DNA from: Mizuhopecten yessoensis
Taxonomy: Eukaryota
Assembly (NCBI RefSeq): GCF_002113885.1
Contig: NW_018408528.1
Location: 511,252-575,251, forward strand
Direction: 5' to 3'
Length of the DNA stretch: 64,000 nt
This document shows positions 1 through 64,000 of this stretch, one piece after another. The notes beneath the pieces are model-generated. The model ran no database searches. It saw nothing but the letters and a program-made list of their open reading frames with translations, and was not told the origin of the DNA. The translations under genes were made by a program, and so were the position numbers. Position 1 is the stretch's first letter. Each line of letters opens with the position of its first letter.

Positions 1-3000
1 GCAAAAAGGTTTATATTAGAAGTAACTTCACAAGTAATATCATTTATGAATAAAAGAAAAAAAAGGACCTAAAACTGAACCTTGGGGAACACCAGCTGTA
101 ATATATATCAGACTAGAGCTGTAACCTTCAAATATTACTTTTTGCAATCTATTAGTTAGTCAATTTTCAAACCAATTATATATATTACCAGAGATAGCAT
201 ATTTGTTTATAAAACAACCCTCTATGCCAAACCCAGACATTTCTTGATACTGTAGTAAAGTGTGACTTTTACAATATCTTATTTACATATGCATTGTACA
301 TGTATAAATGAATTAGATAAATCAGTTTATGAGTATATGTGCGATTGTTATTTAGCATACATATTAACCAATTCTTATTTTTCATGTCTGAATATTTGGT
401 GCTTAGCACAGAGCCATTTCATCATCATACTTTTTATATATACATATAGTATATGTTTTTATTACTGGTTTGTATACTTTTCTTGTTTTTTAGTTCCATG
501 ATTGATTTTCCCCAAGCTATGTGATTCTAATTTAATTACATCTGTTATCCACTTCATTTTATTTATTCCGTAAGCTTTTTGGCTTACAAGATACAGGACA
601 TATTTCACGAAATAAATGAACTACAGTTGGTACAAAGTTTATGCAGTTGTACAGTTGACAATTTGGTATATGCACACACATACACACGCAAACAGGCACG
701 GACACAAGTGATGTATGTACACACGCATACACACACACATGATATATATAGAATACAAGTCCAGCACGGAGATATACCTATGTGTTTACAGTGATTCAGA
801 AAAATCTAGCACCTTTACATCAATCATATATCACTGATGTGTATGTTTCAGTAGGTTGATGCACTTTTCCAAATAATGATGCAGGATTTTCTTAACCTAC
901 ATTGACAGTTTGCACTAATATGTTAAGTTTTGAGAACATATCTCCTATGGTATAAACATTTTCAGATGACTGACTCTCGCTTTTTCTACTGCAAAAAAAA
1001 TGAAAATATTTATATCTTGTTATTCCCAACAATTAAATCAGTTTCAATTTCCTAACACTTTATTGTAAATACAGTAATAAATACAGTATAACAGTACAGA
1101 GTTGAGAATGAAGAACTGGTATAAACAAAAGGATAAGAGAACAGTCTAAGTCTATATCAGTCTTCTCCTCAAATCTCATATAGTTGATCAACTACCAGAC
1201 CAAACTAACAGAAGGGGGGAAATCACCACAACCCCAAATAAGTAATCAATAATAAATATTCTGGAGTTTTTTTCATGATTACTAGTATATTTGATGTATT
1301 ACAGTATTTCCAAATCAATAAATCATTTTATAAAATCTACCAATTAAAGTGCTATCAAAAATCTCCTCTGGAAAAATAAACAAATTTTGTCAAATTAATG
1401 TAAAATAAATATTAAAAAATTAGATCAAATTAATGTAAAATAAATATTAAAAAAATATATCAATGAAATAAAAAACATTTATTCTAAAATATTTAATAAC
1501 ATTTCATTAATATCAGGTTTGTCTGGCTTTAGTAATTCAATTAAAATATTGATAATCCTCCCACACTCTTACATTTACATCATAGTGATCAGAAATGAGT
1601 TGTAATTACTTAAGCAAACACTTTCACCAACTCAGGGATGGGTTGCTGGCTCTCTTTTGTCCCATATACCAGGTAATAATGATCGTGAGGGACGCAGATA
1701 ATGGCTCTAATTAAACAGGCCAAGCAGTAATCAGGGTCTGGCCTAACTTAGATGTGTGGGTGTGGCCGTGTGTATACAGATGAAGCCAGTCACTAGCTCA
1801 CATATATTGTACCAGTACTCAGAACCAATTATTCAATCCAGAAAAAAATCCTGCCTCATTGTTTTCATAGATTTGCAAATTGAACAAATTAAATATTTGT
1901 CCTCGTGTGTATACAGTAAAAACTTTTATGCAACTCACTATATGAATTTCTCCAGACTTCAATACCTACAGTGCCACTAAACCATTTCTCAATCTCAAAA
2001 CAAATTTTTGTCTTCATAATTTTGCAAACTCAAGAGTTAATTGCTTATGATAGGATTGTTTTTATATATCACTTTATTCTATTATTCATACAGTAGCCAT
2101 ACTGTATCAAAAGTAATTTTAAGGTCTTTTAAATTAACAAAGCAGTTTGAAGTCTAGTTTGAGACCATTTTATTTCTAACATTGTTTCTAACAAGTTTCA
2201 CTTTTAATAAGCTTACAAATATCATACATCACCTTTTAATTCCAACTTTACCTTAATTAAATAGGATTTTTAATTAAAAATATTTTTGAAAAATAAGTAC
2301 ATAGCAATTATTATTTATAAAGACAGGTAAACATTTGACATGAAGATCAGGTTATATGGTATTCTCTACACTATATTGTTTATAAGAATAAAACAATTGT
2401 CATTGGTAGAACGAAAGCAGCTAAAACTAATACTACAAATTACTACACTTCTGCATAAACCCTATTATACACACTTCACCTGTAATTTGTATTCACATAT
2501 ACTTCAACTTGCAATGATGTAAACGCTCTGGAATAAACATGCATGCAAGTGTTAAATTTGTGTACAAGTCTCTTTGAGAATGAACGAAGAATTAAATCTC
2601 TCACAAAAATACAATGACTTACAGTAGTAGTTCTGGTTCAATGCAAGTACATTTGTATCTAATTCGGCTGGAAATCTGATATTGAAGCAAATATGGAGTA
2701 CCCTATGTTATGTAAGTTACTTATGACAATCCACTCACAAGTTATTCATGTACTTTTCAAATCATCATGTTGCAGATACTTTTTTCAGATTTATATATCT
2801 TACTATCAAAGAGAAATGACAACAAGTATTAGTCCTACCTACGGCCTGTTATGTCACCCATACTGTTTTGGGACACTTGACCTAAATTTTCCCTCAATCT
2901 TATGAGCCTTACAGAATTGATCTAAAAGTTTTTATTTATTAAGGCTCTCATGCAATCATGTAGCAATGCAGTCTTTTTTTTAAGTAAAATTATATTTTTA

Positions 3001-3925
3001 TAACTGCTGTCCTTTACAAAAGGCACTTTCGGGGGAAATGTTAAGAGTACATCTTTTAGCTTAAATATCATCTGTTAAGTTACAATTATTCAACACAATT
3101 TCTTATATAGTCAGTAATACATAATTTTCATAAAACTGATTTGTTTCTGCCTTTTTTTTATTCACCTTTTCTTTCTGCTTTCCTTATACAAATGCAATGT
3201 AAATGTAAACCTTTGAAAATTGTATTAAAATGACAATCAATAATTGTTTGTGTGAAAGTGGAAGAAAGATAAGTGTGTGTGAGATTTTCTGCTATTACAG
3301 ATTACATATGTGATACACATGAACATTAACTTTGCATTGTAAAAAAAACCTGAAAATAAATAAAAATAAAAATCTGTCTTTCTAAATGTGATTTTATAAT
3401 AATTGTAAAACTAAAAGTGTCAACATTGACATTTATTTCAGAATATACACTGTTGGTGTTACTTGTTTACATTAAAACAACATCAGAGTGTCACACCATG
3501 GTGATTACACTCAGTAGCTCTAATCAAAACACATGTTATTAATGATCACCTGATCCAGATCAGACAAGTGTGACCACTAGGCCACACCCATCAACTCATC
3601 CCAGGGCCAATCAGGTGCCTAGCAGGGGGTCAGCTTGGGGGGAGGGGTCAAGGCAGGGAAACCATACACCTGACCTAAGAAGGATTTCTGTACATGAGAA
3701 ATCAGCTGTTTTTAACTTAGCCAATCATATAATGTCATTTGGAAAGTGAAAAGTATTCACCTCTCCGGCCACTCAATACAAAAACCCTGACATTTTCATC
3801 AGGGTCATGTCACTTTCTTCTGACACTGCTTGAGTTAACTTCGACCTTTGCATCTTGAACCTCAGACATTTTGAGTCGAACTTGGACATTTTGAGTGACC
3901 AGTGCCTCAGAACTAGTGCTGCATC

Positions 3926-5017
3926 ATGGATGCTTTCATTGAATCCCTCAATCAGCCATTATCTCCAGATGCTCTTGACCTTCCTGTGACCTTCAACATG
4001 TCACCTCATGACCTTCTGGATGAGGTTATCTCACAGACATTAAAAGATGAGCTGCCGGACCGTGAGTCTTTATCAGAGTATGAGTGTTCAGCCACACTGA
4101 CAGATTATGGAAGTCCAACAGAATCATGTGTGTGGGGATCATTTAATGACAATAGTGCTAGTGATTTAAACTTTGACATTGAAAACTTTGCTACGAGTGT
4201 CGGGTCATCACCTACTGAAGTGCCCCCTGGTGAAACTGTTAACTTTAATGAGCAGACAACTCCAGCGAGAAACCTGAAGAATCTGTCGCTGACCTCGTGT
4301 GAGCCAGTCTACAACAGTCCTGGTATAGACAGTCGCTTTAATGACTCACTGACCGGACTGCTGGGCAGTCCACCACCAGACAGTCCCCTCGCCAACAATC
4401 CATTCTTCAGTGACCTTCAGGCCATCCTGGTCAACGACTGTCGTGAAGACATGCTGCCACAGTCGCTGCTAGCAACTATGACGACCCAACCACAATCCAA
4501 TGTTTTTACTCGTGAGCAGGATCTACAGGAAAGTTTCAACCAACTGACAGACAGGTTTCCAGAGGATGTTAACCAGTTGTCTAGCTTCTACCGTTACCAG
4601 GCTGCTCTGGTGGAGACAGAACGTTTCCGCTCACTACATACACAGAAGTACGCCCCCGACTACCAGCGGTCACTCAACTTTCACTATGATTCCCAACTCC
4701 ATCAGATCATGACACGAGTAGAACAGAGTCTGGCTTTGTTACAGGAGTCATCCACCAGCCCATGTTCCAGTCGGGTAATTAAGCCACGCCCCCTCTTGTC
4801 TAAGAAGTCAGTGAAAGTGATGGAGGATTGGTATAAAGATCATTTAGAGCATCCCTACCCGACCGGATCCACTGTGGAGTTACTCGCAGAAAGAGGTAGA
4901 ATCAGCTGTGAGCAGGTGAAAAAGTGGTTCGCCAACAAGAGAAACAGGTCCAACAATACTCGCACACTCACAGAGATTGCCAAGGCTAAGAGGAAACGTC
5001 AGATGGCTGTTCTGTAA
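3926..5017 (+). CDS. Intronless divergent TALE-class homeobox protein (363 aa), probably of the spiralian-specific TALE (SPILE-like) expansion
   Basis: Single 363-aa ORF with good Kozak context (ATCATGG). C-terminal 63-aa homeodomain (~4775-4963) has the TALE 'HPYP' loop and helix 3 'QVKKWFANKRNR'. Acidic S/P-rich N-terminus, plus a helical block (DVNQLSSFY...RVEQSLALL) before the homeodomain. No PBC, MEIS or IRO box recognised. Confidence 0.9.
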   Translation: MDAFIESLNQPLSPDALDLPVTFNMSPHDLLDEVISQTLKDELPDRESLSEYECSATLTDYGSPTESCVWGSFNDNSASDLNFDIENFATSVGSSPTEVPPGETVNFNEQTTPARNLKNLSLTSCEPVYNSPGIDSRFNDSLTGLLGSPPPDSPLANNPFFSDLQAILVNDCREDMLPQSLLATMTTQPQSNVFTREQDLQESFNQLTDRFPEDVNQLSSFYRYQAALVETERFRSLHTQKYAPDYQRSLNFHYDSQLHQIMTRVEQSLALLQESSTSPCSSRVIKPRPLLSKKSVKVMEDWYKDHLEHPYPTGSTVELLAERGRISCEQVKKWFANKRNRSNNTRTLTEIAKAKRKRQMAVL

Positions 5018-5428
5018 ACTCACAGAGATGTCCAAGGCTAAGAGGAAACGTCAGATGGCTGTTCTGTAAACTCACCGAGATGTCCAAGGCTAAGAGGAAA
5101 TGTCAGATGGCTGTTCTGTAAACTCACCGAGATTTCCAAGGCTAAGAGGAAACGTCAGATGGCTGCTCTGTAAACTCACCGAGATTTCCAAGGTTAAGAG
5201 AAATGCAGAGGGCTGCTCTGTAAACTCACCAAGATTTCCAAGGCTAAGAGAAATGTCAGAGGGCTGCTCTGTAAACTCACCGAGATTTCCAAGGCTAAGA
5301 GAAATGTCAGAGGGCTGCTCTGTAAACTCACCGAAATGTCAAAGGCTAAGAGAAACGTCAGATGGCTGCTCTGTAAACTCACCGAGATTTCCAAGACTAA
5401 GAGAAATGTCAGAGGGCTGCTCTGTAAA
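4967..5428 (+). repeat. 9-unit 50-52 bp tandem repeat built from the last 16 codons and stop codon of the homeobox gene
   Basis: Unit CTCACCGAGATTTCCAAGGCTAAGAG(G)AAAYGTCAGAKGGCTGYTCTGTAAA starts at 4967, 5019, 5071, 5123, 5175, 5225, 5276, 5327 and 5378. Confidence 0.95.
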
Positions 5429-6163
5429 ACCTTCTGGGACAATTCCAAAACTATAGGACTCTAACATTTGTGATCTACAATATGTGACTAGTTATTCATT
5501 GGAATGTTGCCAATTTAAAAGACTATACAACCAATACCATGGAAATCTACCTAAGACTAGTATAGAGCTCAGACTATATTACCAAGTGTATATAGGCTAT
5601 CAAGAAAAAAAGTGCTATGTACATATCATTCTATAAACAGTGTTGATTACAACAAATTGTGCAAACACCAAAAATAACCACATTTGTGTCAAACAACATT
5701 GTTACTTTATTTTGTGTATAAATATTAAACCTTGAACTTTGATATGATTTTTTTTTTTTTTATTCATATATGAATTCCATGTATTGAAAATGTCAAGATA
5801 CCTATTTCAATGGTAATGATATTTTTGTGCTTTTCACACATACATTTATTCATCAAGTGATTTTACAGATTTCAAACATATTATTTGAAAAGCAGTGATG
5901 CGCTAAAATAACATTCAACTATCAAAAGTATCTTAATATTGTTTTATTTGACATGCAAAGCATATCAGGTTTTCTGAGTAGTAAGAAAATCTTCCATCCT
6001 GCAAATATGGTCCCAAGTCAGAGGTTCTAAAAGTGGTGTGTCAAGTCTATATAGCATTTGTGGTTGATATAATCAGACTTAACTGAAAGTTTCAAATTCA
6101 GAAACAAATCTTATATCAATAACTATAATGGAGACTTTGGTCTTGAACTTGGGACCATGTTGA

Positions 6164-6677
6164 AACAAGAGGCCCAGAAAGTAGGTCAAGGTCATTTTAA
6201 AGAGGAAACTTTATAGCACTCTATCCCTGGTACCTACTGGCCAAATATCATGACCCTGGGCCTTATGGAACTTGAGAAGATTGTTAAAGCTTTTAATCAA
6301 TGTTGTCTTTTGACCCCCAACTAGCACTTAAAGTTGACCTTTAACCTCATTACTGTGAATAAGAAAAAGATTTGCACTGCTGGTCTACATATATAACATA
6401 CTCAAGTATTATGACTATAGTCCAAATGGTTCTTAGGATATTGTTGTTTGAAGGTTTTAACATATTTGACCCCTGTGACCTTGAAACTATGTCAAGGTCA
6501 TTTTAATGAGAAAATTTTATAGCACTCCTTCCCAGGTACCTACTGGCCAAATATCATGACCCTAGGTCCTCCAGTTCTTCAAAAGAAGTCATTTAAAAGA
6601 AAAAGTTGACGGACGGACGACAGACGCCGCATTACGGCATAAGCTCACATGGCCATTTGGGCCAGGTGAGCTAAAAA
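6164..6677 (+). mobile_element. Non-autonomous Helentron/HINE-like element
   Basis: Starts AACAAGAGGCCC, has internal repeats with GGTCAAGGTCA, a (GACG)n tract, a 3' hairpin AGCTCAC...GTGAGCT and an A-run. This architecture is typical of bivalve HINE-type repeats. Confidence 0.7.
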
Positions 6678-6794
6678 TTCTGAAAGTGATGCAATATCTA
6701 ATGCATCCTAGTGTACCTGCATGGTAAACGAGTTGTTGGTGCAAAACCCATCAAGAATAATTTGCTAACATAAAAATAAAGAAAAGTGCCCTAC

Positions 6795-22882
<16,088 letters not shown>

Positions 22883-23925
22883 GCTGCTTCCTGGGAGCGG
22901 TGTTTAATGAAGTTTCATTTTGGAAGACATCAATTTAAAGATGAAGAAAATCAACATTATTATGTTCGTAAAAAACACAATATTAATTTATAATAAAATA
23001 AAATGTTATACAGATAAAAGGTGAATCAAATGTGAACAGAAATAATGAACGATCCTTGTAAACGCGACATCTATATTTCTTGTATTTAACTAAGGACCAA
23101 CAACTCTTTGATGTTTTCAAACTATTTAAGCGGCAACTTTTGAAAGTTATAGCATAGGGTGACCAGTTTCTAAAATCTAAAAATGAAATTTGACGTATAA
23201 ACAAAAGAGCACAATTAAAGATCAATTTGTTTCACGTTGTTTATCAACAATGTTTTAAAAGTCTTAAATTTTAACCGGAAAGTCAGTTTGCAATCACTCC
23301 ATTTTAACAATACATGAACTTTCTTAATCAGCGTGTTGTCATAAAACGATGCCATTAAGTGACCAGTTCCTTTTCCTGTCAAGTGTCTGTTTGTATACAT
23401 TGCTACATTTTAAAATCAAAACAAAATGTTTCTTTTTGGTGCCGCCTCACTGCCACAGGGCGAGAACAATCAGGAACCATATTTTCTCGTTTACGGAAAG
23501 GTCACGACGGTTCCCGATTGACCACAGATAAGTTTAACATTTTTGCTATTAAATTTTTTAGCAGACAATTATGAAATGTTCTATATAAATTAATGTGTTT
23601 TTTTTTACCTTTTCCAGGTGTATTTCCATTGTTTTCTAATCCAAAGGTAAAGGTAGAAAAACTTAACTTTTCCTAATGTTTGAGCAAAACAATATTGATA
23701 TAATTTGTTTTGCTTCCTTTTCTTCACTTAATCCTTGCAGATGTTAACTAGGAGTATTTACTTTCATTACCAAAAAAATAATGACGTCAAAAACTCGCAG
23801 TTTTGTTCACAGCATAAATGCATAAAATCTCTGGGCACAGAAACAGCACTTTAAGTTGCTCAGAAGAGTCTGTGATGGTTTTAGGTTCTGCTTGGCCTGT
23901 TTTTCTATAAAACATAATGAATCTC

Positions 23926-23992
23926 ATCTTCGCTAGCCAAGTGTTCTCTTCGTATACACTCCACTTACGAAAACTTGGCTTAAGCGAAGATA
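23926..23992. repeat. Small hairpin/MITE-like inverted repeat (copy at ~28842-28908)
   Basis: ATCTTCGCTAGCCAAG ... CTTGGCTTAAGCGAAGAT. Confidence 0.55.
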
Positions 23993-24369
23993 AATGAATC
24001 TAGAATCTATTTGCAATTAAAAAAACAAGAGTTCCGCGAGATGATACAATTGATACGCCCGTCAGNCCGCCCGCCCGCCCGCGTGAAAACATACGTACCA
24101 TCAAAAGAAACAAATTTTAATTTTTATGGGTAGGTAACTTCAATTGAGCAGGCTTCTAGAGTTAGATTTCTGATGAAATAAAATTGTTATCATATAAATT
24201 TCATCTTTCCATTATTTTTTTTAAATATTTTCATTTAAAAAAAATATATTGACCTTGTTTCTTGCGTGGCAGGGTTCAATTGTACATAGATTTAAGGTCG
24301 CCTTCTAGCTTCGAGCTAGGGGGAATTTCCCTTTAGCTCAGTGATAGAGCGTCCGACTTAGGAACCTCN

Positions 24370-27300
24370 CAGGGCTAGTGGTAGCAGAAGGTCAGACGCC
24401 TTAACCACTTGGCCACCACAGGTCATAGATGTATGACAGACAGAGGTAAGCTTTAACAAGCGACTCTGTAAAACAGCCAGTTTAATGGAGTCACAATTTA
24501 CACATCAGCAAAATTTATAAGATTGACAGCTTTAAATATTATTGTACATCTAAAACTAGAATTGTAAGCTGAAGGTTAACTTAAATACATTTATATGTGA
24601 GTAAAAAAAATCATGGGAATTATAAGCTTGACTTCATATGATGGTGAATAACTTTACAAGGTTTCCAAGAAACTGAATCCAAACTTATGAGCGGATATAA
24701 CTGTAATAATCGAAAAGGATATTAACTTCAACTGTAAATAAAAAATACAAGACATTAATGACTACCTTGCTGATAAAGTGTACAATGGTTCATTGAAATC
24801 TACAAAGTGATTTCAAAGTAGTCTGGACATGTTATTTTTTTCTGAACTCAAGTTTGGAAAATGTTTGCCTACAAACAGGTGACAGGCTAATCGGCAGATA
24901 ACCTGATTCCAGTCCCTGATAATTTTGTTGTGTCACTGTTGGTATATCATACACCTCTAGCAGTTCCAGCAACATAGTTTTATGCTCCTAAACATTCTTA
25001 CCATGCTGCTATTTTAAGTATTTTTTTCATTAACAATAGAGAGAATTTCACATGCTGCTATCATTTTTCAGTGTGCTGTGGTTTTATATAGCATACTGCC
25101 TTAACTTTATTTACCACTATAATTTTAGCTAGTATGCTGCTGTTCTTTTACTTACCATGCATTAACTTTATTCCGTATGCTGTTGGAATTTTACTTAATT
25201 ATCCTGTTGTAAAGAAGAAACACATGTTATAATACTTTCAACATTTTCTAAAGAGAACATTAAATTCTTATCTTGAGGATCTATTTACCTGGTCGTACAT
25301 GATGATTTTATCAGCGGTGGTGTAGAGGAGAGTAGCCTGGGTGAACAGTTCTCTCTTCTTGTCCTTGTTCTTCTCTTTGTGGGCCTTCTGTACATAAAAT
25401 GCAGCCAGTGTGTCAAGTGCTCGCATCTGATCACGCTCGAAGTTTGGGTAGTCCAGTCCCGCATCTGTTCGGGATGCATCTAGGATCTTCACAAAGTCCT
25501 CTACATAGTTGGACTTGTAATACTCCAGCTGAAAAATGGAACAAATCATTTATGCATTTGAAAATTACGTGAGAAATCAATGTAGCTTTAAAAACTTTCA
25601 CTGTTACTTTTGGTTATTGTTACTGAATGATTTATTTCTATCGTCACCTATATTCCTATTTAATTAGTATGCATTTCATGTGCACAACTACAATCCGCCA
25701 TGTAGGATATTGGCAATACCACAGTAGCATCAGTGAAATAAAATGTATGTATATCTGAAATCATTTGCATAATACGGTGTTAAAACCTGACTGTTATATA
25801 TTTATCATCCTGGTAGTTCCCCAGAGCTGATTAATAATTAATAAATAGTGAGTAGATTGTGAAATATGCTGGATTAGTAATTACATGGACATTTCAAAAA
25901 GTGAAAATGAAATTACAAATAATGTTTTTCATGGTGATTAGTAAAACATCATTTGACGCTGAGATGTGACTCAGATCCTGATTATTATGGGTTGAATCTA
26001 CAATACAGCATCCCAAAATTCCTCTAATCATGACTGTCACAAGTTGGAAACTGATTTAGACTTACAGCAAGAGTGACCCAGATGTGAAGTGGAGCCACTT
26101 CCTGTCGCAAAATACTGAGAACTTCATCTCCCTCAGGCAGCTGGTCAAGATCGAGCTCGATCACCTAAAGTAACAGAATAACAAAAAGCTTTTATGCTGT
26201 ATCTTATGCATGTTCATATTCAATAAATATATGTTAACTTATAAAATCACAGTGGAAAATAGCCAGTCCCTGCAGTAGGTTTGTTACTGATCCAGTGTGG
26301 AGGGATCTTTTTCCTGTTGCTAAATTGGCATATGCTAGTACATTGTATTATCTTTTTATAAAGCAAAACCTGCCTCCATTACACATTGAAGTTGTTTTGG
26401 GGCTGAAAATGTGACTTCCAGTTTGATAAGCAGTGAGGTTTTTCAGGTCGAACAATATTAATTAATGTCCCATAGTTGTGAACTATTAATAAACATCATT
26501 CATTAACACTGGATTAAGTTTGTGGAGACTCCCCATATGATGTTGTCTGGTCATCTCTTTGAATTGTTCATGAAATAAGTAACCACTTTATATATATCTC
26601 TATTGTACATTTCAGCTGGAATTTCAGTTATTTTTGTCAGCCTTTAGTCTGGAAATTGTCTAAATTGATAGAAACATCGCGAGAATTATACTGACTAATT
26701 TTTCCTCAAAACAAAGAATAAAGTTGTTTTTCATCAATTTTTGTTGGTTTCATAAATGTTTGATTGTATTAATTCCATTAAACTACAGGCAGTTTATCAT
26801 TTACTTAGCCTTCAGTTGAGAGCATGGTGAAACATGTGCAAAAATGTGTAAGAAACTAGTGTATTGCACTTTCCTGGGGCAAGTGGGCCAGCTTATTGCA
26901 CTTGCCAAAGCATTAAAACTGGTTGTCCTGGGCATTGGGCAAGTAGATTTTTACACCCCTGCAGACCTTACTACATTTACTTGATAAATGTTTAGAAAAC
27001 AAACCTAGAGATTGGCAATCTCATGTGAAATGTTAACTTTGAAAACATTAAATATCGGTTGAACTAATTTTTCAAACAATATGTCTGCAACCTCCACCTT
27101 CCCAGTCCGACACAATACCGATCAAACTTAAGGAAAATTCCTTCGACAACAGAGCTAGGTGACCATAATCCTATAACTAAAGTCTGTCGCACATCATAAC
27201 CAGGAAATCATGGAATATCAATGAAAATTGCTGTTATTTTTTTCATTAAATGTTTCCCTTCTCAAAAATGCCAACATCAAAGTATAGACAACACCTCACA

Positions 27301-28981
27301 CTTAGTAAACCGATAAGCGACAAGTAGAACTCTTCCAACTTCAACTGTACTGCAGTACACTACTGTGACTCGCTCATCATGTCAACAAACAGACAGCTGC
27401 AGACAAAGGTCCGAACGCATTGTTTACATTTAATCTATTTGGTTCAGGCTTACGACGAAGCATTGAATGTCCGAAATTTATCCACTCAGATAGCTCGGGA
27501 TAAAACATGTAAAAACCAGTGCCTCCATAGCATAATATGCAGTTGATCGGTTATTTCGGTTCAACGTAACAATGATAAAATTCGAACTCAGCATATCAGC
27601 ATATTACATGTAACATGAGGAAGTATGTTTACTCATTTGTCATTCATATATATAAAAAAAATACGAAGAAAATATACGATATTATATTTGGTAAAAACAG
27701 AGACGAAATTCGAGTTTAAACAAATTATTCAGATTAACATATTGACTTCTTACTTCATCTGTATCCCGGAGAGGGATTTCAATCGAGCCGGCCGCCATGC
27801 TGCTTCCTGGGAGCGGTGTTTAATGAAGTTTCATTTTGGAAGACATCAATTTAAAGATGAAGAAAATCAACATTATTATGTTCGTAAAAAACACAATATT
27901 AATTTATAATAAAATAAAATGTTATACAGATAAAAGGTGAATCAAATGTGAACAGAAATAATGAACGATCCTTGTAAACGCGACATCTATATTTCTTGTA
28001 TTTAACTAAGGACCAACAACTCTTTGATGTTTTCAAACTATTTAAGCGGCAACTTTTGAAAGTTATAGCATAGGGTGACCAGTTTCTAAAATCTAAAAAT
28101 GAAATTTGACGTATAAACAAAAGAGCACAATTAAAGATCAATTTGTTTCACGTTGTTTATCAACAATGTTTTAAAAGTCTTAAATTTTAACCGGAAAGTC
28201 AGTTTGCAATCACTCCATTTTAACAATACATGAACTTTCTTAATCAGCGTGTTGTCATAAAACGATGCCATTAAGTGACCAGTTCCTTTTCCTGTCAAGT
28301 GTCTGTTTGTATACATTGCTACATTTTAAAATCAAAACAAAATGTTTCTTTTTGGTGCCGCCTCACTGCCACAGGGCGAGAACAATCAGGAACCATATTT
28401 TCTCGTTTACGGAAAGGTCACGACGGTTCCCGATTGACCACAGATAAGTTTAACATTTTTGCTATTAAATTTTTTAGCAGACAATTATGAAATGTTCTAT
28501 ATAAATTAATGTGTTTTTTTTTACCTTTTCCAGGTGTATTTCCATTGTTTTCTAATCCAAAGGTAAAGGTAGAAAAACTTAACTTTTCCTAATGTTTGAG
28601 CAAAACAATATTGATATAATTTGTTTTGCTTCCTTTTCTTCACTTAATCCTTGCAGATGTTAACTAGGAGTATTTACTTTCATTACCAAAAAAATAATGA
28701 CGTCAAAAACTCGCAGTTTTGTTCACAGCATAAATGCATAAAATCTCTGGGCACAGAAACAGCACTTTAAGTTGCTCAGAAGAGTCTGTGATGGTTTTAG
28801 GTTCTGCTTGGCCTGTTTTTCTATAAAACATAATGAATCTCATCTTCGCTAGCCAAGTGTTCTCTTCGTATACACTCCACTTACGAAAACTTGGCTTAAG
28901 CGAAGATAAATGAATCTAGAATCTATTTGCAATTAAAAAAACAAGAGTTCCGCGAGATGATACAATTGATACGCCCGTCAG
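24370..28981. repeat. Near-identical direct duplicate of 19454-24065 (offset 4916), probably an assembly artefact
   Basis: Identical ORF translations at +4916. Junctions are single Ns (24066, 24369) enclosing a copy of ~29365-29668. Confidence 0.9.
25289..27798 (-). CDS. CTR9: Second copy of CTR9 exons 1-3 (27798-27754, 26164-26066, 25528-25289)
   Basis: Same sequence as exons 1-3 at 22882-20373; lies inside the duplicated block. Confidence 0.6.
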
Positions 28982-29452
28982 ATGTAGTCAATGAGCAGTT
29001 TCCCATAAAGGGCCATAAATGCATACATTTTGGAGAGATTAAAGCGTCAAATCTACAAAGGGCCATAACTTCATAAATAAGCGGCAAATAATTTTGGTTA
29101 TCAAGCTTGTCCGAGCTTTCATGGCAATGAACCAGTTCCTACCAAGTTTGAAATTAATCCATTCAAAATTACTCAAGTATTCTAAATATTGAGCGGAAAC
29201 TGTGTCCGCAATTCTACCAAGGGCCATAACTCCGTAAATAACTGGCAAATATTTTTTGTTATCGAACTTGTCCGAGCTTTCATGGCAATGAACCTTCCTA
29301 TTAAGTTTGAAATGAATCCATTCAAAATTACTCAAGTTATTGAGCGGAAACTAATGTGTGCCCACCCGCCCGCCCGCCCGCGTGAAAACATACGTACCAT
29401 CAAAAGAAACAAATTTTAATTTTTATGGGTAGGTAACTTCAATTGAGCAGGC
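28940..29452 (+). mobile_element. Non-autonomous Helentron/HINE-like element
   Basis: Head AACAAGAG after an A-run, internal ~160-bp repeats (AAGGGCCATAACT), (CCCG)n tract and a weak 3' hairpin. Confidence 0.6.
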
Positions 29453-29563
29453 TTCTAGAGTTAGATTTCTGATGAAATAAAATTGTTATCATATAAATTT
29501 CATCTTTCCATTATTTTTTTTAAATATTTTCATTTAAAAAAAATATATTGACCTTGTTTCTTG

Positions 29564-29932
29564 CGTGGCAGGGTTCAATTGTACATAGATTTAAGGTCGC
29601 CTTCTAGCTTCGAGCTAGGGGGAATTTCCCTTTAGCTCAGTGATAGAGCGTCCGACTTAGGACCCTCGAGATCGAGGGTGCGATCCCTGGTGGAAGCACA
29701 CTATTCTCTTTCCTGTTACAAATGGTGTCCGTGGCCCTCTCTGTAGTGAGAGGGAGTTAGAACCTCGGTTGTGGTGTTCGAGGGCGAACACATTTAAAAA
29801 GGGGGGAGTAGTGTGGCAGGGTTCAATTGTACATAGATTTCCCTTTAGCTCAGTGGTAGAGCGTCCAACTAAGAACCTGGAGATCGAGGGTTCGATCCCC
29901 GGTGGAAGCACACTATTCTCTTTCCTGTTACA
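29564..29932 (+). mobile_element. Miniature non-autonomous LTR retrotransposon (TRIM) with tRNA-like Pol III promoter in both LTRs
   Basis: LTRs 29564-29720 and 29812-29932 ((T/C)GTGGCAGGG...TGTTACA). PBS-like TGGTGTCCGTGG 2 nt after the 5' LTR. PPT AAAAAGGGGGGAG before the 3' LTR. TSD CTTG (29560-29563, 29933-29936). A box TAGCTCAGTGG and B box GGTTCGATCC. Confidence 0.88.
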
Positions 29933-30419
29933 CTTGCAATTCAATTAATGGTGCAAAATTACCTCCCCTGCAATGTTCAATGTCCAACTTTGAGTGAATT
30001 GCTATATATTTTCATGGAATTAGATTAGAAGTATTATCAAGCGTATTTTGCCCCAGGGGAAATTTGCACTGACTGAGAATGATATTTGATCGAAGTCAGA
30101 CTACACTATACTTTCACTTGGATCCTGTTGTCATCTTTGGAGACTCCTTTATTCATACCAACTTCTGTTGATTAGATTTATTCATGCTTTTCTGTTGCTA
30201 ATTGCACAGTATTTGCTTTTCATGTGTCTGTGTTTATTCCAACTATCTTGTCCCTAAGTCTGTAATAATGATCTCCTTTTGAAATTTTCTGATGGGGCTG
30301 ATCGTCAGCTGAAATTGGAGTTTAATTAGGAAATGTGTTCACGAGTTGGATATTTCATGGTCAATCTTGGCAGCATATATATCCAAATCTTCATTTCTTG
30401 CAATGGTATATATTGTTTA

Positions 30420-30735
30420 GGTGGAGATCTCATCCAGGGACTAAATCCTAGGGTGAGGGCAGACCCCTGGACCAATCCAGATAGCATATCTGTACAAGTA
30501 TTCTCATGCCTAGCAATAGTTTACTGGAAAATAGGGTTATATGGCAGCCTCATCAAGGAGGGGAAAGAGCTTCTTCATTTGTACAATTTGGTTGATATTG
30601 ATCATAAGCTCTAGGGAGAAGTCGCTTAAAAAATATGACCAAATTACCGTTTCTGATTATATCCCTCCATTTTAAAATTTCTAGTACCTACCACCTGAAA
30701 ATGCTTCCAGTCAAAATTTGGTGAAATTCTGTTTA
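30420..30735 (+). repeat. Degenerate fragment related to the internal repeats of the 12169-14146 element
   Basis: Shares GGGCAGACCC, TAGCATATCTGTA, CATTTGTACAATTT, GAAGTCGCTTAAA and ATGCTTCCAGTCAAA. Confidence 0.55.
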
Positions 30736-33698
30736 TAATAACATTGTCGATCACTTCGAATAAAGTGTATCAAATACCATAGGTTAAATTCTTGCAAGAA
30801 ACCCCCCATAAAAGTAAAACAAACGATGAAAATCTTTATATTAATATTTAATTCCAATATTGTAATCGCTGCAACCTTTGGGTTGGTACATCCCAATTGC
30901 ACTGCTGCCCCCATACATACATGCATTAGTGATATAACATTCAGAAATACACCAACTGTTTATAAAATTCTATCAACAATGTTAACAATATACACAATAC
31001 CAGAACCAAATTGCTTCTAAATTGAAAATTACTTGCAGTGAACTGAAACTGTGTAGAGAAATATTGTTACATCACTTAATAAATTAACGATCGCTTGAAA
31101 AAAAACACCTTTTATTTTTCGCTCTCTTAATTCACAATTTAATTCACAAATTTGTATTGTTATCTTGCATAATTTGAAGACTTCTTCAATGCATTTTTCT
31201 TTCTATTAAGGATGCACACATATCAACAATAATTACTAATATATTGTAAAAAAGACAACAACATAATTCAAAAATAGTTTTAGTTTAGTCTGAAACACAC
31301 CTTTTTTACTCATGGTTTTATTTTAAAATTCTTTACATTGCAAGCTTAAAATCAAAATAAGAGCAATTTGGTCCTTATGGTTAGACTAGACAAGGTTTGG
31401 TTTCCTCGCATAATGATTATCTGTTTTTCATGGTTTAATATTACACCTACAAATCTCTGTATCTGTGTTAATATCTATTCTCAAAGATATCATTACGGGG
31501 AAAGTCTAATTTAATTCATATAGATAATTTGATAATCAGACAAATAAAAATGATTTACACTATATTTGCAAAAGCCCATGATGTACATAAATACATGTTT
31601 TTAACATACAAGTTCTGGTTGATAGAAAAATACATAAAATATGAATAAATAAAAGGAAATACTACATGATAAGATGAAACACTTAAAAAAATCCATAGTG
31701 CAGTGTACATTTAATACATTACAATCGGTTTTCTGTATGTAGCTAAGCCATAATTTGTAAAGAATCAAATAAGCATAAACTCTTAACAGAAAGATGTGCA
31801 GAAGTGTGGAATAATATCCTATAGATATTGAGGATTGTCTCCCCTGAGGCAAAGCTGAGTGGCCAACATTTGACTGAAAGAAGAGAAATCCACAATACTC
31901 CTAGTACATGTACATTATCTTCATCTGTTTCACTGACTAATGTTAAAAAAAAGTTTGTAGATTGATACTCAATGTCATAAATAAAAGTAAACTGCTTTAG
32001 AAAGACTTGCAATAAATTCACCTTTTAGGAAAATAAAATGTGGATTGGAATGGTTAAAGATGATCCAATATTGAACCTGGTCCCTTACAACAGAAGTGAA
32101 TCAACAAATGGATAAACAAGTACTCATAACTGTGTAACATATCCAACCATATAGAACAGCTGCTCTTAGGTCTATATTCTACATGTTTCTGACCTAAAAA
32201 ATAAAACACAAAATATCTTCTCATTTACAATATAATGTTGCCATGTATTTTGTTTATCTATTTAAGATCCATCACACCTTTGATTAGGCATCTCACATAT
32301 TTGACCTGTAATAAACCACAAGGACCATACATCCAAAAGCATGGGGTCAAACACATACCAGGCAGAGGCTTGTCCTGAATGGGACCCCATTATGTCTTCA
32401 GAACCATCGTCTGGAAAACTGGGGATGGCCTTATTACTGAGCATGGCAGGTAAAATATGGATGAATATGGTACATAATAAGTAAGTACATATAACATTTT
32501 TTTTATATAGACTTATACACAGAATGTCTATATAAAACATTCCAGTTTACCTTTTAAGACATTATAATCTAGACATCATTGTTAACAGCTGTTTGTAGAA
32601 TGTACTATGTAAATATACATAACAATAACATTCACGTCTGGATAAAAATGGTCTTTTACTTCTTATAACAAACATTCAACCTTAAATATTGATGAACAAT
32701 TGAAACTTTTTAACAATAAAAACCTGTATATACATGATATGGTAGGCTTTATGTGACACCGGTAATCAATAGGTCTACATCTCTATGTAAGTCTATTTAC
32801 AGAAAATCACCCAGGAGAAACAGTACCTTTACTGCCAGGTTTCATGTCTCCAAACTTGTTTATTTTTGGTTAAGAATGTAAATATTTATCTAAAAGAATC
32901 TATATTTTAACAATATATAGCTACCTAGTGGGACAGTTTAATTCTCTTTCTTCCCTGTGTACAATTCTGATCATAGGATGGCAAAATTTAAGTCTATAAT
33001 TTCTTCTACATCTGTGGTCTTGATATACAATGGCAACGTAAAATTATACTTTATAGTATCAAACATCAATAAAATATACAGATTATAATGAAGTTCACAA
33101 TAATATTGTCCTTTTGCCAACAAACTCAGTTATATGAAATAAATAAGTTACACTCTAATAAAATACTTTGAAGCTTATTTCATAAAATAATCTTTTAAAG
33201 TTGGTTCTAGTAAATAAATTATGGTATGCAGTCTACAGATTTATCTAATTGATCAAACATTGAACTGGAAGACAAAATAGAATGTTTAGCTAATTCCATT
33301 CATAACTTGAAAAATGTTTATGCTCTTTTTCAAACCATACCCTAAGATTTCTTCACATTTTTAAAATGCCCAATGTTAAATATCAAGAACGAAATGAAAC
33401 AAAACAGCTTTATCAAGGTTACACATCGTTACATGTACTATATTCTCTTAATTCTTAATAATTCAAAAACAAATGTGACACAAAATTAACATACTCTACA
33501 CCAGTTATATTACAATAAGTTCTTAACAAATAAAACATTTCTTTTTATAACGTGGCAAGTTAAAGGTTGAAAGTAAACTGCAGTAACACATCATATTATA
33601 ACATTTAGTTGGTATATTTTCTCCAAAAAATCTAAATTATTATGTATACTAAATGTATTTCCCTCTTAAAACAAGCAATCTATTAGAATTCTGTTTCA

Positions 33699-33953
33699 TA
33701 CTGTGTATGTGTAGGTTGATTCTATAATGTATTATATAACATGACATTTTTGTTGTTTATAAACAACAAACATTTGTGGTTTTCTTGTAGGCTACGAAAC
33801 TAAAGAACCACGAAAATAAATACAACAAATTTAATTGATATACTTTACTAATCTTTGTTTATATGGGAATTTATGAAACTTGTACCACAAAATGATCTAA
33901 ATAGCTTCAAGCCACGAAAGAAAATACCCACGAACATTTCATGTTATACAGTA
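33699..33953. mobile_element. Degenerate MITE-like element (TA-flanked)
   Basis: Termini TACTGTGTA...TATACAGTA; internal CCACGAA repeats. Confidence 0.45.
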
Positions 33954-35480
33954 TTGTGTATCTACTGTGTTATTTTGTCCAAAACGGCTGTTTTTCTAAC
34001 ACTCAGGAACAACCTGCATGGTCAATGATTTTCATATGATAGATCCATGCAAATGTTTCAGAACAAATATATTATTTTTAACGTTTCATTGCAAACCAAA
34101 GTGTCCAAATGAAAACCTTAGACTAACTCTTCATGACAAGCTGTCAAATGTTTGTTTTACATAAAATAGAAAGAGAAATAAGCTACAACAGAAGCAGCCC
34201 TCTACTGCTCTAAAGGAGGAGGAATACAATCCCTCTGTTTATAGTCTTTAGTGTTATAACATCACTACACAAATCTTAGAAAAGTAACATGTTATAATAC
34301 CCATTATGTGGAGTAGACATCACCACTCATCACTTCATAGTGAATGGCCAATGGTGGTGGCTTCCTCTGCTTCATTTTAAGATCAAAAAGATTATGTGCA
34401 TGTTACATAGAGAAATCATATGATAAATAGAATCTGGAATTTGTTCCATTTTCATCCTAAATGTATAAAACTCACTGCAGCGTGTTTCCTGTCATATATT
34501 GTCAGATCGTCAATATACAACAGCTGTAGATACAATTTCGTATTTGATAACGAAGTACAAATATGTATTTTCTAAAGTGTTGACTTTAAAAAATTGCTGA
34601 TTATATCATATGTCCATGTTAGTTAAATGGTCAAACTGTCTATTTTTGCCTTTGGTTGAAATATGCTGAGTACAGCTATATGTACACGAATCAACATCAA
34701 TGATTATAATTATTTACGTAACTGGACATCATTTTTAAGATGCAATACAACCAGAAGAAAAACAATAACATCAAAATATTTAACAATCCAAATTTAACAG
34801 AAACATATTGGAATGGGTTTTTGTGTAGAACAAACAAGTTTAAGCTGATACTTCCAAAGTAACATATGAACATAGCTAACAACAGAAAACAAATTTCATG
34901 AAGACATCAGTTTCTTTTCACTAAATTATCTCCCCTTGTTATGAAAGTTACATTTTCACAATAAAAATTGGTGGATATGAACAATATCTTCCACATATCT
35001 TTCAAGACCTTCTCTATAACCTGTACTTTAAAAAAATTGTACCTGTATGTGCCCGAAGTGATGCTAGGTTAGAGGTGGTCAGAGCTACAGTACTTAAAAA
35101 CATTTATTTCCTAAGTTAGAACATTGACCTATCATTGATAATATTTTCATTGATTTAACAGTCCTTGTCTTCTTTACATGATAATTATTCATACAGCATC
35201 ACTTTCTGTCTAACAGGATCTCCTGTCTCCATCACATAACACTATAGTGATTACATAACGCATGGTCACAATGGAAAGGAATGCAGATATTGTGTGGGGT
35301 GGTCTATAGGAATTGCAATGTTTTGTAAAAAATGAAATGACAAGATGCAGTCCCATAAAAGTTGTTTCTGCTGGAGAGGAATTAATGAGAGATGAAGTTT
35401 TCCCATCCTCAGCTGTGGAGGATTTTGTCTGATCATATGTCCAAGTCTTATATAGTATAGTAGGACATTTTCCAGTTCCC

Positions 35481-35605
35481 TCACACCCACACCCCATTAG
35501 GGTTCTTGCTGACGGAGAGGACTTTACTGAGAGGACTGGCAATATACTTCCTCCCTCCCAGGCCGGGGTGAGGTGAGAGACGACCCTCCAAGGCTTGCAG
35601 CACAG
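35481..35605 (-). CDS. RASSF8: RASSF7/8-like last coding exon
   Basis: TTTACAG acceptor; (A)[40 protein letters not shown]. Confidence 0.85.
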
Positions 35606-38600
35606 CTGTAAACAAATACCACATATTTAGTCATAATAGATCAGGTTGATGGTAATTTTGTTCTGTCAATGAACAAACATTTTTTAAAGTGGACAGTAAA
35701 ACTAATAATAATGGTTAAGTAGCCATATTACACTGTCTGTTAATACTACACTGTCTGTTAATACTACACTGTCTGTTAATACTACACTGTATGTTAATAC
35801 TACACTGTCCGTTAATACTACACTGTCCGTTAATACTACACTGTCTGTTAATACTACACTGTCTGTTAATACTACACTGTCTGTTAATACTACACTGTCT
35901 GTTAATACTACACTGTCTGTTAATACTACACTGTCTGTTAATACTACACTGTCTGTTAATACTACACTGTCTGTTAATACTACACTGTCTGTTAATACTA
36001 CACTGTCTGTTAATACTACACTGTCTGTTAATACTACACTGTCTGTTAATACTACACTGTCTGTTAATACTACACTGTCTGTTAATACTACACTGTCTGT
36101 TAATACTACACTGTCTGTTAATACTACACTGTCTGTTAATACTACACTGTCCGGTAATACTACACTGTCTGTTAATACTACACTGTCTGTTAATACAACA
36201 CTGTCTGTTAATACTACACTGTATGTTAATACTACACTGTCCATTAATACTACACTGTATGTTAATACAACACTGTCCGGTAATACTACACTGTCCGGTA
36301 ATACTACACTGTCCGTTAATACTACACTGTATGTTAATACAACACTGCCTGTTAATACTTCACTTTTAATACTACACTGTCTGTTAATACTACACTGTCT
36401 GTTAATACTACACTGTCTGTTAATACTACACTGTCTGTTAATACTACACTGTCCGGTAATACTACACTGTCCGTTAATACTACACTGTATGTTAATACTA
36501 CACTGTCCATTGATACTATACTGTCTGCTAATACTTCACTGTTAGTACTACACTGTCTGTTAATATTACACTGTCAGGTAATACTACACTGTCCAGCAAT
36601 ACTACACTGTCCATTAATACTACACTGTCCGTTAATAGTACACTGTCTGTTAATACTACACTGTCCGGGAATACTACACTGTCCGTTAATACTACACTGT
36701 ATGTTAATACTACACTGTCCATTAATACTATACTGTCTGCTAATACTACACTGTCTGTTAATACTACCCTGTATGTTAATACTACACAGTCCGTTAATAC
36801 CATACTGTCCGTTAATACTACACTGTCTGTTAATACTACACTGCCTGTAAATACTTCACTGTTAATACTACACTGTCTATTAATACTACACTGACTGTTA
36901 ATTCCACACTGTCTGTTAATACTACACAGTCTGTTAATACTACACTGTCCAGTAATACTACACTGTATGTTAATACTACACTGTCCATTAATACTACACT
37001 GTCCGTTAATACTACACTGTCTGTTAATACTACACTGTCGGGTAATACTACACTGTCTGTTCATACTACACTGTCTGTTAATACTATACTGTCCGGTAAT
37101 ACTATACTGTCTGTTAATACTACACTGTCTGTTAATACTATTCTGTCCGGTAATACTACACTGTCTGTTAATACTATACTGTCCGGTAATACTATACTGT
37201 CTGTTAATACTACACTGTCTGTTAATACCATACTGTCCGGTAATACTACACTGTCTGTTAATACTATACTGTCCGGTAATACTATACTGTCTGTTAATAC
37301 TACACTGTCTGTTAATACTATTCTGTCCATTAATACTATACTGTCTGCTAATACTACACTGTCTGTTAATACTACACAGTCTGTTAATACTACACTGTCC
37401 GGTAATACTACACTGTCTGTTAATACTACACTGTCGGGTAATACTACACTGTCTGTTCATACTACACTGTCTGTTAATACTATACTGTCCGGTAATACTA
37501 TACTGTCTGTTAATACTACACTGTCTGTTAATACTATTCTGTCCGGTAATACTACACTGTCTGTTAATACTACACTGTCGGGTAATACTACACTGTCTGT
37601 TAATACTACACTGTCTGTTAATACTATTCTGTCCATTAATACTATACTGTCTGCTAATACTACACTGTCTGTTAATACTACACAGTCTGTTAATACTACA
37701 CTGTCCAGTAATACTACACTGTATGTTAATACTACACTGTCCGTTAATACCATACTGTCCGTTAATACTACACTGTCTGTTAATAGTACACTGACTGTTA
37801 ATTCCACACTGTCTGTTAATACTACGCTGTCTGTTAATACTACACTGTCCGTTAATACTACACTGTCTGTTAATACTACACTGACTGTAAATTCCACACT
37901 GTCTGTTAATACTACACTGTCTGTTAATACTATACTGTCCATTAATACTATACTGTCTGCTAATACTTCACTGTAAGTACTACACTGTCTGTTAATATTA
38001 CACTGTCAGGTAATACTACACTGTCCAGTAATACTACACTGTATGTTAATACTACACTGTCTGTTAGTACTACACTGTCTGTTAATACTACACTGTCTGG
38101 TAATACTCCACTGTCTGTTAATACCACACTGTCTGGTAATACTACACTGTCTGTCAATACTACACTGTCTGTTCCCTGTGTATTTACTTCAATACTACAC
38201 TGTCTGTTAATACTACACTGTATGTTAATACTACACTGTCCGTTAATACCATACTGTCCGTTAATACTACACTGTCTGTTAATACTATTCTGTCCATTAA
38301 TACTATACTGTCTGCTAATACTTCACTGTAAGTACTACACTGTCTGTTAATATTACACTGTCAGGTAATACTACACTGTCCAGTAATACTACACTGTATG
38401 TTAATACTACACTGTCTGTTAATATTACACCGTCTGTTAATACTACACTGTCTGTTAATACTGCACTGTCTATTAATACTACACTGTCCGGTAATACTAC
38501 ACTGTCCGTTAATACTACACTGTATGTTAATACTACACTGTCTGTTAATATTACACCGTCTGTTAATACTACACTGTCTGTTAATACCATACTGTCCGGT

Positions 38601-41600
38601 AATACTACACTGTCTGTTAAGACTACACTGTCTGGTAATACTACACTGTCTGTTTATACTACACTGTCTGTTAATACTACACTGTCTGTTAAAACTATAC
38701 TGTCCGGTAATACTACACTGTATGGTAATACTACACTGTCTGTTAATACTACACAGTCTGTTAATACTACACTGTCCAGTAATACTACACTGTATGTTAA
38801 TACTACACTGTCTGTTAATACTGCACTGTCTATTAATACTACACTGTCCGGTAATACTACACTGTCTGTTAATACTACACTGTCTGTTCCCTGTGTATTT
38901 ACTTCATATGCAAACAATGAGCTGATTATATAATTATCCGTGAAAAATTTCACAAACCATTTCTCCATTCATTTAATATATATTCCATATGCATTAAAGT
39001 ACTTGGAACAGATAAAATATTATTAGAAATACAGAATTTGACAGTAACATCAGGATCCTTGTAATCTCTCTATGAACATTGGATACAATATTGGTTTCTT
39101 GATATTGTACATCACTGATTTAATACTAATTGATCTATTTCATTGTTATTGGTTTGGTGACACTAATACTAGTAAAAGTTAAGTAATTGTAGCCAGACTT
39201 TGTGCTCACAAAAAAACTTACAAACCATATACAATGTATATCTCCAAATGATTTGTATATACACTGGTCTTAACATGGCTTTGAAATTAAAGTTGACATA
39301 TATATCATCAGAGATTCCAAGGCTAAGATTGATATATCAATCACAATGGAATATTGTAATTAGATCTAACAATTTGGTTTATACAAACCACTATGTACTG
39401 ATGTTCACTATACCCTATGCTTTCTGACTGCAACAGAGTTACCTACCCTTGCCATTTTTTCCAGACTTCTCTCCTTTACCGACCATGTTAAGCTCCTGAA
39501 TGTTGACTTCCTTTATCTGTTTCTCCAGAGTTTCAACTTCCTTGCTCTGGCTTTCTTTTTTCTCATCTGAACTTTTTAATTCTTCTTCAACCTCCTCCAT
39601 GCATTTTGAGTCTGTATTAAATGTTTTTACACCTTTTTCCAATTCTCCCTTGACATCCTCAGCATCCTTTCTAATTTGAGTGATCTCCCTTTCCTGTTCC
39701 TGCCTGCACTCCTCCAGTTCCTGTTTTTCTGAGGTGACCTGTTTTTCAAGTTCCGAAATCTTTTCATTGTTAATTTCAAGGTCCTTAACACAAGTGTCAG
39801 TTTTGTCTTTAACAATAAGTATATCAGATCTGTAGGATTTCTCCCGGGTTTTCTCCGCATTGATTATGTCAACCCAACTGACAGCTGCGAGTTGAACCAC
39901 TTCAGCCTCGTTCTGATTGTAGGTCTGCTGTAGACACGTCATCTCCTCCCCGATGCTGTGTTTCTGGTCTAGACTTTGACGATCCTCATCCTCCAGGCTT
40001 ACCAGTTCTGTTGGCAAGTAAATATAATAAAAAGATAAATATAATCATATTTGTAATATTGTCTTTTTATATCTTAAATGTATTCTCTAATTCTACATAT
40101 CTGTGTATTGTAACTGTTTAATATGTACATGAATGAGAGAAGGAAAATAATAAACAACAGGTCGGACATATCATAATGTAAATATCCTACATTCCTCAAT
40201 ATGTATTTCAGATTAATTCAAGAGTGAATGGTCATTTAAAAACAATTAAATGAGGAAAATTTATCTCTTGATATTCTTGTTGCTTATTCAAATCATCACA
40301 TCAGAGTTATTGGAAAGAGAGCCTAAAAATAAATGTGCATGAAAATGAAGCAATTCGGAGAATTTAATTTTTTACTACATATGCATGCTCTGTGAACGTT
40401 TTATGGCTGACAATTTAATGTAACTTGATTGAAAACAGATGTAAAGACACTATAACATACCTGTATCTATCATCTGTAACTGGGACTCCTGCATTCGTAT
40501 TCTTTCCTGTTGCTGGGACACAAGTCTCTGCATCTTCACCACCTGAGGGTCAGGTTCAAGGACCTCTTTGACACCCACTAACGCACTTCCATTGTGGTGA
40601 TCATCAGGCATGGTGTATTCTTCAATCAGCACCTCCTTACGGGAGTTTTTAAGAACATCTGGAAAGTTACTGTCAAGGTCATATTCCTCAACCTCACTGT
40701 TGACAGGACGTGCGTGGTATACAGGGAGACTGCCTATTGCATGTGCTGGCTGAGTCAGATCAAGGCTGTCAGCCCTTGGTTTCTGTGGAACCGGTTGAAA
40801 TGCTGAAGGTCGCGAAACACGATTCTGCACCAAAGGCAAGATAGAAATACTGCTTTCATTGTTATTGTTGCTACCTATACTTGGTTTAACATTTCCATGG
40901 GTATTGGTAATGCCAGAACTGTGTTGATGAGAGAATGAATGATTGGTTGTTTTGCTATGAGATCCTCCTGCCTGCTGGAAATTATTGTAAGGGGAGGCAA
41001 CTCTATGGTGCTCAGTTCTGTGCTGAGCCTGACGAGTCCGAGGCCCAGTTTGCTGTAGTAAAGAAGGATGTGGATCTGGATTTACATGAGTTCTTTCCCT
41101 TGGATACACATTTTCCCCCTGAACTTGGGAATGGAGCTGAACACGGGGGTCAAGGTCAGAGTTTACACTATTATGGCTATTAAGGGGTAGAATATTTGGT
41201 TGAGGTTCTCCTCCTTGCGTAGCTTTCAAGCGAACACCAACCCCATAAACTGGATTCTGTTTAACCTCTCTGTGCCGAGGCAAGATTGGTTGAGAATTTA
41301 CAGAACTGGTTTCATGTTTGTCTAAGTTCTTTCCCATCTGTAAATATCTCTGACGCGGCCGTGCTGCCTCAGGCGCGACATGATGAGCACCACTAAATGT
41401 CAATGACTTACGAATCCCTGTGTCTCGGGGAGCAGAGGTCAAGTTTATTTTTGGTTTGTTATTCTCCTTTTGTTGATTTGTAGGTGGAATGTCTGTCTTT
41501 TGTTTCCCAGAATGCTTCAACAATAATTGCACCTCCGTGGCATATTCCCCCCATTTCTGTAAAATCTTCACGGGACATTCATCTGGTAAAAGAGGGCGCT

Positions 41601-41748
41601 CATTTTCCCTCCATTTCTCAATGAGCGTGAAACGCCCTGTTTTGCCCATGGCGTGGGCAAGAGCAATGACGACATCCTGACAGGTGGAGGTTTCTGTCAC
41701 CCCACACACAACCCGTAATATTCCATCCACTCGAACTTTTAACTCCAT
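35481..41748 (-). CDS. RASSF8: N-terminal Ras-association domain family protein (RASSF7/8-like), 3 coding exons, 657 aa
   Basis: Exons 41748-40461, 40007-39447 and 35605-35481 are all phase-1 joins. N-terminal RA domain [47 protein letters not shown], coiled coil ending LQE-like '[10 protein letters not shown]', C-terminus NPNGVWV* (cf. RASSF8 NPEGIYV). Confidence 0.9.
35727..38890. repeat. ~3.2-kb 18-bp satellite in the last RASSF intron
   Basis: (TAATACTACACTGTCTGT)n with variants. Source of the spurious LILHCL/SVVLTD/RQCSIN ORFs. Confidence 0.98.
39447..40007 (-). CDS. RASSF8: RASSF7/8-like coiled-coil exon
   Basis: 561 nt, phase 1-1, E/K-rich heptads. Confidence 0.88.
40461..41748 (-). 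CDS. RASSF8: RASSF7/8-like first coding exon (RA domain); exon begins at 41824
   Basis: RA-domain motif; donor CAG|GTATGT. Confidence 0.92.
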
Positions 41749-41819
41749 TACGAAAATAGTATCAAACACAAATCACCGGAGATCTGCAAATTAGCTGAAT
41801 GAGTTGGTAGCTTCCCCAT
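41748..41819 (-). promoter_or_regulatory. 23-aa uORF with TAATG stop/start overlap onto the RASSF ATG
   Basis: ACCATGG context at 41819; [23 protein letters not shown]; the last A of TAA is the A of the main ATG. Confidence 0.55.
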
Positions 41820-44800
41820 GGTGACTGTAAGAGAAAAGAAGAATGTTAAAAAAATACCAAAATTGTCACCACTACTTGGATGATTTTTGATTACCTATTA
41901 GTCTTATTTATTCCACAAAGTCAAACAATAATTTGATACAAAACATCAAAGTCTGAAAATGATAATCTGTTTACATGTACAGTATATACAAACTGCAGGT
42001 AGTCAACTATGTTATGTTCTATGTCTAAACTGTTACAGTACAGTACAGTAAATGTCAGGTATACCCCAATATATTCATCTGTACCATGTCATCAATGTTG
42101 TCATTATCAGTATGACACTGTATTACATTAAATTCAAAAATGGTATTGTTCAACAATTGTTTCGTTATTGTGAAAGTCCTATGTAAATGTGATGTATCGG
42201 CAAAGATCTGGTATACTAAAGTGGAGTATACAAACAGTCTAAACGCTAGGATGCACAGAACGTCATTCACAAATAGACACACTGCTGCACACACGTTACA
42301 CTAAATGCATCCCATCAGATCATGTTTTGTTACTATTCCATGAGAAAAAAATATGCAGTTATGTAAATATAAAGAACATGGTGTTCATATATCATGATAC
42401 TGATACACATTATTTAAATTGGTCCCAGATACGGTCATACCATGCACATTATGTAAATAAGTCGAATATAAATTCCTTGTATCATGTCAGATGCTCCCTA
42501 AAATTAATGCACGTATACTCTATCAAATGACAAGTTACGAATAGAATTTGCATAAGATATTAAAAATATCCGGAGTGACTATGATGCATGTACCAAAGTG
42601 TAGGCATACAAATGTCTACCATATACACAATGGATATAGGTAAGGCGTAGATGACCAAGCAAATGCATGTATATATACACCAGTATGACACCAAAGCACT
42701 GAGGATATGTATCCTATGATGGACCAGAAATCCCCAGCAGCTTATAAAACTGTTCATCAGAAATCCAATGATTGATTTGAAATATGATGCATCAATGACA
42801 TCAAAGCCTATATACATAGGTAAAATGTACTTCTACATCTCACAGTATATCAACAATCGTCTTTAGCCAGCCGCGGATGAACCATTCTGTCACCCGGTCA
42901 CTGGCCGTATAACAAATGTGTCCGGCTTTCCTCCACATTAACTCCACAGATCTATCAGGATCAGGACCCTGGGGTTGAAAGCCTGATCAGCTCTACACAA
43001 GTTCATGGAAATTGTTTGTGTAGTCTTTTTTTCAAAATTAATGAATTACATATCTCAAACAGCATGATTATGCATGAGATATGATTATCCTATGACAAGA
43101 AACAGAAATATTCATATTTTTTAGGATGTTCTCTAATAACTGTTGGTATGACATATTGTCATTAAGCTGACATAGTATCAAACAGCAGGGACTGAGACAG
43201 AGGCTCTTCCTCTGAACATCTAATGGGTTGTGAATGGGGGAGCTCTTCCTTGGACCCACCTAATGGATTGTGTAAGAGTTCGACTTCCTCCGACCCTAAC
43301 CACTTAATCGATTGAGATAGATAGAGTCGGACTTCCGCACAGTTTTGGGATAGTCCTAGGTATATCCTATCAATATAATATACTTAACCCACTCACTATC
43401 TTTTGAAACATCCAGATTATTTTGTTGTTGTTGTTTTTTTAACAGGAAGCCTCTATGAGTCATTTAAGAGATCAAATACACAATGGGAAATATTTTCACA
43501 CAGGTGTTGGCACTATATAAGCACATGTATAAACACCACTTCAGCTACTACCTATATACAATATCAAAATAATTAATATTTAATATATATATTGTACTCG
43601 GAAAGCAGTTAAAAATATCTTTGTTCCCAGTATCTCACCCTACATTTACTTCAGATACATACGTACCCTATATGAATTTTGTTTTTAAATAGGCACAGTA
43701 ACGTCCAGTTATCTAGATCTCCTTCAATGACATATGTAAAGAGATTGCAGGTACTCGTATTAGACGATCACAATCTCAAAGTTGTCACAATACATAGGAC
43801 TATTTGGAGACAAACTACAGTAGGTTATGTAAAAGTTGTATGAAATGGTAATGAGGTAAATTTTACTTGTATCTATGAAATACCCTGATGAGTGGTACAG
43901 ATGCCCTGACGTGTGCGAGAAAACAATAGGTCTATAAATACCAGACATCAACGTTGTGTCCACTGTTTATGATGTAGTACCCCGAGAATCTCCTGACAGA
44001 TTATCACCGTCAAATCTTCATTGATTACATTTATTTACCTGTCATACATCACCAAGGTATGATTTCACACCCAAACAAAAGTAAAACAGTCAGGTATACA
44101 CTCTAATCAAGCCTACTGATTCTCTGTCAATAACACTATAGTACATTACTGCCACCCACATTATCCCTGGCCGTACAAAAATACTAGCTGTGTGTACGCT
44201 ACCACGCCACTTCATTACAGGAAACACAAAAAGGAAATCACCTTGAAATTAATATTGATATCCACAAAAACATCATTTAAATCTGAATGTTATGGCATAT
44301 CATCAATATATAGATCACCTCATCCATCTTCAGGTCTCGTAAAAGCACATACACAGTATGTACATTATATCTTTCATAGACGTAAGTTTTCATCAGCATA
44401 CTGAATTGGTGTGTACATACTGTGTACTGGTACAATTATCACATTATACAGTAACATTAACAAAACTACATACCATTATCATCTACAGTATGTATATATC
44501 TTACTCTATATGATGCACTAAGTATAAATTCACCTGCCAGTATGTCCTGTATATATATAAGGCTGTAATACTACAGCAAGTGTCAAAAACGTGTCCTCTT
44601 TTAACCTAATAAAGTGAATCATGCAACAAGGAAACTTGGAAACTCTATATTTCCTGTTTGAAATTAGAACTTTTCAATCCAAGGTTATATATCAATGTCT
44701 CTTTACCAAGGTATTACCATACTGTTTCCTGTATTTGATTGGGAGTCTTTGTCAGTCCTTGTGGCATGTGGCAGTATACAGGCAAACTTTTCCAATGTTT

Positions 44801-45330
44801 GAACAGTATTGAAATTTTAATCATAGTGCCCATGAAAAACTTGTGATCAATACTAAAAAGCATTTAATTCCTTCTTTTGAGAAAAATCAAAGCCCCTAAA
44901 ATCTTGTTTACATTTAATTATTGAACACACAGACCCTTAATCTACGGGTTTATCTGGTCTGACCGTAACAGCTGTTATATATCAAAGCAGGTAGTTATTA
45001 ATTTTACTAGTAATTTAGATTTCTTGTTAGGACAGCATGACAATATAACACACAATGCACTAGTGCAGGAAGTACTGCATTATTCATACATATATAACCC
45101 TCAGAAATAGTCATCAGTGTATTCAGGTAAATAACATATTAAATGTATCTTCCTTACATACCACGGTATGACATATTTCATCTATGCAAGTCAACATAAT
45201 ATAGACTGAGCTGGCAATCAATACAAACATGTACATATACTTAAGCATGTTAACGTTGCCAGTCTGCTTTAATTTCCCAGCTCTGAAGACTTTTTAATGA
45301 AGTGGCTCATTAGATGACATATTAGACATA

Positions 45331-45750
45331 CCGTATTTATCCAGCAATAAGCCCATGCCTGGTAATGTGCCCACCTACAGTCAAACTTTCATAAATCGAA
45401 CTTCGAAGATTGAAACTTTTCGGTGTGTCGAACATACGACAAAGTCCAGATTTGTTCCCTTATATAACAAATGCCTTAGCCTGTGTTTCGTCACATTTTT
45501 TAAAGAATCATCTTCTGTCTTATTTACAGGATTTTGATGTTCAATATTCGTGAGTCGAAGTCCCAATGTTTCATTTTTTTCTAGATGGTCGCGCAAAGTT
45601 TGAAACATCAAAGTTTGACTGTATATGTACAACCTTTGAGTAGACATGTTGGCAAATGCTATTTTGTTGTCATATGTAAGAAGTCCATCCCCTTGACTTT
45701 GAGTCGGAGATTATTATTGGACTCCCAGGCTTTTTGATAGATAAGTACAG
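45331..45750. mobile_element. Tc1/mariner-type MITE
   Basis: TA|CCGTATTTATC...GATAAGTACAG|TA: imperfect TIRs with TA flanks. Confidence 0.55.
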
Positions 45751-48189
45751 TAGTATCTTGGGTATTAACGGGACTGTATCAAAATAGAACAGGTGGTTTA
45801 CATGGCAAGTACCATACTAGGGCTGGTGGTAATGACAGGTGGTGTACACAGTACTTATAATAGGAGTAAAGATTTCCTTCTATGGACATTAAACCTAAGT
45901 ACTGTAATTCTAAGATAAAGTAAAGTATCATTAATGAGTTTTTAATCTATATAGCAACCTTAGGCCTGGTATTTTTAAGTTAAATTTTTTCTGTATAATA
46001 CTGATCAGATTTAATTGCGTTGATCATCTAATGACATGGGATTGGTATTGAAACACTTGGATAAGACAAAATACTACAAATGAATAACAAGGCTTTGCAG
46101 ACAATAATAATACTCTCCTGACTACAAGTGATCAGAAATGTACTCAGCAACACATAAGTTTCAAACCAGTAGAGCAATGTCAACAAAATTCTATTTATAG
46201 TAACAGTGACCTTGTTTTTTACCCAAGAAGGTTAAAATTAGAACATTTCATGAAATTTCACAACCATTGGATAAAAAAAGGGCGCTGAGATCATTTAGGA
46301 TACATACGAGACATGTACAGGCGTATCCTTATATACCCTGAACGACACGTCGCAGGGGTAAATAACACTTTTTATTATTAAGACCTTGTATTTTTTAATT
46401 TAAACTGCATAGTATATATCACTCATGTGTTCATTTGTTTTTAATAACGTGTTGGATACAGTCTTATTTCTATAAATCATCTGTACATGAATTATTTACA
46501 TATTTTAGGTTCTCGTGTCAAACATACTTAGCTTTAAAAATCTGTTAATGGCAAGTGAATACCAGCATTAAATGACTAAGGAGTACCAGTGTTACAATCA
46601 GTTTTATCTGTATTTATTTTAGACACCTGAAGGTTTAAATGTATCAATGTACTATAATACCTATTCTGTATCCATATTCAAACTAAAATGATTATACTGC
46701 AGCAATTTGTTTTTACAAGACATAGTATAATAATCGTATCATAATATAAAAGGCTATCTGTTGATAGAGCTTAGTACTATAAATTGTACATACCAGGTAT
46801 AGGTTGAATGTGGTCCTGGTCTGGCCTACACACACAGACGACTGAGGAGGAGGAGGAGGAGACAGAGATGGACAGGAGGGGCCTACAACAATGGGTGATT
46901 ACTGCCAATTAGCACTGGTTATCTGGTCACAGACCGCAGGTGTCTGGTTCGTATCAGTTACAGCAACAGTAGGGGCACCAGTGGGGAAATCATATTCTGA
47001 CTAGACTGTCTTTTAACTAGAGTAGGTCTTACACATGTTGGTTGACCTACGGTCAAGAGGTTGTAGACTTGCTAAAGTCAATATATAGATTGGAAAATAA
47101 TCGATAATCATAGAGAGTAATAGCCAGTCCATATCTGGACCTGCCATTGACTACATAATAACTCAAACAGCCAGCCATCTACATGTACAATAACAGGGAA
47201 GTCAATCATCAGCCTTTGTTGGCCTCATTCTTAAAGGGAAATATTTAAGTTACATACAAGTAAAGCCCCATTATGAACATGTACATAACATGTTAAATAC
47301 ATTAAAAATTCATGAAAAGATATCTTCCTAGTAACCACTTTCCTTTCCAAATTATCACTATCCCCTTCATACCAACCTAATTAGTACTCTGTCAATTATG
47401 TTCCCTGTGTGTCCCCGTTGAAAACCTTATTGTATGATTTTACAATACAACACTGACCAGACAGGCTGCCCAACCCAGGACAACTGGATTCCATCACTGT
47501 CATAGCACTATAACTACTTTTATCTTGTGAGGTTAGAAAATCAACACGTTTTACTTTATTTACAGGTTCCATGTCACTCTGAAATACCAATGTTATCATT
47601 TTTATTTTGGACTCTGAAACATTTTGTCATATGAGTTATCAGGTAATTTACATTCCACACACATGTTCATAATACCATTGACCTATCTGCAATCGAATAT
47701 TTATCAGCAATCTTTAGTTAGAACACCTGGATCGTGCAATATACACTTAACCAACAAATGCTTTCATCACGTGATTTATTCATCAAACAACCAGTATCAG
47801 ATATTTCATCGTGACAGCACTTTAAAATGGCCTGTGAGTCAGTGAGCTCACTGTGACCAGTAAACATTGTTATCGTCAGACCTTATAATCAGCTATTGTA
47901 AAGACCTTAACCCTGAAAAGAAAAACTTGTGTAAAAGTTTAGTGACACTTTTCGTATTATATTTACATGTACATGTACCAAAACTATAGTTTCTTACAGC
48001 TTAGGCATATATGTTCATTAAGTTTTTACAGGAACTGAAAGTTGTGTGTTGGTAGAAGCTGGGAAAACACTTGAAAACTAGTAGCATAAGTTATAAAGAT
48101 CATGCATCATTCCAAAAGGACTCAAACCAATAATTAGAAGTGACTATTATATCTGAAGGGCTGTCTCAACACGCCCCCATCAACAAGCT

Positions 48190-48378
48190 AGTTTGTTTGT
48201 TGTGTGGTCCGTCCTATTAACAGATATGGTCATTTAAAGACATACCAGGTTAGGTGGTGGAGGAAAGCTAGAGTACCTGGCGTTTGCCCAACATAGGCCT
48301 GGAACCTGCGACCCAGTGGTAGAGACTAGTGATTGTAAACAGTCAGACGCCTTAACCACTTTGCTACGGGGACCCGAC
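48190..48378 (-). mobile_element. tRNA-derived SINE, same family as 19291-19509
   Basis: Shares GTCCTATT-ACAG-TATGGTCATTTAA and GTCAGACGCCTTAACCACTT; flanked by imperfect CCATCAAC(A/G)AGC duplication. Confidence 0.7.
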
Positions 48379-50219
48379 TCCATCAACGAGCAACAAACTG
48401 TCTGAAGGGCTGTCTTAAAATTTCCAAACACAATACCTATCTACATGTGAGACTGATGCCACTATGGACCAACAAACACAAAATGTCACTATTGGAGACA
48501 TACAGTTGGAGATTTCAATCAAATAGTCTGGTACTCAGTACTGTAACCGAATGTCCGTGCTGTTCATGCTAATGACTAAGTCCTGGTGTTGAAGTACTAT
48601 CTGTACTACACAAGCTTCACACAGTAGGAACAGTTAGTATCAGTGCAGTGTCGGTACATGTACTATACACAACAAAAGAATTCAAATAATTTCTGTGTCA
48701 TGCCTAAAACCAAGACTTTATAGGAAAGGCATTACTTGACAAAGACTGCATAGTAGGATAACGCTACATGTCTTTATATAGTATATTACAGGAAGACACG
48801 CAAGAGCTCCATTTAAACCCATAATGAAAGGCAATAACAAGGAATTTGAATTGAAAAGAAGATTATAGATGTGATTGGCAAAAAAATAACACAATACAAT
48901 AAAACAGGAAGGTCGAATTACCTCCCCTTTGTCAGCAAAGTCATAGAGGTCATCATGACCACTGTCAATGACATTGAAATGTCTTTTATATTACATGTAA
49001 ACTTGAGGAGAGAACCTGACACCCAAGGTGACAAGCTTCCTTACAGATGACAGGGAAGGGTAGCTATACCCTTGACGATATTGTACAGAAATGGTGTGTG
49101 TTCATTGGCTCAGAGGCTGTGAGGAATGTTATCTGTCACAAGCCCCAATACTCACACAAATGTCTGGCAGGTAAAACAATGGCAGACCTTATAGTACTCC
49201 CATTTTTGTGTTAGCTTCATCATTAAAAGATGCACTATTGTAACGTAGGTATCTATATTTATACATGTAGGCCCTGGAGCTTTATAAAGTCACAGTCTGA
49301 TTTCTACTACCGTAATGCAGTCAGGATATACATATACGGAATGTAAAACAACACCTTATTCCCTTCCTGTCACCAAATAAAATGTGTTCAGTGTCTGCAC
49401 TGACAATGTTAACTGTATAGTGTATATGTATACCTAGATACCATATACCAATACCTGTTATTATCTACATACACAGATCTATTGACATCCTCTTGATTCA
49501 AACAGAAAGTCAACATACATTTTAATATGTTGTATTTGTTCTGATAAAACACTTTCCTATTATCAATTGTTGGTTTTACTAATAAGGGTGAAGTTTGTGA
49601 AAAAATATCAAGTCTTAGGGGGGCCATTAAATATTGATGCTGATGTACATTACAACTGTAATGGGTTTTCCCATACATTAGTATCACACACGCTCATTAA
49701 CTTTTCATAAATAAGGTGCCTCTGACTGGTAGTACGACCGAGACTGATTCCCTGTACCACTATGTACAGGTACTCGGTCTGCAGGTACAGGTAGTACATA
49801 TACAGATGCCCTATTCTATGTTATACCCAAGCATGGTACTACAGAACTTTAGCTACACATAATACAATAATAAAGTATACATGTATATATGTGTCTACAT
49901 ATTAAAGGGGCCCTAGCTAGATATGGCATTATAGTAAAGAACATTATATGTCTAGGTACCTGGTATTGATCAATCCAATCAAACTGTCTGTCCAGGAAAT
50001 TCAATTTACAAGTTAATTTCTTCCCACAGCTAATATAAATGGCTGCTGGCTTCAGTTATAATTATTAGTGGTGGGGTATTTCACCAGATCCGCATCTGGT
50101 TACAAACTGTGATACACAGGAATACAGTCAATAATTAAAGGGAAGCTTAAGCGATCATATGATCCCTTTATCACTTTAACGATAATAGATATACAACTGT
50201 ATAAATATAGGATTGACGT

Positions 50220-50735
50220 TCTGTGTTATGTGTCTAAGTCAACATCTGTGATACATGTCTAAGTCACTATCTGTGATATGTGTCTAAGTCAACATCTGTG
50301 ATACATGCCTAAGTCACCATCTGTGATATATGTCTAAGTCACTATCTGTGATACATGTCTAAGTCACTATCTGTGATACATGTCTAAGTCACTATCTGTG
50401 ATACATGTCTATAATAATATAAGTCACCATCTGTGATACGTGTCTAAGTCACTATCTGTGATACATGTCTAAGTCACTATCTGTGATATGTGTCTAAGTC
50501 AACATCTGTGATACATGCCTAAGTCACCGTCTGTGATACATGTCTAAGTCACTATCTGTGATACATGTCTAAGTCACCATCTGTGATACATGTCTAAGTC
50601 ACCGTCTGTGATACATGTCTAAGTCACCATCTGTGATACATGTCTAAGTCACTATCTGTGATACATGTCTTAGTCACAATATTTGATTCATGTCTAAATT
50701 ACCATCGGTAATTGATGTCAATTAAGTCACCATCA
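50220..50735. repeat. 25-bp minisatellite
   Basis: (GTCTAAGTCACTATCTGTGATACAT)n. Confidence 0.95.
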
Positions 50736-53700
50736 CAATAGAAATCAGGATAATAGCTTAATAACTTTTTTATTTCTTGTTTTTCAATTAAAAGTTGTTT
50801 AAATGATGAATTCATTCACATTTAAAACAAATTTTGCATTTGAATACAGTATGTATATTCTAAGGTTAACAAAATTCTTAATCATTTCCCTACCAATAAT
50901 ACAAATAGAGTACCTTTAATATCCCTATACTATATATTGACTGTAAATATACCTTCCTTGGTTAAGTCTTACAATGGTTAAGTCTCAGGAAATTCGGAAA
51001 TTTCAACATGTACCTACCTGGTACATTTACTCCCTGATTTGTGATACTGGTGGGCGAGTGTCGTTAAACTTTGAATACAGGTTTTATTCTAAAGATTTCC
51101 AAAGTTGTTTTTGAAAGGAGTATATCCGTTAGCCTGAATGTCAATAAGATTAAATAACAGCAGGTTCCTTTATCAGAAATAAAATAGCAGGACCTGAATT
51201 TCTTTCACCTACTCTGCACATATTACCATAGTTTGTATAGGTAATCATGGCTAGAATTCACACCTTTTCCCTTGCAAACCAACCCATTTTGAAGAAAAAA
51301 ATGTATTTTGCATAAAAAATTACAATTTAATTCAAAATCTAAAATGTGGTAACATAAAGATACACTGTATTCCAGGTGCGGTGGTTAATACGTTCGCAAG
51401 TAAATGTTAGATTTGATAACTGTTCTTGATTTAAATTTATCCTTGGAGGAACCTTGTACAGGATATTTGTGTGTATACTGCATTCAGGAGAATTTATATC
51501 ATACAAAGTCTTTAGAAATCCTATTTCTACAGCTGTTTATCAGCTATTAAATAGTCGACATGTCAGCAGGAGACTGACCTATATATATATATAAAACATT
51601 TGAATCGAAACCGAACTGAACCACTGTTACAATATACCTATGCAGATATAGACAGATTTAAATACCATACAGTACACACACAATAAACCTCACACTGTGC
51701 ATACAAAATGTATCAGTTGATATATTTCTTTTGAAAATTAAAATATACATACAGTGACACATGTCATCAATTTCTGTAATCATACTGCACACACAGCAAT
51801 TATATTGACAAAAAATACTTTAAAATGAAATATCTGATATTTAACATATTACATATTTAAATTGGAGAAAATTATGAATTCAAATCTCCTACCTGTATTG
51901 TCAGCAAGCATAATATATCCAATGTGAGCTGTGCTGTGATGTATTTGACACCTAAAGTTATATGCATTAGTTATATGAGTGGACTCCAGTACAGAAATGA
52001 CACATGTGGACTGTCCAGACCCTAGTCATACCTGTATACCATACCTGTCTCTGTGAATGTTTCCCTGACAGGTATCCCATTGACACCACACCTCCTTACC
52101 TATATTGTAATCAGGACTAAATCCTGCCCCCTACAGCTTCCTGTGGCCCTTGCATGTCAACAAACACTCCACACAACAATGAGAGGACGACCAGCCTTTG
52201 TAAGACTGCCCTGCTTTGATACCCTCTGATCCCAGTTAAATCACTAGTACAATGAACTTATGACGATCTCCACGCTGTGTTATAAGCTTCCTGCGTACTG
52301 TCATGATTTCCACGCCTCAGTGACTAGCAAAAGAATCTACCAGACACCGTGAGATTCCGCTTCACAGACCAAACTATAGGATGTGGATACAGATTTATGT
52401 ACAATGTATATACCTATAAACCCATTATAAATTATACCCACATTCAGATCATTACTGTACATACACAGCATATGTCTATGCTACCTATGTGTGAAATGAC
52501 CAACATAAGGTCATACCCTCGGGTAAAATTTCATGCTCGGTCAGCCATTACAAACTAGGTCAATTGCAAGAAAGCCTTGTTCAACTTATCAGGCACAGTC
52601 ATCTGGAAGTATTTTCTTTCATTTGTCAGGTAATTATGAAAAAGGAAGCATGTAGTTGTCAGAAAGATGCCCAAGGGGCCTGTAAACCATTAGCCGTGAC
52701 TACCTACTAATTGAGCTACAATTTTAACCACTATAGCTATCGATAGCTAGGAAGTTAGTGTACATTTACCAAATTGCAATATTTCATCCAAAAATATGGT
52801 GACATTTGTATCATTTTTGTCAAATATATTTTAATTGATAAATTAAAACTAAGACAGTAGATAAATTATGCATTGCGCTGAGGGCCATATGAGCATTTAA
52901 GGACAGGATGCTCTACAAAACCGCTGACGTATAGCCCCATATGGCGATATTTAATGCTATCAACAAAACCCCTCGGTACCTTCTAATATGTTCTTTGTTC
53001 TTGATAAAAAAAAATCCATTAAAACTTTGGTCAAAAGTTTTTATCTCTTGATATCAAGAGGATGATCAAATTAAGACTGGGCAGGGAGCATTGTCCATGA
53101 ACTTTTAATAGTTTTTCTATGTGCCTCCATTACGAGTTGAACCCAGCACTACAGATGCATGTGATCGGTACCCATTGAGCTTGCCATTGAGCTATAAGAG
53201 GAAACACACTCTAGTGAGTCAGTAACAAGCAACTAGATGGTTTACCACTATTGCATATTCCCCTCCAAGAAATAACTTTTCGTTGATTCTTCCTCATTAA
53301 TCCAGTCCAAAATAAGTATCTCCATTTAAAAAACAGTTCTGATGGGCTGCCCCATCATACTTTTTGAAATGAGATTATCAGTTATTCCAGACTAGAATAT
53401 ATAAGGTTGACAAGATTAATGTACACAGTCCCAATGCAACCAAGGTAATTTTGCCAGGTACCTGATCTACAAGGAATCAGACATGGGACAGTTCCCTCTC
53501 GCTGAGTTAATAACTGGTGACTAGATGATTCATTGTTGAAACAGTTAAAATAAACATTCTGTTTAGTATTTCAACAATGGTTACCACTGCCTATGTTGAT
53601 GTGGCATTTACATATGTCACGAATGTGTCATTCTTACTACCAAAAAAATAAATCATAGTGTAATGGATCACAGTTACTTTACTAACAATCAAAATGTCAC

Positions 53701-54267
53701 TGCATAAAGGCCTAACATCATCAAAAACAACTGGTTTACAAGCACTGGGTGCCATGTCCAAAAATGATGGACTTTGACTGGAAAACAGTTCAAACTATCC
53801 AGTAACCGTACTATATCAGCCAAAATATTTAGACTGAATAAAAAATTCATCGCTCCCTTGCTTAACATAGCGATAAAACTAAATGGACCAGATGAAAGCC
53901 TCAACAAAAATCATCAAACACTCTTGGATGATTACAAAGTACTTTCAACTATCCGACTCCCTGAGCCTGCATATGTAAACATCTTCAATCAACTGTTTAA
54001 AATTCCAATGTATAATAGGTATATGTCACGCCTGTTAGTTAGTGACAAAGGAAGTTTATTTATATAACTTCTGATTTACTCCAAATTATGAATTCCACTT
54101 TGGGTATATGATAATTATATAAATTAAAAGTAACTCGGACACTTTTTGTCGGTCAACATTGGCCATGAATGAAGAATCAGTTTGCTTTGCCAATAGTGAA
54201 TCTGAGACTGTATTACAATAATCCAGCCATTCTGAGTACGGTATGTATTAAATCAATTTTACCTTTA

Positions 54268-54420
54268 AGGAGGCACGATAGTCTAGTGGTAGGACACCGG
54301 GCTCGTGTCCAAAGGGTTGCGGGTTTGGTTCACGGCCGACACTGTGTTTTATCTTTGAGCAAGATATTTTACTCCGTTTGTTCCAGTCTACTCAGCTGTA
54401 AATGAGTATGTGGTTAGTCA
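54268..54420 (+). mobile_element. tRNA-head SINE with CORE-like body
   Basis: A-box-like TAGTCTAGTGGTAG, then TCTTTGAGCAAGATATTTTAC...CAGCTGTAAATGAGTA. Confidence 0.55.
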
Positions 54421-54977
54421 GTGCTAGGATTGCAGAATGCTAGCTGTGAGTCATTCTGAATTTGTATTAAATCAACTTTCGTTAAAACAGACAACTTTTG
54501 TCTACAGTCATTCTTAGCTGGAGTGAAGCATCTCTTTGTATAGAAGTAAGAACATGCAAGGACATACAGGGCAAGGCTCTCTTCATAGTGGACCAATGTG
54601 CCAATAGACACTAACATAGCCACGTAAACTCTGATTTAAAGTAAAGCTTTTACATGAAGCAACATATACCTTCACAAGAGTTGAGTCTGGTGTTTCATTT
54701 GTTAATGAGGTACAGACTTCTAGTTCAGGAAAATAACATGAAATATTCACCAAGCCACGCTCGTTTGTTAGGTAATGATGTCTGACAGACAGAGTTACCT
54801 TAAAATATATATAATTAACAACAATTTACGGCTATAAGAGAATACATAATGTCTATATAATCTCAATATCATTATGAATTATGTAAAACTTTTGGTATAA
54901 CCTTGTAACATGATGTTCCTCTTAGATTTTTATGTCCTTCAGACATGCATGCTGCTGCATGACATTTCTTTTTTGTG

Positions 54978-55060
54978 TACCGTATATGACCGCAAATAAG
55001 CCCCCACCCCTAGTGAAAAAACATAGACACAAAGTAGGGAGGGGGCTTATTTGCGAGCAA
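54978..55060. mobile_element. MITE end fragment with internal 15-bp inverted repeat
   Basis: TACCGTA end; CGCAAATAAGCCCCC / GGGGGCTTATTTGCG. Confidence 0.45.
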
Positions 55061-56267
55061 CCCCCCTGTTCACAAATGCCCGCCATGTTGGATAAATACC
55101 ACTGTTTTGATCTATGACCACACTAAATATCATGTACTTATACACTGTAGTTTTTTTAACTAACAGACAGAATATTTAATAAGTCACTAAAAGTTGACTA
55201 GTCGATGGTGCTGTTGTTTTTCTGAACTTATTTTCTATCATCAACTGGTCTCAATAATTCAATTTTATCAACCATCATTTTTATATTTTTTTTATTGATT
55301 AGTCAATCAGTACTCTTTAAGACACATTACCAACATTCAGAGGTGTAAACAATTTAATAGCACGACGATCAGGCACTCTGGTGTTTGGCTAGCGCCATTA
55401 CATGTACCGTACTATATAGCTAGTCCAATAGACGAAGAAATTTGAGTATACAAGGCTGGTATATGAAATTGATGCCAGGAACATATATATTTGTGTGTGT
55501 ATAGATATATATTTATATCAACTATGTAATCCTATAAGAACTGCCTGAGAAATGAAGGCAATTCAATGCTTAACCAATAACTTCTGATTTCATAATTCAA
55601 ATAACCAGACTACAAATAGAAACAAATTTGAAGTCATAAAGTTAAAAAAAATATAGATGACTTTAAATCAAAACATTGAAAAACTTGATCATTTTGCAAA
55701 CTTTTCCTTGTTTGGAGTCCAACATTTAAATGCACTATAAAATTTGAGTGATATATAATCCAGGGAAAGTTGGACTATACTGTGACCAAAGTTCCCCCAG
55801 TAAGGAGCGGATTGTTCAGTAGATTAGATAGCTTTCATTTCACCACTAGTGACTTACACATGGAAAACTGTGTTGTGGTCAAAATCTTCAAAATCTTCGA
55901 ATTCTCATTCACTGACAGAGATTACTTTCAGCCACTAATGAAGATCGCTCTAACAGATAATCTCACAGTAAGATCATGCATTGTGATTATTGTCACTGAT
56001 TGACAACATATACATTTAACTAGAGATTTAAACAAATCTGAGTCATAGTTTCTGTCCTTGTATAAAAGTGAAATAAACAAAATCTGTACTTGTCCACAGA
56101 TTTTATCTAGTCCAATTTTAAATCCCAACAGTTATTGAACATGTACAGATATTTGATACTTGCCAGACTAAAACCTCACCACATTTCAATAGTATATTGT
56201 AGCTATACCACTTCCATGTTTCTCTATATGTAGCTTCCCGGCCCTCACCACATGTCTACCGTATATA

Positions 56268-56712
56268 CACAGGTCTGGCTTATTGATATGTTGTATCTCT
56301 TAGGTGGTCTTTATAGACAGGTCTGACTACTTTTATGTTGTCTCCCTTTGGTGGTCTTTATAGACAGGTCTGGCTTCTTTTTACGTTGTCTCCCTTTGAT
56401 GGTCTTTATAGACAGGTCTGACAATTGTCTATGTTGTCTATTGGGTGGTCTTTATAGACAGGTCTGACTATTGGGTGGTCTTTACAGACAGGTCTGACTA
56501 TTGTCTATGTTGTCTCTATTGGGTGGTTTTTATAGACAGGTCTGACTATTGTCTATGTTGTCTCTATTGGGTGGTCTTTATAGACAGGTCTGACTATTGT
56601 CTATGATGACTCTACTTTTTTACGTTGTCTCCCTTGGGTGGTCTTTATAGACAGGTCTGGCTACTTTTTACGTTGTCTCCCTTGGGTGGTATTTACAGAG
56701 GTGTTTGACTTA
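56268..56712. repeat. ~48-bp minisatellite
   Basis: GGGTGGTCTTTATAGACAGGTCTGACTATTGTCTATGTTGTCTCTATT and variants. Confidence 0.9.
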
Positions 56713-59700
56713 ACATTCTATGAAAAATAATAATAACTAGCTTTGTTCAGTTTCTCTAGAAAAGTGATTATGTGTTATGGATACTGAGTGAGACTATATT
56801 GAATGTTGCCAAATTACCATTATTAGCTCTGAATAAGCCAAAGACAGGGAATGTATACCATGATAAGACACTGTACACTGGTACGTACATGCAGTACTTG
56901 TTAGTGACCGCTTAGCTAATTGTACACGTCATATGTACATATTATGTCCTTTAAACAGAGGGGCTATAATCATGATTTGGGAATTTGAAACAGACCTATT
57001 AATATTTGGCCTTGAAATAGTTTAATGTTTAATTGGTAAAAGTCAATGTATTTCAATCATGATATACATGTATAGCCTTACCGTTTTATGATGTGATCAA
57101 TTAATTGCATTACACTTGTACATATATGTCAATTACATTATAAGTGTGGAAGCCCGATTTCTATGAATATTGATATGTCTATAATTACATCTATCACTCT
57201 GTGCATCTCTTATCAATGCTCTGATAGAGTACAGATAATAACATAACCATCAAATAATTAATTCAATGTTCCCAGTCAGTATAATCAAATGCTGTATACA
57301 CATATACTGATACCAAAATTGTTGACCCAATTACTTTGTTATAGAAGGACGGACTGTATCTGTGATTATAAGTTTCTATTTATTGTAATATAATTATATT
57401 TATGTATAATACCTATAAACTAAAGCTTCCATTTAATTTAGTACACCTTAGACCTAGGAAAACTTAAAACCAAAGATCCTGTGTATACACTACAGGTGTA
57501 AATAATAAGGAACTAGCAGAGTTATAAATACCTGGAATGGAATCCAATTACCTGTCACTCTAATCTCATTAAACCATAATCTACCTTAAATAGTATAACA
57601 ACAACTTTGTGTACCTAGACAGATTGGAGTGTTATATTTATGGAGGAAGTATAATATAGCTGAAGGCTTTGCTTTTTATCCTCTCACAGAACTTTAATAA
57701 ATAGGTTCTGATGTAATCACGTCAGTGAAATTCCTTAGCATTAATATGTACGTATTGATCAATCGACTTAAGTACAATTTAATGTGACACAATTACTTTC
57801 TTTTCCATTTAGTTTTGCAAACATTACTCTCTGATCTTTTAGGGGATCTATGCTCTTGGTCAAACATAATGCGATGTGCTTCAACAAGATCAGTCAGGTT
57901 TATATAGAGAAAAACAGTGGTTAAAAGGTTAAATTTTCAGAGGCTTTGAACTAAATCTATGTTTGGAAAATGTCAAAAGGATACGAAATATGAAAACATC
58001 TGTTAAGATTTTCTAACAACACTATAAAGTTTAGGCTCGCTAATGAAATAAATGACCTTCATACATTTTTACCTTTATATTTTCATGTTTTATCAGACTA
58101 CCCGAAAGAAAAACAACACTATTTTCACATGAGGCTAACCAAACTGAACATGGCACTAATAAAGAGAATCTCGTAATCAAATAAGCTGCAGCCAAGTCAA
58201 TTGATATCACATTATCATCTCCTAATTCAGTAACCTAATTCAGTAACATCCTTTGAAAATATAATAATAAACAGAACACCCTTATTTCTTTGTGCACACC
58301 AGTTGTATTTAAACTTGTGTGATTACCTGGTAATACTTTTGTTATATTTTTCATCTAGAAAAAAAGGGAATCTTCTTTATCTAATAGACAGTGTGAAATC
58401 AGTGAACGAAACATTCCAGCAAACAGTTCTTGTCAGATATCACAAAATGTAACCATTTCATCACAATTAAGACCAAGTTACTGAAATTAACAGACATTTT
58501 TGATATCTAAGTCTGTGTTAGAACACATACATCAGATTATATATGTATCAAAAACAGAGGTATGAGCTATGAACTAAAGAATTAAAAAAAAGTCACTAGC
58601 AAACGAATCAATATTACCTTACATTTGTAGTAAATATATCCTTTCAGGTATACTCATGTTTGTTTTTATTTATAAACACAATCAGACATTGCTTAATTTT
58701 AATTTGGGTGATGAACTCTAGCTGTTAATCATTAAAGTGCTGTAGATTGATAACACTGACAAATGCCTAGGATTTGATCAGTAAATAATTATTGTAATAC
58801 ATATTTTGTGAAGAGCTGCAAGTCTGTTGAAATATGTTTTAGATATGTGTTGTATTAGTAAATGCTAAATTTATATAGAGGTTGACATAGAGAATTCATA
58901 TAAAAATGTTATCCTTAATGTATATATGTACCTTTACCTTTATATATGTGGTTCACCCTCTGGTCAGATGAATATATTTATCCATCATCACATTTTATAA
59001 ATGACAGAGACTTGACCAGTGTAAAAGGTCATGCAGCGATAAACATCCCAAGGCACTGTCCATATGACAGATCCAAATCAAGGTAAATGTAGGTTACAAA
59101 TCCCAGCACAACTTTCCCATGGAGTATATTCACTAACGCAATTATAGAGGATGGGCAGCGTTTTAGTCCAGCCCTGCATGCGTAATTGATACACATATAC
59201 AGTTACACACACTAGAATGTATCAGAGGTCTAACTAATGCATGATGGACAGGCCGGTCACCCACAGGTAACACAGGTTACCTGTGCAGGTATAAACCCCT
59301 AGCTGTGTAAACACTGGGGCCTCCCTGTGGTCACTCCAATTACAGACTGCGTACTTGAGATAGCACTAATACCCTGTACAGACAGTCTTTGTTTTCCTAA
59401 TAAGACTAGCTGTTGTAGAGTTTACCTGGGTAGATTTACAGCCTTATCTGTGGACTGGGACAGGATTAGGATCAATGGACTCTCGTGGGCTGTTTGATAA
59501 CTGGGCAGTACCATGTGGGCTGACACATTATGATTAACTTGTTTTCACAAATATTCGGCTATGCTAAAAGTGTGGTACTTATATTGAATCATTTTTGGAT
59601 TTCAAGAACACAAGTAATTTTGTATAAATAATTTTGAGAGTGTCACAGATGGTGAATTCCTTTCCTATTTCATCATTTCTTAACAATATTTTATCCTTGC

Positions 59701-61064
59701 GGTTCATGATATTTTATATATTTACTGACAACTTAATCATTACTTTTGCAGAACAGCTTATTAATTGACAAACAAATCTACTGTTGTATCACGGAATTAG
59801 ATTAGTTATCTAAGTCCGTGGTTGTATTGTATAATTTTAACAATCCATTTGGTTCTTTTTATTTTAACACTTTATAAAAAGCATTGGAAAATCATGGCAA
59901 AAGTCTGAGGACGTTTAAATTGAGGAAGCTCTTTTATTTATGTTTTTTTATAGTTTCTAAATTCAAACTTCTTTAATAATAAAACAGGAATTCACTTCCA
60001 GGTGATAGTTTACAAAAGTATTTGTCATCTTGCACAAGAAAAGGAAAACAGATCTTACAAAGATAACTCAATTACCATATACAGTTGGGCTCGTGCTTCA
60101 ATATTGAATAAGCTAGGACCCATTTTTTTCAAAAGCATGTATTTTTATTAGAAAGATTGCTCAACAGCACGTAGGTGGAAACATCTGTCTCAAAAAAAAA
60201 AGTTGCCTAACTGCGATAAAAAATCATTATCAAATGTTTTAATGACAATCAATCCACCAAAATATCTGAAGTCAGAATCAAAAGAGAATTATAAACTTGA
60301 CCAAGACATTACATTGATCAATACATTTTTTTGACTGCACGGTCACTACTTAAAATAAAGCTAACATTTTAATACATTTTCCTGTCCATAGTTAATAGTT
60401 CTTTCAATAGAAATATGACTATAGTATGCATGAATAATTGTTTTACCACTTACATTCAAACTGCAACCTCCAAGGAACATATGTAATAATCAAACAATCA
60501 AGCTCTATTGTTTAAACTTGAAATCAAAAGTAATGGGAAATATAATTACAGCCTATAACCAACACTACATGAATGACTTTACCCCTGCTCCCATACAAAC
60601 TTTTGGCGGGTCAGCATATCTAAAAGCGGCGTCTTTAGGTCTCGAAGGGATTATGTATGCTTTATATTTTCTCTTACCACTATTTTTGTGTTTGTCATTA
60701 CTGTCTTTTACAAAAGACATTATTCCCAACACAACTATTTACAAGCCAATTCAGTGCTTAGGAGAAGAAAAAGAAAAAATTGAAATGCACAGACTCGGCT
60801 TCAAGCCCAGGACCTAGTGAGTCAGAATTGAAAATGGATTGATATGCTACCAATAGAGCGACCCAGTCCTGTTCCGCTACACAATTAAGCAATTTTGAAT
60901 TCTTGCTTTAATTTGTTTACCGAGTACCCCTTCAAGTACATGCTCCTAGAAACAGTCATCTGGCCTTATTTTTGGAGTTTTCATCCCTTTATAGACTGTT
61001 TCTGCTCTAGCTTCATCATCTTGCTGGACAGGAATTAACTCTGTGTGGAGTGTGTAATTCTAAC

Positions 61065-61208
61065 GGTAACGGGTTGTTTCGCCCTAAATCCCATTCGCGC
61101 TGAGGGTTGTTTCTCCCTATTTTTTTTTAATTCATACAATAATATCATAAAACATTAGGGCAAAACAATCTAGGACGAACAGGATTTTGGGCGAAACAAC
61201 TCGGAACC
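61065..61208. mobile_element. MITE with long imperfect TIRs
   Basis: GGTAACGGGTTGTTTCGCCC...GGGCGAAACAACTCGGAACC with nested inverted subrepeats. Confidence 0.65.
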
Positions 61209-61774
61209 ATTCCTGCGACATGCTGCAAGCTTACCTTACATGCTATAACTTTATCAGCAAAGCAAATAATCATACATCTAAAACCACTTATTTCATTGTT
61301 TCACATTTTTTTGTGTATGGACAGTCACATCCAATAGCTTTACAATTTTAGATGTTAACCTATGATCTACTTACAACATCACATAAATCTACCCTGGTAC
61401 TGTGGTATACATGTATACCAATCAATATGGTCAACTTTTGACAAACGCGTACTCACCTTCTAAATGGAGACGTCAAACGGATGGTATGTCAACAATGTCT
61501 AGACGTCTTTAATTGAGCAATAGCCACCCATCGTTCTAACGATTACACAACGTTACATCCGATTACCACAACATAAACCCCCATCACAGGTGAATCACCT
61601 ACTTTGGATCATAGATCTGTCATCGGCAATCAAGCGATACACTGTCACTTTAATTTCATTTTTTTTACTATGAATAAACTTATCAAACTTTAAAGTTATT
61701 TTTATCTTTTATCAGTGCAGCAAACTCGATTCAACTTAACATGATAAACGACTTTTAAAACTCCAAATACATAC

Positions 61775-61988
61775 CTGGTTCCTTATCTTCCGACTTTCAT
61801 CTCTATACCTGCTTGTTGATTACTCTAACTTCCGGCGAATACTACGCCTAAGTTGATGACGTAAAACACGCAGCGGCTATTCAAGAGAAAAACCTAGAGA
61901 GATTCCGTATGCGTCATAGGAACACCTCTGGACTATACATGTGGTCGTTTGGTGGTAACCTGTTTACAAACAGCTAAAACTTCAATAT
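61775..61988. promoter_or_regulatory. Putative bidirectional promoter with divergent non-coding first exons (RASSF / RNF141-like)
   Basis: Local CpG enrichment, ETS site ACTTCCGG, CRE-like TGACGTAA and TGCGTCA. Strong outward-facing donors: CAG|GTATGT (-, 61775) and TAT|GTAAGT (+, 61988). Confidence 0.5.
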
Positions 61989-63849
61989 GTAAGTTATTTG
62001 TGTGGATTTGATCAAAATTAGGAGTTTTGAGCGAACGCTAAGACATCTTTGTGAATGCTTTTGGAGTCATAACATCGAATTATTTAGTTTTTTAACATGA
62101 ATGGCAGTATTGTGAAATCGTGTTATGATCTGATGATGGATGCATGACACTTGAAACGTCTTGAGTAACAACAGCTTCAATATTTTTTTTAGACTACTCT
62201 ACATTGTCAGAACACATTGCATTCAAACAAATAGTTGAAACATATTTCTGAAGATAACCAAAGTGTAACAGCCGACATTTAATTACACATTCAAAACAAT
62301 TACTTGCTATGTTTCTAACCTGGGAGTTCCTTCCTATTTGTCACTCTGGTAAACACTAGCCATTTCTTTCTGACTCTGCTAGAAAGAAATCATTTTTAGA
62401 TCTATCTCTTTAGAGCATCAGGGTATTAAGTCAGAGGTCCAGGGTTCGTCACACCCATCGGAGGCAATGCAAAAAGGTATAAGACCGCTGTTATATCTGT
62501 AGCAGAACTGTGATGGAATGGGTCAGTGTCTTCAGGAGCAAAGACTTAGAAAAAGGAGGGAGGACTGTAGTTTTGCTGGGTCGAGCACACGTAACAAGAT
62601 TTCCAAATCCAGTCTGGCCATTTTCATCTCCATTTAGTGGTGCCTCTTATCTGCATGCAACCATTTTTTTCGATTACAGGGTGTACACTTGGCAATATAT
62701 CTGTCTGCATTCTCAGAGTTGTAGCCGTTTCTCTTCACTATCCTGTCTTGCCCAAGTCAATATTTTGAAATCCATCAGTGCATCAAACAAACTCTACAGT
62801 TCAGAGACAAAACAAAAGTTACATTGATTGAATAAATATTGACAACCTAGCTGTCTATAAATGACAGCTTTAATATAAGTCTGAACAAATTGTCTGTTAA
62901 CTTAAGTAATAGTTCCTAGAGTAAAACAATCAAAACTTAAGTAAGATGACAACCTGTCTATAAAATTAAAATAAAACACAACATCAGCTAGCAATGAACA
63001 ATTCTCAGCTCAAAATTGATGTGAAAGGATAAAACAGGAGCTGATAAGACATGGTAAACAATAATGAAATGCTGTTCTGAGACACTAAAATAGAAATGAA
63101 AAACAACAGAAAAAAGAAGACATGAAGATTTTGTTTAAGAAAAAACAATAGAAGGAATTGAAGAGTCATCAAAACATAAGGAAGCCAACAACATGAACAA
63201 AGGGAACATCAAAACAAAAGGAAAACCAACAATTTAAAAATGTGGGAGACTCCAAAACAAAAGGGAAGACAACAATAGAGACAAGGGAGACAACAATTCA
63301 AAATGAAACACAACAGCAGAATCCTAGGTGACATCAAAACTAAAGGAAATACTGTGGAAAAGATCAATTGAAGAGGCATAAAAAAGACATTTACCTACAA
63401 AAAATCCAAGAGGTCAAACCAAGTTGTCAAAAAGGGTGTAATTGAATGTATCTGGAACTCATTTCTATGTCTCCAAACAAATCTAGGCAGGTATTAAAAA
63501 CAATGTAGCTCTTTGGATACTAAAAACATGTACATCTGGATGAAGAAGACCAGCTGTTTTTGTGGAAAAGCTTTCCATAGTGTAAAGGACAGCTCCCACA
63601 GTGAATTCATCTTCTGATCCACTAAGTAACTACAGGATTATGTCGAACTGGTATTGTATGTCACATCTAGAAATAGTGAGGAGGACATTATTTTTTTATA
63701 GATTAACCCTTTACATAAAACTGCATCTGTCTGTGGACACTTCCATGCTCTGTTATAGACAGGTGTCATTTGTGTTCGTAAAGTTTTTATTTACTCTTTT
63801 TCTTGCAGAGTCGACTTAGTGAAAGTTATGGTGTCTTAGCTAGAGCAAC

Positions 63850-63995
63850 ATGGGCCAGGGAAAAAGTTTTCCTGACCCAGAGAAGACGGTGGGACTTATG
63901 CATGGAAAGCTTAAATTACATTTGGGGGTCATCACAAAGATCGCCAAGCTGTCGTATGAAGACCTCATACAATCTGTAAAGGATATCAATGAACT
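63850..63995 (+). CDS. RNF141: First coding exon of an RNF141-like RING finger protein (partial; exon starts 63809)
   Basis: Polypyrimidine+GCAG acceptor, AACATGG start, MGQGKSFPDPEKTVGLMHGKLKLHLGVITKIAKLSYEDLIQSVKDINE(L), then GTAAG. MGxxxS myristoylation motif; LSYEDL...DINEL resembles RNF141 LTYEEF...ELNDV (from memory). Confidence 0.7.
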
Positions 63996-64000
63996 GTAAG

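What the first reader, a model, noticed from the sequence alone, without database searches (positions are those of the whole stretch)
3926..5017. Intronless divergent TALE homeobox gene nested antisense inside a CTR9 intron
Seen: CTR9 (-) is reconstructed only to ~aa 653, ending in a phase-1 donor at 6795. I found no next exon (expected GAVLAHKG...) in 1-6794, so the + strand homeobox ORF sits in an intron of >6.8 kb. Known: CTR9 is ~1,100+ aa, canonical TALE genes (PBX, MEIS, IRX, TGIF, MKX) have introns, and spiralians have a lineage-specific TALE expansion active in early cleavage. Inference: a retroposed or young TALE gene is hosted by an essential, broadly transcribed elongation-factor gene. 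That location could give it open chromatin in oocytes or embryos, and could cause sense-antisense interference.
Basis: partly seen in the sequence, partly recalled or inferred. Interest (0 to 1): 0.8.

Follow-up and report, generated by a model that had tools for sequence, protein, structure and literature searches.

The report
Known SPILE homeobox gene inside CTR9
The open reading frame is a real, working scallop homeobox gene of the already described spiralian-specific SPILE family; it is old rather than young, and it sits with a sister gene inside an intron of CTR9, an arrangement kept in scallops, pearl oysters, mussels and probably true oysters.

Summary
Window 3926-5017 (+) is an intact 363-aa single-exon ORF with a TALE homeodomain. 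It lies antisense inside a 24,512-bp phase-1 intron of CTR9. The missing next CTR9 exon is 17.7 kb left of the window, and the rest of the gene follows it.

The gene is not young or newly retroposed. It is Mizuhopecten yessoensis XP_021369004.1, already listed as a SPILE A/C-clade gene whose best matches are oyster CgTALE10 and mussel MvSPILE-10 (PMC8524836).
- Pairwise dN/dS among four scallops is 0.05-0.11.
- About 510 bp of upstream sequence is 85% identical in those scallops.
- All seven SPILE loci found in this genome lie in single open frames, so lacking introns is a family trait.

The same intron also holds a second, un-annotated SPILE gene of the TALE-V type. The order SPILE2 then SPILE1, opposite to CTR9, recurs in Pecten, Ylistrum, Pinctada and Mytilus coruscus, and probably in Saccostrea. 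I found no paper that mentions this nesting.

By orthology the likely role is a cleavage-stage blastomere-fate transcription factor. Any host-guest regulation is untested.

The gene is already known. The conserved nest is a modest new detail.

The parts
3926..5017 (+). SPILE1 coding sequence, 363 aa in a single exon (M. yessoensis XP_021369004.1, SPILE A/C-clade TALE homeobox gene)
   Evidence: ORF. Pfam Homeobox_KN and Homeodomain. The homeodomain string is identical to entry My_XP_021369004_1 in supplementary file 6 of PMC8524836. dN/dS is 0.05-0.11 among four scallops.
4775..4963 (+). 63-residue TALE homeodomain (aa 284-346), with WFANKRNR in the recognition helix
   Evidence: Ungapped alignment to the PBX1/Exd homeodomains. 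Foldseek matches PBX1/Exd at about 1 A rmsd over 58 residues. W334, F335, N337 and R339 are invariant in 39 homologues.
4502..4756 (+). PADRE-like conserved helical region (aa 193-277) directly N-terminal to the homeodomain
   Evidence: This region is shared with paralogues: query 107-359 against the C3450 pair, 155-357 against the D-clade gene, 188-346 against SPILE2. It is conserved in 39 homologues. AlphaFold2 predicts three long helices at pLDDT above 90. The PADRE domain is defined in PMC5322547.
3415..3925 (+). Conserved upstream block, the putative own promoter and 5' UTR
   Evidence: Mean column identity is 85% in four scallops although dS is 0.76-1.2. It holds two invariant CCAAT boxes. 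It has 7 TGACA/TGTCA motifs against 1.1 expected, five of them invariant.
1494..1994 (.). Single-copy conserved non-coding element about 2 kb upstream of SPILE1
   Evidence: About 68% identical to Pecten and Ylistrum at the equivalent position, and partly conserved in Argopecten. There is only one copy in the genome.
4966..5428 (+). 52-bp minisatellite, 9 copies, whose first unit is the last 17 codons plus the stop of SPILE1
   Evidence: Tandem Repeats Finder and self-matches. The C-terminus itself is conserved in all four scallops.
1..6794 (-). The part of the 24,512-bp phase-1 CTR9 host intron that lies in the window; it continues left to contig base 493,534
   Evidence: Donor G|GTAGGG after base 6795. 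Acceptor ttgtAG|GA at L009:2283/2282. Length.
6795..6882 (-). CTR9 exon ending ...AANGI-G, corresponding to human CTR9 residues 625-653
   Evidence: PDB phmmer E=1e-11 to human CTR9 chains. Sequence.
7552..26164 (-). Upstream CTR9 exons (N-terminal two thirds of the protein), scattered over this span
   Evidence: ORF scan. The exon at 7552-7818 matches human CTR9 557-625 at E=7e-33. These exons are conserved in Pecten, Ylistrum, Argopecten, Pinctada and Mytilus.

Best explanation
Window 3926-5017 encodes a functional, ancient member of the spiralian-specific TALE (SPILE) homeobox family, A/C clade. It is Mizuhopecten yessoensis XP_021369004.1, whose best matches are oyster CgTALE10 and mussel MvSPILE-10. 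The protein has a disordered N-terminal half, a roughly 85-residue helical PADRE-like region and a 63-residue TALE homeodomain. The gene has one coding exon and, by inference, its own CCAAT-box promoter. Together with a second single-exon SPILE gene (TALE-V type, 10.8 kb upstream, same strand) it lies antisense inside a 24.5-kb phase-1 intron of the Paf1-complex gene CTR9. That two-gene nest dates back at least to the common ancestor of pteriomorph bivalves. By orthology, the product most likely acts as a sequence-specific transcription factor switched on in early cleavage that helps set blastomere (macromere/quartet) identity. Shown here: gene identity, nesting, age of the nest, purifying selection, and promoter conservation. 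Inferred: time and place of expression, developmental role, and DNA target.
For: Identity: Pfam and PDB matches to the TALE homeodomain. The homeodomain is identical to My_XP_021369004_1, which PMC8524836 classes as SPILE A/C-clade, with best hits CgTALE10 at 1e-94 and MvSPILE-10 at 4e-105. Function is kept: pairwise dN/dS is 0.05-0.11 in the N-terminal, PADRE-like and homeodomain parts alike, and homologues occur across bivalves. Own promoter: the 510 bp upstream is 85% identical in four scallops and carries two CCAAT boxes. Nesting: host exons lie on both sides. Conservation of the nest: annotated minus-strand TPR genes of 1144-1290 aa span the orthologue in Pecten, Ylistrum, Argopecten, Saccostrea and Pinctada. 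In Pinctada both flanking CTR9 exons and both SPILE genes are in one locus, and Mytilus coruscus has SPILE2, SPILE1 and then the AANGIG exon in that order. Family trait: all seven SPILE loci found in this genome lie in uninterrupted frames. Orthologue expression: CgTALE10 is among the novel TALE genes expressed from egg to blastula (PMC5322547). MvSPILE-10 is detected from the 4-cell stage and is macromere-specific at the 16-cell stage (PMC8524836).
Against: No expression data for this scallop could be examined here. Transcript ends are not mapped. The backbone of the SPILE A/C clade is unresolved, both in my tree and in the literature, so one-to-one orthology to CgTALE10 and MvSPILE-10 rests on best hits plus shared position. 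SPILE expression patterns are known to change quickly between lineages (PMC8524836). In Saccostrea the host gene is identified as CTR9 only by its length and Pfam pattern, because no host exon lies within the 21-kb locus.
Confidence: 0.85

Rival explanations
1. This is a young or recently retroposed TALE copy that landed by chance in a CTR9 intron.
For: The coding sequence has a single exon, while canonical TALE genes have introns (established knowledge).
Against: The same gene sits next to the same CTR9 exon in all four scallops and Mytilus coruscus and between both flanking CTR9 exons in Pinctada; in Saccostrea it lies inside a CTR9-like host gene. All seven SPILE loci found in this genome are also single open frames. 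dS between scallop orthologues is already 0.76-1.2. No intron-bearing parent gene was found in the genome search. An ancient retroposition at the origin of the whole SPILE family cannot be excluded, but that would not be 'young'.
Confidence: 0.04
2. The nesting is functionally meaningful. Transcription of CTR9 (maternal or ubiquitous), or chromatin kept open by it, permits very early zygotic activation of the two SPILE genes. Alternatively, antisense transcription couples host and guest expression, and selection has therefore kept the nest.
For: The two-gene nest has persisted in four bivalve orders. Orthologues are activated as early as the 4-cell stage. No other coding genes were seen in the intron; the only other long ORFs are repeat- or reverse-transcriptase-like fragments.
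Against: A gene inside an intron is hard to move without damaging the host, so long persistence is expected even without any function. The guest has its own conserved promoter. A close Mytilus trossulus copy lies outside CTR9, between unrelated genes. The oyster TALE-V partner is reported as barely expressed at any stage (PMC8524836). No expression or chromatin data were available.
Confidence: 0.15
3. This is a decaying or non-functional ORF that merely keeps a homeobox-like stretch.
For: The N-terminal 140 residues are predicted disordered and poorly conserved outside scallops.
Against: The frame is intact in every species examined. dN/dS is about 0.1 even in the N-terminal part. The start, stop and C-terminal tail are conserved.
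Confidence: 0.01

Closest known systems
SPILE (spiralian-TALE) A/C-clade genes: CgTALE10 (CGI_10019518) of Crassostrea gigas and MvSPILE-10 of Mytilisepta virgata (PMC5322547, PMC8524836)
   Same: The TALE homeodomain, the PADRE-like region upstream of it, and a single coding exon in the orthologues I checked (not these two named genes). These are the best matches in the published tables. The window gene itself is listed there as My_XP_021369004.1.
   Different: Nothing in kind. The published work does not mention its position inside a CTR9 intron, and scallop expression has not been described in the papers I could read.
TALE-V clade: CgTALE6 (CGI_10019516), MvSPILE-13, and My_NW_018408528.1_504212-504400
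   Same: This is the neighbouring gene in the same intron, on the same strand and with the same architecture. It forms a 100/100 clade in my tree.
   Different: It is only about 29% identical to the window gene over the PADRE-like region plus homeodomain. It is longer, at 463 aa. The oyster member is reported as late and low in expression.
Canonical TALE families (PBX/Exd, MEIS/PKNOX, TGIF, IRX, MKX)
   Same: The 63-residue homeodomain with the three-residue loop. PBX1/Exd are the best structural and sequence matches for the homeodomain alone.
   Different: Pfam finds no PBC or MEIS N-terminal domain even at E up to 1. There are no introns. Homologues were found only in bivalve or unnamed records, and the literature describes the family as spiralian-specific.
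Nested (intronic, opposite-strand) genes in animal genomes
   Same: A guest gene with its own promoter lies wholly within a host intron on the opposite strand.
   Different: Here two paralogous developmental transcription-factor genes share one host intron, and the arrangement is kept across bivalve orders.

Membership tests
TALE-class homeobox | Three extra residues between helix 1 and helix 2, giving a 63-residue homeodomain | tested here: met
   The alignment to the PBX1/Exd homeodomains is ungapped across the loop (LEHPYPT against LSNPYPS). Pfam Homeobox_KN scores 44.9 bits against a cutoff of 24.
TALE-class homeobox | The homeodomain fold, with WF-N-R in the recognition helix | tested here: met
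   W334, F335, N337 and R339 are invariant. The AlphaFold2 homeodomain superposes on PBX1/Exd at about 1 A rmsd.
SPILE, A/C clade | Placement among spiralian-specific TALE genes of the A/C clade | tested here: inconclusive
   The homeodomain is identical to the entry that PMC8524836 classes as A/C-clade. My tree groups it with bivalve orthologues and separates it from the D-clade gene and from TALE-V, but the backbone is unresolved and no limpet SPILE-A/C sequences were available to me.
SPILE, A/C clade | A PADRE domain of about 87-90 aa directly upstream of the homeodomain | tested here: met
   A conserved region at aa 193-277 is shared with paralogues and with 39 homologues, and is predicted as three confident helices. 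No public PADRE profile was available, so the match rests on position and conservation.
SPILE | Expression in early cleavage with blastomere-specific patterns | not testable with these tools
   Only orthologue data from papers are available: CgTALE10 from egg to blastula, and MvSPILE-10 from the 4-cell stage.
PBX or MEIS/PKNOX families | A PBC domain or a MEIS/PKNOX N-terminal domain upstream of the homeodomain | tested here: not met
   The Pfam scan at E up to 1 lists only Homeobox_KN, Homeodomain and a sub-threshold HTH_69 match.
Recent retrogene | An intron-bearing parent gene, young age, and a lineage-restricted insertion | tested here: not met
   All seven SPILE loci found in the genome are single open frames. 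The gene is at the same position in four bivalve orders. dS among scallops is 0.76-1.2. I did not search for target-site duplications or a poly(A) remnant.
Nested intronic gene | Host exons on both sides, spliced across the guest gene | tested here: met
   A GT donor after base 6795 and an AG acceptor at L009:2283, with the flanking exons matching consecutive residues of human CTR9 (625-657 and 653-707). Splicing itself is inferred from sequence and from annotated orthologues.

The most novel reading that the evidence does not exclude
The CTR9 intron is an ancestral home of two SPILE A/C-type genes and has been kept for reasons of regulation. For example, host-gene transcription or chromatin state in the oocyte and early embryo may license their very early zygotic activation. 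If so, the position could serve both as a regulatory unit and as a synteny anchor. Such an anchor would resolve which A/C-clade SPILE genes existed in the bivalve (or molluscan) ancestor, a point the published trees leave open.
Probability: 0.15. Interest if true: 0.6.

Novelty: already known. Interest (0 to 1): 0.35.

Why it matters
SPILE genes are lineage-specific transcription factors linked to blastomere fate in spiral cleavage. Published homeodomain trees cannot resolve how many A/C-clade genes the bivalve ancestor had. The shared position found here, two SPILE genes in the same order in the same CTR9 intron in scallops, pearl oysters and mussels (and in a CTR9-like host gene in true oysters), gives orthology evidence that does not depend on those trees. 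It shows that at least the CgTALE10/MvSPILE-10 type and the TALE-V type already existed side by side in the pteriomorph ancestor. It also corrects the idea that this is a young retrocopy, and it flags an un-annotated but selectively maintained SPILE gene in the scallop genome. Beyond that, the gene is an ordinary, already catalogued family member.

Tried and rejected
- Three ENA assemblies of unknown species (L023-L025) showed no CTR9 exon and no second SPILE gene within 10 kb of the homologue. Host introns can exceed 20 kb, so this says nothing either way.
- The Dreissena homologue and the window's own protein were not on record for context look-up.
- The Mytilus trossulus copy P0008 is not nested. 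In the tree it groups with the nested M. coruscus copy, so it is either a moved copy or a lineage-specific duplicate. I could not tell which.
- Foldseek of the full model against the PDB matched only the homeodomain. The PADRE-like helices had no match.
- The literal string PADRE is absent from these orthologues.
- Searches for papers linking CTR9, introns or nesting with SPILE/TALE genes found nothing relevant. The scallop genome paper was not held.
- I did not use the large representative protein search, because no claim here rests on absence of relatives.

Full report
**Observation.** The ORF at window 3926-5017 (+) is real. It is 363 aa, runs ATG to TAA, and has an in-frame stop three codons before the ATG. 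G+C rises to 0.48 over the ORF against about 0.30-0.36 in the flanks. Pfam finds Homeobox_KN (44.9 bits, cutoff 24) and Homeodomain (29.7 bits) at aa 286-341. The domain aligns without gaps to the PBX1 and Extradenticle homeodomains, including the three-residue loop that defines the TALE class.

**Host gene.**
- On the minus strand, the exon at 7552-7818 matches human CTR9 residues 557-625 (E about 7e-33).
- The exon at 6795-6882 matches residues 625-657.
- The window is G000:C5201:511,252-575,251, in a 987.6-Mb assembly of 82,659 contigs.
- I fetched the 40 kb to the left of the window and found the next exon by a short-motif scan.
- That exon starts at L009:2282 (contig base 493,533) behind ttgtAG. 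It completes the Gly codon, reads GCVLAHKG..., and matches human CTR9 653-707 (E about 6e-23).
- Seven further C-terminal exons follow, down to the Ser/Asp-rich tail.
- The intron is 24,512 bp, and CTR9 is complete.
- I searched the exons one by one by reference and did not build a joined spliced model.

**What the gene is.** The word-index protein search found close orthologues.
- Scallops: Ylistrum 83%, Pecten maximus 84%, Argopecten 80% identity.
- Homologues also occur in Mytilus, Saccostrea, Pinctada and Dreissena. They cover the C-terminal 63-70% of the protein, far more than the homeodomain.
- The literature identifies the family. Spiralian-TALE (SPILE) genes carry a PADRE domain of about 87-90 aa upstream of the homeodomain (PMC5322547; PMC8524836).
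- Supplementary file 6 of PMC8524836 lists My_XP_021369004_1 with a homeodomain string identical to aa 284-346 of this ORF. The paper classes it as SPILE A/C-clade, with best hits CgTALE10 (1e-94) and MvSPILE-10 (4e-105).
- The coordinates that paper gives for other M. yessoensis SPILE homeodomains coincide with my genome hits, which fixes the species.

So the gene is annotated and already classified.

**Is it functional?** Among the four scallops, Nei-Gojobori dN/dS is 0.05-0.11 overall and similar in the N-terminal part, the PADRE-like part and the homeodomain, with dS of 0.76-1.2.
- Start codon, stop codon and C-terminal tail are conserved.
- AlphaFold2 with 39 homologues gives three long helices at aa 193-277 (pLDDT above 90), the homeodomain at 293-345, and a disordered stretch at aa 11-140.
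- Foldseek matches only the homeodomain, to PBX1/Exd at about 1 A rmsd.
- The 510 bp upstream (3415-3925) is 85% identical across the four scallops and holds two invariant CCAAT boxes. That is far above what the synonymous divergence predicts, so I infer an autonomous promoter and 5' UTR.

**Not young, and not a recent retrocopy.**
- Every SPILE locus found in this genome lies in an uninterrupted frame of 304-770 aa. Besides SPILE1 these are the C3450 pair, the D-clade gene on C2396, SPILE2, a locus on C5568, and the two-homeodomain locus on C1345.
- The called gene spans in Pecten, Ylistrum, Argopecten, Saccostrea, Pinctada and both Mytilus species have exactly the length of the CDS.
- Intron absence is therefore a family trait.

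**The nest is old and holds two genes.** A second plus-strand ORF lies 10.8 kb upstream in the same intron.
- It spans contig 503,021-504,412 (L008:1770-3161) and is 463 aa from its first ATG.
- It is the un-annotated homeodomain 'My_NW_018408528.1_504212-504400' of PMC8524836, assigned there to the TALE-V clade with CgTALE6 and MvSPILE-13.
- Its dN/dS is 0.13-0.16, and its orthologues form a 100/100 clade.

Context look-ups show how widely the arrangement is kept.
- A minus-strand TPR gene of 1144-1290 aa spans the SPILE1 orthologue in Pecten, Ylistrum, Argopecten, Saccostrea and Pinctada.
- Scanning these loci exon by exon gives the gene order:

| Species (locus) | SPILE2 (+) | SPILE1 (+) | CTR9 exons (-) |
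|---|---|---|---|
| Pinctada (L014) | 6846-7331 | 10001-11035 | GCVLAHKG exon at 2197-2045; AANGIG exon at 14562-14470 |
| Mytilus coruscus (L026) | 658-1725 | 10001-10975 | AANGIG exon at 13239-13150, then upstream exons |
| Pecten and Ylistrum | present | present | AANGIG exon present |
| Saccostrea (L007) | present | present | none within the 21-kb locus |

- Pinctada thus shows the same intron hosting the same two genes in the same order.
- In Saccostrea the host is called CTR9 only from its length and Pfam pattern.
- In Argopecten, SPILE2 was not within 10 kb of SPILE1.
- A Mytilus trossulus copy lies outside CTR9 and groups with the nested M. coruscus copy.
- The arrangement therefore predates the split of Pectinida, Ostreida, Pteriida and Mytilida. 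From general knowledge that split is several hundred million years old; I did not test the date here.

**Likely mechanism.** The following is inference by orthology.
- CgTALE10 belongs to the set of novel oyster TALE genes expressed from egg to blastula.
- MvSPILE-10 is detected in all blastomeres at the 4-cell stage, is excluded from 1D at the 8-cell stage, and is macromere-specific at the 16-cell stage.
- In limpets, SPILE genes specify quartet identity.
- I therefore propose that the scallop gene is a cleavage-stage transcription factor contributing to macromere/quartet identity. It would bind DNA through its TALE homeodomain and probably partner through the helical PADRE-like region.
- A short intron-free unit suits fast cleavage cycles; this point rests on general knowledge.
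- The promoter carries 7 TGACA/TGTCA motifs (1.1 expected from shuffles, and at most 4 in intron windows of the same length), and five are invariant in the four scallops. TGACA is the core site of MEIS/TGIF-type TALE proteins, so auto- or cross-regulation is a testable guess.

**Host-guest coupling.** Nothing here tests the ideas of open chromatin or antisense interference. Long persistence of a nested gene is expected without function, because moving it risks the host gene. The guest's own promoter and the non-nested Mytilus trossulus copy argue against strict dependence. I give this reading about 0.15.

**Literature on the nesting.** None of the SPILE/TALE papers I read mentions CTR9, an intron location or nesting, and full-text searches for such a link returned nothing relevant. 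The library is incomplete, and the nest is visible in public annotation.

**Earlier scan note.** Note s1-512486 on this window records minisatellites seeded at coding-exon boundaries. I saw the same at the 3' end of SPILE1, in a CTR9 intron left of the window and in Pinctada.

**Verdict.** The gene is already known. The conserved two-gene nest is a modest, useful addition as a synteny anchor for SPILE orthology.

Noticed in passing
L008:1770-3161 (contig C5201:503,021-504,412; window about -8230 to -6839), + strand: A second single-exon SPILE gene (TALE-V type, 463 aa) lies in the same CTR9 intron. The published survey lists it only as a homeodomain not predicted as a gene (PMC8524836), yet it has an intact frame in five species and dN/dS of 0.13-0.16.
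   Followed up: yes
window 4966-5428: A 52-bp minisatellite of 9 copies at 93% identity starts with the last 17 codons and stop of the SPILE gene. Pecten has a single copy. The protein C-terminus is unaffected.
   Followed up: partly
window 1494-1994: A single-copy conserved non-coding element lies about 2 kb upstream of the SPILE gene and is shared with Pecten, Ylistrum and partly Argopecten. It could be an enhancer or an upstream non-coding exon.
   Followed up: partly
window 3415-3925: There are seven TGACA/TGTCA motifs (1.1 expected), five of them invariant in four scallops, plus two invariant CCAAT boxes. They may be auto- or cross-regulatory sites for TALE proteins.
   Followed up: partly
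L010:9400 to L009:1130 (contig about 490,650-492,380), - strand: A tandem array inside a CTR9 intron is built from copies of the start of the neighbouring exon (FQARHVSPSDT...). This is another minisatellite seeded at an exon boundary.
   Followed up: no
L014:13240-14388 (Pinctada imbricata): About 16 tandem 72-bp copies of the end of the CTR9 'AANGIG' exon lie inside the host intron. They may explain the inflated 1290-aa gene model.
   Followed up: no
window 9018-9366 and 10021-10369, around the N run 9421-9798: The sequence on either side of the gap is duplicated, with identical ORF translations. This looks like an assembly artefact around the gap. The gap itself was left alone.
   Followed up: no
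L006 (Mytilus trossulus): A close SPILE1-type copy (P0008) lies between a DNA-methylase gene and a dual-specificity phosphatase gene, not in CTR9. M. coruscus keeps the nested pair, so P0008 is a moved or duplicated copy.
   Followed up: partly
window 35705-38968: A very long tandem array, open in several frames on both strands (SINRQC / TDSVVL-type units).
   Followed up: no
L008:9763-10000 and window 1-68, - strand: A reverse-transcriptase-like ORF fragment (a LINE remnant) lies inside the host intron.
   Followed up: no
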